Source of the DNA: Protoeuglena noctilucae
Lineage: Eukaryota
DNA: 64,000 bases
Direction: 5' to 3'
Assembly: GCA_958009085.1 (NCBI GenBank)
Contig: OY253678.1
Location: 310,001 to 374,000, forward strand
The notes under the pieces are model-generated. The model was not told where the DNA came from and searched no databases. It saw nothing but the letters and a program-made list of their open reading frames with translations. The translations under genes were made by a program, and so were the position numbers. This document shows, piece by piece, positions 1 to 64,000 of the stretch (within the stretch, counting starts at the first letter, position 1; the number at the start of each line of letters is the position of its first letter).

Positions 1-3000
1 CGCGCGCCACATCGCCCATCGTCCCCCGAGCCTCCTCGACAAACGCCCTGCGGGCGGGGAGCGAGCAAGGAGGGGTCATAAGGGTGGTCCGCGTCGCGAG
101 CGGCACGTTGTCGCGAACAGCTCCCAGTTTCGACAGAATTGTCCAGGACACAGCGGGACGCACCTCAGGCGCTGCCCCTCGGCCTCCAGCTGAGCCAGTC
201 GATCCTGGAGGCCCCGCAAGCTCTCGCCGCCGCGCCGACTTCGACCCCGGCTCGCGGACGCCTGGGCCCCGGGCGCGCTGGGAGTGGGCGGCTCCGACAC
301 GTCACCGTCGCCACTCTCGGGGGACCACCCCGCGCCCTCACGCTCCGCGCGCTCCCGCGCCGCGCGCTCGCGCCTCAGCAGCTCTTCGTAGTGCTCTCGC
401 AAGTCGTCCATGGCCTCCTGCAGCCCCGGGGTGTCCGGGCCCACAGGAGTGGGAGCCACTGCTCCTGAAGTGGTGGCCTGGGCCGGCCCGGGTGTGGGCA
501 AGGCTCTTGCCATGGCACCCAGAGCCTCCCGGAGCTCGGAGATCTCCACCATGAGCTCCGCATTGGCGCCCTGCAGCGCCCGGCGGTCCTCCTCCAGTCT
601 CCCCACCTCGGCACGCAGCCGGGCCATCGCGTCGCTGTCGGCGGCGGGGTTGCTCGTGCTGCTTGGGGAGCCCTTGCTTGGGGACTCCGCCCCCGCCTAG
701 GGACGCGAGGCAGGTGGGAGACGGTGTTGGACGAGGAAACCGCGGCATGCGGCCTGAGCAGCGCCGTTTGATGCAGGGCCAATCGTGCAACGCGAGCAGG
801 GCAACTGGCCCCGGCATGCACCCTCACCTCCGTCGCCCGCCTTCGCAGCTCCACCACCTCGGCCTCCAGTTCTCGCACGCGCGCCTCCAGCTTGGCCGTG
901 CGCTCGCCCCGGTCCGCTTGCACGGCGCCCTGCCGCATGCCCGCGAACCGCGCGTCTGCCAGCAGGGCCTCCAGCTCCCGCACGCGGCCCTGCTCCAGAT
1001 CGACGCGCTGCTCCAGCCCGGCGATGTCCTGCGCGGCGTCCTGCAGCCGAGCCTGCAGGAGCTGGCTGCGAGCACGGCCAGGGAGCAGGGCCAATGTTGG
1101 TCACAATTCGGTTGCGCGCCAGCAGCTTAGCGGTGGGACGATGGCGCAGGGCGTCGTCTCTGGCATTCCACAACGGACCAAGCACGAGATCTCCGCTCCA
1201 GATGCGCACCAGTGCGTCTCGGCTGCCGCCAGCTCCCGCTGCAGCTGCATGCGGCCCGCGTCTGCTTGGATGTGCACGCCCTTGGCCGCCCGGAGCTGCT
1301 CCGCCACGCGGTCCGTCTCCGCGTGGGCGGCGCGGAGGGCGCCCTCGAGTCGCTGCATCTCCCTGGCCAATGCGTCCGCCTGGCGCTCGTGGGCCTGCAG
1401 CCACGGTGGCGACGCTCGCTGTTGGTACGCATGCTGGCCGAGCCATCGGCGAGCAGTGCGAGTGACCTATGGGAGAATGATCCATGCTGCAACGCCAGCA
1501 AATCTCCGTCGTACCTCCGCCATGCCTGCCAATCTGTGCAGCGTACCATGTGCTCTACCCCCAACAGGTACCCTCACCTGCATGTCCACCAGCATCTGAC
1601 GGTTCTCCGATTGTGCCGCCAGCAACGCGCGCTTCAGTGCCTCCGCCTCCTCCTTGTGGCCCTCCACGTCGCGCTGCCGGCTGGCCACGTCCCGCTCCAG
1701 CGCACCCACCGCGGAGGAGAGGCGGCGGTTCTCAGCAGACAGGTCCTGCGCTCACGGGGCACGGCGTCGTGTCACAACACAAGGACAAGGAAGCACGGTT
1801 GCACCGCTCTGTCCCGAGATAGCCAATCGGAAATCATGGACGTGGCGATGACCAAGCGCGCGAAGAAGCCAGTACGCATTGGACGGCCAGGGCGAGCCCG
1901 AGCCTCGCCTGGTACGCGGCGACGAGGTCGCTCAGCTCGCGCTCCTTCTGCAGCACAGCCGCCTCGCACGCCACCAGGCGCCGCGACAGGCCCTCCACCT
2001 CCGTCCGGGCCGCGTCTCGGTCGTTTGCCACCTGCAAGGCACAGGCACGCAGCGGAGCATGGACACCACTTGCCAGGAGCGAGTGAAGATCCCTACCGAA
2101 TGTGCACAGCGACAGCAGCACCCACGCATGCCGCTGGCCGCAGCTTCTGCAGCGTGCCCCGCACCTCGCTGAGCTCCGTGTTGACGATCTGGACCTCCCG
2201 CTGCGTGGCCAGCAGGTCCGCAGCCAGCTGCTGCACCTCCTCCCGCAAAGCAGCGCCCTCGGCCTCGGCGCCCCGCGCCCGCATCTCGGCCCCCTCGGCG
2301 CGAGCCCCCGCCTGCGCTGCCCGCTCGTCAGCCTCCGCAGCCCGCGCGTCCGCGTGCGTCAGCCGCGCCTCCGCCTGCGAAAGCAACCCCACGCAATGCA
2401 ACATTCCCAAACAAGCCTCGACACATCCGGCATGCCTCGCCCCGTGCACCTCGCATCTCTCCTCGTCACCCTGGCCCCTCACCTGTGCCAGGCGTGCCTT
2501 GACGTCCCCAGCCTCGCGCGTGGCCGCGAGCAGCTCCTCTCCCTGCGCGCGCTCCCTCTCCGCTGCCGCATCGAGGTCCCGTGCCAGTGCGTCCCGCTCG
2601 CCGTCGATCCGCTCCGCCGCCGCCCGCGCCTCCCGGGCCTCGGCGCGCGCCGCCTCCGCCGCCGCCTGCGCCTCCTGCACCCGCGTCTCGAGCACCCGCA
2701 TGCGTACCTCGGAGGCCCGCAGCGCCGTCACGGCGTCCCGCAGCTTCGCCACCAGCTGCTCCCTGGTGGCGTCCGCCGACCCGACCAGCGCCCGCAGTCG
2801 CGCCACGTCCGCAGCCTGCGCCCGCGCCTCCTCTCGCGCCGCCTCTGCCTCCGCGCGTGCCGACTGCGCTGCGGTTGCCGCCGCCCGCGATTCCTCCTCC
2901 AGCCCCGCCGCACGCGCCCGGGTGCGCTCCAGCTCCACCCGCATCGCCCCCACCATCGACGGCTCCATGGGCGCCGAGGGCTCAGGGTCCGCGTCACCCG

Positions 3001-5962
3001 CGCTTAGCTCCGGCCGTTCGTCAGATGACGCCCCGCCCGCACCGCCGGCGGCCGCGGCCCCGGCAGCGGCAGTCGATGCGGCCTCCAGGTCGGCGATGCG
3101 CCGCTGCAGAGCCGCCGCATCCTCCGCGGCCGCCCGCGCCCTCGCCTCCGCCTCGACCTGCTCCCTCTCGGCGCGCTCCAGCCGCGACTGCAGGTCGCTC
3201 GCACGCAGCTCTGCCTCTGCCAAGCGACCCGCGTCGTTAGCGGGGCTCGGGCCCGCCACGGACGCCTCTGGCAGGGGGTCCGTGGGGGCCGGGGCGGCCC
3301 GCACTGGGCTGGCCGGCACGGACCGCGACCCACGCTCCGGGGCTTGCGAGGCCGACACGCCCGCCCTCGCCTGCGCAGAGGAGGCGTGCGCGCGGGAGAC
3401 CTCCGCCTGCAGGCGGTCGCACTCGGCGTTGAGGACCGCGACGGTGCTCTCCAGGCTCTCGCAGCGCTGCTGCGTGGCTGCCAGCCGTGCCGAGACCTCC
3501 GCCAGACGACTCTCCGCCGCCGACGTTGATGCGACGGGAGGCTGGGGCGGGGGCCCCACGGGGCCAGGCGCCGGGGCGCTGGGGCCACGCTGCTCGAGTC
3601 TCTGCTGGAGTGATCGGACCTGGGACCGGGCCTCCTCCAGCTCACTGCAGGGGCGAGGTGGAAAGGCAAAGGCTCTGGCACATGTCGACTGCGTCTGCTA
3701 GTAACACGTACATTGCCTCTGCCTTTGTCGAGCCCAGGTGGCGATTGGACGCAGGGGTGGTGGAAAACAGCCTGACCCGAGCCCGGCTGTGGTCCATCTA
3801 CCATCAAGCGTCGCGCACCTCTCGAGCTGGGTGATGCGCTCGTGGAAATGGAAGGACCTGTCCCCGTCGCCCTCTCCCTCGAGCGGCCTGGCCGCGCGGG
3901 TCTCCGCCAGCTCCCGCTCCAGCCGCTTGCGCTCCTCCTCGCTCGCACGCAGCGACGCCGCCGCCGCCAGGTGGGCGTCCCGCAGGCCCCGGAGCTCCGC
4001 GACCTCCTCCGCCGTCAGGCGGTGCGCGTGGCCCCCCTCGCCCCCGCCGCCCCGGCCCCGGGACGCCGACCGGGACCTGGCTTTCGACTTGCTCGCCACC
4101 TCTGCCTCCGCCTGCATCGACTGCGTCAGGCGCACCTGCTTCTCGTACGACTCCCTGCGCGACAGGACACGCCGATCTCTGGCGACATTGGAATGTGCCC
4201 GGACGTGTGCAGGCGGCTGCCAGGTTGCAAAGGTCGCATCCACGCTGACGGCACCAGCGCCGGCCTCAGCCACCCTCCCGCACACCCCAGGGGCAGCCGC
4301 ACGACAGGCCCCAGCCACTCACCGCAGCTCCACCATCGCCTCCTGCAGGGCGGTGATCTCCTTGCCCCGCCGGTCGTTCTCCGCCGACGCCTGCCGGAGC
4401 ATGGACTCCGCCGTGTTGCGTGCCTCAATGGCCTCCTTCATCGCCTGGTCCATCGGGCCCAGCTGCGCCTCCAAGGAGCCCACCTGCGCAGCGGGAGGAG
4501 CCGGGGCGGGACGTGAGTCCTTACGGCAGTCCAAAGTGCGCACCGGGCAACCACAGGCCACGACAGTAACAACCAAAGCACTGCTCGTGGATGTTAACGC
4601 CGCTCCCCGTGCTGGCACCTGCTCGGACAGGAAGTCAATCTGCTGATTGAGGGACAGAATCATCTTCTCGCTCGTCTCGTTGCGGTACTGCAGCGCCAGT
4701 CGGTCCAGGTCCCGCTCCTTCTCCAGCGCCCGCGACAGCCGCGCGATCTCGCGCTCCCGTGCCGCCACGCGGTCGGCCGCCTCCTGCGCCTGCTCCCGCA
4801 GCGCCGCGTTGGACGCGCGCAGGTCCCGAACCTCCTTCTCGAGGCTCTGGACGCGCCTCTGGTAACGCGGCAGGGCCTCTGCAGGGGCAACCACCGAGTA
4901 TATCAGCTGTTAGTGGGGACTAGCGCAGTTGATGACGGTGCTAAGGATGCTGGGGTCGTGATAGTAGCGACTTCGAACAAACGCTGGCTGAGCTGTTTCG
5001 GCTTCCCTCAGCCGTGCGCATGTGACACATGGCAAAACAGGAGCCGCTCTCACCGTCAGTGCTCGCGACAGGCAGCGGTCCGTCGGCAGACCCGGCCGCG
5101 TGTGAGGGTGGCGCCACCGGCCCAGACATCTCGACCTTCCCGAGCAGGGGCGTGGCGCGGGGTGTCCCCGCCTGCGTCGCGTTGACGAGGCTCTGGAGAC
5201 CCTCCACCTGCTCCTCCAGGGCCCGGACGCGAGCGGCTTGGTCCTTGCGCGTCAGCTGCAGCTGCGCGATCTCGTCCCGCAGCCGCCGCTGCGCGTGTGC
5301 ATGCAAAGGTAAGGTCAGCAGGCGCGCGTCGCGTAGAGGTACCTGCCGACCGGCTTAGACCTCCAGAAGGCAGCGGAGGCGCAGGATACGGCTGCACGCA
5401 GCGCGCCAGCTGGGGCCAAGGCCTCACAATATGCCCCGGCCCTGCGCACCTGCGCTTCGTACTCTTGTCTCTCCCTCTTTTGCAGGGTCTCGGTCATGTT
5501 GAGCATGTCCATGTGAAGCCGGTTGTTCTCCTGCAGCACGCGCTCCGCGTCGCGCTTCAGGGCGTCCGCCTTGGTCTGCCATTGCTCCGCCTCTTGCCCC
5601 TGCTTGGCCAGGCCCAGCTTGAGGGTCCGGTACGACTCGGTCGTGTGAATCAGGTCCTCCGTGAGCCGAGCAATGAGAGGCGCGGACTCAACCGTCAGCT
5701 CCCCTGTGCAGAGGGGACCCAACCGCGACGGTCGGGGGAATGCCTCCGCGTGCCACCAGCCACGGGCCTTGCATATTGTCCCCCACGGCAAAGACACCCC
5801 CCCCCCCCCCCCCCCGCTGGCGACCGGGATACCCAATCCGAGGAACGCCCGACCGCGCCGCGCGCGCGAGCGCATCGCCGCCGGTCCTCCCTCACCCGTG
5901 TAGTTCAGGGCCTGGAGCTTCTGCCGGAGCAAGGCCAGCGCCTTGTCGTCCATCGCTACCAT
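1..5962 (-). CDS. BLD10: Basal body cartwheel protein BLD10/CEP135, multi-exon, 3' end runs off the left edge
   Basis: Spliced N-terminus MVAMDDKALALLRQKLQALNYTG-ELTVESAPLIARLTEDLIHTTESYRTLK...ENNRLH matches the conserved Bld10/CEP135 N-terminus (L..LGY...L...S..LV..L..DL.HTT.S); long coiled-coil exons follow; last visible exon 47-1 (AFVEEARGTMGDVAR) has no stop. Confidence 0.9.
5796..5815. repeat. Poly-C homopolymer (~20 nt) in BLD10 intron 1
   Basis: Run of C directly visible. Confidence 0.9.
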
Positions 5963-6516
5963 GGCGACTCCCCAACGTCTCAAAGTGCGCCGGGGAGGCG
6001 CTGCGGCACGTCTCGGTCAGCAGAGGGGCCGGACGGCGGGTCCCATGACACGGCGGGAACCCCGGCGAGCTGGCCCATCCGCAAGCGCTCCTCCCGCCTC
6101 TCCTCGCCGCCCTCCTCCCACTCGCTGCGATGTGGAGGACAGCCAATGGCGACGCTGGGCGACTCCGGCGGCCGAGCGCGGGGGCGAGAGCGCCGCGAGC
6201 GATTCAAACTGTGCCGAGGCACGCCCCGAGGTCAGCACGGCTGCAGCCTCAGCGCGCCGGGAGTGCGTGGCGTAGATGACCTCCCCGCCGCGCGCGCTGG
6301 CTCTCACACGCACCCGGCCCGCCTGAGTCACGAGATGTCCCTGACACGGCCTCACCAGCGCCTCCGTCGGGCCGCGAATCCAGGATACACGGCCGGACCT
6401 CGTTGCCTTTCCGATCGAAAGGTTCACCGCCGCCGCTCCTTCCCCTGTTCTCGGGCCCACTGGCGTTGGGGGCGTTGCAGGGCAGCGGGGGGCCGTTTCC
6501 CTGCGTCGGCGTCCCG

Positions 6517-9052
6517 ATGACGACGTCCTCGGAGCCCGTGCCATGTACGGGCCCGCCCTCGTGTCGCGTGCGATCCAGCGTCTACTCCGCGGTCCTGAAG
6601 GGAGAGGTGCGCAGGCGTTTCGACGTATCACGCGGGAATCGCTCGCTTTTTATTGCACGCATAACGTTGGAATGCCTGGCCTCGCTATCCATCAGCTGTG
6701 GAGCGAGGCACGTGGTTTGGGTGGGGACCTGGGCGGCTGGTCGGCGCCTCCCGATCCCCCTGCCCAGGTTCATTGGGGGCTATCCGTGCCCTTTCCTTTG
6801 TGGATCCTCGTGCGAGGCAGCTGCCCCCCCTGCGGCAGCCCCTCGCGGAACAACCGCCTCGTCCAGCCCCGGACCGATTGGTATGCGCAGTCTACCACAC
6901 GTCGACTTCGTGCGAGTTTCCTGGCCGCGTTTCTGCATTGCAGACGTCGCTATCATGCTGCCCACACGCCCTGCATGCGCTGCCGGCCGCTCCATGCGTA
7001 CTTTTTTGTCACGCATGACTGCGCGCTCTCATCCCCCTACCCCGCCAACTCCTGAGCCCTTCGGTCCTTTCGGTTGGTGTTTCCTGTGGCTCGAATCTGG
7101 CTCCATTCTCCCAGCACTCCCCCCCTCCGCGCAGGACTTCCACTGCATCGCACGGGACCAGCCCCTTCCGCCCTCGGAGCATACGTTCGGGTACCGGGAG
7201 GGAAGCTATCCGGAGAAGTACGATCTTTTCGTGGTGTGCGACGGACACAATGGGACGGAGGCAGGTGAGGCGGCGCAGGGATGAGGGGCGCGTCGACCGC
7301 AAACGCCCTGCGCAAGGGTTGCCTGTCCGCGACGCCCCGTCGCCCGCTGGCGAGCCTCTCGCGACCCTTGTCTTCCTGCAGCAACGTTCTTCACCGAGCA
7401 CATCGTGGAGGCTCTCGCGGCGCGCGTCCCGGCCGGCGTGCCCCCTCCGCTGGGCACCCGCGACGCCTCCCAGTGGATGGCGGCGTTCCGAGGAGCCGTG
7501 GCGGACGTCGTGCTGCATCTCGAGGAGCAGTTCGCTCGCGTGGCGCTGTCCAGCGGGTGCACGGTGTCGGTGGCCATCATCGTCGGCCGCTGGCTCATGG
7601 TGGCCAACGTGGGCGACTCGTCCATCGTCCTGGACACGGGGGAGACGATTGAGCAGCTCAATATCGACCATCGCATCGAGGACAACGTTCGTGAGCAGGA
7701 ACGAATCATCCAGGTGCCCCTTGTTGCCATCGGTGAGCAGCAAGTGCACGTTCGGACGCCGCCCTGCGCCCACCATCGCCTGGGGCTCCCTTCTCGCAGG
7801 CAGGGGGACTCCTGTCGCGCCTGGACGTGACAGGAATGGGCCCTTGCTTTGACGAGGAAGGCTTCGGGCCGCTGCGCGTGTGGCCGGGAGGCCTGGCGCT
7901 CTCCCGGGCCTTTGGGGACTTCGACGTCGGGGAATTCATCATGTCCTCTCCGTACATTCAGCAGACGATGCTGCCGGAGGCCGGTGAGCGGTGGCTCCCC
8001 TGGCGGGCGATGCGGGGCAGCGGGCCCTGCTTGGTTGAGGCGCTGAGGAGGACTCTCCCGCCTCTCCGCAGGGGCTCGTCTCGTGTTGGCATCCGATGGG
8101 GTGTGGGACAGCTTCAAGTCCATCAAGGACGCATGTACGGGGCTGCGGCGCCACCCCGTGGAGAAGGCGGCCATGAAGAGCGTGATGAATGCCATCCGGC
8201 GGCGGGGCCTCATGGACGACACCACGGCGCTCGTCGTCGACATCCTCCCCACGTGAGACGTTGTCCAGGCATCGTTGCCATGTAGCGGACCCGCGGCAGG
8301 TCGGGGGGGCTGTGGAAGACCACGGTGTGCCCGCTCTGCCTCGCAGAGACGCGACGTACACGTTCCCGGAGCTGTGCGGGTACGCCCCCCTGCGGTGGAT
8401 GTGTTTCAAGCGAAGGGAGGCGCCGGACGAGGGTTCGAATGCGGGGTCCACCCGCGGGGCGCCCGTCACGCTCCGCAGCGTCGACACGGGCATACGCCCC
8501 GTGGAGGGCGAGCCGGGGAGCATGCACTCGAGCGGGCACAAGCGCAGCGAGGTGCTGCGGGCGCTCTACGCGCACGCCGTCAACCTGCGAGACCCGGCCA
8601 CCACGGCGCCGCCCAAGGCGGGGCCCAGGGGCGACGTGAGCGTGTACGCGGGCGGGGCGTACAAGCAGGCCGTGTCGCAGGGCGACGCCAAGAAGCTCGT
8701 CAAGTACGAGATCAAGGGGAGCATCGACGTGAGCGTGCACGCGGGGACCAAGCTGAACGAGGACGGCACGGACGACCGGACCCAGCGCCTGCGGGAGGTG
8801 CAGGAGGCGCTCAAGCGGGTCAAGACCAAGGGAGAGCGACTGCGCAAGCAGCTGGGGATGCACCGGACGTCCATGGAGGTACAGATCCCGCCGCCGCAGC
8901 AGATCGTGCAGTCCAACCACGGGCGCTTCAACCACAACCTCTTCAATGGGGCCGTGCCCATGGTCGCGACGCCGGGGGGTGGCGAGAACGGAGCCCCGCA
9001 GGCGGTCCCCGCGCCGGCGAGCATCGTTGCCCGCATATTAGGGACGGCGTGA
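6517..9052 (+). CDS. Protein phosphatase 2C (PPM family) with C-terminal extension, multi-exon
   Basis: KGE|DF across intron 6607-7134; VCDGHNG, VANVGDS, DHR, GPLRVWPGGLALSRAFGD, LASDGVWD and DDTT motifs. Confidence 0.92.
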
Positions 9053-9374
9053 CCAGCCTGACCCGCCCGGCTCAGCTGGCGCGCGGCAAGCGCGACTCGC
9101 CCGCAGTCGTCACTGGGCGTCCCATTTGGGTTGCATTCTAACTTAGCCTTTGCCGTAGTGCCTAGGCCCCGTATTCGGTGCCCCCCTCGTGTTCCCTGGC
9201 GACTGTGCCCTTTGCCAGGCCTCAGCACGTGCTGAAAATGGTGCTTGCTCAGCACATGTTGACTCTGTGACCGACAGCTGGCCCAAAACATTCAACTCGG
9301 GGCCGGGTTGAAGCAAAGTGGATACTGTCTGGCACAAGGGTAGTACGGGCCGCTGTCTGCCGTACAACACAGAC

Positions 9375-10381
9375 TCAGCCCAGGTTGTTGGCGTTGACCT
9401 GCCCGACGCGAAGGGGCCCCTCGAGGTATGCCTTGATCTCGGGGATCTGCAGAGGGGTAAGGTCGCAGCACGTTACGTCCCGCAGTCCCCCAGCGTGTGT
9501 TCTGGTATCCTCCAGGCACGCTTCAGGTAACAGGTACCTGCGGGGCCCGTGGTGGGGGCCTCGCCGGTCTCACCTGCGAGATGCGGTCCGTGTGGGCAGC
9601 GAGGACGGGGTACTCGGTTCTGAGGCTCGGGAAGATGCGCGTGAAGATGTCGAAAAGCTCGAAGATCTCCAAGTCTGCGACGGTGAGCTGGGAGCCCACG
9701 CAGAAGCCCTTGCCGCCCCCGTTGCGCTCGAGGAGGCGCTCCAGGTAGAACCAGTGGGCACCCCTGGGCTTCGTGCCTTCCTTGCGTGCCTCAGACGCCC
9801 TGTCGAGGTTGAGGTCCCAGAAGGCCTTCTTCGACTCGTCGGAGAGTTTGTCGACGTAGATGAGCTTGAAGTGCAGCCCTCGCATCGTCTCGCAGCCCTC
9901 CAGCCACTCGTCGACCTGGGCGGCCTGGGCCAGCGACCCGTCCCCATAGAGGCCCCAGCGCCGGGCGATGTGGCGCAGGATCGCGTTCTTCTGGACCATG
10001 TCCACCTGGTCGTCCACGAACCTGGGGAACTGGGCGAACGGGTACCTGACCCTGTCCGACTTGGCGTCGTCGGCTGTCACCCCGACCTGCTGCCACGCCA
10101 GGCCCTTCGCAGCCAGGGCCAGCTTGATGGTCTCCGCGCGACCCCGGAACGCGGTGGGGTAGTAGATCGTAGGCGTCGCGGACACTGCGAGGGAATGGCA
10201 TGGAATGGATGGCCTCGCCAGGAGCTTGCAATGAGGGCCCGGAAGGCACACACGCAGGGGTGGGATGGCGCTCACTCTGCACCGCCATCCGCCGGGTGCA
10301 AGGGGCGACCGCCACCAGGCGCTTCTTGGGAAGTGCTACGCCCTGGAAAGCGCTCTTGGCCAGCGTCGCCGTGGCCCGCAT
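9375..10381 (-). CDS. Glutathione S-transferase (Tyr-type, sigma/pi-like) with probable plastid transit peptide, 3 exons
   Basis: YYPTAFRGRAETIKLAL, PFAQFP, QKNAILRHIARRWGLYG, GSQLTVADL; last exon IPEIKAYL...NNLG*; Ala/Arg/Ser-rich N-terminus MRATATLAKSAFQG. Confidence 0.9.
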
Positions 10382-11231
10382 CGGTGACAAGCTGATGCTG
10401 AGCACTTCGCCAACGGATGGGCCGATGGTGCTCGGAGCCGGCCAAATGCTTGACGTATTTCAGCGACGCGATGGGTGGGACGGCCCCTCGTCCTCGCTGG
10501 CCGGACAGCACTTGTCAGAACCGTGGTGCGCACCAACCGAAGCGATGCCGCCCATCGTTACCGAGGCTAGACGTAGCCTGCACCCATACTCGCCTAGGTA
10601 CGCATCGCTGGGAAGCGCAGCGGGGAGGCACAGGCACAGGTGGGTCGGATTTCGCAGCGACACGAACGGGGCCATCCCTGCGTGGGGGTGATCGGCGCAA
10701 CGGTCGCGCTTGACGTTTTTGCCGCTCTGATCGCCGGTGGGCACACCTTTGCCCCTCCCCGGACGCCGGCGCGACCGCGGGGAATCGCGCCTCCCGGCCG
10801 AAGTGTTTTGCGCGGCCGGGCCGCGGATGCGGACATCCGGGGCGTCGCACATGCGCTTACGGGCTCCGTGCGTCTCATCGCGGACCCCGGCCGCGGCCAT
10901 CGGCGCCCTGGTGGCCGGCTGACCGCCGACGGGGTGCAGGTCGAGTTTGATCCCCGCGGAGGGACGCGAGGTCCTCTTCCTGCGCCGCTCCTTCCGCTCG
11001 CTGGGTTTCCTCTCCTTCGTTTCAGCCGAATCTCGCCTCTCGGGCCGTTGTCCTCGAACCCCCGGGGGCGTTGGATGCTGCCGCGGCTTGGCCTCCGCAC
11101 GAACCGCGGACAGCGCCCGCGATTGATGCGATACTTGCGTCCAGGGGGGCCTGGCTGGCTCGGGGCGGGGGGGAGAAGCGCGGGCGCTGAGGGGGACCAC
11201 AATCTGCCGGCGCCTCCTCCTCCTCGGCAGG

Positions 11232-11894
11232 ATGTTCGCGGTTAGCTCTTCGGTGGCTCCCAGGGCCTCGGTCCGCTGCCAGGCCACGCCCGTGCGGGCC
11301 AGCGCCGGCGCCTTCGTCTCGGCGGCGGCCGCTGCGATCCTGCTGGCGACCCCTGCGCATGCTGGCGTGGTGCTGGCGGAGAACCCCGGCGTGAAGAAGT
11401 TCGGCGACGCCCCGGCGGCGAAGACCGAGGAGCCGAAGAAGGCGGAGAAGAAGCAGGACGGCGGGGAGGTCGGGGAGGGCATCGACGTGCGCCTCGTGGC
11501 GTTCCCCCTGGTGACCCTGCGCATGTGGCCCCTTGCCAGGCCCCGTGCGTGTCCGCCCTGCCGCTCCGTCGAGCCATTGCCGTGGCCGTCGCTGTGCCCG
11601 CAGTCCCTGATCGGGGCGGCCTCGGTCCTCCTCATCCCGGGGGTGTCCAACACGGTGGCGGAGAACGGTGGGAGGCTCACGGGGGGCGGTGCCAAGCTGC
11701 ATGCCCGCGTCGCCTTGGTGACACGACCAGCGATACCCTCCCTCCTCCTTCCACTCGCAGCGATCAAGGACTCGGCGGTGCTCGGCGCGGGCTTCGAGGT
11801 GGCGATCAAGGAGGGGCAGGTGGCCAGCGGTGGCGCCCGCAAGGGGAACGGGACCATGAAGGTCAAGGGGGGGGCCAAGAAGGGCCTGTTCTGA
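11232..11894 (+). CDS. Small thylakoid membrane protein of unknown function (bipartite targeting signal, one TM helix), 3 exons
   Basis: Transit peptide ending VRCQA, hydrophobic lumen signal ending AHA, TM segment LVAFPL|SLIGAASVLLIP; introns 11511-11603 and 11668-11760. Confidence 0.7.
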   Translation: MFAVSSSVAPRASVRCQATPVRASAGAFVSAAAAAILLATPAHAGVVLAENPGVKKFGDAPAAKTEEPKKAEKKQDGGEVGEGIDVRLVAFPLVTLRMWPLARPRACPPCRSVEPLPWPSLCPQSLIGAASVLLIPGVSNTVAENGGRLTGGGAKLHARVALVTRPAIPSLLLPLAAIKDSAVLGAGFEVAIKEGQVASGGARKGNGTMKVKGGAKKGLF

Positions 11895-12071
11895 GCAGCC
11901 CTTGGCTTGGCTTGGCCTGACCCCTTTCACTCGCCCGGCGCCTGTGAATCCTCGGATTTTTCTACGCACGCGAAACTACCCAACTATGTGCCGATCGGCA
12001 CTAGACATCCACTTTAGGCCGAATCCGCTCAGGGTCCCCCCACGCGGGCCCTCGCACGCGGCCCTTCGCCC

Positions 12072-13257
12072 TCAGTCGTCGCCGTCGTCGTCCTCCTCAC
12101 CCTCGCCCCCGTACTTGGCGCGCTTGGAGGCCGGCCCCTCATCCTCATCCTCGTCCGCGTCATCCTCAATATCCTGCGCAAAGCGGCGGGGCGCCAGTGA
12201 CCGGACAGGACCTTGCATGGCGGCCACATGCACAAGCCCCACAGCAATGGGCACCCGCAAAGGCGGCCAGCCACTCCCCCACCGATGCACCGCGCCCTCA
12301 CCTCGGATCCCTCGTCGCCCTCCTCCTGGTACTCCTCCTCGTCGTCCTCCACGGGCTGATTGCTGTACTGTACCCACCCAAGGCAACGCAAAGAGTGACG
12401 TGAACGCCAGGCCTAGTCACTGTCCTACACATCCCCGCGCGCGCGACAGGCACCGACCAGCTGGGCTATGGGCTGCAAGCCAGCGTCACATGTAATCTCC
12501 ATCACGGGGGGTGCTCACCAGCGCCTCAAGCCCAGGCTCATCCTCGTCGTCCCCACCCTCGCCCTCCCCGCCCTCGTCGTCGTCGTCCTCATCGTCATCC
12601 TCGTCATTGACGACCTCCTGGCCGTCCTGGTCCTTGTGATCGACCACCTCGAGGTGCGGGAGGACCTTCCACACCTCCCCGTAGCCGTCGGTCTCCGCCA
12701 GCGGGTTGCCCTCCTGGGAGTGGACGATGAGTTGGGCATGGAGAAGCAGAGACGCGGGCAACCGCTTGGTGGCCGACGCAGCCAGTCTCGTGTGAGCGGA
12801 GGCGCACGCAGGGCTCACCAGGGACAGGACACGCAGGGACTTGCACGCCTTGAGCCCTCGGATGGCGTCCATAGATGCGACGCGGTTGTTCTCCACAATC
12901 AGCTCCACGAGCTGCGGGCAGCCGAGTCCACGGCACCACTTCGAAGGCGGCCCGCCACGCCCTCGGCCCGCCAAGCACCGCCGCGCAGCGCACCTTGGGG
13001 CACCCGGCCAGGTCCTCGAAGCCGTCCACGATCTTGTTGTCCGACACGTCCAGCCGCGTCAGCGACGGAAGCGCAGGGAACCCGCGGAGGGACTTGAGGT
13101 CCCCGACGCAGATCTCCAGCGACTCGAGGGCATCCATCCCCGCCAACAGGCCCAGGTCGATGGCCTTGCACTCCTGCAGCATCACCTGCACCACCTCCTC
13201 CCGCGCCGATCCCTCCCGCTCCAGGAAGGATTCCAGTGCTGCTTTGAAGTCCTTCAT
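12072..13257 (-). CDS. ANP32: ANP32 family acidic leucine-rich nuclear phosphoprotein
   Basis: LRRs (LKSLRGFPALPSLTRLDVSDNKI, LVELIVENNRV, LRVLSL|EGNPL), LRR cap LPHLEVVD, long D/E-rich tail with NLS-like SKRAK. Confidence 0.88.
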
Positions 13258-13944
13258 CTGCACGAACAGTGACGCGGGCGGCGCGACGTGGGCGGGACGG
13301 GGGGGGCGGTGACGGGGCGCGTCGGCACGCTGGCTCGAAGCGCGCGAGCCCGTCGCGATATCAAGGCACCCACGGACCTCAGACGCTCGCAATTTCGATA
13401 ACAAAGAGACTCGAGGGGTTCTCATGCCAAAGGCGAGGCCATTCGCGGTCCCGCGCCAAAGAATGGGGGCGCAGCAACGCTGGCTCGCTCCAGGCAGGCT
13501 ATGCGCGAGAGACCCCCCGTGACGCGCACAGCAAACGATCAATGCACGTATCAACCATGTGGGAAGATATCAAAGACCTGGGCGCTGTTGGCCAGCAAAA
13601 AATTTGAAACAAAAAGGACTCGCGTCTTTTTGTGCCGCGATGCCCCGCTCGGGCTGTCCAAGCGGCCAGCCGGTCAACCACCGAGTGACGTGTCACTGTC
13701 GGGCCGGGGGCCTGCACCCACCTCGGCCAATCGGTACACAGGCACGCTGGGGACGAGTTCGTAGCAACAGCTTCACTCCCCACCCGCTGCGCAGCCGCCA
13801 GAGCCGTCGATTCAGCGATGAGCAAGGTCGGTGGATATGATGCATATTCAAGGCGTGAATGCCCGGGAGGGCCCTCACAAATGGAAGCAGCGGCGGCGCC
13901 AGTGGGTCGTCCCCCAGTGACGGGCTGCCCATCCATCCAGCACG

Positions 13945-15791
13945 TCATGCTTCCGGAGACGCAGCAACTCGCTGAGATCGCTGCCGCAAGCGCGCCGCAG
14001 CCCTCGTCAGCCCGCTCGTTGCAGCCGCGTAAGCGCTGACGGGGATCCTCTCCGCACGGTTCTGAGGGCGCAGCCGAGGTCCGACGAGTCGATCGCCGAC
14101 GTGGACAAACGCCCCTGGATTGCGAGAGCCGTCCGGCCCCAGCCCTCGCTCGCACCTTTCCGTGAATCATGACCTGCGCCACCAGCGCGTCCTCCAGCAC
14201 CTCTTCCTCCCAGTCCTGCACCATGGACAGCGTGCTCAGCACGCCGTCCTCTTGGTACTGAGACCCGCGTCTCAAGAGCTCCATGTTGCACACGGGAGGC
14301 TCTGCGAGAGGAACGGCAGAGTGACGCAGAAGTGTCTTGCCACTGCTCTCCAAGAGCAGCTTCGTGACAGGAAGGGGACCAAAGGATTCCAATGCTGCAA
14401 CGGCGGCCTGTCTGAGCACATGCCAAACAACGCCAGCTGGCCTCACCCACACCGCTCGTCGGCAGCCTCTCTGCGAGCTCGACGATCGTGCGCGACACGA
14501 GGGAACTGTGCTGGAAGGTGCCCTCTTTCCACCACGGGCCTCTCAGTCCCGTCCCGGCATCCTCCGTCCCCGCGGCCACTGCCGACCCGCTCTCTGCCCC
14601 GCTGCTGCGAGGCCCCGTTGCGCCTTCCTGCGCAGGGACCCCCGCTGCCGCCTCCCCGTGCGCCGACTCGCCACTCTCGACGCCCGACGTGGACGCCACG
14701 GGGGTGGCGTCCAGATCTACACTGCCTTTGGCCAGGCTGGCAGCTTCCGGGAAATAGGCCCTCGCCAAGCCCGCGTCGTGCACCATCAGCGCCCACCGCC
14801 ACCACTCCCTGCAGCGGGTCGGACCGGTCTCCTCTCCCTGCGAGGCCTCGGCATTGTGCGTGGATGCCTCACACCCTCTTCCTGCTCACCTCTGCTCCTC
14901 CACAGGGTGCCAAAAGAAGTCCTTCATCGTCTGTAGCAACGACACCCGGTCCGTCACCTGCCGCATCTCCCACAGCTTGAACCTGCGGGTGTCGAGAGAG
15001 CGACGCACCAGCTTAGCTCAGCTACGCCTTACAGCGGCGCTGCTGAGACGTCCCGTGCCCAGTCTCGACCAATGCCCTGACCTGTGGGTGCCGAACGCCT
15101 TGGCGGGGTGGGGGAAGTCCTTCAGAGGTGTGACGAGCGCCACCGGTACATCTCTGCGGAAAAGGCCCAGCTCTCCTGATCGAGATGGGATGGACAGCCC
15201 GGAGAATGAGGGGGTCGTCGGGTCAGGGCCCCGGCCAATGCGCCCAATGCGCCCCGCCGCACCTCAAGATCGGGAAGCGCGCGAGAGCGTCCTTGACAAA
15301 CTTGTCCTCGGGAAACGCCGGCTTCCGAGTGCCCACGTTCGGCAAGCGCGGTCGACGCACCTCCACGCTCGCGTCGGCCGCCTCCAAGAGCCCTCTCTCC
15401 TGAACGCAGGGCGGGCCCGCGCAAGCCTCGCATCCACTCCTACCACTGCATCCCAGCCACCAGGGCCGCGCGCATACCAGCTCGACCGCAGGCCCCTCGC
15501 GCCGCCCCCACCTTGGCGGCCCTCGCCACCTCGCGGAGGATGAACTTGGGCGGGAACCTGCTCATCTCATCGGTCTATTCGACACCACAGAATAGATCGC
15601 CGTCCCAAGTGGAGCAGGAGATCAAGCGACCGAGACGGGGCAGTCCGGCCTGCCGTCCGCTCGTGTTGCACGCCCTCTGCGCTGTGTTGAGCGAGTGGCT
15701 GGCAGCCGGCAGCCGGCCTCGCATCCATCTCGAGACTGTGGTTGAGCTGGCCGACTATCCCTGACCAAGACGTGACTCGGGGCCCTGACAT
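13945..15791 (-). CDS. Hypothetical protein, possibly a divergent mitochondrial ribosomal protein mS23-like, multi-exon
   Basis: Phase-compatible exons give ...LLLHLGR|FPPK..., PAFPEDKFVKDALARFP and HPAKAFG, resembling the FPP / PED..V / A..FG motifs of mS23; remainder unrecognised. Confidence 0.45.
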
Positions 15792-15993
15792 CAGGATCCT
15801 GTCATGTCCCTCCGTTGCACGAATCGACTCAAAGGGTGTCGCGTCGTCTTACTCTCCTGCAAGGTACCGCGCAGGTTGGCAATCGGGCCCAGCAGTTCGT
15901 TGGCCGGCCCAAAAAGCGCCCGGAAATCGCTTGCGTGGGTTCCCAGGGCTCGCGGATACATCGTCGTCGCACGCAGCTGTTTTCGGGGTCGTG

Positions 15994-18723
15994 ATGGACG
16001 GGAACTCGGGGTGCGTGGTTCGGGTCGGCGATCCCTCGCCCGCGATGCTCTCCGCAGCAAGCTCAGGGGCCTTTTTGAGGCTCACCCGTTGTGGTCGTGC
16101 CTCCGGGGAACGGCCTGCGCGTGGCCCGCCCTTGGCGGGGGTTGTTATGACTTGGGAGCCGCGCCCACGCCAGCGGGCCCCTCTCTTTGTCACTCTCTCA
16201 GCCTCCGCGAGCTTGTTATGCACGTGGCGCTGACGCGGCGCACGGTGCTGGATCCCGGCCCGCGCCCTTTGACGGGGAGGGCCTGCGATGCGAGTGCCCC
16301 GCCTCGGCGTCCATTTCGACCGCGCGCGCCGCGGCCTGCGTCTGTTGGATGCTGCATCGGAGTATCGTGATGGTTGTCGATGTCGTGAGCTGTCCCTTCC
16401 CGCCGCAGGGGCGTCGGCCGCAGCCAGGCCGCAGCCCGACAAGTCAATGCGAGCCTGAGCTCCCGGGGCTTGGGCGCGGGCGGGGGGAGCGGCGGAGCGC
16501 CAGCTGGGGACATCCTTGGCGGTGGCGATAACTCGAGTCAGCTATCGGCGGCGGAGAGGATGCGTAGGCAGGTGACCAGTGGGGGGGACGGTGTCACGGG
16601 GTCCTCTGGCCTTTCTGCGCGATTTCCAAACGTTGCGGGGTCCTGCGTTGCAGAAGGAACTCGCGGCTCAGAAGAGGGCCAGCCGGCTGCAGGGGAACCT
16701 GGCCTCGGCGAACCCAATTGGGGGCAACACCATCCTGCCTGGGATGCCCATGTCGGCGCGGCCCGCCATGCCGCCGCCCATGGCCGCGCACGCCCAGGCG
16801 GCCCCAGCGCCTGGGAGGAGCGCCATCACCGCGATGGACGACGGGGGTGTGCCCTGGGCGTCGCCGGGGAGGCCTGGCTTTTCGAACGAGCTCAACAGCT
16901 CGATGAACGGCAGAGGTGCGAGCTGGTCGCGGATGTGGCGCGCAAGCGTGGCGATGCGCGCATCGCGCACGCAGCGAGTCGCCTTGCGGCGCAGGGGCGT
17001 TCGCCGACGCCGGGGCTTACGGCGGGGGCGCGACCGTGAGCGGCGTGCAGCAGGTTCAGCAGGGCATGGCGGGGATGAACGTGTCCGGGATGGGCCGCGC
17101 GGGGGAGGTGGACATCCAGGAGATCGACGATCTGGACGCGGCGCCGCTGCCGGCCCCCGTCCGTCGAGCGGAGGTGCCCGGACCCGCGCCGGTGAGCTGC
17201 ATGATACCCTGCCGACGGCTCGCGTGGCAGAGGTGGTCATCATCGTGATAAGATGTACGTAGGCGACTCAGCAGCTGGTTGGGAAAGCTATGGCACTGCC
17301 TGGTGACCGAGCAGATGCTCCTTCTCCCGCAGGCCGCGCCCCCGCTGCACACGCAAGGGTCGAGCGGGCTGTACAACACGCGCGCCGAGGTGCCGCAGGC
17401 GCCCGTGCAGACGTCCGACGCGACTCGGGCGCGAGGCATGCCCATGAGCCCGCCCGAGCCCAGCCCGCTCCGCCCCCAGCTCCCGCCGCCGGGGGCTCCG
17501 CACGCACTCATGACGGCGCGGTCGATGGACCGGCGGGACTCGGAAGAGGAAGGGGAGGGGGCCGCGGCTGTGCAGATGGCGCCGCACGAGCCGGGGAAGC
17601 CCGAGACGCCTCAGGTCCAGGTGCGTGCTGCAGGCCGCCCTCGTGCGCAGCCTTGGGTCCCGCCTGCCGGGGTCCCAGGGGTCAGCAGGGGTCCCCTCTT
17701 CTGACCCGCACGCGATGGCTTGCTTCCAGGTCCCCGTGCGCCAGTACATGGCCAACATGGAGAGCTTCCTGGGCAAACCCGCGCCCAAGGGCGCGCTGGT
17801 CAAGTGCTATATCATCCGCGACCGGGAGAAGAGTAAGACGCACCCGACGTACCGCCTGTACCTCTACGAGGACGACGGGTTCATGCTGGCGGCCGTCAAG
17901 CGCAAGCACAACCGGACGTCCAACTACATGATCTCGCTCGACGAGAACGACCTCATCCGCGAGAGCGACGCGTACTTCGGCAAGCTCCGGTCCAACTTCG
18001 TCGGCACGGAGTTCGTCATGTACGACAACGGCGTCAACCCGAAGAAGGTCGGGAAGAAGGGCTCCCTGGACGGCGTGCGCCGCGAGCTGGGCGTGGTGCT
18101 CTACCAGGCCAACCTGCTGGGCACCAAGGGCCCAAGGTGCGTGCCCAGGGCGCGGGGTGGTCACCCTCAACGTGCTGGGCGGCGAAGTGGGCGGGGGCGG
18201 GGCGTGCCCAAGCGTGGCTGAGCGCGGCCCCGCGCGCCCCTTGCCCGCAGGCAGATGACGGCCATCCTCCCGGCCGTGGACGACGACACGGCGCGCCCGG
18301 TCGACTTCCGGCCCATGACGGACAAGGACGGGCTGCTGCAGCACTACCGCCAGCACACGAGGTCGAAGGAGTGGATGAAGCTCGAGAACAAGAAGCCCAA
18401 GTGGAACGCGCAGGTGGGGGCGTACGTCCTGAACTTCAACGGGCGAGTGACGCTGCCGAGCATCAAGAACTTCCAGCTCATCACCGAGGCGGACGAGGAC
18501 TACATCATCCTCCAGTTCGGCAAGGTCGGCAAGGTGAGATGCAGAGCGTAGACATCTGGGCGTCCGCGCGCGCCCGCTGGGGACAGCCCCTGGTTACACG
18601 AGGGCCCCTCGTGTCATTGGCGCGCAGGACGCCTTCACCATGGACTTCCAGTACCCGATTTCGGCCCTCCAAGCCTTCGCCATATGCTTGTCGTCGTTCG
18701 ACAAGAAGCTCGCGTGCGAGTAG
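15994..18723 (+). CDS. Tubby-like protein (Tub domain, no F-box seen)
   Basis: [44 protein letters not shown]...[35 protein letters not shown], terminal FDKKLACE*; exon 1 MDGNSG joins 16409 in phase. Confidence 0.95.
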
Positions 18724-19295
18724 CCGGCGTTAGCTACTCGCGATCTTTTTGGCAGGCTGCCCGCAATGTCCGCTCGCGGGATCGCGTGCGGCCGGCAGTC
18801 AACGCCGGGAGTCTGACTGGTCGCTGTTTCTTCGTTGCCCGCCCCGCGTGTTTGGATCGAGTTGCCGCTTGGCATTCTTAGTCGGCAGGGGCGCCGGGAC
18901 AGCGCAGGCACAACCAGAGTCTTCCTCTGCGGATTACAGAGGTCAGTCCCGTCGCAGGGGCGAGCGAGACATGGCGAAATCCCTGCTGTGGCTCCTGAAG
19001 AGCGTCCCTAAGCCCTCGGCGCGACCCCCCTGGCCTGCCTGTGCCTGCTGAATGGCGCTGAACCGCCCCCACCTTGAACGCGTCGCCCCTGCGCAACACG
19101 GGGCAGGCATCGCGTGTTCCCTGCATACCCCGATCGCGTAACCTTACCATGACTCGGCTCTGTGCGCGGATACCGCACCTGGCCCCTCCGACGGACGTCT
19201 CCCATCTGGTCGCAGGGTCTGTGACCGAGTCTACCCCTTGGCGTCGTTGTTTCTCCAGCGGCCGCGTCGCTTCATGACGACGTCGCCCAGCTTCA

Positions 19296-22200
19296 ATGAG
19301 CGCCGATGAAGCGGAGCTTCGCTCCGCGCTGGATGCCGCGCGAAAGGTGCGTGGATGGGATGGCATGTTGGGCGCCCTGGGCCGCCAGCGCGCGCCCGCC
19401 GTCGACCCCTGTCCCTCGCTATCGAATAACATTGCTTGGATGGTCGAAGCGGCGCTGCCTAGCTCACGACAGCGTGCGTGTCGCGCGCAGGAGCGGGACG
19501 ATGCCGTGGCCCAGGTGGCTCAACTTCAGCAGGAAAACGCGCGGCTGGACGGGGAGCTCGAGGTTACCATGATGAAAATGCGAGAGCTGCAGGCCGACGC
19601 CGCCGAGTCTGCAGGTCCGTCCGCGGCGAGGGCCGGCGCCGGGCGTCTTGGACGTGGTAGCGCCCGAGGATCGCGGCTGGGGATGCGAGCGCCGCAATGC
19701 AGCAGTGAGCAACATGCCATATCCTCGTATGCTCGGCCGCAGAGGAGCTGGAGCGGCTGCGAGACCAGAACGACGTGCTCACGGCCGAGGTGCGAAGGCT
19801 GAAGGACGCTGAGGGCGGCGACCCTGGCCGCAAAGACGAGCAGGTCGAGGCGCTGATGAGCGAGTGCCAGCAGCTCCGCCAGCAGGTGGCAGGTGACTAC
19901 CTCTGCAGTGCGGCAGCACGCTTGGGCAATGGCACAGGCAGTCGCCCCGCCATCACTGCATGCCCTCTCGCATTGCGTTCCCCAGAGGCCGAGAGCAGCT
20001 GGAAGCGGGCGCTGGGCGAGCTGTCGGCGGCGCAGGAGCGCATCCGGGAAGCGGAGGAGTACGAGAAAGCCCTGACCACGGAGCTGATGGACTCACAGCG
20101 CCGGCAGCGGGACGGCGCGTCATTGAAGGACGGGCCCACGAGCGGCCGCGTGAGGCCGCAGCGCGCCTGCAGTCACGCCGCTGCTTTCCAGGCTACCCGA
20201 TGCGACGGCCTCGGCCCCCCGAGTCCCGCCTGCAGATGTCGGGGTCTCAGGACGGAGCGCGGGTGCAGGAGCTGCGCACCCTGGTCGAGCAGCTGCAGGA
20301 GGAGCTGGTGGCGGTGAAGGACGAAGCCGCAACGTCCGAGGCGAAGCTCCGGGAGGAGAACGCCGCGCTGCGGGAGGCCCTGTCTGCGGCGGGGACGGCG
20401 AAGTCCGAGCGCCTGCCGCCGCCGCCGCCCCTCGCGGCCCCGGTGCCGCTCGACCGGCCCTTCAAGACGAGCTACGAGGCGGACGGGGAGCCGCCCGGGT
20501 CGGTGCGCATGGCGGCGCCGGCGCCCGTCATGCCCGTGCCTTCCGCGCAGTCCCGCGCCAGCAAGCCCGAGAGCAAGCCCGAGAGCAAGGTTTCCCCACG
20601 CGCGCCTGGCGCTGGGATGGCGCTGCCCCTCGGCTTCCTGCCTGGGGACTCGAGGGACGCCGGCAGCCTGACCGCCGAGGGCGTCTGGAAAGGGATCTCC
20701 GCCACGGAGCCGCCCCCGCTGCCCGACATCGGCGCCGACCCCGCCTTCGAGGTCAACAGCCGCCCGGCGTCGTCCCACAGCTGGGAGCGCAACCTCGGCG
20801 GGGACTCGGACCTCGACCTCGAGGAGTTCCAGGTGAGGGAGGAGTTTACTGGCAGGGTTTTCTGGCAAGCGCGCCACAAGAGGTGTGACTGGTAGTTTGA
20901 TGAGAAATGGTGCGCCAACGAGTTGACCGCGGGACGCTCGGGCGCCGCAGGTGGACGAGGAACAGGTGGAGGCGGCGCGCAAGATCCAAGCTATGGTGCG
21001 TGGGTTCTCGACACGCCAGAGACTCGCCAACGAGGGCAAGGTCGTCAAGACCGGCAAGGCGGGTCGCAAGCCTGCGGCAAAGGAGGCCGAGGGCGGCAAG
21101 CGGGGCGAAGCGCTGCCGGAGGAAGAGCCAGAGCCAGAGAAGCAGGCCGCTGCGGATGCGGAGGCTGCACGAGACTCCGGTGCGCAGACCTCAACCCAGC
21201 CGGTCCAGGCAGTGGCCCCCAGCAAGTCGAGCCGGACGCGCATGTGGAGCGAGCCGGCCACCGCAACCGGCCGCCCCACGGCCACCCCCGCCTCGTCCGC
21301 GCGCGCCCTCCCCGGCGTGTCGCTGCCACCGGCGGCCCCGGCGACCGCCGCGCCTCCCAGCGGCCCCGCGGATGGCCTCGACGCCGCAGCTCTGGCGCAG
21401 CGGGTGCAGGAGCTCGAGAAGGAGCTGGCGCAGGTGCAGGGGTACGTGGCGGAAGCGGAGGCTTACATGGACGGCCAGGTGTCCGACATGGCGGACCTGC
21501 AGCAGGTGCTGAGCAAGCTGCGGGTCGAGAACGGCGTGCTGCGCGACAAGGTGGAGCGCGCCCGTGCCAGTGCCGCGGACCACGAGCGGCGGGCGAAGGA
21601 GCTGGAGGGTGGCAGTGCGGCCCGGCATGAGGCCGCCTCCGGTGGGGATGCGGGGGTGTCGGACGAGGAGGTGGCGCGGCTGAGGGCCCGCGTGACTGAG
21701 CTGGAGTCGGACATGGCGCACGCCAAGCGCTACGTGTCGGAGATGGAGGCTTACATCGAGTCACAGGCCGCCGACGCGGCCGAGCTGCACCAGGCGATGG
21801 GCCGGCTGCGGGTGGAGGCGGGCAAGAACAACGAGCGGCTGCACCGTCACTAGACCCACGGGGCGGCCGCGAAGGAGCAGCTGGCGGAGCGCGACGCGGC
21901 GCTGGAGCAGACGCGGCGGGCGCTGGCGGAGAGGGAGGGCGAGCTGCGCGCGGCCCAGGAGGCGCTCGACGAGGCGCGGCGGGGCGTGCAGGCGGCGGGG
22001 TCGGCGCCGGGCGCGGACGGCGACGAGGAGCGGCAGGCGCTCGAGGAGCTGCGGCGGGAGGTGGAAGTGGCGCAAGAGGCGCTCGACCGTCAGCGGGCGG
22101 CGTTTGACGTCGCCAAGGACGCGATGGAGGCGGAGCGGCGGGAGGTGGAGGCGCGGCACGCGGCGGAGCTGCAGGCCGCGAAAGAGGCCCTGGCGGAGGC

Positions 22201-25200
22201 GCGTAGGGAGCTGGGCGAGGTCCAGGGAGCGGGGGCCGAAGGCGACCGGGCGTCCATGGAGGAGCTGCGGCGCGAGGTGGCAGCGGCGCAGGAGGCTCTG
22301 GACCGGCAGCGGGTGGCGCTGGCGGAGGCGAGGGAGGCGCTGGAGGCTGAGCGCCGCGAGATGGAGGCGACGAAGGACGCGAAGGGCGCACCGTCGGGGG
22401 CGGCTGACGGCGGCGCGGATGAGGCAGCGCTGGAACAACTGCGACGGGAGGTGGCGGCGGCAAGGAAGGCGGTGGCGGAGGAGAGGGCGGCGTTGGATGC
22501 GGAGCGGCAGGCGCTGGAGGCTGCGCGTGAGACTGGCGACGACGGCGGACGCGCTTCTCTGGAAGAGTTGCGGCGGGAGGTTGCGGCAGCTCAAGAGGCG
22601 CTGGACAGGCAGCGGGCGGCGTTCGATGCCGCCAAGGACGCGATGGAGGCGGAGCGGAGGGAGGTGGAGGCGCAGCGAGAGCGGGCCCGGTCGGCTGCCC
22701 TGTCCGGGGAGGGCGGCGACGCGGCAGCGCTGGATGAGCTGCGTCGCGAGGTGGCGGCGGGCCGGGAGGCCCTGGCCCGGCAGCGGGACGCCCTGGCGGA
22801 GGAACGTGCAGCGCTGGAGGCCGAGCGGGCCGCCCTGGAGGCCGGGCGCGGGAACGGCGGCGACGATGGCCGGGCTTCCCTGGAGGATCTGCAGCGCGAG
22901 GTGTCGGCGGCGCAGGAGGCGCTGGACCGGCAACGCGTGGCCTTGACGGAGGCGAAGGAGGCGTGGGACGTGGAGCGGAGAGCGGCGGAGGCGGCCCTGG
23001 AGGAGAGCAGGGCGGCGGTGGACGTGCTCCGGGCTCAGGTGTCGAGCGAGCAGGAGGCGTTGGACCGGCAGAGGGAGGCGCTGGAGGTGGCGAGGGAGGC
23101 GATGCAGGCGGACAAGGGCCGGGAGTCGGCGGGGGCGGGAGGGGGCGCGACGTCCGCGGAGCGCGATGCTGCGGTGCAGGAGGCCCGCGAGGCGACGAAG
23201 CGCATCGGGGCGCTGTCGCGGGTGCTGGGGACGGCGGCGACGGCCGTGGCGACGCTGGCGGCCGAGGCGGCGGCCGCGGTGGGGACGACGGTGCAGCTGC
23301 CGGGGTCGGACGACTCCGAGGCGCTGCACGGGGCGGCCATCGCGTCCCTGCGCGCGTCCGTGCGGCAGGTCGTGGCCGCCAAGGCAGCCGCGGAGTCGGC
23401 GCACCAGGGCGTCGCGGCGGACCTCGAGGCTGCCCGCGCCAATCAGGCGGAGTTGGAGCGAGACCTCGCCGCGAACCGCCGGGCGCTGCAGAGCACCGTC
23501 ACTGCGCTGCACCGGGCGGCGAAGCAAGGCGAGTCGTGCTCGCAGGCGGTGTTGGCGCTTTGTGGCCCTCGGTCTGTGTGCATTGGGTGCACTGCCATGC
23601 CACGGTGCAAGTTGTCGTGAGCGTGTCTTCAAGTGCCGTGCCCTCGCAGATGAAGCCGAGCAGACGGCCCAGGGCGGGGAGTCGGCGCTGGTGGCGGCGC
23701 AGTGCCGCGCGGAGCGACTGGAGCTCGAAGTCGAGGGCCTGCGCTCCAAGCTGGTCGACGCAGTGTCAGGTGTGGCAGCCTTGTGCTGGCGTGGTTTCGT
23801 GCTTTGCTCATGAGAACTGAGAATGAGCAGGGAGGAATCCTCAGACCTGCCCTGCCCTGCTTGTATGGTTATGTGCGGGTCCATCACTGTGAGCCTGCAA
23901 GCGAGGCCCCCTTTCGCCACCGTCGCCCGCAGCCCGCGACCGGGCGGTGGGGGAGGTGGAGTCCGCGACGCACGGCCGCATGCAGGCGGAGAAGGCGGCC
24001 GAGGCGCTGCAGCAGCAGCTGGGGGAGACCCTGGAGCGACTGGCCAAGGAGACGGAGCGGGCGGAGGAGATGGCCAAGAAGGCCGAGGGCGTGCGCGCCG
24101 AGGCACGGAGGAGCACGCGCGGCTCCGCGCCCAACGGAGCGCCCGTCCTCCGCACGGAGTCGTCGGACGCGTCCGTGGCGCCGCCTGCGGAGGACGCGGC
24201 AGCCGCGGGGCCGGCGGGCGGGGCCACCGGGGGCTCCCCGCCGGCCAAGAAGCCGACGAGGCCGTCCGGGGACCGCGCGGCGAGCGGGCGCGCCCCCGCG
24301 ACGGCGCGCCGGGCCGCCCACGGCGGGGAGAAGCCCGCGGGTGCGTCGGACGAAGCGGACGACAAGGTGGACGGCGGGGGCAGCGGCCCCCGGATCGGCC
24401 TGGCGCAGATCGAGGCGATGATGGACGCGGCGGTCGAGAACGAGGCGCGGTCGCGGCGGCAGGCCGAGCGCGAGGCCGCGAACCTGATGACCGCCTTTGA
24501 CGATCTGTTCCGGGAGGTGTTGCTGGTCGGGGACGCGGCCAGCGAGTGGCTGGGGCGCGCGGACCGCGGCAAGGCGTGCGCGGACCTGCGCCGCGCGATC
24601 GAGGTGCAGGTGAGGCCAACAGCGAGGGTTTGGAGGAGGTGTGCTGACGGTGGGTGCAGGGTGGGCTGAGGCGATGGCTCTGGCATGTCCGTGTGTCGCT
24701 GCAGGTCGGCCGGGCCTTCGACGCGCGCGTGGTGGCAGTGGAGGACCGTTTGAAGGGCGCTTTGGACGAGACGGACCGCATGAGGAAGGAGATGGCGGAG
24801 CTGCACGACCTGGCCGGAGTGCGGGCGCGGGAGCTGGCCAGCGCCCACCAGGAGGCCGCGGACCTCCGGACGTCCATGGTCCGGTTCCAGAAGGACCTGG
24901 AGGCGCGGCACGCGGAGGCCACGCTCAAGCTGCACAAGAAGCTCAAGGCGGCGCTGCGGGGCTGGCGGGAGAGCGACGCGGCCCTCACGCGGTCCGAGGC
25001 GAGGGGCGGGGGGGAAGCTTGGCATGCGAATGGGACACCTGGGATGGAGAGCAATGCGGGTTTGTTCTTTCCCTCTCTCTGTGACCTCTGACCGTGACAC
25101 TCTGACCACGACCGCGCAGGCTCTGCTGGACGAGTGCCGGGAGGAGTGCCAGGTGCTGTGGGAGCGCATCAGCTTGATGGAGTCCATGATGCCGTCCGCG

Positions 25201-26230
25201 GCAGTGGGACACGCGGTGCCGAACTGGCAGATGCCCGCCGCCGCCATTGCCGCCTCGCAGACCAAGACACGGCGCAAGGTGCGCAGCGATGGGCTAGACG
25301 CCGCTGCCCCAAGCTCCTGAATTCGACTCCATTACTGACAACCGCACTCGCTCGCCCCGTCCCCCGCAGTCGACCAAGGTCGTCGCCGCGGCCCCCGAGC
25401 AGGCGGTGACCGGGACAGGCCCAGACGTGAGTCTCTTTGTATCCGTGGCGATGACGTTTCACAGAGACTCGAGTATGAGGAAGCAGCACGCCCACCTCTC
25501 TCCTCGCCCGCAGTCGCCGTACGCCCAGCCCGTCTTCTCCCGGGCCTCGTCCGTGGCACAGGCGGAGTCCCAGGGCCACTCTCGCGCCGACAAGGCGGGG
25601 GCGGGCGCCCCGCGCCCGGCGTGGAGCGCGACCCAGTCGCAGAGCCGCGGCGCGTCGCCCCCCCGGGCCCAGACGGTCCGCTACGCTGCCAACGACCCGC
25701 TGGTCGCCGAGCGCCGCCGCGCCCAGGAGCTGCGGTACATGCTGCAGGAGCTGGAGGCGGAGGCGGAGGCCATCCGGGAGGACGCGACGCTGCGGGCGTC
25801 CGCTTCGTCGCCGCGGCGCATGGCCCGGCCCAAGACGGCGACGGCCCGCACCGAGTCGGCGGGCGGGGCGGCGGGGAGGGTCGCGTCCCAGGTCCACAGC
25901 AACGCGGAGCTGCGGCCGGGCACCCGCAAGCCACGCCCCCGGAGCGCGGTGGTGCCCAAGAGCGTCAGCGCCACCCCGGCACGCGGCGCGGGGGCGGGGG
26001 CGGGTGTTGACGCGGACCCTGCCGCGTCCGGACGGACCCGGCTGTCGAGGGGCGCGGGGGCGTCCGCGGAGGGCAACGGCATGCACATGGTGGCGCCGGG
26101 CGCCGTCAGCGTGGTGCGGGGGCCCAAGGACGGGACGTACGTCGTGCGCGAGGAGGGGCAGGACGTGGGCAGGCGGGCCCCGTTCGTGGAGCAGGGCTAC
26201 GGGCGGAGGCAGGTCGCCCCCGCGCCTTAG
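19296..26230 (+). CDS. Very large coiled-coil protein with one IQ motif and internal repeats, multi-exon; in-frame TAG at 21851-21853
   Basis: IQ motif AARKIQAMVRGFSTRQRL near 20970-21025; E/A/R/L-rich heptad exons linked by phase-compatible introns; no family recognised. Confidence 0.7.
22031..23113 (+). repeat. About 7 tandem coding repeats of 45-60 aa (consensus RASLEELRREVAAAQEALDRQRxAxxxAxxAxEAERR) with Gly-rich linkers
   Basis: Visible in ORF 21986-23620 and as recurring GCGCGAGGTGGCGGCGG / CAGGAGGCGCTGGACCGGCAG DNA. Confidence 0.9.
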
Positions 26231-26239
26231 ATGCCCCCG

Positions 26240-29130
26240 ATGCGTGATGTTCCCTTTAATCAGCTCTGTGCTTCTTGATGCGTCGTTTCAGTTGAACTGA
26301 CTAGGGTCCCGTCTTCGAGAGATGCCTCTGCTATTAATATTGAAAGAATAAGCTCGCTAGCGACGCACGGGGTCATTACATCATCAAAACTGCGAGTTAC
26401 CCAGCTGCTCGCAAATGCGCTAAAGATGGCAGTTGTGCAGCTTCCTAGTGCAACTTGCACTTAATCCTCCTCGACCGTCACGGAGCCGACGTTCCGGCCA
26501 CTGGGAGACGTTCTACACCGAGGCTCCACTTTGAGCCAAGATCCACTTTCCCTGGCACGAGGCCGAAATTTTCGCCGAGATGGAGTTCCTTCTTGGTGTT
26601 ATCGGGGAACATCGCGACCATACGGGGAAGACGGGGTTCGCCCTTTGGCACTCGGTAGAATGAAGGTCCCTCAACAATGTCGTACGAGACCATCACCTTG
26701 ATTGCCTCTATGTACAGCACACCCTGTAGGGAGTGAAGAGAAGTGAGCAGAAACAGTGCTATAACCTGCTAAGTTAGAGTCTGTAATTGGACCATGTGTT
26801 GCTTATTGTAAAATGGATTGCTTACCATGTCAATCAGCCGAGCTTGGAGACCGGTTACCAGCTTTTTTTCGTCGATGTCAGAGCCGCGGTACCACAGCGT
26901 GTCGTCGGCCTCCAGCACCTTGCCACCCTGGAATCCTGGGAGATAGTCAACGGACAGCCACCCACTCTTTACGGACACGTTGAGGAAAAATTCGAAGCCT
27001 GGTTTGGAAGTGTTAGGCGACGATTTATCGGTGATCGCTCGGGCCTGATCCATGTTGAGGCCCTGCATGGGCGTAATGCGTGCAACATGTTACAAGAGAC
27101 TGCACTTACGTGTTTAGAAAACCACCGTTAGTGTGAAGCAAAAAAGGCTCGTGCTTATTATTTTGCAGAGCTGGAAACGGCTCAATTTGTCAACAGCATT
27201 GCAGAAATATGAAAATTACCATTCTTGTCTTCATACACCGTTTGGCAACGTCAAAATGTGTAAGATTATCTATAAACATTGAGCCTTTAAACGCTCACCA
27301 TTAACATAAGCTTCGCCATTTTCTCTTGCTTTGCCATCCTGTCTTTCTTATTTCCCGAAAAGTCGATTTTGATGATATCCAAGCTTTCCACTGCGATGAA
27401 GACGGGGCGGTTAATCGCAATTTTTGGAAGCACTTTAGAATGAATACAATGACAATTGTCGGCTATAGTGCATTTATGTCTTGGAAAACTTTTCGGCACC
27501 TGCGTTGCTGTCCACACCGCTCTGCTTTTGGTAGGACTGCTTATCGCATTCCATGACCATCTTGGACAACCCCCCGCAACTGCACTCGGCATCCCACATC
27601 CCTTTTTGAAGCAGAGGGATAGGGACAGGGTTCTCTGAATGGGCGCCATCAGCCGTGATCCGGACCATGGCAAGGATGGGGTCATGATCAAAAATTCCCT
27701 TGGCCACGCTTGGGTCGTGTGGATGCAGCCAGACAGAGTCTCTGGGAAACTCTGCGTGCAATCCGGAGGTTGGACACACCGCACCCACGAAGTCGATGAC
27801 CCCTTGCGTCATCCCATACTCGACAGGGGGACTTGGGGCAGGGCGAGACGCATCCCAAGTAACCTTTTTCTTCATGCCTTTCTTGCAGTCGTACGTCGGA
27901 ATTTGGACCCTCTTCCACGTCTCATTTACCTCGTAATTGCGGCAGAATACCTCCTCATAGAGCTTGATGTTGGCATCGCACCCCACCAAAACGGGCAACT
28001 TGGACTCATCCGCCAGGCCAGCAAAAAATGCACATGCCACAGACCATAGGCTGCAGGAAGCGAGGAAGGGCTGAGGCTTCGTATACATCTGCGCGTTTAT
28101 TATGAAGAGTCAGCCATATTGAAGTGAATGTTTGCTCACCCATATCTCTCACTGTCTCCGTCATTAAGGCCGTTGTTAAAGCCGTGGTAATTCACCAGCA
28201 AAAACTCGTCACGGCCTTGTCCTTTCCGCTTGCACTTGACGATGAGCATCCTGCCGGTCAATGATCCCAGGCGGCCTTTCATTCTGGTTTTAAGATCACC
28301 GCGCAACTTGAGGAAACGACACAATTCTACCTGCAGATGGGAGGACTTGCATGCAATTTTAGTCGAAGATAGCATGAAACAGCTCTGTATATAAATGCAT
28401 TTGCATGTTTTAAAACTCGACAGTACTCACCAAACATCTTGTTTATCTCTTTTCTACAAAATGGAGAAATTCCATTTGCAGGAGCCAATGATAACGAGGT
28501 AAGGGCCCTTGGCGGTCTCCTGGTGGAATAGCTCATACCCCTCATCACCGGTTTTATCTTTGTTCAGCTTGTCGAGGACACTCTTACTGTAACACTCTTC
28601 CTGAACTGGAACCTCCTGGAGTAAGACAAAATCGGGCTTGGTCTCCTTAATCTTGGACACGGTAAGGCTGTATGATTTTCGCCACCCCCGTTTCGGGCCC
28701 ACGTTGGCCGACAGCATCTTCACGTCCAAAGGATAGGGCGGCTCGGTTGCCGTGTCGCGGCGAGCGTCTCCGGACCCCCCCATGGGGCGGCGACTCTGTC
28801 CTTAGGCCCGCCTGCATGCGAGGGGCGATGCACGTGTACTTTCTTGCAGCAGGAACCTCATCGAAGGCCGTCAGGGATGCCCAACCAGACATGTTGCCGC
28901 ATTCCAGGCCCTCTTGATGCACACACAAAGACTCTCCGGCGAAAACTGCCTTGACGCAAACAATCATACAAATGTTATATCAAATCATCCACATAAACGG
29001 CCTTCGCCGAAAGATTGCAGCGAAAGGGCGGACTGTGCTCTCGCGGCAGTCGGCGTGGTCCAGCTCCGGACTGGGAGGGCATACGCTGCTTTCTCAACAC
29101 CAGCGCAGCATTTACGCATCAATGAAGGGC
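26240..29130. other. AT-rich compositional island (boundaries approximate)
   Basis: GC drops sharply right after the stop at 26230; 27181-27240 has 21/60 G+C against roughly 70-80% in flanking exons; frequent A/T-ending codons. Confidence 0.85.
26478..28783 (-). CDS. EEP-superfamily (DNase I/APE-fold) nuclease/phosphatase with unknown C-terminal region, about 6 exons; possibly disrupted at exon 1
   Basis: EEP motifs in order: MLSANV, PDFVLLQEV, FLLVNYHG, VLVGCDAN, VIDFV, FDHDPI; in-phase introns 28139-28051, 27499-27433, 27298-27063, 26825-26724; exon 1-2 junction unresolved. Confidence 0.78.
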
Positions 29131-30088
29131 AAATGCGCACCCTGGGGTGGGGAGTGCCGCTCCGCAGCCCAGGGTTCCTCACCAAGGGCGCCCGCAGGGC
29201 TTTCGACCTTGCCACCCCCTCTGACCGACGTAGCCCCGCTCCCGGACTCTCTCACACCAACCAGCGCCTGTAGCTCGCTTGCGACCCCTCAAGCCGACGC
29301 GGAGGCCGCGGAATCCCGGATGTGCGAGCAAGCGCGGGGTCCAAAACGACGAGAGGCCTTCGCTGTTACTGTCTCGATCCGCATTGCCCTCACAAGCGCA
29401 CATGGGAAGCACGCCGCCGGGAAGTTTCGCCGTTGCACACTGTTGACAGTGTTCCGGCGGGTAGGGCACCGGTGGATGCAGCCGTTCAAACCTCGTCGGT
29501 CCCGCCGCTACGCTCGCAGCCCACAAATTGTTCGCATGCTCTTCTGAGACCCGACCCCCGCTGCGCCGCGGCGCTATTCGGCCCCGCCGGGCGCTAGCTC
29601 CGGGCACGACGCGTCCCTGGTGTGCAGTCCTCCCCGACATTCAATATGATGTGTTTCAGGCGGCCCCCGGAGGATTTGAGCGGCCTCTTCGTCGCCCGGA
29701 AGCGGCGGGGCGGCGAGAGTCTCGAAGAAGGTGCGGAAACCCCGACGCGGGTGGGACGATCGCCCTTGTTTCCTGCCCGCGAGCCATGATTGCTTCGTTC
29801 TTGCTGCGGGGAACCGCGCCTGGCTCGCCCGGGAGCTCGGCCGGGGCGGACCGAGCTCGTTAGGGAGCGGCCCCACTCGCGGCGCTCGAGGCATCGCTGC
29901 GGCCTTGCGGGGCCCGCGGCACGGTTCCTGTTGATCGTCGAATCGCGCGCCGAGTCGCGGGGTCCTCGGATCGCCGCGTCGCGCCTTCCCGACCCCCTCG
30001 CATGCTACCGTCGCCCGGGCGCAATTCGAAGGTCTGGGACCCCCTCGCAGAGCGTCCCGGCAATTGGCGTGGGCGGAAGTCGTCCAGG

Positions 30089-31018
30089 ATGAACGGAACG
30101 GGGAAGAAGATTCACGAGGCGAGTCGAAAACCCCCCGCCCCGTCCGTTCCCCTCGGGTCGCCTCTCCGGGAGCCGCTTGGGGGGCGACGATCGCACGTCG
30201 TGAATCTTTCCTGACGATTAGTGGCGCACGCGTCGCGCGCAAGTCCCCGCGATCCCCGGGAGGCAGAAAACGCTCCCTCCCTCCCTTGCATCCAGGACTG
30301 TCCCCGACCTCCCGCGGCGGACCCCGTGGATCCCTGGGAGGCCCTGAACATCCACATCATCCCGACCAAGGTCGCGCGCGTCGTGCCGGAGGAGGCCATC
30401 ACCGTCACGCGCCGGATGCCCCCCGTCTCGTGCCCGGGGCTCGGCAGCGTGGGCAGCGAGACGTCCGCCGAGCTCTTCCCGTGCCGCAAGCTCGAGCTCC
30501 GGTGAGCCCACGCTCGACGCGCCGCGATCGACCTGCAAAGGCCCCCGGCCGCTTCCATCTCATGTGACGGCATGCGCGCCCTGTCTTGCGACACGTGCAG
30601 CATCCCGAAGAAGGACTCTGAGGAGGACGACTCGCCGACGTGGGACGCGGAAGACGACGGAGCCGGCACGCCCGGCCGCCGGATGAGCCGGGACGGGCCG
30701 AAGGGCAGCCGCCGCCGCGTGAGTTGCGCAAGCCAGCCACCTGCTGACAGCGAGAGCCGCCAGTGCACCTGGGCGTTCGCTATCATGCGCTTCCTCTCGC
30801 CCCCGCGCGCACAGAGCTCCGGACTGGGCTGGGCGGAGCGCGACCGCACCTATGCCAATGACGCCGAGCTCGCCCTGGACGGTGGCGCCGGCCTCCTGAC
30901 GCCGAGGGACGTGGGCCGGGCGTCCGGGGGCGTGGCGGTGGCCGTGTCCCGCATGGCGAGGATCTTTGAGAGCATGATGAGTTACGAGCACCCCCCAGCC
31001 AGGGAGTGCCACCTCTGA
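30089..31018 (+). CDS. Small hypothetical protein, about 4 exons
   Basis: MNGTGKKIHE|DCPRPPAADPVDPWEALNIHIIPTK... to ...HPPARECHL*; host-like codon bias, phase-compatible splice sites. Confidence 0.55.
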
Positions 31019-31052
31019 GCGAGACGGACGGACCAACACGCCCGACCGTCTT

Positions 31053-31071
31053 CCTACCTACCTACCTACCT
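31053..31071. repeat. (CCTA)n microsatellite, about 4-5 units
   Basis: cctacctacctacctacct directly visible. Confidence 0.8.
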
Positions 31072-31841
31072 GCGCCGTCTTCCACCTCAATGCGCACCCT
31101 GGGGCCGCACGGCAGACCCTCAGCGACCGTGCTCCAACGCATGACCAACCGCAACACCCGGGAGCCATCCTCGGGGCGACAGTAAACGGCCAACCGTCGC
31201 CGAGCCATGTCGTGCGACACCAAGTGATCGCCGGTGCACCCCAGGCGACCTTTGCTTGCCTCCATGACTGCGCGACCGTCCCGAGTAACCCCTGCGACCG
31301 TGTCCCTTCTCCTCTCCTCTGCGCCTCTGGGCACATGCACAGCTCGTCGGCTCTGGCGCCCTTGCATCCCAACGCCGCATGGCGCCCTGTTTTACCCTCT
31401 GCTGCATGGCCCTCTCCCCCTCGCTGCGACATAAGGCGGCGGCAGGGACGCCTTTTCGCCTTGCTCCTGACGACGCTACTCTGCTCGTCTGTTCGCCACC
31501 CCCGTCTCCTCGACTCGGGTGATGAACGGACCTAGAGGCGGCCAGCAGGCGGGCCTCCATCCATGTCTGTCGGCTTTTCCTTTTCTCCTCCCTCTTTTGC
31601 GCTCTCTCTCCTCTCCCGGACGGCGAGCGGGACGACACCCTGCGTCGTTCACGGGCCCCCAGCAGCATGCACGCAAGGCCCGCGTTAGACCCGACACGGT
31701 CGGCATGGAGGGTTTTTGGCGGGCACAGCCTGTGCCTCTGGCCGCGTTTGGCTACAAATTTTGAAGCGACCAAGCTACTGACCTAGCCTGAGATCTGCCA
31801 ATCTATGTTGCACACCCGTGCTCTCTCAAGCAGCTCGCAAT

Positions 31842-34800
31842 CTAGAGAGCTTCAGAGGGCGCTTCTGGTACCCCTTCTGGCACTGTGGCGCCCGCTTCCT
31901 GGGCCGCACCGTTAGCCAAGAGACTCACCGCTTCGGGCAGTCCAGCCAGGACCTCTGCGCCTAAGCTTGGACCGCCATCCCCCTCAACCCCAGCTCCCTC
32001 CCCACCAGCCCCGTCAACCCCAGCTCCCTCCCCGCCCACAAGAAGGCCACTTGGGTGGTTTGGTAGTCGCAAAGGGCTGCCCGCCTCGGAGCCGCCCCTC
32101 TCCCACGGTGTCCCCTCCTCTGCCGCAGCCGGACTGGCCGTATCCCCAGGCACAAGTGGCTCCTGCTCTTTGTCAGAAGCTTCTTCTCCGACCACAGCTT
32201 CGCCCGCACCCTCCCTGACACCTGACGCGTCACTGCCTCCCCCGTGCCACAAGTCGTCGCTGCCACTCCCCGTGTCCCACGCCTCGATGGGAAACGAGGC
32301 CGTTGCACCCGCGATGACTGCGCTGGGCAGCCCCGGAGAGTAGCTCATTCCACTGACGTCCACGGCCATTGCCGCAGCCACCACCTCGGGACTGCGTGGC
32401 CCGTCGGGCGGTGCCGCTTCCACTCCACTCGAAACCACGGCTGGCTCCCCCGCTCCGTTCGCCTCGCCCACCTCCGCCTGCCAATCACCGGTCGCCTCCC
32501 TCGCCCTCTCCTCATCGCCACCGTCCAATGCTGCTGCCGGTGACTCCGACGCGAGCTGCACGAAATGCACCTTCGCCACCTCCCGCACCTCACCGCCCTC
32601 TATGCCCCCGACTTGCGGTGCTACGTCGCTCGGCATGACCGGGGCCAGGGCCGACTCAAGCAAGCCCGGCCCAACCCCCTCGGCTGGCCCCACAGCGACA
32701 TCCCCTGCCTCTGACGCCCCCACCACAGAGATGGAGACCCGTGGCGCCGCTGTCAGCAACACGCCGTCGCCAGAGCCAGTGAATGACTCTGGGCTCGGTG
32801 ATCTGTGGTGTATCTCTGCCACGACGGGTTCCCGGAATGTGACCTCCGCCAAAGGCGCAGGAGGGTCCGGAGACTGTGCCGGGCTGGGCTCCCAGAGAGG
32901 CCTTCGGATCACCTCTTGTGTGGCGAGAGCAACAGGGGTGGCCAAGACGAGCACCCCATGGCCCGGCTCACGGCCTGGCGCGGGACTGGGTTTCTGGGAC
33001 GATGCACTCGGGTCCCCAGGCGCCGTGTGGGGCATGCCAGGAGATGGCGTCTCGGGTGCACCAGCAGAGGGCAACGCGGGCACGCGAGCGGACGGTGTCT
33101 CGTGCGCGCTCATGGGCGGCACCACAGCAGCGTCTGGCGGATCGTCCACGCTCACAGACGACCGCGCGGAGCTGTGGTAGGTCACGGGGGAGGGACACGC
33201 GCCCGTCGCGAAGGGCGACAGAGCCACCTGCGGACAGGAAGACGGCATGGCTGGGGTGGATAGGGTGCGATTGGGGTAAGCACCCAGCATTGTGGTTGGC
33301 GCAAGTGAGGCAAGTTAGGGACCGCCTGGTGACACTGGAGACATGAAGTGCCTTGTCATCATCATCATCATGCTGCACCTAACCGTGCAGCACTGGCGCC
33401 CCACGGCCTCACCTGGGCGTCCCAGGTGCCACGCCGGCCTAGGCATCGCTGGACGGCTGCCACCGCCACGCTGCCCTCGGCCGCAGCTGACAGCGACGCT
33501 TTGCTGACCGCGAGGGACAGCGACAGGGCGGCGGCGAGGCCACGGATCGCGGAGTCCGACTCCTCAGCGGCGGGCTGCCTCACTGCTGCTCTGTTGCGCC
33601 TGAGTAAAGCCCAGCCGTTGCCCTTGTCGTCTTCGTCGAGGTTCACCCGACCCACGGCAGCGTCCCACAGCGTCACGAGGCTGACGGTGACGAGGAGCAG
33701 CTGAGCAGGGGACCATGCTGAGACTGCGGGGGCGATGAGGGACGGCACGTGATGGTGGTGCTGAGATGGTGAGTCCCAAAGTGGAGCGAGCCTGGCCAGC
33801 ACACTGAGTGTCGCATTCATACATCGCTACAGCGGAGAAGAGTGCCGAGCTCACCTGACCACTCCCACGCGTCTTGCAGCGCGGGCTGTGGCTCTGCAAC
33901 TGACGCGTCCACCGGACCCAGGTCCAGCGATCCCCGGTGCGCCCTGCTTGCTAGCAGCAGCATGCCGGCATAGTAGGCCACAGCGACGCCAGCGAGGGCA
34001 TACCGGGACCAGGCGTTGCCAGACCATTGTCGGACGACGCTGGCGTGCAGACCTGCTGCAAGGATCAGCACACCGAGGAGCTCACAGAGCGAGAGGAGGG
34101 CGTTTGGCACTGTATCACCGTCCTGGGCAGCCGCCAGCGTCGTGATGAGGCGCGGGAGAGCGTGGTCCGTGGCCACCCTGCAATTGCACAGCTCAAGGGT
34201 CATGGGTGGGTAGGAGTTTGCCAAAGGGTAGCCAAGGGGACAAGGACAACATCTATTACTACTGTGGCAACCATATACCATTCATGGCCAACAACAGAGA
34301 TCGTCCTGTCGGTCAGTCTCGCAGGGCCCGGCTGTCACCTCAGCGCCGCAGCAGCCGCGTCCGCCGCCAGCAGCGCCCCAGCGAAGGCGACGTGCAGCGC
34401 CGAGGACAGGAAGCGAATCACACCTCGACCCCCGCGCACCGCGTCTCCGGCTTGCGAGAGCCGTGCGGCTGTCGTGGCAGCCGCAGCCGTTGCGTACTCT
34501 GCCGTCGCGACACCCGCGCCGACGACCGGCCTGTAGACGGCGCTGACAGCAGGGTGCCCGACGCGCTTCCACGCGAGGAGCGGCAGCCACGCTGCGAGGG
34601 TCCCCACACGCCCGAGTGCCCGGCCGATTGGAGCGAGGTATGGCCCGATATCCTCCCAAGAGTCCGCGGCCTCTTGAGCAGCCCACGCGCCCGCCGCAAA
34701 GACGGCACCGGTGCCACGGCTGAGGATCCACGTCCCTGCAGCTGCCGCCGCTGCCACTCCAGGCCCGGCAACTCGCCTGGCCACCGCGCCGATGCTGTGG

Positions 34801-36499
34801 GAGGCAGGGCCGACGATCCCGGCGACCACGGCGCTTGCGGATTGGACAAGGGCGGCTCCCAGGTCCGCGCTGGCGTCGGAGAGGGCGTCGAGTGCCATGT
34901 GCAGGGGCGGTGCGCACGCCCAGGCGACGAAGCGGATGGCGAGGATGGCGGGGGCGAGCAGGGTGGCTGCGGTGGCTGTGGCCAAAGCCTGGAGAGCCAC
35001 AGCGGCAGCTGGCGCGCCTGCGGTCAAGCTCAATACCCCCCATGCATCTCGGCACCGCTGCCCGGCTGCGGCGAGGTCCGCCAGGGCGAAGAGCGCTTGG
35101 ATGTCGAGTCCTCTTCCAGCGTCACCCTCCTTGGGCGCGAGGGCGGGCTGCACGGCGGCCCATGCGAGGTCACTGACGCAAGCCGCCGCGGCGGGGACGG
35201 CGAGCAGGGCGGCCTTCGCGATGCTGAAGAGGCGCAGGAGGGCGTGCGAGTGCAGGACCGACAGACGCACGCCTTCCAGAGCCAGGGGCAGCGTGAGGGC
35301 ATCGATAGCCACGGTCTGCGAGCGCAGGGGAGATGTGTGGCTGTCAGCTACCGTCGACGGGCCACTGCTTGTGAGGGGCGTGCACACGGCGGGGACACCG
35401 CCCCTCGCCAGCTCAATGCGGCACACGGCGAGCTCGCCTCGGGTGCCTTTTTATCCACCGACTCGAAGAAGCCGTGCAGCCAGAGGTGCGCTGGGCGGAG
35501 AAGGCGTTGCAGGGGGCTCTGCAACGCCGCTTGTCGTGAGGGCTGCAAGCGCTCTGCCCTGCGCAGGTGCTCTGCCTCCCTTGCACGCATCCCTCGCAGC
35601 TGCCGATCCACCTGAAGGAAACCAATTGAGTCGCGGATAGCGCTCCAGCAAAGCAGTCGCTCATCAGCACAAGCTGCACGCTGAGAGCGGAGCAGGGCGT
35701 GACTTACTTGGAGTGCCGCGGGTGCCTTGAGTACCTCTCTCCCGCTGGACTTCACCAACTCCGTCTTCACCGATGGGCCCCGCTGCGACGAGGCATCGAG
35801 ATAGACGCAAGCGAAGGCCACGGTGACTCGAGGGGGCGCAGGGATGGGCGCGGGGCGGCGTCGGACTGCAGCAACGGCGCGCGCCAGGAGCAGCGCGAGG
35901 GTCCCGGTGCCGGGCTCCACGCTCATGACGGCCTGCACGGGCCGCAAGAGCCCAGAGGGCACGAGCGGCGGGCGCCAGTGACGGGTCGGGACCGGACCAG
36001 CATCATCAATGGCACCCGGCCGTGGTAGCGCGTCGTGTGCGGTCTCGGACGCTGTGATGGGGTCCGGCAGGGCGTAGGCCCAGGGGAGGAGGGCGAGCTG
36101 CAGCAGCGACCCAATGACGTGGAGGGCCAGCCATGGCGCGAGGGCCAGGGAGAGGAGGGCCTCTGAAACGGTACACCGAGTCCAGGAGGTCGCGACGGCC
36201 CACGTCACTTGCAGGCAGCCGCGGGCGACGAGGACTGGGGCGCGCAAGAGGAGCGCGTGGAGGAAGGCGCCACGGGAGGCACGCGACTTGGAGAGGGCGG
36301 CGGTCACGGCGTTGCGCGCCCGGCGAGCCGACTCGTCCGCGGCCTCGATGGCGCTGCGTGGAACGGCGGGGGCGGCAAGGATGAGGCTCAGCAGCAGGAA
36401 CTGGCCGGGGACGTCCGTACGTCCCTTTCTACGGATGCAATGGAGGCGAGATTGTGACGAAGGCCTAGCGCAGGGCCGTGAGTGGCTCCACATTTTCAC
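31842..36499 (-). CDS. Large hypothetical Ala-rich protein with hydrophobic segments and an acidic, Pro-rich disordered C-terminus; 5' end uncertain
   Basis: Long successive minus-strand ORFs (35348-36499, 34335-35426, 33817-34281, 33368-33820, 31842-33290) with plausible splice sites; no family recognised. Confidence 0.5.
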
Positions 36500-36811
36500 C
36501 GTCGGAACGCCGGGGCCGAAAAGCGAGCCGGCTCGTGCGAGTGCAAAGCCATTTATGCCCGAGGAGTATCGCCCCGCCGAAGCAGAGCAGCTGGACGACG
36601 AGAGTCCATGCCTTGCTCCCCGGGTGTAGCCCGGAAAGCGAGCCTCGTCAATCAGTCGGTGCGAGAGGGTCGGAGGCTTGATGGCTTCGAAACTCCGCCC
36701 GAAACAGCAAGTAGGTCAGGGCTGGGGAGGCAGGGCGTTAGGGTTGCGGGGTCGCAGGTGGAGGTTCGAGAGTTCGATGCGGTCGCGAGCATGCTATGAG
36801 TACCCTCGGCG

Positions 36812-38547
<1,736 letters not shown>

Positions 38548-38656
38548 ATTGCATGGAACGGCAAACTGACTGGCGGGCGGGCAAAACGCTGGACCGTGCA
38601 GTCAGCAGCGTAGTAGGGGCTCCGCCTATGCATCGGCGGTCCAAAGCGGCAGGACG

Positions 38657-38661
38657 CTGTA
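38657..38661 (+). promoter_or_regulatory. Putative chlorophyte TGTAA polyadenylation signal of CCT
   Basis: gacgcTGTAAcaaa about 110 nt after the CCT stop; coordinates may be off by 1-2 nt. Confidence 0.45.
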
Positions 38662-39016
38662 ACAAAACTTGAACGATTACTGCAACGATCAATACCGTCA
38701 CCAACGTGGGCACAGACGACCATCAGCTCAGTCCCGGTCAGTGGCCCTCCGCCTGGTGGGTCAGAGAAGGCACTAGCGCATTAATGAAGTGATTAGCAAG
38801 TAGCCGCGCCATGTCGTGAGGGCAGTGAGAGGATCGTAGGCCGGGGGACAGAATTTTTGTGGACACCAGCTTCTGGGACACCTCTTGCGCGCTCACGGCT
38901 GCTAGGTCTCGAAGCCGTCAGAGATATGGCATTGACACTTGCTTCTGCTGTACCCTACGCAGGAGGAGGCTTGAGCCTGGGCTTTCGGGAGCAGCAGCGG
39001 CCACCACCCACGAACC

Positions 39017-41899
39017 ATGGTGGCTGGAAACGTGATCAAGCGGGTGGTGAAGGCCGCGCCACATCTGGGTAGCTTCCTGACAAAGGACTCGTCTCAGGAG
39101 ATCGCGGCCACCGTCGCAAACGCAGGTGCGTGGATTGGTGGCAACGTGAGGTGTTTCGTTGATTGCTGTCCAGTGAACCGCGCAAGCGCCTCCGCTGCCT
39201 GCGCAGTAGCTTATCGCGACTGTTTTCTTCTTCGCAGTCTTCCTCCAGTTCAGCGACGGCCTCAACACACCCCGGGGGGTCGATGCGCAGCCGCGTGGGT
39301 GGCCCGCCGCGCCAGCGCACGGCCACGCGCCCCTCCGCCCGAGCGCACGGCCCTATTTCGGCGCGCGTGACACCCCGACTTCCTCTGAGGCAGTGCACCG
39401 GGCGAAGGACATCAACAAGCGCCTGGCCCGCGCCCAGACCCTAAAACAGATCGTGGACACGCTCGAGGTGGACATGGCATCGCCGTACTTCAACTCCGTG
39501 AACATCACGACCGCGTTGCATCGGCTCGCGAAGGTGCGGCCGGGCTGGGCGCGCGTGTTCGGTCCGCTGCACTCGTGGGCTCACCAGGCACGCAACCACA
39601 CCACACGCAACCACACCGCCTGCCCTCCCTTGCAGATGGCCCACGACTCGGATCTGGCGGGCCGCCTCTCCCCGCTGTTGGCTGCCCAGGTCGGCCGGAT
39701 GGTCACGCAGCTCAACAACGCCGCCATGGCACGACTGCCCGAGATCGATGCGCAGGGGTTGGCGAACGTGCTGTGGGCCAACGCGACCATCAAGCGCGTC
39801 GTGGGCAACGAGGCCATGCTCTCCATCGCCCATTCGGCAGAGGTGGCGGCAGGCATCGCGGACGGCGACGCCCCCTCCCCATCCACACGCACTCTCCCAA
39901 GCGCGGAGGACCCAGCCACGACGCGCCCTGCTGCGTCTATGGATGCCATGGACATGGAAGAGCACCCGCACGTGCACGCGTACGTCCCCGACGAAGGTGC
40001 GACCAGCTTTGACATGCAAGGCATTGCGATGGACCTCAGTACAAGTCGCCGACTGCAACAGGCCAAGCGTGTCCTAGCCGATCTCCGCTCTAACCCCGCG
40101 CCCGCAGTGTGCCGCCCGCACCGCCCCGGCTCGCACCTGTGGGGCGCCGTGCTCGCGGAGGTCGACCGCAAGCTGGGGTCCTTCCAGCCCCAGGGCATCG
40201 CCAACATCATGTGGGCCTTTTCCACCCTGGACTACCACCCCCCGCGGTCCGTCGTGGCGCGCCTCCTGCATGCTGCCGCGCCCATCCTGCCCCGCTTCGA
40301 GCCCCAGCACCTCAGCATCACCGTCTACGCCTGCGCCCTCCTGGCCTACGACCCCGGCCAGGGCTTCCTGGCGGCCGTCGCCCGGGCCGCGGCCTCGCGC
40401 GTGGCGGACTTCAAGCCCCAGGAGCTCAGCAACCTGCTCTGGGGCATGGCGCGCCTGGGCCATGCCAACCCGGCTCTGCTGGACGCGGCAGCTGCGCTGT
40501 GCGCCGCGCGGCCCGAGTACTTCGCCCGCCCACAGCACTCGTCAAGCGTGATGTGGGCGCTCGCGTCCCTGGGCCACAGCGGCGCCCTGCACGCCGGCCG
40601 GCAGCTGGCCGCCGTCCTGGCCAGGCATGCACACGAGGCCAGGCCGGCCGAGGTCATTACGGGCGCGTGGGCCGCGACGGTGCTGGAGCACGCGGCTGCC
40701 GCGGCCTCGCAGCGGCTCGTGACGCCGGGACCCGGCTCGCTGGCGCTGGTGGCGGCCGCGGGGCAGGTCGCCTCTCGCGTCGCCACCTCGGGGCAGCTGG
40801 GCATGCTGCGGTCCGAGGAGGTGGTGCATGCGGCATGGAGCCTGGCTATGGTGGGCTCCCTGGAGCCTGGGCTCTGGGAGGCCTGCGCCGAGGCGCTGCA
40901 GGGCGCGGCTGGGGGCCCTCGCCGGGCCAGCGGTGCGGAGCTCCGGCAGCTCATGGAGGCCGCCTTGCTGATGGAGCAGCGGCTGCCTGGGTCCCTCAAC
41001 CACCTCCGCCCCAACCTCCTGGCGCCGTGCCTGAGCGCGTGGTCGGCTGCGGAGGAAGCCAACGCGGCCGCGACCGCGCGAGTGCTCAGTCAAGTCGAGG
41101 CGGCGCTGGTGGCTGCCGGCAGCGCGACCTTCAGGCGAGGCGGCTTGCTGGGCTACTGGTCAAAGTCATCATCTCATCGCATGCAGCAGTGCCACTGACA
41201 CTTACGCTCCCTGTGTCCCTCGCTTGCAGTCGCTCTGAGACGTCTACAATGGGCATGCTCCAGATCCATCTCGGTAATGCAGACGCCATGATCGCCATCG
41301 AGGTCGTGCCCCTGGCGTCGCACGGCACGGCCCCACCCACGCACTCCCTTGCACGCCTCGAGATCCTGCGGCGTGCGGGGTGGGCGACGGCCGCCGTCAA
41401 CGCCGCCGACATGGCCGCTGCCGGGGCCGCAGGCGGCGCGTGTGCGCAGATGGACCTCCTGGCTCGCGCCCTGGGGAGCGTCTCTCAGAGCCGCCGTGCA
41501 GCTGACCCCGTCGCTGCTCTCCAGGGCTCCCTGGCTGCCATGAGCCTCGTGGCAGGGCCCACCGGGGCACTGGGCTCCGCGGACGCAGCCCCCGCCGCAG
41601 CCAGGTGGCCGGTGGTTCATGCGAACGCCGCCCGCGACGGCAGGCGATCCCCGCCGCCGGGCTTTGGTGCCCGGGCGTCCTTTGGCTCCCTGACCGCCGC
41701 GGCACAGCCGAGCGAGTGGGCTGCCTCCCTCTGGGCGCCCCAAAGCCCATGGGCCTTGGCGTGGGCCCGTGCGGGCCGCCAATCCCTGGACCGCTCCGAC
41801 TCGTGTGCGCGGTCTACCGGGGCGGAGAGCCCACGTGGCGCCATAGACACGGCCGAGGAGATCGCCTGCCGCGTCGCAGGGCAGGTGCTCGGGCTCTGA
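39017..41899 (+). CDS. Organellar helical-repeat RNA-binding protein (OPR/FASTK-like repeats) with degenerate C-terminal RAP-like domain
   Basis: Repeats of about 37-39 aa: FQPQGIANIMWAFSTLDYHPP, FEPQHLSITVYACALLAYDP, FKPQELSNLLWGMARLGHANP; FNSVNITTALHRLAK; C-terminal IAIEV...RLEILRRAGW. Confidence 0.85.
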
Positions 41900-42457
41900 T
41901 TGGGCTCCACCTTCACCAGCCGCACGTACCACGAACTTAGCGTGGTAAGCAGAGCAATGAGCGATGCTGTCTAGGCTTGATATCAGTCACTCCGCCCATT
42001 GCCCCACATTGCCTGTTTCCTTGCACAACACGTTTCGGACCTGTCGTGTTCCTACTGTTTTGTTGATTTGCAAGACCTTTGCTGCCCCAAGTGGACAGAC
42101 TCACTTCTGAGCCTCCAGGAGCTAGACATCAGCACAACACACCGCCCCAGTCACTAGTCCTTGTTCCCTGCCGCCAGCCCTGGCTTTGAGCCTGGCTGCG
42201 TAGCCGACGAGCTCACGAGCGCTCGCCTTGAAGCGCGGAAACAATGTCAGAGACGGTTCGATTCAGAGACGTGACCCGAGAGCAGCACAACTAGAGGCGT
42301 GCGCAGGGGGTCCTTCTATTCATAGCACAGCCGCGGGTGACTTGGCCAAGCGCCTCACGGGAAACGGAACGAGAGAATGGCGCGCTGACGGAGCGCGCCT
42401 GAGTCACGAGCTACCCAACACAACCCCACAACCCAGGTGTGGCAACGCCGCGCGGCC

Positions 42458-44835
42458 TCATCGCGCCACGCCCTCGATGCTGTCGTTGGGCGAGTGCCGT
42501 GCCGTTACTGGCGTCTGGCTGCCCGCCTTCGAGAGGAACTCCTCGGTGGAGACGCCCTGCTCCTTCGCAAGCTCCTCGTAAACCTGGGCCGGGGCAAAGG
42601 GAGAAGCGTCGCACGCCTCTACGCTCGCGTCAGAGACAGTGGTTCCGCAAGCACACCCCTGATCTGACGGAGCACGCGGACACTAGCATGACAGGTGCGG
42701 AGAAGCATAAAGGGCCAACTGCGGGCCCCAGCTGCAGCCTCGTCTCATCACATGCACACTCTGCGCGCATCATATCCCGCTCCCGCTGCCTCCTCGCCTT
42801 CTCCTCCAGCTTCTTGATCCCCTCGAAGTCCTCCGGGTGCGTGAGGGTGCCGTAGAGGTAGTCGAAGTAGATGGTGTAGTGGCCGTAGTTGTGCTTGTAG
42901 GTCGTGTGGTGGATGGTGTGGTACCCCGCGCCCATGATGGGCATGATGCCCACGTGGAGGCAGTCGTGGATGTTGGTGGTCCAGAGGCCCGTGAAGAAGA
43001 GCAGGAGCTCGTGCGTCATGAAGTGCATCGGGACCATCGGGACCAGGAGGCAGTACGAGGCCCCTTGGCACACGCCGTCCACCCTGCGAACCAGCGTGCA
43101 ACGTCGCAGTGAATGCCGGGCGGAAATCGGCATCGCAGGGTGCCGCGGCCCAACCAGTGGAAGGCGGCGATTGCAAAGGGCAACAGCCGCGGCTCACCAG
43201 TGGAATGCCAGGGATGCGAAGGGCGACAGGGTGTTCTCCTTGTTGTACTTGTGGTGGATCGAGTGCAACAGGCGGTAGCCCCAGTTCATGTCGTGCAGCA
43301 GGCGGTGGGCCCAGTACACGCCGAACTCGACCAGGGAGATGTACAGACAGAAGATGGCGGCGAACCGAGCAATGCCCATCGCTGCAGCAAGGGAGGTTGA
43401 ACCAGGGTCAGCTGTCACAACGGACTTCTGTACAATTTCGATTGCAACCAAAGCGGAGACGCGGCGTGACACCTCGGCATGGGCTCACCAGAGAGGCGCG
43501 GGTAGACGAGCGTGTAGCCATTCTCGATTAATGCCTCCGTGACAGTCGGGAGGGCCGCGTAGCCGGGGATAGCTATGACGGAGGCGTGGATCTGATCACG
43601 CACGGCCTTCCACGACGGAATGTCCTTCCCGCCGTTGTAGAGCTCCCGGCCCCACACCCTGCGAGGGGCAGCGGGGCGCATGGTGAGCACGACTGTTGCT
43701 GCAGCGACCCCCAGAGCAGTGCGTCCGAGTATCCACCTCACCAGTAGGCGTAGTAGACCCACACGAAAGCAGCGCCGAAGTACAGGACGTAGGTGGCCAG
43801 CATGTTGCGCAACCAACATTGCAGCAGGCGGGGCAGGGCCGACGTCCAAGAGGTGGGGAGCTGGAATAAGCCATTGAGCACCAGCCACGTCTTCCAGTCG
43901 TCCTCCTCACGGAACATGGCCGCCCTGCGCGAGAGATCGGCATCACCCTTGTGGTGCAAGGGCTGCGGATGCGCCCTGGCCAAAGGGGCCACAACCATCA
44001 TACCACGGGGCCCCGCCCTGCGCGCCGCTCACGCCGCCTCACCGCTCGGCCTTGATTGCAGCCCATGCTTCCTTGGGCAGGCCCACAGCCTCAGGCCCCC
44101 GCAGCCAGAACTCCAGCGCATTGCCCACCGCCGTGCCCTTGAACGGCACGTCCCACCTCCCCTGCGAGCGTCGGGGCCGGGACGGCGATGAACGCGACGG
44201 CTCTGCACTATACAGACGCGTACGGGACGGGGACCGCAGGCGGCGGGGGAGCACCAGGACGAACCCGCAATCTTCGAGCGCGCTCGTGGCTGGGGGCTCT
44301 CGGCCCCGCCAACCCGTCGCCCTGGCCACAGACCAACGGCGCTGAGCAAGGCGAGAGGATACCCTACACCACGCGAGACCCAGGGCCGGAAGGCCCGGGG
44401 CCCACGCCGACTGAGCCGTGGACCGACATGGTGGCAGCAACCGAGCACGAATTCCCCGCTCTCGGGCACGGGATCAGCATAGTAGCGGGTCCGCTAGCAC
44501 TGTCCGCAGCACAAGCACGCGACGGGGGCCTCGCACAGCGACCCAGGCCCCCGGGGAACGGAAGCGCGGGATCTTCACGTCAGTCTGGGTGCGGGCAAGC
44601 GGGAGCGTCGCCAGGCGCGCGCCGCGACGGCATGGATTGCGGCATGGCGTAAACGAGTATTTTCGAAGATCGGGCCCGGCCGGCCGGGCGCCCCGGGGCG
44701 CACGGAGACGGGGGACGCGGCCACACTTTCCCGCACCTGCGTCCATCCGTCGTAGAAGCTGCATCCGTAGCCGAACAGCGCGAACGCGGCTAGCAACGTG
44801 ACAAACACCCTGTGGACGACCCAGCCCTTCCCCAT
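42458..44835 (-). CDS. DWF7: Delta(7)-sterol C5(6)-desaturase (STE1/DWF7/ERG3 family); last exon uncertain
   Basis: His boxes [53 protein letters not shown]; first exons MGKGW...[12 protein letters not shown]...[10 protein letters not shown] join in phase. Confidence 0.93.
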
Positions 44836-45528
44836 CGCGCCCCTGCGATCGCGCGGGCCGTCGGCCACCCAGGTCACTCCCGCCGCTCGCCCTCTGCGCT
44901 CTCTACCCCACGAGTCGCACGGTGTCTTCACTCGCGGCGTGGCAGGCAATCGCGAATGGGAACCCCCGGCACCGGGGACACCCTTGTCAGGGCTTTGGGG
45001 CCAACCCCGCCGGGCTCGGGGACCAGCGCCTCGTTTGGCTCGCTCCAGCGAATGGTTGCACCGTGCTTCACGCGATGGCGTCGCCCAAGGGTACCGCAAT
45101 CAGTTCAAGGAAGCACACAGGTGTCATGTGCTGCACCGAGAACATCCCGAGCGGAGGCACGGGGACAGGTCGCGCTGACCGCGCCCCCGCATCACATCCC
45201 GCTTCCCACACCCCTCCCTGCCCGCTGGGGCGCACGCCTTCATTGACACACAGCTAGCGGCAGCCGCACTGGCTGGCTCATCCCCATGCCCTCCAGTTCG
45301 TTAACCCTGCAAGAAGGGAGCAAAGAACGTTGCGCTCGCGTGCGTGCACTTATGCACCCCGCCCGACAGCAATAGCCGGCGTGGCGGCTGCATCGATCTG
45401 CCGCAGCCCCCTGCAGCAGCCTCTTGGAACCCCTGCCAGCAAGCTGCTCCCAAGAAATGCATCAACAAACGCCTCCCTATCCCCACATCCTCGCCCCCCG
45501 ACGCACCCGAGTGGCTTGGACCCGCAGC

Positions 45529-46452
45529 TCAGATGATGCCGATCTTGTTGGCCACATCCAGCGCCTCGTAGTCGGGCGTCAGGCGCACGTAGGCCTTCTT
45601 GAGGCCGTCGGGGCGGATGAGGGTGTTGACCTTCTTCACCTGGATGTCGTACAGCCTGCTGACGGCACGCTTGATGCGGCGCTGCAGGGGGCGGATCCAG
45701 GTGCTCGTCAGCCCGGAAGCCCACGCACACGCGCCGGCTCAGTTGTCAAGGTTCGTGGAAGGGGTGGCGCCCCAGGGCATGGCAGGGTGAGGCTGCACAA
45801 CGCCTGGAAGGGGAGGAAGGGGGGGGGCCGCCTGCAGGCCGCCACGCAAGCTCACCTTGTCCGCGCGCACGTCCACGATGAAGACGAGCGTGTTGTCCTT
45901 CTCGATCTTGGCCATCGCGGACTCGTTGTAGAGCGGGTGCTTGATCACCGCGTAGTCGTCGAGCGTCTCGAGCGTGAGGGTCGACTTGCGGGCATACTTG
46001 GGCTTGCGCGCCCGGGTCTGGGTCCGCGGGCGGTGGAAGGAGACGCTGAAGCGGGGCTTCAGCACCTTCTTCCCCGTCCCTTTCTTGACCGCCTTGGCGG
46101 CCTTCTTGGCGTCTGCGGGCGCAGGCACGCAGTCGCGCGAGTCGGCGGGCGAGCGGACAGCGCAGCGGCCTGGCATGCAATCCTGCGGCAAACACTGGGA
46201 CCCCGCCACGCAGTCCGGCCCCAGAGACGCGGCGGGACGTCGCGGGCGCGGGGCCAGGAGTCAGTCCATGGCCCAGCGGCCGCCTCCGCGAGGACAGCAC
46301 CGCCGGGCGACAGAGATGGAACGAATGAGCGAACGGGGCCAGCCGCGCCCAGCGCTGGGCTTCCCCTTGGCTTGCGCGGCCGGCGAGACCCGTGTCCCGT
46401 CGTCCGGCACGCACGAGGCCGACGGCGTGGCGAAGTCGGCTTAACAAGCCAT
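45529..46452 (-). CDS. RPL23A: 60S ribosomal protein L23a (uL23), 3 exons
   Basis: [70 protein letters not shown]; tiny first exon inferred. Confidence 0.97.
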
Positions 46453-46868
46453 CTTCCGTCGCGCGCGCGTTCGGGTGGCTCCGGCCGCTGCGCCCGACTC
46501 GCTGCCGGCGCCCTCACCCTTCGCGACCATGACGGCGCCCCAGACTCGCCCACCCCACGAGGAAAGGACCATCACGGGGTGGCTCCAGCGCCCATTGGCC
46601 GGCGTCGGAGCCCGGACGTGTCTGGCGAGGTTCTACCCGGAGATCGCAGATCTCGAAAGCGTCGCTCGGGCGTTCTCTCCGCGCCCATCTCGCGCGACTG
46701 GAACAACTCGGCGCCGGGGAGGCTCGACCGCGCCAGCTGACGCAGGGAGATCGAAGGACATTCAAACCCAGGCCTCCGCGCTATGCGCATGCCCCGCGAG
46801 CCGGGCGGGGGTCGACGAGAAGCGCAAAGGAGGGAGCTCGCCGCTCGCAATCACATAGAGGCTCGGAG

Positions 46869-47505
46869 ATGCTACGGCGCGTCGAAGAGGTCACGCTACC
46901 TCTGCGCTTCCTCTCGCTGCTGACGCATGTTCTCGTGACCCTGACGTTCATCTTCGACATGGTGACTGCCGGCCGCGTTGCCTGCCGCTCCCTCAGCCCA
47001 TGGCGCACCTCTGCGCGCTGCCATGCGCGCGGACGTGCCAAGCCGGGGGCGCAGGCGGAGCGTTTCCAGTGACGGTGCGTGCAGGACTACATCATCGCAG
47101 CCAGGCTCCCGGACGGCGGCAGCGCGAGCTACTGGAAGCAGACGTACCAGGGCCTCGGGTGGTCGGCCCTCGCGGCCCTCATCCTCGAGGTCCTGATCCT
47201 CTTCTCGGGGCTCACGGCCTTCGCTGCGGGAGCGCAGGTGTGGCTCACCTTCACGCACATCATCGGGAGCAGTTTCCTCGGCGCGTTCATCCTCCGCGGC
47301 TGGCAGGTGAGGGACGGGAGCATCAGGGAGCGCGGCAGAGCCCCGGAGCGAGGGCTGAGCCAGGGGCCAATAAAACTCCACCCGATCCTTTGCCTCGCAG
47401 CTGCAACAATACACTCCTTTGGCGGTCATTTTCAACTTCCTGCCCCTCGCATTCGAGGTCATGCTCGCCCTCTACATCCGGCGCATGGGGGTCGGCTACA
47501 AGTAA
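46869..47505 (+). CDS. TMEM107: Ciliary transition-zone protein TMEM107, 3 exons
   Basis: LPLRFLSLLTHVLVTLT, E..ILFSGLTAF, TH..GS..L..FILRGW, FNFLPLAFE; about 140 aa with 4 TM segments. Confidence 0.85.
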
Positions 47506-47572
47506 CCACGCCCCCTTGCACCTTGCCCACGTCTCTTCCAGCCCCCGGCACCCGTGACGCGCCGTCCTGTCG

Positions 47573-49503
47573 TCAGGGCTTCTCGAAGAGGTAGTGCGAC
47601 ACGCCCCATTCCTCACCCCCGTTGTACGCGAACAGCTCGGAGCAAGCCATGTAGAAGAGGCGCCAGTAGACGAACCACTTGACGTGCTCCCCCGGCGGAT
47701 AGGTCTCCTTGAAGAGGGACAGCACCTGTGCTCAGGAAGGTTACGGAGTTGGTGACCAGCCAGGAGAGGAGCAGGCACTAGTTTCCAATTGCCATCCCCG
47801 CTGCCTCCGCGCCCTCGCCTTGTCCCGGTTCGCGTCCTGGCGGCGCAGCCACCCCTCCAGGGTCTTGGAGTAATGGAGCCCGTTGATGCGCCAGGTGTGC
47901 ATGCACGTGAGGTCCTTCTGGAAGTAGAGGAGGAGGTCGTGGGAGGGCATCGTGCCCCCGCTGAAGAAATACCTGCAGAGCAATGACGTGCGTCGCGTGG
48001 GGGCGTCCTCGCCAAGGGTGACACAGTGCGGCTGTCTTAGGCTAGGGTTAGTGCTATCATGACGCACTGCGCAGTGACTGGACGCTGCCAGTGCACCCAC
48101 CGAGTCATCCAGTCGTCCTCGCCGTTGTCCTCGAAGTGGTAGGCGAAGTCCTTGTGCGTGAAGATGTGCACGAAGAGCTTGCCGCCGGGGCGCAGCCACC
48201 GCGCGATGCGCCCCATGAGCACCTCGTAGTTCTGCGCACAGGACGCATGCGGGCATCGGAGCAAGTCACCCCTCGACCGCCGACTCAGCCATGTGTGCCG
48301 TCAAGTGCGCAGCAACGTGTGCGGCACGTCATGTGCACAGCATTGTGTGCGATAGACACTCTCTTGCACCACCCACCTTCATGTGCTCGAACATCTCAAT
48401 TGACATCACGCGGTCGTACGTCCCGGGCGCCTCGAAGGACACTACGTTGGCCGTGATCACGGTCAAGTTCCGCAGACCGCGCTCCTGAGCCCGGCCGTCA
48501 ATGAAGGCCTTCTGGGTGCTTGAGTTGGACACTGCGAGACGAACGTGGTGGGACAGTTGCCTCTATGCTTCTGCTGAAAGGGGGGGACATCATGGCGCCG
48601 GGACGCTTTTCTCAAATTTCCGCATGATGACCCCTCACCCGCCGTGATGCGGGACCTGGGGTACTTCTGAGCCAGGTACAGACACAGAGAACCCCACCCG
48701 CATCCCAGCTCCAGCACGTCCTGGCCATCCTGCAGCTCGGCACGCTCGCAGTACAGCTCCAGCATCGCCACCTCCGCCTCCTCCAGCGACATGCCCGGCC
48801 TGCAGGACACCAGCGGACACGGGCGGAGGCTAAGCCCATGCGATAAAATCGCGCAGAGGTCGACTCGCGTCAACAGCTGCCTGTTACCTGTCGTACAGGC
48901 AGCTGGAGTACTTGAGATGCTCTCCGAGGCAGAGCAGGAAGTATGGCGTGGGGACCTCGTAATGCTGGGTGTTGGCGTCCGCTGCGAGCAAAGAGAGGCG
49001 ACCTGTTGGCCCTTCGTCCTCGACCACCCGCGCGATGTGACATGGGATAAACGCAGATTTACTTGCCTGTGTTGATCGCCACGGGCATGCTCCGGAGCTC
49101 CTCCACAAACGCCTCCTTGCGCTCGAGCTGCTCCCCCACGGTCCCCTGCAAAGAGGCGAGGCTGTCTGAGCGATATAGTCGTACCATCGTCTAGTTGACA
49201 ACAGTATATAACCGATGAGTGAGATCACCTCCCGGCCAATTCTCAGACGCGTCGCGAGAAGGCTGCGGATGCCGGCGCGGACGATGAAGTCGGGCACATG
49301 GTCCCTCTCGATGACGGACATGGCCATCCTGCGGGCCAGACATATAATCGGTTGTCAGCGTCCTCGTCATGACGCAAGCACCGCCATCGGTCTCGCTGGC
49401 GACGCGCATCGTGGCCTAAAGCATCAACCTGTCATCTTCATCGCACCCGTTTGTACCCATCTCACCGGAAGGCGCGGTCATACAGCTCCTTGAACGTCAC
49501 CAT
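47573..49503 (-). CDS. SAM-dependent methyltransferase, CFA-synthase/coclaurine N-methyltransferase-like
   Basis: [75 protein letters not shown]. Confidence 0.93.
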
Positions 49504-49784
49504 GGTGGCGACGGCGACGTTGATCTAGGCGGCGAGCCAGGGGACGCGATGGGCGAGGAGCCCCGTGCCGTCTCGGCGCTTGACGACCAGGAGTGTTTGC
49601 AATCGTTGATGGGGCTCGATGACGTCAACCAAGGTGTTGCTTATCAGTTGACGAGGCGAACGGTGGGGCGGAGGCGGGGCGCAACAGCTCCTGATGGCGG
49701 CGAGCACATTCTGGCGCGATGTGGTGGACTGGCAGGAGCGCCTGGCTGGACTAACGCCCCACTGAGGACATAGTCTTGTTGAAT

Positions 49785-52284
49785 ATGCAGGTGTCATTGT
49801 CTGCTTGCTCTCAGGGCGCAACTTCACGCCCCAAACGTGGCCAGCTGCACCCGAGGGCCATGCGCAGCCTTTTTAATGTCTCCGACTTCGGGATGCGGCG
49901 TCTTCGAGTCGAGAGCCCTGCCGTCAGAGGCCACACGGCGGCTGCGGCCGCGCGGTGACTGCCAGCGCTTCCGGAGCGGTGGCAGAGGCATCGGCCATTG
50001 TGCCACAGTCGACGGATCCCAGGGCTTCCACTCTGCAGGGCCTTCGATTACGACTCGGTGGTCGTAGGTGGCGGGTCCGGGGGCGTCCGCTTCAGCCGCG
50101 CCGCCACCGACGCGGGAGCTCGCGTCGTGGTGGTGGAGGAGCCGTTTGCGTTGGTCCCGGGCGACCACGAGGGAGGCCTCGGGGGGACGTGCGTCATCCG
50201 GGGCTGCATCCCCAAGAAGATCATGGCGTACGGGTCGGAGTACTCTCGGCTGCACCAGGAGTCCAAAGCATTTGGGTGGCGTGCCAACCCGCACGGAGAG
50301 CTAAGCCTCGACTGGCGGGCGTTTTTGAGCGCCAAGGACCGAGAGGTCAAGCGCCTGGAGGAGTTGTACAGGCGAGTGGTGGTAGGTTGCATGCGTCCAT
50401 GACAATGTCGTCAGATGATTGCATCCGTGGAGATATCGATGTGGTGTGCTTTTGTAGGAAAATGCTGGACGGGAAGGACATTGAGACGATCACGGGCGAG
50501 GCCGAGCTAGTGGACGACCACACGGTGCGCGTCAAGGGACCGGAGGGCGACACCCGCCTGATCACCGCACAGCACGTCGTCATCGCCACTGGGGCGCGGC
50601 CCGTGATGCCACCCATCCCTGGCATCGAGCACGCCGTCACTTCCGACCAGGTGAGCGACGTCCCTCCTCTCCATTTCCTCTCTCACATTCAGAGTGCTCG
50701 TCATCCTTATAGGCATCTTTCATCTGTGATTGTTCCTGCAGGTGATGGAGCTGCAGGAGCTCCCGAGGTCCATGGTCATCATCGGTGGAGGCTACATCGG
50801 CTGCGAGATGGCCGGCATCTTTAGCGGCTTTGGCGTCGATGTCCACCTGGTCCTGCGAGGCCCACGGCCCCTCAAGTGAGCACATGCCATGCGTGTCATG
50901 GGCGAAGAGGGTGGGAGGAAGTACGACGTGCGGCTATCCTCTGCAGCTGGTCACGGCTGAGGACGCACGGCCCCTGCCTTGCAACTGCCCCTGCAACTAC
51001 CCCTGCAGGAACTTTGACGGCGAGGTGGCGGAGTTCCTGGCAAAGGAGCTGTCAGACACGGACAACATCACCATCCACGCCTCGTCGGCTGCGAAGGCGA
51101 TACGCAAGGCGAGGCCCTCCTGGCCTGATCCGATGATGGCCAAGGCTTGGAGGCACATGCAAGGGCTTGTCTGAGATAGCATGAGCTTATCACTCTTTGA
51201 CCCATCACTGACCACCTTGTGCAGGTGGAGGATGGCACGCTGGCGGTGGATACGGAGGATGGGGAGCTGAGGGCCGACTGTGTGCTGGCTGCCATGGGAA
51301 GGCGACCGAATGTGGCGGGGCTGGGGCTGGAGAGCGTGGGGGTGGCCATGGATGACAAGACCGGTGCCATTCAGGTGGACGAGATGTCACGGAGCAGTGT
51401 CGAGTCCGTGTTTGCTGTCGGCGATGTCACCAGTGAGTCGCAAGCTGCGAGAACTTGGGGTTCAGCTGAGGTAGACCTGGATGTGGCTGCATTGGGATCC
51501 CAAGGCTCCCCGATGATTGGCCTTTCTCGCAGACCGCATCCCGCTGACTCCCGTCGCCATCATGGAGGGCAAGGCGTTGGCCAAGACGCTCTACGGCGGC
51601 CAGCCGACCCCCGTGGACCACACCTACGTGCCCTCTGCGGTCTTCTCGTCCCCTGCTGTGGTGAGCTGAGCGTGCCATGAGAGGCACATGGTCGCATTCA
51701 CCAACGCCACCCGGCTCTGACACGACACTCGCTTGCTGAACGTGCCGTGGTGCGTTGTGTTCCCGTCATTCATAACGTGTCCTTGCTGCGTGGCGAACGT
51801 GTTATTGCTGTGCCTCGGGTCGCAGGGCACCGTGGGGCTGACGGAGGAGGCGGCGAGGGAGCGAGTGAAGGACGTCGACGTCTACACTAGCACCTTTGTC
51901 GCCCTGCGATGCCGCGTGGCGGGCTGCCGCGGCCGCTGCCTCACGAAGGTCATCGTGGATGCCCACTCCAGACGCGTGCTGGGACTGCACCTGGTGAGCG
52001 GCAGCACTGGCAGGGCGACCATGGGCGCCTACGCGACAGGCGTGGGGCCGATACGGTGTGCAACCGTGGCTGACATGCCACGTGACAACGTGCGACCTGT
52101 GCCGTCCTGTCTTCAGGTCGGCCCCGACGCCCCAGAGATCGTGCAGGGCTTCGCGCTGGCCCTCAAGATGGGATGCACGAAGGAGCAGCTGGACGGCGTG
52201 GTGGGCGTGCACCCCACGGCGGCGGAAGAGGTCGTGACCATGGAGAATGTCACGCGCCGGTATCGTGGTGGGGAGCTGGCTTAG
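49785..52284 (+). CDS. GR: Glutathione reductase with probable organellar transit peptide
   Basis: GGGSGG FAD motif, [13 protein letters not shown] redox disulfide, [34 protein letters not shown]. Confidence 0.95.
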
Positions 52285-52422
52285 GGCTCCCAGCGATGAG
52301 AGAGAGTTCACAGCGACCAAGTCGTCGCGTCAGCAAGCCACGTGCCATGAGCATCGCCTAGCCAGCCGAGCCCTGCGATGGGCTCGCGCAGAGAGGCCAG
52401 TTCAAGTGGCCTGTTCATGGCT

Positions 52423-53699
52423 TCACATGTGCTTCATCATGGCACCCATGTAGACGACCAGGCTCCACGCCGTCAGCACTGCCGCCGCCAGCAACAGCGT
52501 CGGCCCCGCCCAGGCCGCCAGCGATCCTAGGGCGCCACCTGCGGGACAGGCGAAGATATGATATGGTTGCAATCGTTACAACTATGTCCTGCATTTCCAT
52601 TTCGTGTAAAAGTCCTGAGTTATAACTCACAAGTACATCCGCCCCGCCAATCCCACTCACCGACGTCCATCCGGAGGATGAGCAGGAGCGTCAGGGCCGC
52701 CATTTGCAACGCTGTCTTCCACTTCCCCACCCAGTTGACCGCCACTGCCCCCCGCGCCTGGCTGCCCTGGGTCGCCGCCCACTCTCGCAGAGCTGAGACG
52801 GTGATCTCGCGGGACACGATAGCCAGAGTGGCACTGCGAGGGCAAAGCTCTAGGTCAGCTGGTTGCACACAGGCCCCTGTGCACACCCATGCAAGTTCGC
52901 ATGCACCGTGGCCCAGCCATGCCCCTTAGGCACTGCCGTGCGGCGCATGCAAATAGCTCTGTCATGTGCCGCCCACCTCGGAATAATCCATGCGTTCCCA
53001 GCCAACGGCCCTGCCGCTATTGGGGCCGTGGACAGAAGGATGAGCACGGCGCACACCATGAGCTTGTCTGCCACTGGGTCGAGAAAGGCGCCAAAGGCGC
53101 TCGAGGCGTTGAGCTTGCGCGCCAGGTATCCATCCAGGTAATCGGTCACGGACGCTCCGACAAACACACAGGCGCAAGCGGTGGGTGCCCACTCGGCCGG
53201 GAGGAACTGCGCACAGGAAGCGACCCAGGGGGCGTGCGATGATGGTAAAGGATGATTGCACTTGTTTATTTCAGCAGGCATGCACGTCAAGCGCAGCAGA
53301 GCGCTGCACGCTGCATGCCGGCCCTGCGCAAGCGCTCCTCACCCAAAACAGGACGATGGCGGGGACAGCTGCCACCCGGCCGAGCGTGAGGATTGTAGGG
53401 AGCGTGAGGACTTTGTCGCTGCCCGCAGAGGAGCCGCTGGGCCCCGCGACGGCCTCGACGTCGTCCAAAGAGGCGTGGGATGGCATGAGACGACGCTGGG
53501 ACGCGGGGCGCCCGTTGGACGGAGACGATGACATGGGAGCTAGTCTACGAGTCGATCGCTGCACCGCACGCGCAGGGCCGGTGGCCAAAGAACGCGGAAC
53601 TAACGCGCCGTGGGCGCGAGGCGCGCTCGCTTCGACAGGCGGCCTCCTCAGGGCAGCCTGCGCTGCTCCTTGCGCATCTATGCCTAGCAGAGTGCGCAT
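52423..53699 (-). CDS. PGP1: CDP-diacylglycerol--glycerol-3-phosphate phosphatidyltransferase (PGP synthase) with transit peptide
   Basis: TLPTILTLGRVAAVP, TDYLDGYLARK...FGAFLDPVADKLMV, REITVSALREWAA, VNWVGKWKTALQM. Confidence 0.93.
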
Positions 53700-54457
53700 C
53701 GGCGGGGCCACGACATGTGTCGGGCCAGCGGGCAGACAGAAGCACAGGGGAAGCTGGCCAGTGCCGATGGGCGGGGGACGCTGGCTGTGCAGGCCACAAA
53801 TGCCGAAAACAAGCAACCTGTTTGCGTGTGAGGCGGGCTCGCCAGGACTCGTGGGAGCTTTTGCCAGCCCCCATAACGCGTCACCTGACACGGCGCTGGA
53901 CCTCAGCAGAGACACCAAACGGTTGGCGATGATTCCATTCCAGGCAATTAGCTTTCCTCAGCAGTCGCATGATAGAAGACCAATCACGCCCAACTTCAGC
54001 CTCAGTGCCCGATACAAGCCCCAATCCGTCTCGGTCGTGAAACGCGCGCTCTGGAGCGCACTCGCCCACGGTGAGTGCCCCAATATGTAGCTAACAAAGC
54101 ATTGCAGCTCCGCTGCACTGATGGGAGCGCGAGACGAGCTCTCGGGGCCAGGCTGCGGGGGGTGCCGATTCACTTTCTCATCGGGTTCTCACCGCCGGTG
54201 CCTTCTCTTAGCCCATCCAACACCATTACGTACTAATCACAAGCAAAAGCAGCTCTTGCGTCGTCCGCAGGAAGCGTTCTCGGCTCAGGGACGGCAAAAC
54301 GAGCCCGTACCCTAACCAGCCCAAGAATGGCCGGTGAGTGTCTTTTAATCGCACTGCAGGTGCATCACAGTGCAAATAGGAAAGCTCACATCCATGTCAG
54401 GACGCTCACGCAGACGGAACGCGCCTCAGCAAGACGTGCCCGGCCGGGGACGTCGTC

Positions 54458-55892
54458 ATGGCTGCGAGCACCCCTGCGGTCCAAACCGGGGGTGGTACCA
54501 TCCGCAAGTCCAAGTGGGGCCGCTCGACCCGCCGTCCGCGCGCCTCCTCGCACGGGTTCCAGAGCGTCAGCGAGGAGGGTAACAAGCCTCCCCAAGAGAC
54601 GAGCTCCGAGCCCGGGGGCCTTGCAGGCACGGTCGCTGGGGGCGTCACCTCCCTCGTCAGCACCCTGCTCGGGGCCGTGGGCGCCGGGACCACACGGAGC
54701 CAGGCGCCCGATGCCTCGGACGTAGCCCTGGACGAGTCAGCGCCGCCGTTGTCGGTGCAGCCCCCGGCATCTCTTCAGGCCTCCACGCGGGGTGCCCCGC
54801 CGCAGAAGAAGAAACCCCTTCCAGCCCAGGTGCGTGCCCATGGTAAACAACACGACCTGGACAGTCCATGTTGTACCTGCGCCCCGTCCAGGAGTCAGTT
54901 TGACACCCGTACCCGCGCCCGCCATTGACGACCCAACCCACCGTATGCCTGCGCCGGTTTGCCCTCAGGAGGTCAGCCAGCAGCCCGTCCACCACCACGC
55001 CCTTCTCCCGCGTGCTGTGGAGAGCCGGGACGTCTTAGTCCCGACGGTCGCCAGAGAGCCCAAAGTACCGGTCCAGCATCAAGGCAACCCAGCCAGGACG
55101 GCCCAGGCCCAGCCCATGCAGGGGCCGACAGAGGACCTTCCGAGCAGGGACCTGGCACCCGCACCCGCCCAGCCCTCCGTTGGGCGGCTGCTTGCCAAGT
55201 ACGCCGCCCGGGGCTCGCTCGCGGCCCTCCGTGGAGCAGGGAAGGCAGCACGGCTGGCGGCGCGGCTCACGGCAGCCGCGGCTCGGCACGGCGCCGCCGC
55301 CGCGCGTCGGGGATACGCTGCGGCTGCAGCCGCACACGCCGCCCGCAAGGCGGCTCGCGAGGCGGCCAAAGCCCAAGGCCAGGCCCCGGCCAGGAGCCCA
55401 GCCCCTGCCCCCGGCCGTCCCGTGACATACGCCAACCCCGTGCCGCCGCCGGCGTTGAGTCCCTACGCCTTCAAGACCGCCCGGGCCGCCCAGCAGGACG
55501 CCGCGAGTTCCCTCGACGTGGACGACGCGGGGGCAAGCTTCGAGTCGGCGCGCAGCTGGGCAGCGGAGCAAACCTTGTCGTTCCGGAAGAGCCCCGTGTG
55601 CTCCAAAGCCAAGTCCTTCGTCGGGGTTCACATCGTGCCGGTGCGCTCCCACAGCCCTGACCGCGAGCCTGCGAGGGGTACGGGCCTGGTGCAGGCCTGT
55701 CTGGGCCAGGTCGCGAGGTGCGTGCGGCCGGCGGACCGGTCACTCGGGAAGTCGTGGGCGCCCCAGCCGGATGCGGACGGCAGTCGCTTTGCGCAGGCGC
55801 AGCACGATGCATACCGTGCTGCAGCGCCTTCGCGCGCCTATTCGAGAAACCGCGGAATGGGGCCCTCCACTCGGGCAATACCCGTGCAGTGA
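54458..55892 (+). CDS. Hypothetical low-complexity Ala/Pro-rich protein, at least 2 exons
   Basis: ORF 54458-54828 joins in phase (CAG|GTGCGT...CAG) to the long ORF ending 55892; no family recognised. Confidence 0.5.
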
Positions 55893-56095
55893 GCCTTTCC
55901 CACGGTATCGCGCTATTCACGGTGTGCAAGCACGTGCTGGGGCTGTTGCTGGCGCTCAATTCACCCATGTGACCTGTGGCGGCGTTGATCTAGGAATGCC
56001 TGTGAAGCTACGGCTCTGCGACGGCAACGAGGGGACTACTCGGCTGCCCTGGCACCTGCTCACCGGCTGCGCAAACGACGCTCACGAGAGGCGCG

Positions 56096-56945
56096 CTAGG
56101 GTTCTGTGCAAAGGGCATCTGGGAGGGAAGCAGACAGGCAGGAGGAGTGCACGTCCGCGCAATAGAAGAAGAGATCGCGAGCGTCTGCGTCGGGGGTGAG
56201 GCTGCCGTGCCGCAAGTCCCCAGGCAGCTTGCCCACCCGCAGTGCACCGTCGGCCGGGGGCAGGGGCAGCTCCCACTGCGCCGTAACCACCATCAGCCCC
56301 GGGCGCTTCCGCATGGCCTGCGCGAGGGCGGGAGCCATCTTGCGCATGGCCGCTGGCAACATGAATAAAAACACGACGTCGACGCCCGCGTGCCACTCTG
56401 GGGTCTCCAGTAACGCGAGGATGTCAATGCAGACGAAGGTGGCTCGCGATCCCACTCCGGCCGCAGCAGCCGCGTCCCGGCCCTCCTGCGGACCACCTCA
56501 GGGGACGCAGGCAAGCGTCCGCAAACTGTGGCACTTGTAATTATAGCAGAAACTAGGTCCTCAAGCAGCCTGCGCACCTGCAGTAGCGTCTCGTCCAAAT
56601 CGTACCCGAGAGCTCTGCAGCCCGTTGCGAGGCAGAGGGGCACCAGGACTGCCCCGTTCCCGCAACCGAGGTCGACGACCAGGTTTTCGGGCCTGCAGGC
56701 GTGGGTGGGCGCGCGTGCGTTTAGCTGGCCGCAGTGAAAGCGGTCTGCGTGCGAAGGACAGCCACTCACCCCAGGCTGAGCGACCGTAGCAAATGCTGGA
56801 CCGTGCCGGCGGTGCTGGCGAGGAATGGGGCGACGAAGCCTCTCGCCCAGTCGTAGCTGAACATCGCAGTCGCGTCCTCCTGAAAGAACTCGAAGTAGTT
56901 TAGGATCCGCGCCCCCAGACGATCCGCCTCCCCCTCGTTTTCCAT
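56096..56945 (-). CDS. Class I SAM-dependent methyltransferase, FAM173 (ATPSCKMT/ANTKMT)-like, 3 exons
   Basis: APFLAST..TVQHLL, VVDLGCGNGAVL, ALGYDLD, VVFLFMLP, VVTAQWELP. Confidence 0.78.
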
Positions 56946-56961
56946 TCGTTCGTCGAAGCGC

Positions 56962-57093
56962 TCAGCGTCGAAGGTATTCAAGCCACTTCTCCGCTTGACG
57001 CTTCGCCCAACGCCTAGATACCCATCCCACGGCGATGCCGGCGAGGAAGGAGGCGAGGACGAGCTTCACAGCGGTCTGATTGGCGACGGCCAT
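56962..57093 (-). CDS. 43-aa single-TM micropeptide, mitoregulin-like
   Basis: MAVANQTAVKLVLASFLAGIAVGWVSRRWAKRQAEKWLEYLRR*; hydrophobic helix then basic amphipathic tail; C/G-ending codons in the TM part; gccgcgATGG start context. Confidence 0.65.
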   Translation of the reverse strand: MAVANQTAVKLVLASFLAGIAVGWVSRRWAKRQAEKWLEYLRR

Positions 57094-57379
57094 CGCGGCG
57101 GCACGCCGAGCACGATGGGACGGGGCGGATCGAGCCTCTCGCCACGCAGAGGTTCTTGAGCGACGTAACCTTCTCAATACCAGACACCAGTCGCTGTTCA
57201 AACAAATAAGAGCGCCGGGCCGCAGCAGCACAGGCAATGAAACGTCAGTCATGACAGGGGCAGCCATTGCGTTGCCAGGGAATGTTGTGCGAGTGGATCA
57301 GTGGAAGTGGGCCACAGCGAGCCAGCGAGCTGCCGCTGGACGGCGCTCCCACGGCTGGCTGATGCGGCGGCGGCCTGGT

Positions 57380-60300
57380 CTAAGACGAGTCCCTCAGCCG
57401 TGCCAGCATCTGGTTGTACTGCGCATCCAGATCCGTCTCTCCCAGCTTCGGAAGCCCCTCGACCATGCCCAGGTCCACGAGGACGCGGTGCGCGCAGCCG
57501 AAGCCCGAGAACACCACCGCGTTCTGCAAGGCACAGGCAGGCAAAGGCAGCTATGGATCTCACATCACTGCCACGGAGCCCACACGTACAGCCGGAGCTT
57601 GTTCACGGCCGTCGCGAGGCAGTGCGGCCATACGCCCTCACCACTCCCTGCCCGGGGAACGTGCTGTCGCCCACGCAGTAGAGGCCCTGGACGCTGGTGC
57701 GGTTGAAAGGCATCGAGAGCATCCCGAGGGGCCGGCGCGAGGGGATGGGCCCGTAGGTGCCGTCGGAGCGATTGAGGAACTGCAAGCAGGGGGCGGGCGA
57801 GCACGGCGTGTCGACATGAGAAGCAATGGCTGGGAACGATGACCGATGCCAGACATGCAGCGATGCACAAAGAGTGTTGGAGATGAAGCGAGGTCCATTG
57901 CGTCTTGCTGAGCAACGATGGCCCATATTGAGGCCGCCGGTCCCACCTTGCGGTGCGTGCGGGGCGTCCCGACCTCCACAAAGTCGATCTTGCCGCGGAT
58001 GTCGGGGAAAATCGCGGCAAGGCGATCGATGAGCTCTTGCGACACGCGGTCCTTCTGGCGCTGGTACTCCTCCGCGGAAAGGGTCGACCTGGAAGGGCAC
58101 TCGATGGTGGAGCGTGGTCGACATCGCACCACCTCTGCACCTGGCCTGTGCAAGGGTGGGGGTCAGACCGGGCTCGACAAAACATCAACGGACATATCTC
58201 ACCAGTTATCGATCCAGTCGGGCGTGAAGGCGTGGACCAGGTGCTTCCCGGGCGGCGCGACGGAGGGGTCGAGCGTGGATGGGATGGACAGGAAGACGGT
58301 GCCCCGCGAGTCATACATCTTGGACCAGTCTTCGAGGAGGATGTGGTGGCAATGCGTGCCCTCAGGAAGCGCGTCCGCCTCGACGCCCATGTGCACCGTC
58401 AGGAAAGACGGGGCCTGCGGGCAAGGGGGTGTGGTGAAAGGTTAGGTTAGGTCAGTTCGGTCACCCTGCTTGTGCTGGGTACGACAGCGTGAAATGCAAA
58501 ACCGTAATGTGATCATCACATCACAGCGGTGGTCTGTGGAAGAGACAGGCAGGGCACGTCGCAGCGCTGGCCGCATTCGCAAATGCGGCCGTCCCTCGCT
58601 CGCCTTGGTGTAGCGCTGGCGGAAGAGTTTCTCCGATTCGGGCATCTTCTCCTCGCCGAGCATCCCCTCGAAGGTGTCCCACCGGGTGGCGTTGGACACC
58701 ACAGCACGGGCCCGGTACTCCCGGCCGTCCACCAGACGCACCCCCACGGCCCGCATCGACTCCCCCTCTCCCTGCGCGCCAGCCACGCAAGACCGATGCG
58801 TTCGTAAAGCTCTCTCAGCTCGCCAGGGACACATTCCACTGAAAAGTTGGTCATGTGTTCTCCACCTCCCTTCCATCTCCCCTCAGAGAGTGTGAGGCAG
58901 CCCTTGCCGCTGTGACGTAGGCCTCGTGCACTGTTAACCATGCTAGGCACTCCTCCTTACCTCAGTGATGATCTCCTTCACGTTGGCTTTGAACTCGATG
59001 CGACCCCCGCGCTCCGTGATGCCGTCCGCCATGGCGCGAGGGATACGGCCCACACCGCCCCGCGGGTAGTTGATGCCGCCGTAGTGACGGTCGCAGAACA
59101 CCATGCCTGCGCGTGTAGAGGGCGCCAGTTTGCCACTCTGTCGCTGCGAGTGAAGGCAGTGAGCCAAGCGCGTGTCGCGTGCGCCGCCCTCCTCGCGCCT
59201 CGTCTCACCGGCGTTGATGAAGGGCGTCTTGCAGGCATCCACGGTGCTCCACGCGTAGCACTCCATGTCGATGAAACGCAGGAGCTCCTCGTCCTTGATC
59301 CACTTGCGCGCCAGGTCCCCGGAGTTGACTGCCACGTACCACGCCAGGTTGAGGCTGCGGGCAGGGAGGCAGGGAGGCACAGAAAGTGGTTGGCCCTGTG
59401 CTCCGTCCGCAGCCATCTCACAGCGGCGATTGGCATGCGTCTACGACTCCTCATTTTGCCAGCGCAACACCCCTCACGTCACGTCTCTCGCGCTCACGAG
59501 TAGCGTCGGTCAGCCCATCAGTGAGCCACTCACCAGTGGAAAGGCTCCTTGACAAACTGCTCCAGGAGATAGCGTGGCTCCTCGAGAGACTTGAGCTCAA
59601 TCGCGTTCAGCGCATCAAACACCTCCCAGCACGCGTTGTAGAAACGACGGATGCCCGGCGCCTCGTGGGGCCACTGCAGATGAGCCAAGGGTGCAGTTGG
59701 TGGTACAGCTGGTGAGTCGAGAGCACATTCGGTGACTCCTTGAAAGACCATCCAAGCAGGGCCACAGCCACCCTATCTAAGTACATCGTGCTCACCTTGG
59801 AGCAAAGCTTCGCCAGGTACTCCGTGTAATTGCGTGTAACCTTAATGTCCAGGCCCCCGGGCCTGCGAGAGCGTCGGACATGGTGTCTGGGATGTGCACA
59901 CCCCTCTGTTGTTGCGAGCACCTGACAGGAGTGGCAGGCAGTCCTGCCCGACTCACCGCGCGCCGCCGTTGTCCGGAAGGTGGTAGTGGATCTGCACGGG
60001 ATCGTGGATCGTCTCCAGCTTCTTGCCCACCGCAGCCAGCGCACGCGTGAGGAGGTTGGTGCTGCCGTCTTGGTCCCCAAAGCCAAACATCATCGAAGAC
60101 CCCACGTCAAACGTGTACCCCTCCCGCTCGTACCAGCCCGCAGAGCCACCCGGGATGACGTACTGCGGCCTCCAAGAAGACCGATGGGTGAGTGTGGGAC
60201 TGGGCGAGGTGAGCGTTTCATGTCTCCTATGCACTTTGCTGCAGTGCTCTCTGACTCGCCTTCTCCAGGACTAGGACCTTGGCCCCCTGCGACACCATTT

Positions 60301-60793
60301 GCGCAGCAGTAGCGAGGCCGCCCATCCCGGACCCGACGATGATGGCGTCATACGTCACATCTGCGGGAAGGGGACGGATTTGGAGTGCTCCGCTACGGGC
60401 GAGGCGCCTCCTGCTGGTTCGGTGAACAGGCACTGTGGCACACCCGCCTGTCGGCGCCACCGTTCGCTTCTCAGCCACAGTCGCTACCGCTCGGGGCAAC
60501 CTCGCGCTGCGCCGCTCGACCGCGAGCGCGGGCCTGGTCGCGACGCGCACCCGTGGCCCTGCGAGCGCGCCGGCACTGCGAGAAGGGCAGAAGATGTGGA
60601 CGCAACGACATCTTCGAGAAGCAAAGGGTGCGCGGATGACTCCCACACGGCAAGATGTGAGCCCCGCCCGCGATGGTTCGCAGCCACGCCCTCGCAAGCG
60701 AAGCGGGCGTCTCTGGCTGCCATGCGCAGAGCCTCCAGAGCTGCAGGTGACATTCGCGGCGGCATTTCCAGTGTGCCCGTCGCAGTCCATCAT
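57380..60793 (-). CDS. CRTISO: Prolycopene (carotenoid) isomerase, about 13 exons; start codon uncertain
   Basis: [96 protein letters not shown]. Confidence 0.96.
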
Positions 60794-61226
60794 CAGAAGC
60801 CTGGCCGCCGCGCACGGGACAGTGGGTGCACCGTGTCGGCTGAATCCGTCCGCAGGAGCCCGAGCACCCCATTTGCCGGCGCGATGCCGGGCACCGTAAT
60901 TTGGGTAGCTAATACGAGGTCAATGAATGCGAGCAGGGCCCGGCATCACCTCTGCCGGCCTCGCTGGCTCAGATCCACTTGGGAGGCGCAGCACGCGACC
61001 GCCGCGCGGCTCATTTACCACCGCCTGTCCAAGAAATAGCAGCGAACGTATTGGCGACGATGCGCGCGCTATATACGTTTGCCTGTGGAAGACCTGGCCG
61101 GGAGAGCGGCACCCGACGAACCACGGCGGGCGCACGGTGGCTACAGTGTATCGTGATAGCTTTACATGCCGCTCGTGGAAGGGATGCGGGGTGACGGATG
61201 CCAGTGGGTGGCCCACTGGCGTCAGA

Positions 61227-63079
61227 CTAGGCCGCGTTCAGCACGTCTGTGAACAATCGCGCGCTGTCGGCGTCCAGGGGGAGAAGAAACTCGCTACTGG
61301 CCAGCGCGGAGCTATCGAACACGGCAGGGTCCAAGACCTTCGCGGGTTCTACTTGTTGAGCCGCTTGGGCGGGGAGCAGCAGCGGCGAGGCCCCGCGCCC
61401 CAAGCCCCAGTGCCGGTTGGCGTGGGCACGCGTCGGCTGCAGCGCGTACTCGAGGAATATGGGCAGCACGGGCGAGGGGCCGTCCAGCAGGTCACCGCCG
61501 TCCGCCCACGCCGGGACGCACCACAGGTCGGCCCAGAGGGATGACCCGGACGCAGGCACAATGACCTCCACGTCTGCACAGGGCGCATGGACTGCCGTCA
61601 ATCCGCGCCACGGCCTCACAGCGCGCGGGCGCCGGCGTTGGAACTCACCGGACATGCCCTGCGCCACACGAACCACATCGCTCGTCCACCCGACCAGCAC
61701 CGCCGCATCCCTGGACGTGAACGCCCGCAGGAAGTCGTCCTTCCCGGCCACCATAATTTGGCTTTTGAGTCCACGCAGGACCCCGCGCAGCTTGTCCATC
61801 CCCCCCGGCGCCTTCGCCACCTGAGCTGCCGTGGCGTTGCCACTGCGGGCGCCACATGCTGCCACGCTGTCACCGGACTCGCCCGCGCACGCCCATGGCA
61901 CCTGGCTGGTTGCCGAGCCTGACCTGTGACCGCATATGCGCAGCGCGATCGCCAGAAGCTCTCTCCCTGAATTCGCAAATGCCACCTTGCCGCGTAGCTT
62001 CGGGTGCAAGAGGTCCTTCCAGTCCCTTGGCTGCTCCACCCCTATCTTCCTCAGCTGCGTCCGGTTGAACGCCAGCGCCACGCAGCCCCACCGGTAGGGT
62101 GCCCCGTACACCTGGCCCTGCACACGTGGCGAGCGTTGCGCGGGGTGCAGCTCTGAGTGGCGCTTGCTGGCCACGGTCGCATGACAGGGAAGGCGTCAGG
62201 CGTGCACCTTAGGGTCCGGGTATCCGTTGGCGTCGCGCTGCACCAGGGCATGCCAGCGGGGGCCCAGCGCACGCCACCACCGACACCTCTGGGCATCCGG
62301 GATGGGACGCACCAGGCCACCCCGGATGGCCGGGCCCAGCCAGGCGTCGCCCAGCGTCACAGCGTCCGCCTGCCCAGGTCCTCGCTCCTTGGATGGGACC
62401 CTGCGACGCCAGGCAGGGCGAGGCGGGTGTCTTCAGACGGCGATGGGGCGCGACCTGATCCCATCCAACGGCGCGACCGCGTGGGAGTACAGACGCTCAC
62501 CCTCGCCGGCGCTCTCCCTTCGCCGCGCGCTTCGCCTCCGCGCTCAGCCCGTCGTAACTGTTCTGGAGGGAGTCGCGCTGCGTCATGCCCACGCGGACCC
62601 GCGGGCCCAGCAGCAGCTTCATGTCCGTCTCCCAGTGCAGCGGCATGGAACCCTTGAGACTCACGACCTTGAGATCGAGCGGGGCGTCGAAAACCTGCGG
62701 CGCAACCTTCGGAGCTCTCTCCCGTCATGCACGCGACTCGCGCTGGCGTGCAGGTCGCCGCGCAGAGGCCGCCAAAGCCCCCCACGGCGTGCCACGCACC
62801 TCTTCTTTACGACCATCCAGGAACTTGACCGTGCGGGTCTTAATCCCGAGGCTGGTGGCGAGGCTGTCCGATGAAGCCGCTCGCAGTCGCCAGCCATGGC
62901 TTCCCCAGCGCGCGCACCTCTGTATCCTTGGCTGGCACGACGCGAGCTGCGATTGATGGGCAAAGTAGCTAATTCCTCCTTCAGGCGATCATATCTCTGC
63001 TCAGAGGCTCCAGGGCAGCTGAGCACGAAGCAAGCTGCACATTCCAGTCACCGGGCACGCCCCCGCCTGCCACGACATC
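61227..63079 (-). CDS. Plastid PotD-like spermidine/putrescine-binding protein homolog (ENF2-like); 5' end uncertain
   Basis: LKVVSLKGSMPLHW, VYGAPYRWGC, DWKDLLHPKLRGKVAF, VLVGWTSDV, PASGSSLWADLWCVP, GPSPVLP. Confidence 0.85.
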
Positions 63080-63650
63080 AGAGGCACTGCGTCCTAGCAA
63101 CGTCCCCTCGTGCAGTCGTCGGCAATGCCGAGCACGATGTAAATAAGATTTGTGCAGGTGAGGGGAACCTCGCCCCAAGTTGTATCGGATGCTGGGGGCG
63201 TAGTGACGAACTAAAACGCCTCCTAAACGCTCATCACTCCCCGGCAAGCGATGTTCGATCGTTCATTCAAATCGTCAAGTCCGGGTGTCAGCGAGGGCAC
63301 CACCAGACTGGCTGCTGGGGAAAGGGATAGGATGCGTCGGCGTCCCGCAAAAAATCACCGCCAGAAGAAGCGCCAGGGGGCCGGAAAATGTGCTCGAGGG
63401 AAGTCGCAACGAGCACGCGGGGCCAAAAACGGCGCTCAGTCCGAAGGTGCAGGGACGCGATGGCCCATGTGCAGGCTAGGGAGCATACTGCTGCATCTGT
63501 GGTAGGGTAGCGTAGCTGGGAGATTGAGATTGTAGATGATCCTGGTGTGGCGAGGCCGCGCGTTCGGCAGTACGGTCAGTGGGCAGTGGTGGTGCAGGAG
63601 AGGGAAACTCGCCCGCGAACGTGCTTGGCGGGGCGGCGCCTCCGTGAGGC

Positions 63651-64000
63651 TCAAAACGAGGGCAGGACGGCGTCGGTGCCGTGCCCGGAGACCGCGGCGG
63701 CTGCCGCGGCGCGGGCGATGGAGACGGACGACGTCGGGGGTGCCGCGCCGCGACGGTAGCCGCCCCTCCCGCGGCCCCGGCCAGGCTTGACCAGGCACCA
63801 CTCCGGGATGGGCTCGCCGCGGGCCTGGGCCTCCGCAATCGCCTCCGCCTTCATCTGCTCCACCTCCTCCTGCGCGCAGAGGGGCCCATTGTCAGGTTGG
63901 TCATCCCGCAACAGACCAAGGCGCGCAAGCTGGCGGTGCGCGCGCCAGCATTGTAGCAGAGGGCGCCCGGGTCCGCGCGGCGCCGCACCTTGGTAGCGAA
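63651..64000 (-). CDS. 3' end of an unidentified gene running off the right edge
   Basis: FATK|EEVEQMKAEAIAEAQARGEPIPEWCLVKPGRGRGRGG...VLPSF*; canonical GT-AG intron, RG-rich stretch. Confidence 0.6.
   Translation of the reverse strand, partial: RYQGAAPRGPGRPLLQCWRAHRQLARLGLLRDDQPDNGPLCAQEEVEQMKAEAIAEAQARGEPIPEWCLVKPGRGRGRGGYRRGAAPPTSSVSIARAAAAAAVSGHGTDAVLPSF

Follow-up and report, generated by a model that had tools for sequence, protein, structure and literature searches.

A putative EEP-type nuclease family in low-GC islands of the Protoeuglena noctilucae genome

How does a gene with the catalytic motifs of an EEP-fold nuclease come to lie in an island of about 50% GC within an alga whose genome is evenly GC-rich, and does it still encode a nuclease? 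The question is raised by a minus-strand locus in the window – the whole stretch of 64,000 nucleotides analysed here, from contig OY253678.1 (C11 in this analysis) of Protoeuglena noctilucae. A preliminary description, made from the sequence alone, took this locus for a recently acquired, stand-alone nuclease gene, with mobile-element cargo, virus-mediated transfer or a defence or effector function as possible backgrounds. The copy in the window turns out to be a broken member of a family of six, and the reading favoured here, at a probability of about 0.55, is that the islands are separately inserted DNA cassettes from a pool outside this genome, now decaying.

A low-GC island and its broken gene

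The assembly comprises 26.3 Mb in 27 contigs, with CCCTAA repeats at its chromosome ends and a GC content of ~0.67 that is even along the genome; among 340 overlapping 2-kb windows, drawn from 20 stretches of 10 kb on 14 contigs (200 kb sampled), none falls below 0.55 and the minimum is 0.587. A nuclear, split gene for the RuBisCO small subunit places the host in the green lineage. The abrupt drop in GC that first drew attention to the locus is real: 1-kb windows over 26501-29000 have a GC content of 0.47-0.50, compared with ~0.67 elsewhere, and the island as a whole (26245..29010, ~0.50 GC) consists of a block placed at 26245-28679 by the best two-state fit and an intermediate shoulder reaching to ~29010. 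The accompanying claim of A/T-rich codon use holds only in part, as the GC3 of the island gene lies below that of its left neighbour (0.89-0.91) but is still 0.64-0.69; ‘AT-rich’ applies to the island in a relative sense only. Five introns of the gene have a GC content of 0.39-0.47 and the first one of 0.57, the introns of neighbouring genes ranging from 0.57 to 0.72.

On its left, the island begins 15 bases past the stop codon of a convergent host gene, whose 3′ end (25298..26230, plus strand) shows the high GC3 mentioned above in two frames. On the right, the GC border falls within intron 1 of the island gene, leaving a host-like first exon opposite a divergent host gene (29400..31500, plus strand, start approximate) with GC-rich introns (0.68-0.72). 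The 3 kb of island DNA are single-copy in the genome and contain no second long coding frame, in agreement with the earlier statement that no reverse transcriptase, Rep/helicase or transposase adjoins the gene.

Across the island and its flanks, the assembly agrees letter for letter with DNA contigs (run X7) and with RNA contigs (runs X8 and X9), which excludes a mis-join or contamination, as the original reading presupposed. Since these runs may share one campaign and include the source of the assembly, their agreement confirms the sequence and not its spread in nature. The sequencing runs that contain the window stretch are marine or come from one labelled organism; seven runs with the same species label contain almost none of the sampled words, an observation that carries no weight. 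No empty site was seen; the sole piece from run X13, where one was looked for, measures 206 bp and lies inside the gene.

As to the RNA check proposed in the preliminary description, contigs from X8 and X9 show that the gene is transcribed and spliced, with six introns. On the minus strand throughout, a non-coding first exon of host-like GC (29183..29383, outer end approximate) is followed by intron 1 (28812..29182; 371 nt), by the N-terminal EEP part (28454..28783), which carries SANV, LLQEV and the next conserved hydrophobic strand, by intron 2 (28331..28430; 100 nt), by an exon encoding the RML strand and NYHG (28140..28330), by intron 3 (28051..28139; 89 nt, phase 2), whose position is common to all six copies, and by an exon with GCDAN, IDFV, FDHDP and a conserved Trp/Cys patch (27500..28050). 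Beyond intron 4 (27391..27499; 109 nt, phase 1) lie the first and second exons of a C-terminal domain that belongs to no known family (27299..27390 and 26826..27062), separated by intron 5 (27063..27298; 236 nt, phase 0), and – after intron 6 (26724..26825; 102 nt, phase 0) – the last coding exon (26478..26723), with its stop at 26480-26478; the C-terminal domain recurs in two sister copies, L008 and L010. Introns 1, 3, 4, 5 and 6 are skipped in the contigs of both RNA runs; intron 2 is spliced out in one X8 contig and retained in the X9 contig. The first exon and the plus-strand neighbour are arranged head to head, and no open frame connects this exon with the EEP part.

Of the earlier claim that four spliceosomal introns join in phase, the spliceosomal nature stands, but the introns number six and the motifs are split by a premature stop, TAG 28456-28454. 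SANV and LLQEV belong to a frame of 109 aa that runs from ATG 28783 to this stop, and the frame of NYHG, GCDAN, IDFV and FDHDP is a separate one, 453 aa long if intron 2 is retained and 422 aa long if it is spliced out. An X7 DNA contig across the TAG and the RNA contigs have the same letters, with no indel; the 109-aa product is recorded on 17 contigs from three sources, and two proteins in public collections, P0016 and P0017, start inside the retained intron 2. No splice removing the stop at 28456 is observed in the RNA contigs. In four sister copies a phase-1 intron is predicted at the place of intron 2, which would fit a one-base frame shift just before the stop of the window copy. The window copy is not an intact nuclease; it is a decaying member of its family – transcribed and spliced, with no transcript seen that encodes the whole catalytic domain.

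There is a slim chance that the window copy is functional all the same, through recoding or through a rare isoform in which an 85-nt intron at 28538-28454, with GT-AG ends, is combined with an acceptor at 28327 to give an open frame of ~500 aa. This chance is retained because contigs drop rare variants; however, neither the junction 28538-28454 nor the acceptor 28327 is present in the two RNA runs, the intron 2 splice that is observed yields no full frame, and for the hydrophobic strand encoded by the 85 nt in question each of the five other copies has an aligned counterpart. The in-phase join reported earlier may itself stem from this model.

Six divergent copies of an unnamed family

The gene is not stand-alone either: five paralogues lie elsewhere in the genome, and ~190 aa extend beyond the EEP part. 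Three different queries led to the same six places on five contigs (C11, C14, C19, C5 and, twice, C13). Over its first 345 residues the window copy is 38% identical to L008, 38% to L009, 32% to L010 and 28% to L012; no copy has a close sibling within the genome, and fourfold sites are 21-43% identical between copies (10 pairs among five copies, 19-34 sites each; L012 excluded). A tree of seven rows has no supported branch, and the copies share no terminal or non-coding sequence. All six have a GC content of 0.45-0.51, in contrast with 0.62-0.74 for the genome’s 17 other Pfam EEP matches, of which about eleven are LINE-like. The predicted introns, too, agree in place and phase, the phases being 1, 2, 1, 0 and 0 in the window copy, L008 and L010.

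The five sister gene models and their breaks are predictions, RNA support being confined to the window copy. L008 is predicted to be open for 589 aa; L009 is likewise open and, according to the prediction, can be joined in phase through canonical introns to the only DUF3638/DUF3645 frame of the genome (the literature searched contains only passing mentions of DUF3638). L010, L011 and L012 can be modelled only with one or two breaks of frame, which leaves two of the six copies open (L008 and L009) and four apparently broken (these three and the window copy). Use of a weaker acceptor could rescue L012, and downstream of this copy lies a SAP-like frame whose match (E 1e-4) is just under the cut-off. 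Apart from the DUF3638 frame adjoining L009, the sister islands contain no frame of at least 330 aa.

EEP proteins are recognised by an ordered set of motifs – N, E, H, D-x-N, D and D-H – with GDFN and SDH as the canonical forms of two of them. The whole set is found in order in L008, L009 and, over its two frames, the window copy, and altered in L010, L011 and L012. For the window copy, the preliminary description was right about the six motifs, their order and their strand; its remark that they deviate from GDFN and SDH is correct insofar as departures exist, but these affect non-catalytic places only, the catalytic positions being kept. Profile matches point the same way below their thresholds. 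Exon by exon, no Pfam match exceeds the curated cut-off (best E 0.0055, less than 24.5 bits); PF03372 is matched below cut-off by four of the six N-terminal halves, the 109-aa part matches three NCBIfam families, all of them EEP and all below cut-off, and the five matches of the N-half profile among solved structures are all to TDP2 or CNOT6L (E 0.018-1.9). The ESM Atlas provides a lead only: the N-half of L009 matches, at 0.92, a cluster in which 21% of members carry an EEP label. As the AlphaFold2 models are unusable (pLDDT 31.0 for P0017 alone and 37.6 for the seven-row alignment), motifs and sub-threshold profiles are what the tentative assignment of the EEP fold is built on.

The family shares its ordered motifs with the EEP superfamily (PF03372, including DNase I, APE1/Xth, TDP2 and CCR4), and differs from it in having no match at the curated cut-off, conserved features of its own (the RML strand, a Cys before D-x-N and the Trp/Cys patch), an unknown tail and almost no relatives in other genomes. 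The tail, a C-terminal domain of ~190 aa, is common to the window copy, L008 and L010 (in each of the three pairs, 0 of 500 shuffles reach the score) and has zero matches in Pfam and the ESM Atlas; the spliced C-terminal part, P0017, has zero in Pfam, and the C-half profile has one among solved structures, judged to be chance. The family is best described as an unnamed one of EEP type, with putative nuclease activity.

Relatives outside the genome are scarce. When 1.84 billion protein representatives were searched with the C-half profile, eight matches were obtained: six are the genome’s own exons, and the others are P0007 and P0008. P0007 is the single credible outside relative, a fragment of 125 aa that contains GGDMN and lies on a contig of 1.2 kb; its identity to the copies, 30-40%, falls within the range among the copies themselves (30-50%). 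P0008, in which a 109-aa unit lacking the motifs is repeated in tandem, was rejected as spurious. Scans of viral, metagenome, prokaryote and phage collections found no relatives, and PADLOC and PHROGs yielded nothing meaningful. Word-based searches returned nothing for the catalytic exon and alignment A4 against longer proteins, and only the window’s own fragment for P0016; all of these are weak negatives. A published description of the family, of duplications like those at two of its members (see below) or of stand-alone AP endonucleases was not found in a literature search that covered few subscription journals.

Duplicated host sequence at two copies

A direct repeat flanks L008 (C13, 922.4-926.9 kb), with copies of 323 and 304 bp that differ at 31 of 304 places; at L011 (C13, 25.4-28.4 kb) the flanking copies measure 166 and 181 bp and differ at 26 of 163. 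Each of these repeats has just two occurrences in the genome. The fitted low-GC border lies at most 80 bp (L008) or 10 bp (L011) from the upstream repeat, and within ~370 bp (L008) or ~150 bp (L011) of the downstream one. Both units sit directly behind a host gene on the same strand – an ankyrin-repeat gene at L008 and an EamA-like gene at L011 – and the duplicated piece at L011 includes the last codons of the EamA-like frame. At L009, L010 and L012 no flanking repeat rises above shuffle level, and the same is true of the window copy, where a target-site duplication had been proposed as a check; inverted flank matches above shuffles are absent from all six copies. Two pairs in the window, 26188/29229 and 26351/29272, were considered as terminal repeats and rejected, being no better than shuffles; the former, a 14-nt inverted pair, is one of 105 and is absent from the sisters’ borders.

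The repeats are 10-16% diverged, whereas silent sites between the copies are near saturation, which means that the copies diverged before they were inserted. The copies are far older than the L008 and L011 insertions, and the genome contains no near-identical donor. The shared intron phases indicate that the introns, too, predate insertion and disfavour a spliced-RNA intermediate; as the 3′ ends of L008 and L011 also lack a poly(A) or ATC tail, the inserted form was probably DNA and not spliced RNA. The L008 cassette opens with a tract of three CCCTAAA units, whose 16-mer occurs nowhere else in the assembly. CCCTAAA is the usual plant-type telomere unit and differs from the host’s CCCTAA, but seven-base variants also occur at the host’s own chromosome ends (0-3 per end), so that the tract is a weak hint.

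With the family in hand, the original notion of an inserted gene of foreign composition in a eukaryote is strengthened: all six copies lie in GC dips, the 17 other EEP matches do not, and two copies are flanked by duplications. The recency of the acquisition fares less well for the window copy, which has neither a target duplication nor a terminal repeat, so that its recent insertion is suggested solely by its sisters and by its composition.

Possible origins and their meaning

According to the favoured reading, a cassette would be a single intron-bearing gene that couples a metal-dependent nicking domain with a variable tail: the unknown domain in three copies, a SAP-like, putatively DNA-binding one in another, and the join to a giant DUF3638/DUF3645 protein in one more. 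The diversification of the cassettes would have taken place elsewhere, the likeliest setting being a pool of eukaryotic donors with ~50% GC, and they would have entered the 67%-GC alga as DNA, introns included. Repair of widely staggered nicks produces long duplications of unique target sequence; the cassettes would have been inserted at staggered breaks, each ending up, after repair, between two copies of a 170-320-bp piece of host sequence, and the window copy probably came by the same route. Host splicing would then handle the introns, neighbouring host promoters could drive the cassettes, and most of these would decay, as expected if the nuclease costs the host more than it brings. Against this account stand the missing scar at four of the six copies, the lack of termini common to the copies, and the donor, which was not found in the collections scanned, where one outside fragment is all that surfaced.

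The strongest competing account is a fast-evolving family that arose long ago in this lineage and is resident there, for instance one of defence or conflict effectors, shaped by ordinary duplication and break repair, by a local low-GC mutation or expression regime and by the later deletion of the donors of the two recent insertions. It is the less probable account, yet one to be taken seriously: the intron phases are shared, the splice signals are host-like and correctly used, tails vary (one being the SAP-like frame), four broken copies out of six resemble a birth-and-death pattern, outside relatives hardly exist, and long direct repeats could let copies be dropped by recombination. It has to contend, however, with a genome that is evenly GC-rich and without a similar dip in the 200 kb sampled, with GC that switches at the repeat borders, and with the loss of both donors within 10-16% divergence; moreover, the defence or effector role, already entertained in the preliminary description, finds no support in PADLOC or PHROGs. 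The fungal poison–antidote families wtf and Spok form dispersed, highly divergent copies with many pseudogenes, and Spok carries a nuclease domain. They resemble the present family in having dispersed, divergent and often broken copies, and differ from it in that the cassette repeats are unique host sequence and not dispersed repeats.

An improbable alternative is that the genes were cargo of a nuclear intron-rich DNA virus, or of an endogenous giant virus so decayed that each island is its last remnant. Mirusviruses offer a precedent, being intron-rich, with GT-AG introns of ~80 bp and intron-borne endonucleases; the endonucleases named in this context are of HNH, GIY-YIG, VSR and PD-(D/E)XK type, not EEP (PMC12768974). 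Endogenous giant viruses are reported from green algae (PMC9693826). Neither viral contigs nor phages nor PHROGs contain a relative, which leaves the virus-mediated transfer suggested earlier unsupported; each island holds one gene, with no second viral frame noticed, and the flanks tested are host genes. An endogenous viral element was rejected on the same grounds. The cassettes resemble homing and mirusvirus endonucleases in being small units, apparently spreading and decaying, with a nuclease for their single gene. Free-standing homing endonucleases, which also include LAGLIDADG enzymes, home to a fixed site, whereas the cassette sites are unrelated to one another and duplicated.

It is very unlikely that retroelement machinery inserted unspliced transcripts in trans, the EEP part being derived from a LINE endonuclease. 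The parallel is provided by the Dualen LINEs of Chlamydomonas, which leave duplications of median 900 bp and resemble the cassettes in their EEP-type nicking domain (an APE endonuclease), mobile context and very long target duplications (bioRxiv 10.1101/2022.05.23.493040); the genome itself harbours a LINE-like family of 8-9 kb with 97% identical copies. The cassettes, in contrast, lack a reverse transcriptase and a tail, keep introns in every copy, are single-copy DNA and are only 28-38% identical to each other. Target duplications of variable length, a LINE criterion, are seen at two of the six copies and absent at the window copy. Resident LINE-like copies do not explain the duplications, as none of the eight tested (with approximate borders) has a long unique flanking one, and their endonucleases are scored by the family profile at ~10 bits, with one motif. 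A cut-and-paste or rolling-circle DNA transposon was also rejected, terminal inverted repeats, shared termini, a transposase and a Rep/helicase all being absent.

Barely credible, finally, is a housekeeping EEP gene (of APE1, TDP2 or CCR4 type) or an assembly artefact. In favour of the former, TDP2 and CNOT6L are the best solved-structure matches to the N-half profile, but these matches are weak and owe their score to the general motif. A housekeeping gene would be strongly conserved across eukaryotes and host-like in composition, whereas this one is a GC outlier with almost no relatives among 1.84 billion representatives (C-half profile); the genome’s ordinary EEP genes, at other places, do have host GC. 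An artefact is at odds with the identity of DNA and RNA contigs to island and flanks.

An analogy for a transferred gene is cdtB of insects, described as a DNase I-like gene gained by transfer, with intron positions shared across hosts and pseudogenised copies (bioRxiv 10.1101/544197). The likeness – a transferred DNase I-like nuclease gene with shared introns and broken copies – has its limit in that the present family has no CdtB profile match (in NCBIfam, Pfam or PHROGs) and no prokaryotic or phage relative in the scans. By the tests run, the family is not a LINE, a DNA transposon, CdtB or a housekeeping EEP.

Beyond the outside-pool cassettes themselves, a bolder idea may be put forward, speculative and on balance unlikely: a new eukaryotic DNA mobile element whose sole enzyme is an EEP-fold nuclease. 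It would nick the two strands a few hundred bases apart, have host repair copy the unit in with a duplication of 170-320 bp, move between algal species and leave short-lived, unrelated copies in each host. The nuclease may instead be cargo, for example a toxin kept for a while, by analogy with cdtB in insects.

What makes the case interesting is the family with its scars, and the decaying window copy matters mainly as a pointer to it. With every member a compositional outlier, and with scars far younger than the divergence of the copies, the islands would point to repeated entry of intron-bearing genes from a source outside the databases, and eukaryote-to-eukaryote transfer is rarely caught with a readable insertion scar. 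If insertion were indeed self-driven, this would be a DNA element that does without transposase, recombinase, Rep or reverse transcriptase.

The window copy and its neighbouring genes

Across window 25698–26722, RNA contigs of the EEP-type nuclease transcript continue past its own gene and reach the final exon of the host gene that converges on it, so the 3′ ends of the two genes may overlap or, alternatively, two transcripts may have been merged in a contig. The left neighbour gene (window 21696–26230, plus strand) is long, repetitive, rich in Ala, Glu and Arg, and coiled-coil-like, with no Pfam match in the two frames tested. Two host introns of the window (24997–25117 and 30119–30295) apparently have GC splice donors; a GC donor is also found at the conserved phase-2 intron of the nuclease copy at L010 (L010:5392).

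Sequence features of the sister copies

The inserted unit of the copy at L008 opens with three CCCTAAA repeats (L008:6899–6920; G000:C13, about 926.6 kb), whereas the host chromosome ends are built of CCCTAA units. Within the same locus, much of a 339-nt intron with a GC content of 0.15 is taken up by a microsatellite (L008:4400–4530) that consists solely of A and T and has a five-base repeat unit. In the L011 copy, one frame break (L011:5316–5330) sits just ahead of the RML strand and, judged from its sequence, seems to be a small insertion accompanied by the duplication of five bases. At L011:7300–8300, the EamA-like host gene beside this copy has a 15-codon unit repeated in tandem about four times, either within a coding exon or next to one. 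The island that holds the L012 copy has a SAP-like frame at its far end (L012:6561–6815), whose Pfam match (E value 1e-4) falls just short of the cut-off.

LINE-like families

EEP-bearing frames as long as 1900 aa are also found in a LINE-like family whose copies (L107–L122; contigs C20, C6, C15, C17, C19 and C18) are 8.4–9.0 kb long, about 97% identical to one another and terminated at their 3′ ends by ATC repeats. Next to several of these copies lie fragments of the copy's own 3′ end, which suggests tandem or nested insertion. A second family, on C5 and C1, terminates in poly(A).

A candidate nuclease-tipped giant protein

Directly behind the EEP copy at L009 lies the only DUF3638/DUF3645 gene in the genome, comprising a frame of 2204 aa plus further sequence; together, the two span L009:3593 to L045:5768 on the minus strand (G000:C19, about 257.8–265.6 kb; L045 continues the L009 locus). 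Just downstream of the DUF3638 gene is a frame with repeats (L045:3858–4427), which we take to be parallel β-helix-like. Three predicted GT–AG introns would allow the EEP copy to be joined in phase to the DUF3638/DUF3645 gene, and the pair is thus a possible candidate for a nuclease-tipped giant protein.

Follow-up and report, generated by a model that had tools for sequence, protein, structure and literature searches.

A bicistronic nuclear locus in Protoeuglena noctilucae with a putative membrane-peptide reading frame ahead of a methyltransferase gene

The locus described here lies on the minus strand of the window, which is the whole 64,000 nt stretch of Protoeuglena noctilucae DNA that was analysed; all positions are given in window coordinates. 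A spliced mRNA with two open reading frames occupies 55954..57164, these limits being the extent of the longest RNA contig (X10 record 2) rather than mapped ends. It starts with a 5' leader of about 71 nt without an AUG (57094..57164), which is followed by ORF1 (56962..57093), encoding 43 amino acids with a hydrophobic segment at about residues 8–25 and then a basic tail free of proline and glycine. The first-pass annotation had placed a 43-codon ORF at 57093–56962, stopping 16 nt ahead of an ATG at 56945 in another frame, and the coordinates agree with it. The 16 nt spacer (56946..56961) belongs to the 3' arm of a predicted RNA hairpin of 78 nt (56941..57018, core 57012–56947), which takes in ORF1 codons 26–43, the stop codon and the spacer. 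A 3-codon ORF in the third frame (57014..57025) is contained within ORF1 and has its stop at the 5' foot of this hairpin.

The methyltransferase gene starts at the ATG at 56945, in the +1 frame relative to ORF1, and encodes 226 amino acids in three exons. Exon 1 (56770..56945) carries an acidic N-terminus and the DW motif of its subfamily, exon 2 (56578..56692) contains the SAM-binding motif I, and exon 3 (56096..56485) runs through the stop codon. Both introns are GT-AG, the first of 77 nt (56693..56769; RNA contigs X8 and X10) and the second of 92 nt (56486..56577; RNA contig X10). When graded by the −3/+4 rule of two other algae (PMC11892635), rather than by a consensus of this genome, the ORF1 AUG is in good context with G at −3 and +4, the AUG of the internal 3-codon ORF likewise has G at both positions (fair context), and the methyltransferase AUG is in weak context with C at −3. 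A second in-frame AUG is found in the methyltransferase frame at 56864, just ahead of the subfamily motif. Several relatives of the enzyme seem to begin at or within three codons of this point (P0017, L064, L072, L078 and L079).

Co-transcription of the small ORF and the methyltransferase, as originally proposed, is supported by a single spliced RNA contig that covers both. This contig (X10 record 2; 1,042 nt, 57164–55954) has both introns spliced out and is unbroken across ORF1, the spacer and exon 1, and two others, X8 record 11 (56921–57158) and X11 record 5 (56917–57087), span the spacer unspliced. The 5' RNA cover ends at 57164 (X10), 57158 (X8) and 57154 (X13). These are metatranscriptome contigs and not single molecules, a single study supplied all three RNA runs, and the X10 sample is possibly the source of the DNA; such contigs drop rare isoforms. 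The spliced enzyme is also recorded in a protein collection from a 1,042 nt contig (P0008, P0009). The mRNA is spliced, contiguous in RNA and laid out with the two ORFs as described.

All 189 sampled words of 55900–57800 are present in six (X1–X6) of the 24 listed runs, two of which are guessed to be DNA and four of unrecorded kind, with two flagged as a possible source. In the four runs compared with the region there are no indels or substitutions. The junction is therefore not an assembly error, and an assembly indel merging both ORFs was rejected, as the region is identical in the runs compared and the frames differ.

The gene upstream, which we take to be carotenoid-isomerase-like, has its last exon and 3' UTR at 57185..57523 (minus) and ends separately, its poly(A) site at 57185 being marked by a poly(T) loose end in X11 at a point without a genomic A-run. 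A longer, 101-aa reading from an ATG at 57267 starts inside this 3' UTR and outside the RNA contig, and given the poly(A) site is therefore not part of the bicistron RNA. Tricistronic read-through from the upstream gene was likewise rejected on account of the poly(A) site; that the RNA pieces listed leave 57165–57184 uncovered is a weak argument, five pieces not being shown. RNA cover of the bicistron begins just 20 nt beyond the upstream poly(A) site (57165–57185, minus), which requires the bicistron promoter to lie within the upstream gene's 3' UTR.

By profile search only the FAD/NAD-binding N-terminus of the upstream gene is recognised, and it contains an RNA-confirmed GC-AG intron of 189 nt (58603–58415, minus). 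A gene upstream of it (61230–62195, minus) matches the bacterial extracellular solute-binding families SBP_bac_8 and SBP_bac_6. On the other side, an Ala/Pro-rich open frame at 54726–55892 (plus) converges on the 3' end of the bicistron; it has no Pfam match and one short RNA contig at 55430–55595. The stretch 20000–26000 is GC-rich and strongly skewed, with overlapping open frames of up to 1,135 codons, and is probably a repeat-rich gene.

The AlphaFold2 model of the enzyme has a mean pLDDT of 79.6 and its top Foldseek matches are 5BXY, a Salinibacter methyltransferase, and the archaeal aKMT structures 5FA8, 5JWJ and 5FAD (E 2e-11 to 1.5e-9). A sequence search of the PDB agrees with the fold, its best matches being the same group. 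Identity in the structural alignment is 19–22%, and the algal enzyme differs from aKMT and 5BXY in having the extra acidic N-terminus and the DW motif. FAM173A/B, according to PMC9006661, are remotely homologous to aKMT and possess an N-terminal membrane segment as well as a targeting region preceding the methyltransferase domain. FAM173A/ANTKMT and FAM173B/ATPSCKMT thus share the aKMT-related seven-beta-strand group with the algal enzyme (PMC9006661), and the original label of 'FAM173-like' is therefore fair at the level of fold. Membership of the FAM173 family is not supported.

The nearest eukaryotic relatives form a separate set that combines an acidic or Cys-rich N-terminus with the DW motif, F-x-[YF]-D-W-x-x-G-x-V-[AS]-P-[FY]; the members named, from ten proteins looked up, are from Pyramimonas, Tetraselmis, Prasinoderma and Spironema. 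Among the 50 rows that bear the DW motif, the query and 49 relatives, not one shows a hydrophobic stretch ahead of the catalytic domain, and the same holds for the 39 subfamily rows selected by a stricter motif; such a stretch occurs in 14 of the 100 other matches. In a quick tree of 150 matches, which include no identified FAM173 sequence and in which the query is a long branch, the 50 DW rows fall on one side of a branch with SH-aLRT 91. What sets the algal enzyme apart from FAM173A/B is its lack of an anchor, its acidic N-terminus and its separate subfamily. Many members have a zinc-ribbon-like Cys-x2-Cys N-terminus (P0019, P0024, P0036, P0037; L017, L039, L054) where others have the acidic stretch, and the DW-motif subfamily has no Pfam model of its own. 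Nowhere else in the genome matches the subfamily as well as the bicistron locus. A protein search with the whole enzyme returned eight distant matches and no close relative, and one with the extended exon 1 found nothing among 23 candidates.

On its sequence and modelled fold, the enzyme is a putative soluble SAM-dependent methyltransferase of an uncharacterised eukaryotic subfamily within the aKMT/FAM173 fold group, and most likely would act on protein lysines. The mitochondrial location first suggested for it finds no support: there is no anchor, and residues 1–40 have a net charge of −5, unlike a classical presequence, although the signal of FAM173 is itself atypical (PMC9006661). The proposal that ORF1 supplies a missing anchor in trans also falls away, since the enzyme's own subfamily lacks an N-terminal membrane segment and no anchor is therefore missing. 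A complex prediction for ORF1 and the enzyme, run without an alignment, scored 0.00 and counts neither way.

ORF1 looks like a real orphan single-pass membrane peptide. It is the only one of 1,337 ATG ORFs of 30–60 aa (264 kb) with a hydrophobic segment followed by at least four K/R residues, the segment alone being present in 13 of them, and a tail that is open, basic and without Pro or Gly arises in 0.06% of 20,000 base shuffles; the criteria for both the census and the shuffles were chosen after ORF1 was seen. Codons 1–22 are coding-like, with GC3 of 19/21 and only 3 of 375 overlapping non-coding windows scoring as high. Codons 23–43 score as non-coding, with GC3 of 8/18 and none of 97 coding windows that low, and this second half has an intron-like GC content (0.58). 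The codon model behind these scores was built on about 1,200 codons and its non-coding null included only one 5' leader. Signal anchors for mitochondrial or plastid outer membranes combine a moderately hydrophobic helix with basic residues after it.

No homolog of ORF1 was found: the word-indexed protein search gave one candidate, ORF1 itself; the best ESM Atlas score was 0.77 with no usable named match; PDB and NCBIfam yielded nothing beyond a chance match to formate dehydrogenase gamma; and the N-termini of the enzyme's relatives do not match it (best E 0.34). ORF1 is present as a single copy in its own genome. There is therefore no evidence of purifying selection on ORF1. Two contigs of other organisms that match 57029–57062 do so through an acidic low-complexity stretch on the opposite strand and were taken as chance. 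A 967-aa ribonucleotide reductase (P0003) in ORF1's 90% cluster is a database artefact.

ORF1 could alternatively be an ordinary regulatory or neutral upstream ORF whose peptide has no function, its hydrophobicity arising from a C-rich leader and the hairpin either damping translation or being a chance inverted repeat. This would suit the want of homologs in the databases searched and the intron-like, non-coding codon use of the second half, and the single leader in the non-coding null leaves room for it. Upstream ORFs are also common in Chlamydomonas, and their distance to the main ORF is shorter than that between bicistronic partners (PMC7896298). Set against it are the membrane-anchor layout unique in the census, the coding-like first half and the protein-like tail that is rare in shuffles. 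We regard this explanation as unlikely, with an appreciable chance nonetheless, and prefer that the mRNA encodes two separate proteins.

A conserved pairing of ORF1 with the methyltransferase is not supported by the family loci compared. From 84 metagenome pattern matches to the subfamily motif, 23 clear family loci were kept by profile search and 61 dropped, and none of the 23 has an ORF1-like upstream ORF (best E 1.4); these loci are distant, with no close relative among them, several are near-duplicates, and they offer 158–1,500 nt of upstream DNA. As the pair is absent from these 23 distant loci, on this sequence comparison it does not appear to be ancient across eukaryotes and is so far lineage-restricted. 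At one of the loci (L039) an unrelated 83-aa ORF with a strong hydrophobic segment ends 98 nt before the methyltransferase start.

A second alternative to a single two-protein mRNA would be a pair of overlapping transcripts, of which the longer would serve ORF1 while the methyltransferase would come from a shorter one that starts in the second half of ORF1. This second half would then act as promoter and leader too, accounting for its odd codons and for the abrupt change of codon use at codon 23. Green algae have many loci that are polycistronic in part (PMC7896298), and the contigs, giving one depth per record, would merge nested transcripts. X10 nevertheless has no break or loose end inside ORF1, and the depth of X8 is similar on either side (5.2 and 5.7). 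ORF1 is, moreover, followed by no poly(A) site, and both ORFs would thus remain on the long mRNA. Overlapping transcripts are in our view improbable.

Fusion of the two ORFs was considered in several forms. Ahead of the enzyme ATG the +1 frame runs open over 40 codons, and +1 recoding had been suggested as a way of joining the products. The frame stays open for at least 36 codons in 63% of 5,000 codon-biased synonymous resamplings (14% with flat usage), so that its openness does not exceed what chance would give. The final 22 codons of this frame have a non-coding score, and the recoding proposal is not upheld. The intron envisaged from the GT at 57021 to the GAG ending at 56961 is absent from the RNA contigs. 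What could be imagined instead is a minor isoform in which the hydrophobic half of ORF1 is spliced from a GT at 57030 or 57021 to an acceptor at 56880 or, less likely, joined by a +1 frameshift, giving a membrane-anchored enzyme of FAM173-like architecture. The coding signal of ORF1 stops at these two phase-0 GT sites. The acceptor, in frame inside exon 1, looks canonical, with a pyrimidine tract, CAG and a branch-like hexamer that also occurs in intron 1; the introns would be 142 or 151 nt, within the observed range of 77–189 nt, and contigs would drop such a rare variant. The junction is however unspliced in all three RNA runs, and no fused product is found among the enzyme's seven cluster members. 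Each candidate donor lacks one of the G(−1)/G(+5) pair that is present in 6 of 6 RNA-confirmed donors compared, that of intron 2 among them. The subfamily is anchorless, the enzyme's first 22 codons are strongly coding, and no slippery site is evident by inspection. A fused isoform is quite improbable.

The resemblance of ORF1 to mitoregulin (MTLN), proposed in the first-pass annotation, was not sustained by profile search. The mitoregulin profile PF22002 matches ORF1 in register, residues 12–32 on profile positions 13–33, at E 0.021, and with 15.2 bits against a cut-off of 27 it ranks third behind two generic membrane families. Of three candidates scored across the genome, two match the profile (20.2 and 15.1 bits), both away from ORF1, and E. 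coli is matched as well. Of the 12 other hydrophobic-segment ORFs, ten served as controls, two nested duplicates being excluded; none of the ten matches the mitoregulin profile, and three draw best Pfam matches at E 0.03–0.08, one of which may be a real channel exon. Mitoregulin is described from mouse and human and is similar in size and single-pass layout (PMC7019099), at 56 aa against 43 for ORF1, with no intermediate homologs found. The single membrane helix followed by basic residues is shared by both and is a generic feature. Since the score is below cut-off, the genome's matches lie elsewhere, E. coli is matched and control ORFs draw chance matches, the resemblance is probably generic and is unproven. 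That ORF1 is an algal mitoregulin anchoring a mitochondrial FAM173-type lysine methyltransferase in trans, for which the in-register match that no control shares, the layout and the distant aKMT homology of FAM173B (PMC9006661) can be cited, is highly improbable given the score tied with unrelated membrane families, the matches in other places, the acidic and anchorless N-terminus that the enzyme shares with its subfamily, and the absence of the pairing from the 23 family loci. The evidence does not support an algal mitoregulin, the discovery of which would have been very surprising.

The hairpin over the stop-to-start junction (57018–56941) has a predicted stability of −37.7 kcal/mol, z about −4.4 to −4.5, and none of 200 shuffles is as stable. 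It was one of four tiles tried, and the three neighbouring tiles fold unremarkably. A folding scan covered a sample of 1,162 out of roughly 1,400 tiles in the window; two of those scanned reach z −4.4 and five reach −4.0. Other 91 nt tiles with z < −4 are located near 35218 (plus) and 9582, 18773, 14314 and 32787 (minus). Folding is favoured on the minus strand by 12.8 kcal/mol over the plus strand, which itself folds with z −3.9, and the hairpin may therefore be an old inverted duplication. In the prediction the enzyme AUG is placed in a weak basal helix at the 3' foot, and the 3-codon ORF, which overlaps this helix, stops 1 nt short of the core stem. Among 13 swaps to the commonest codon, four weaken the fold, five strengthen it and four make no change, and synonymous resamplings fold as well in 57 of 1,000 cases when codon-biased and in 1 of 1,000 when flat. 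The odd codons in the second half of ORF1 are only in part explained by the hairpin. No such hairpin before the start was found at the 19 testable family loci. An Rfam search of 56800–57300 returned three matches (E 0.23–4.2), all far below the gathering cut-off. A selenocysteine/SECIS reading was rejected, there being no Rfam match and read-through missing the enzyme's frame.

The genome (26.3 Mb, 27 contigs) encodes PsaH (97 bits), a green-lineage photosystem I subunit, and is therefore placed in the green lineage. Green-algal bicistrons with a short first ORF and 14 nt spacers are known (Gallaher 2021, PMC7896298; Duenas 2025, PMC11892635). The REX1S/REX1B, OST4 and TOM22 loci described there resemble the present one in having one mRNA with a short leader and a short first ORF in another frame; the REX1 spacer is 14 nt where the present one is 16 nt, and known first ORFs include small membrane proteins. 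FAM173 is not named in the supplements of PMC7896298 (seven files) or PMC11892635 by term search, nor is mitoregulin in those of the latter; the methyltransferase rows in the two sets are SET, PrmC, BUD23 and two loosely annotated genes. FAM173B was also not found named in literature matched to FAM173B and algal terms, a coverage that mostly excludes subscription papers. The locus is a real, previously unlisted green-algal bicistron of a two-in-one layout already known there.

It differs from these bicistrons at the junction. The leaky-scanning signature of a weak first AUG, a strong second and few AUGs before the second ORF is absent from the locus; here the first AUG is good and the second weaker, opposite to their rule, and the internal AUG is fair. 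The junction also has a strong hairpin, and the words 'hairpin', 'stem' and 'shunt' do not occur in the main text of PMC11892635. The experiments reported there favour leaky scanning over reinitiation, which they cannot fully discount (PMC11892635). Reinitiation is possible after ORFs of less than about 50 codons (PMC5902531). The layout recalls the short-ORF-dependent ribosome shunt of plant pararetroviruses in the same source, where an ORF of a few codons terminates at the base of a stable stem and a start codon lies just beyond. There, however, the short ORF is 5'-proximal, ends 7–8 nt before the stem and is followed by a UA-rich landing site (PMC5902531). At the algal locus the ORF1 AUG comes first, the 3-codon ORF ends 1 nt before the core, A/G-rich coding sequence follows the stem, and the stem is small and sits inside a coding ORF.

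We infer that both ORFs are translated. The favoured explanation, to which we give slightly better than even odds (about 0.52), is a nuclear mRNA that encodes two separate and probably unrelated proteins, the membrane peptide abundantly and the methyltransferase sparingly, by leakage or reinitiation at the hairpin junction. One capped and spliced mRNA would thus yield two proteins. Most scanning ribosomes would start at the good-context AUG of ORF1 and make the 43-residue single-pass membrane peptide, whose hydrophobic segment and basic tail suggest a signal anchor for an organelle outer membrane. Less of the enzyme would be produced, by ribosomes that bypass the two upstream AUGs through leaky scanning or, likelier, reinitiate after ORF1 (43 codons) or after the 3-codon ORF; leakage is probably the lesser route because two well-placed AUGs and a stable stem lie ahead of the enzyme start. 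Plain scanning would be hindered by the hairpin, whose stem would be melted by ribosomes elongating through ORF1, and ribosomes that reinitiate late could still start at the second in-frame AUG (56864). The hairpin, if it forms as modelled, may limit the amount of enzyme made.

A stronger form of this explanation, which is doubtful at present, would be a bacteria-like translational coupling in a eukaryotic nuclear bicistron, in which the hairpin blocks scanning and only ribosomes translating ORF1 or the 3-codon ORF open it and reinitiate. Methyltransferase output would therefore rise with ORF1 translation, opposite to the green-algal leaky-scanning rule. If the hairpin does gate the second ORF, the locus would be a compact natural test of reinitiation besides leaky scanning in green algae and a 90 nt part for coupling two transgenes. 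The locus adds a bicistron, an orphan peptide that looks like a membrane protein, and a putative methyltransferase of an uncharacterised subfamily, from an alga without close sequenced relatives in the databases used.
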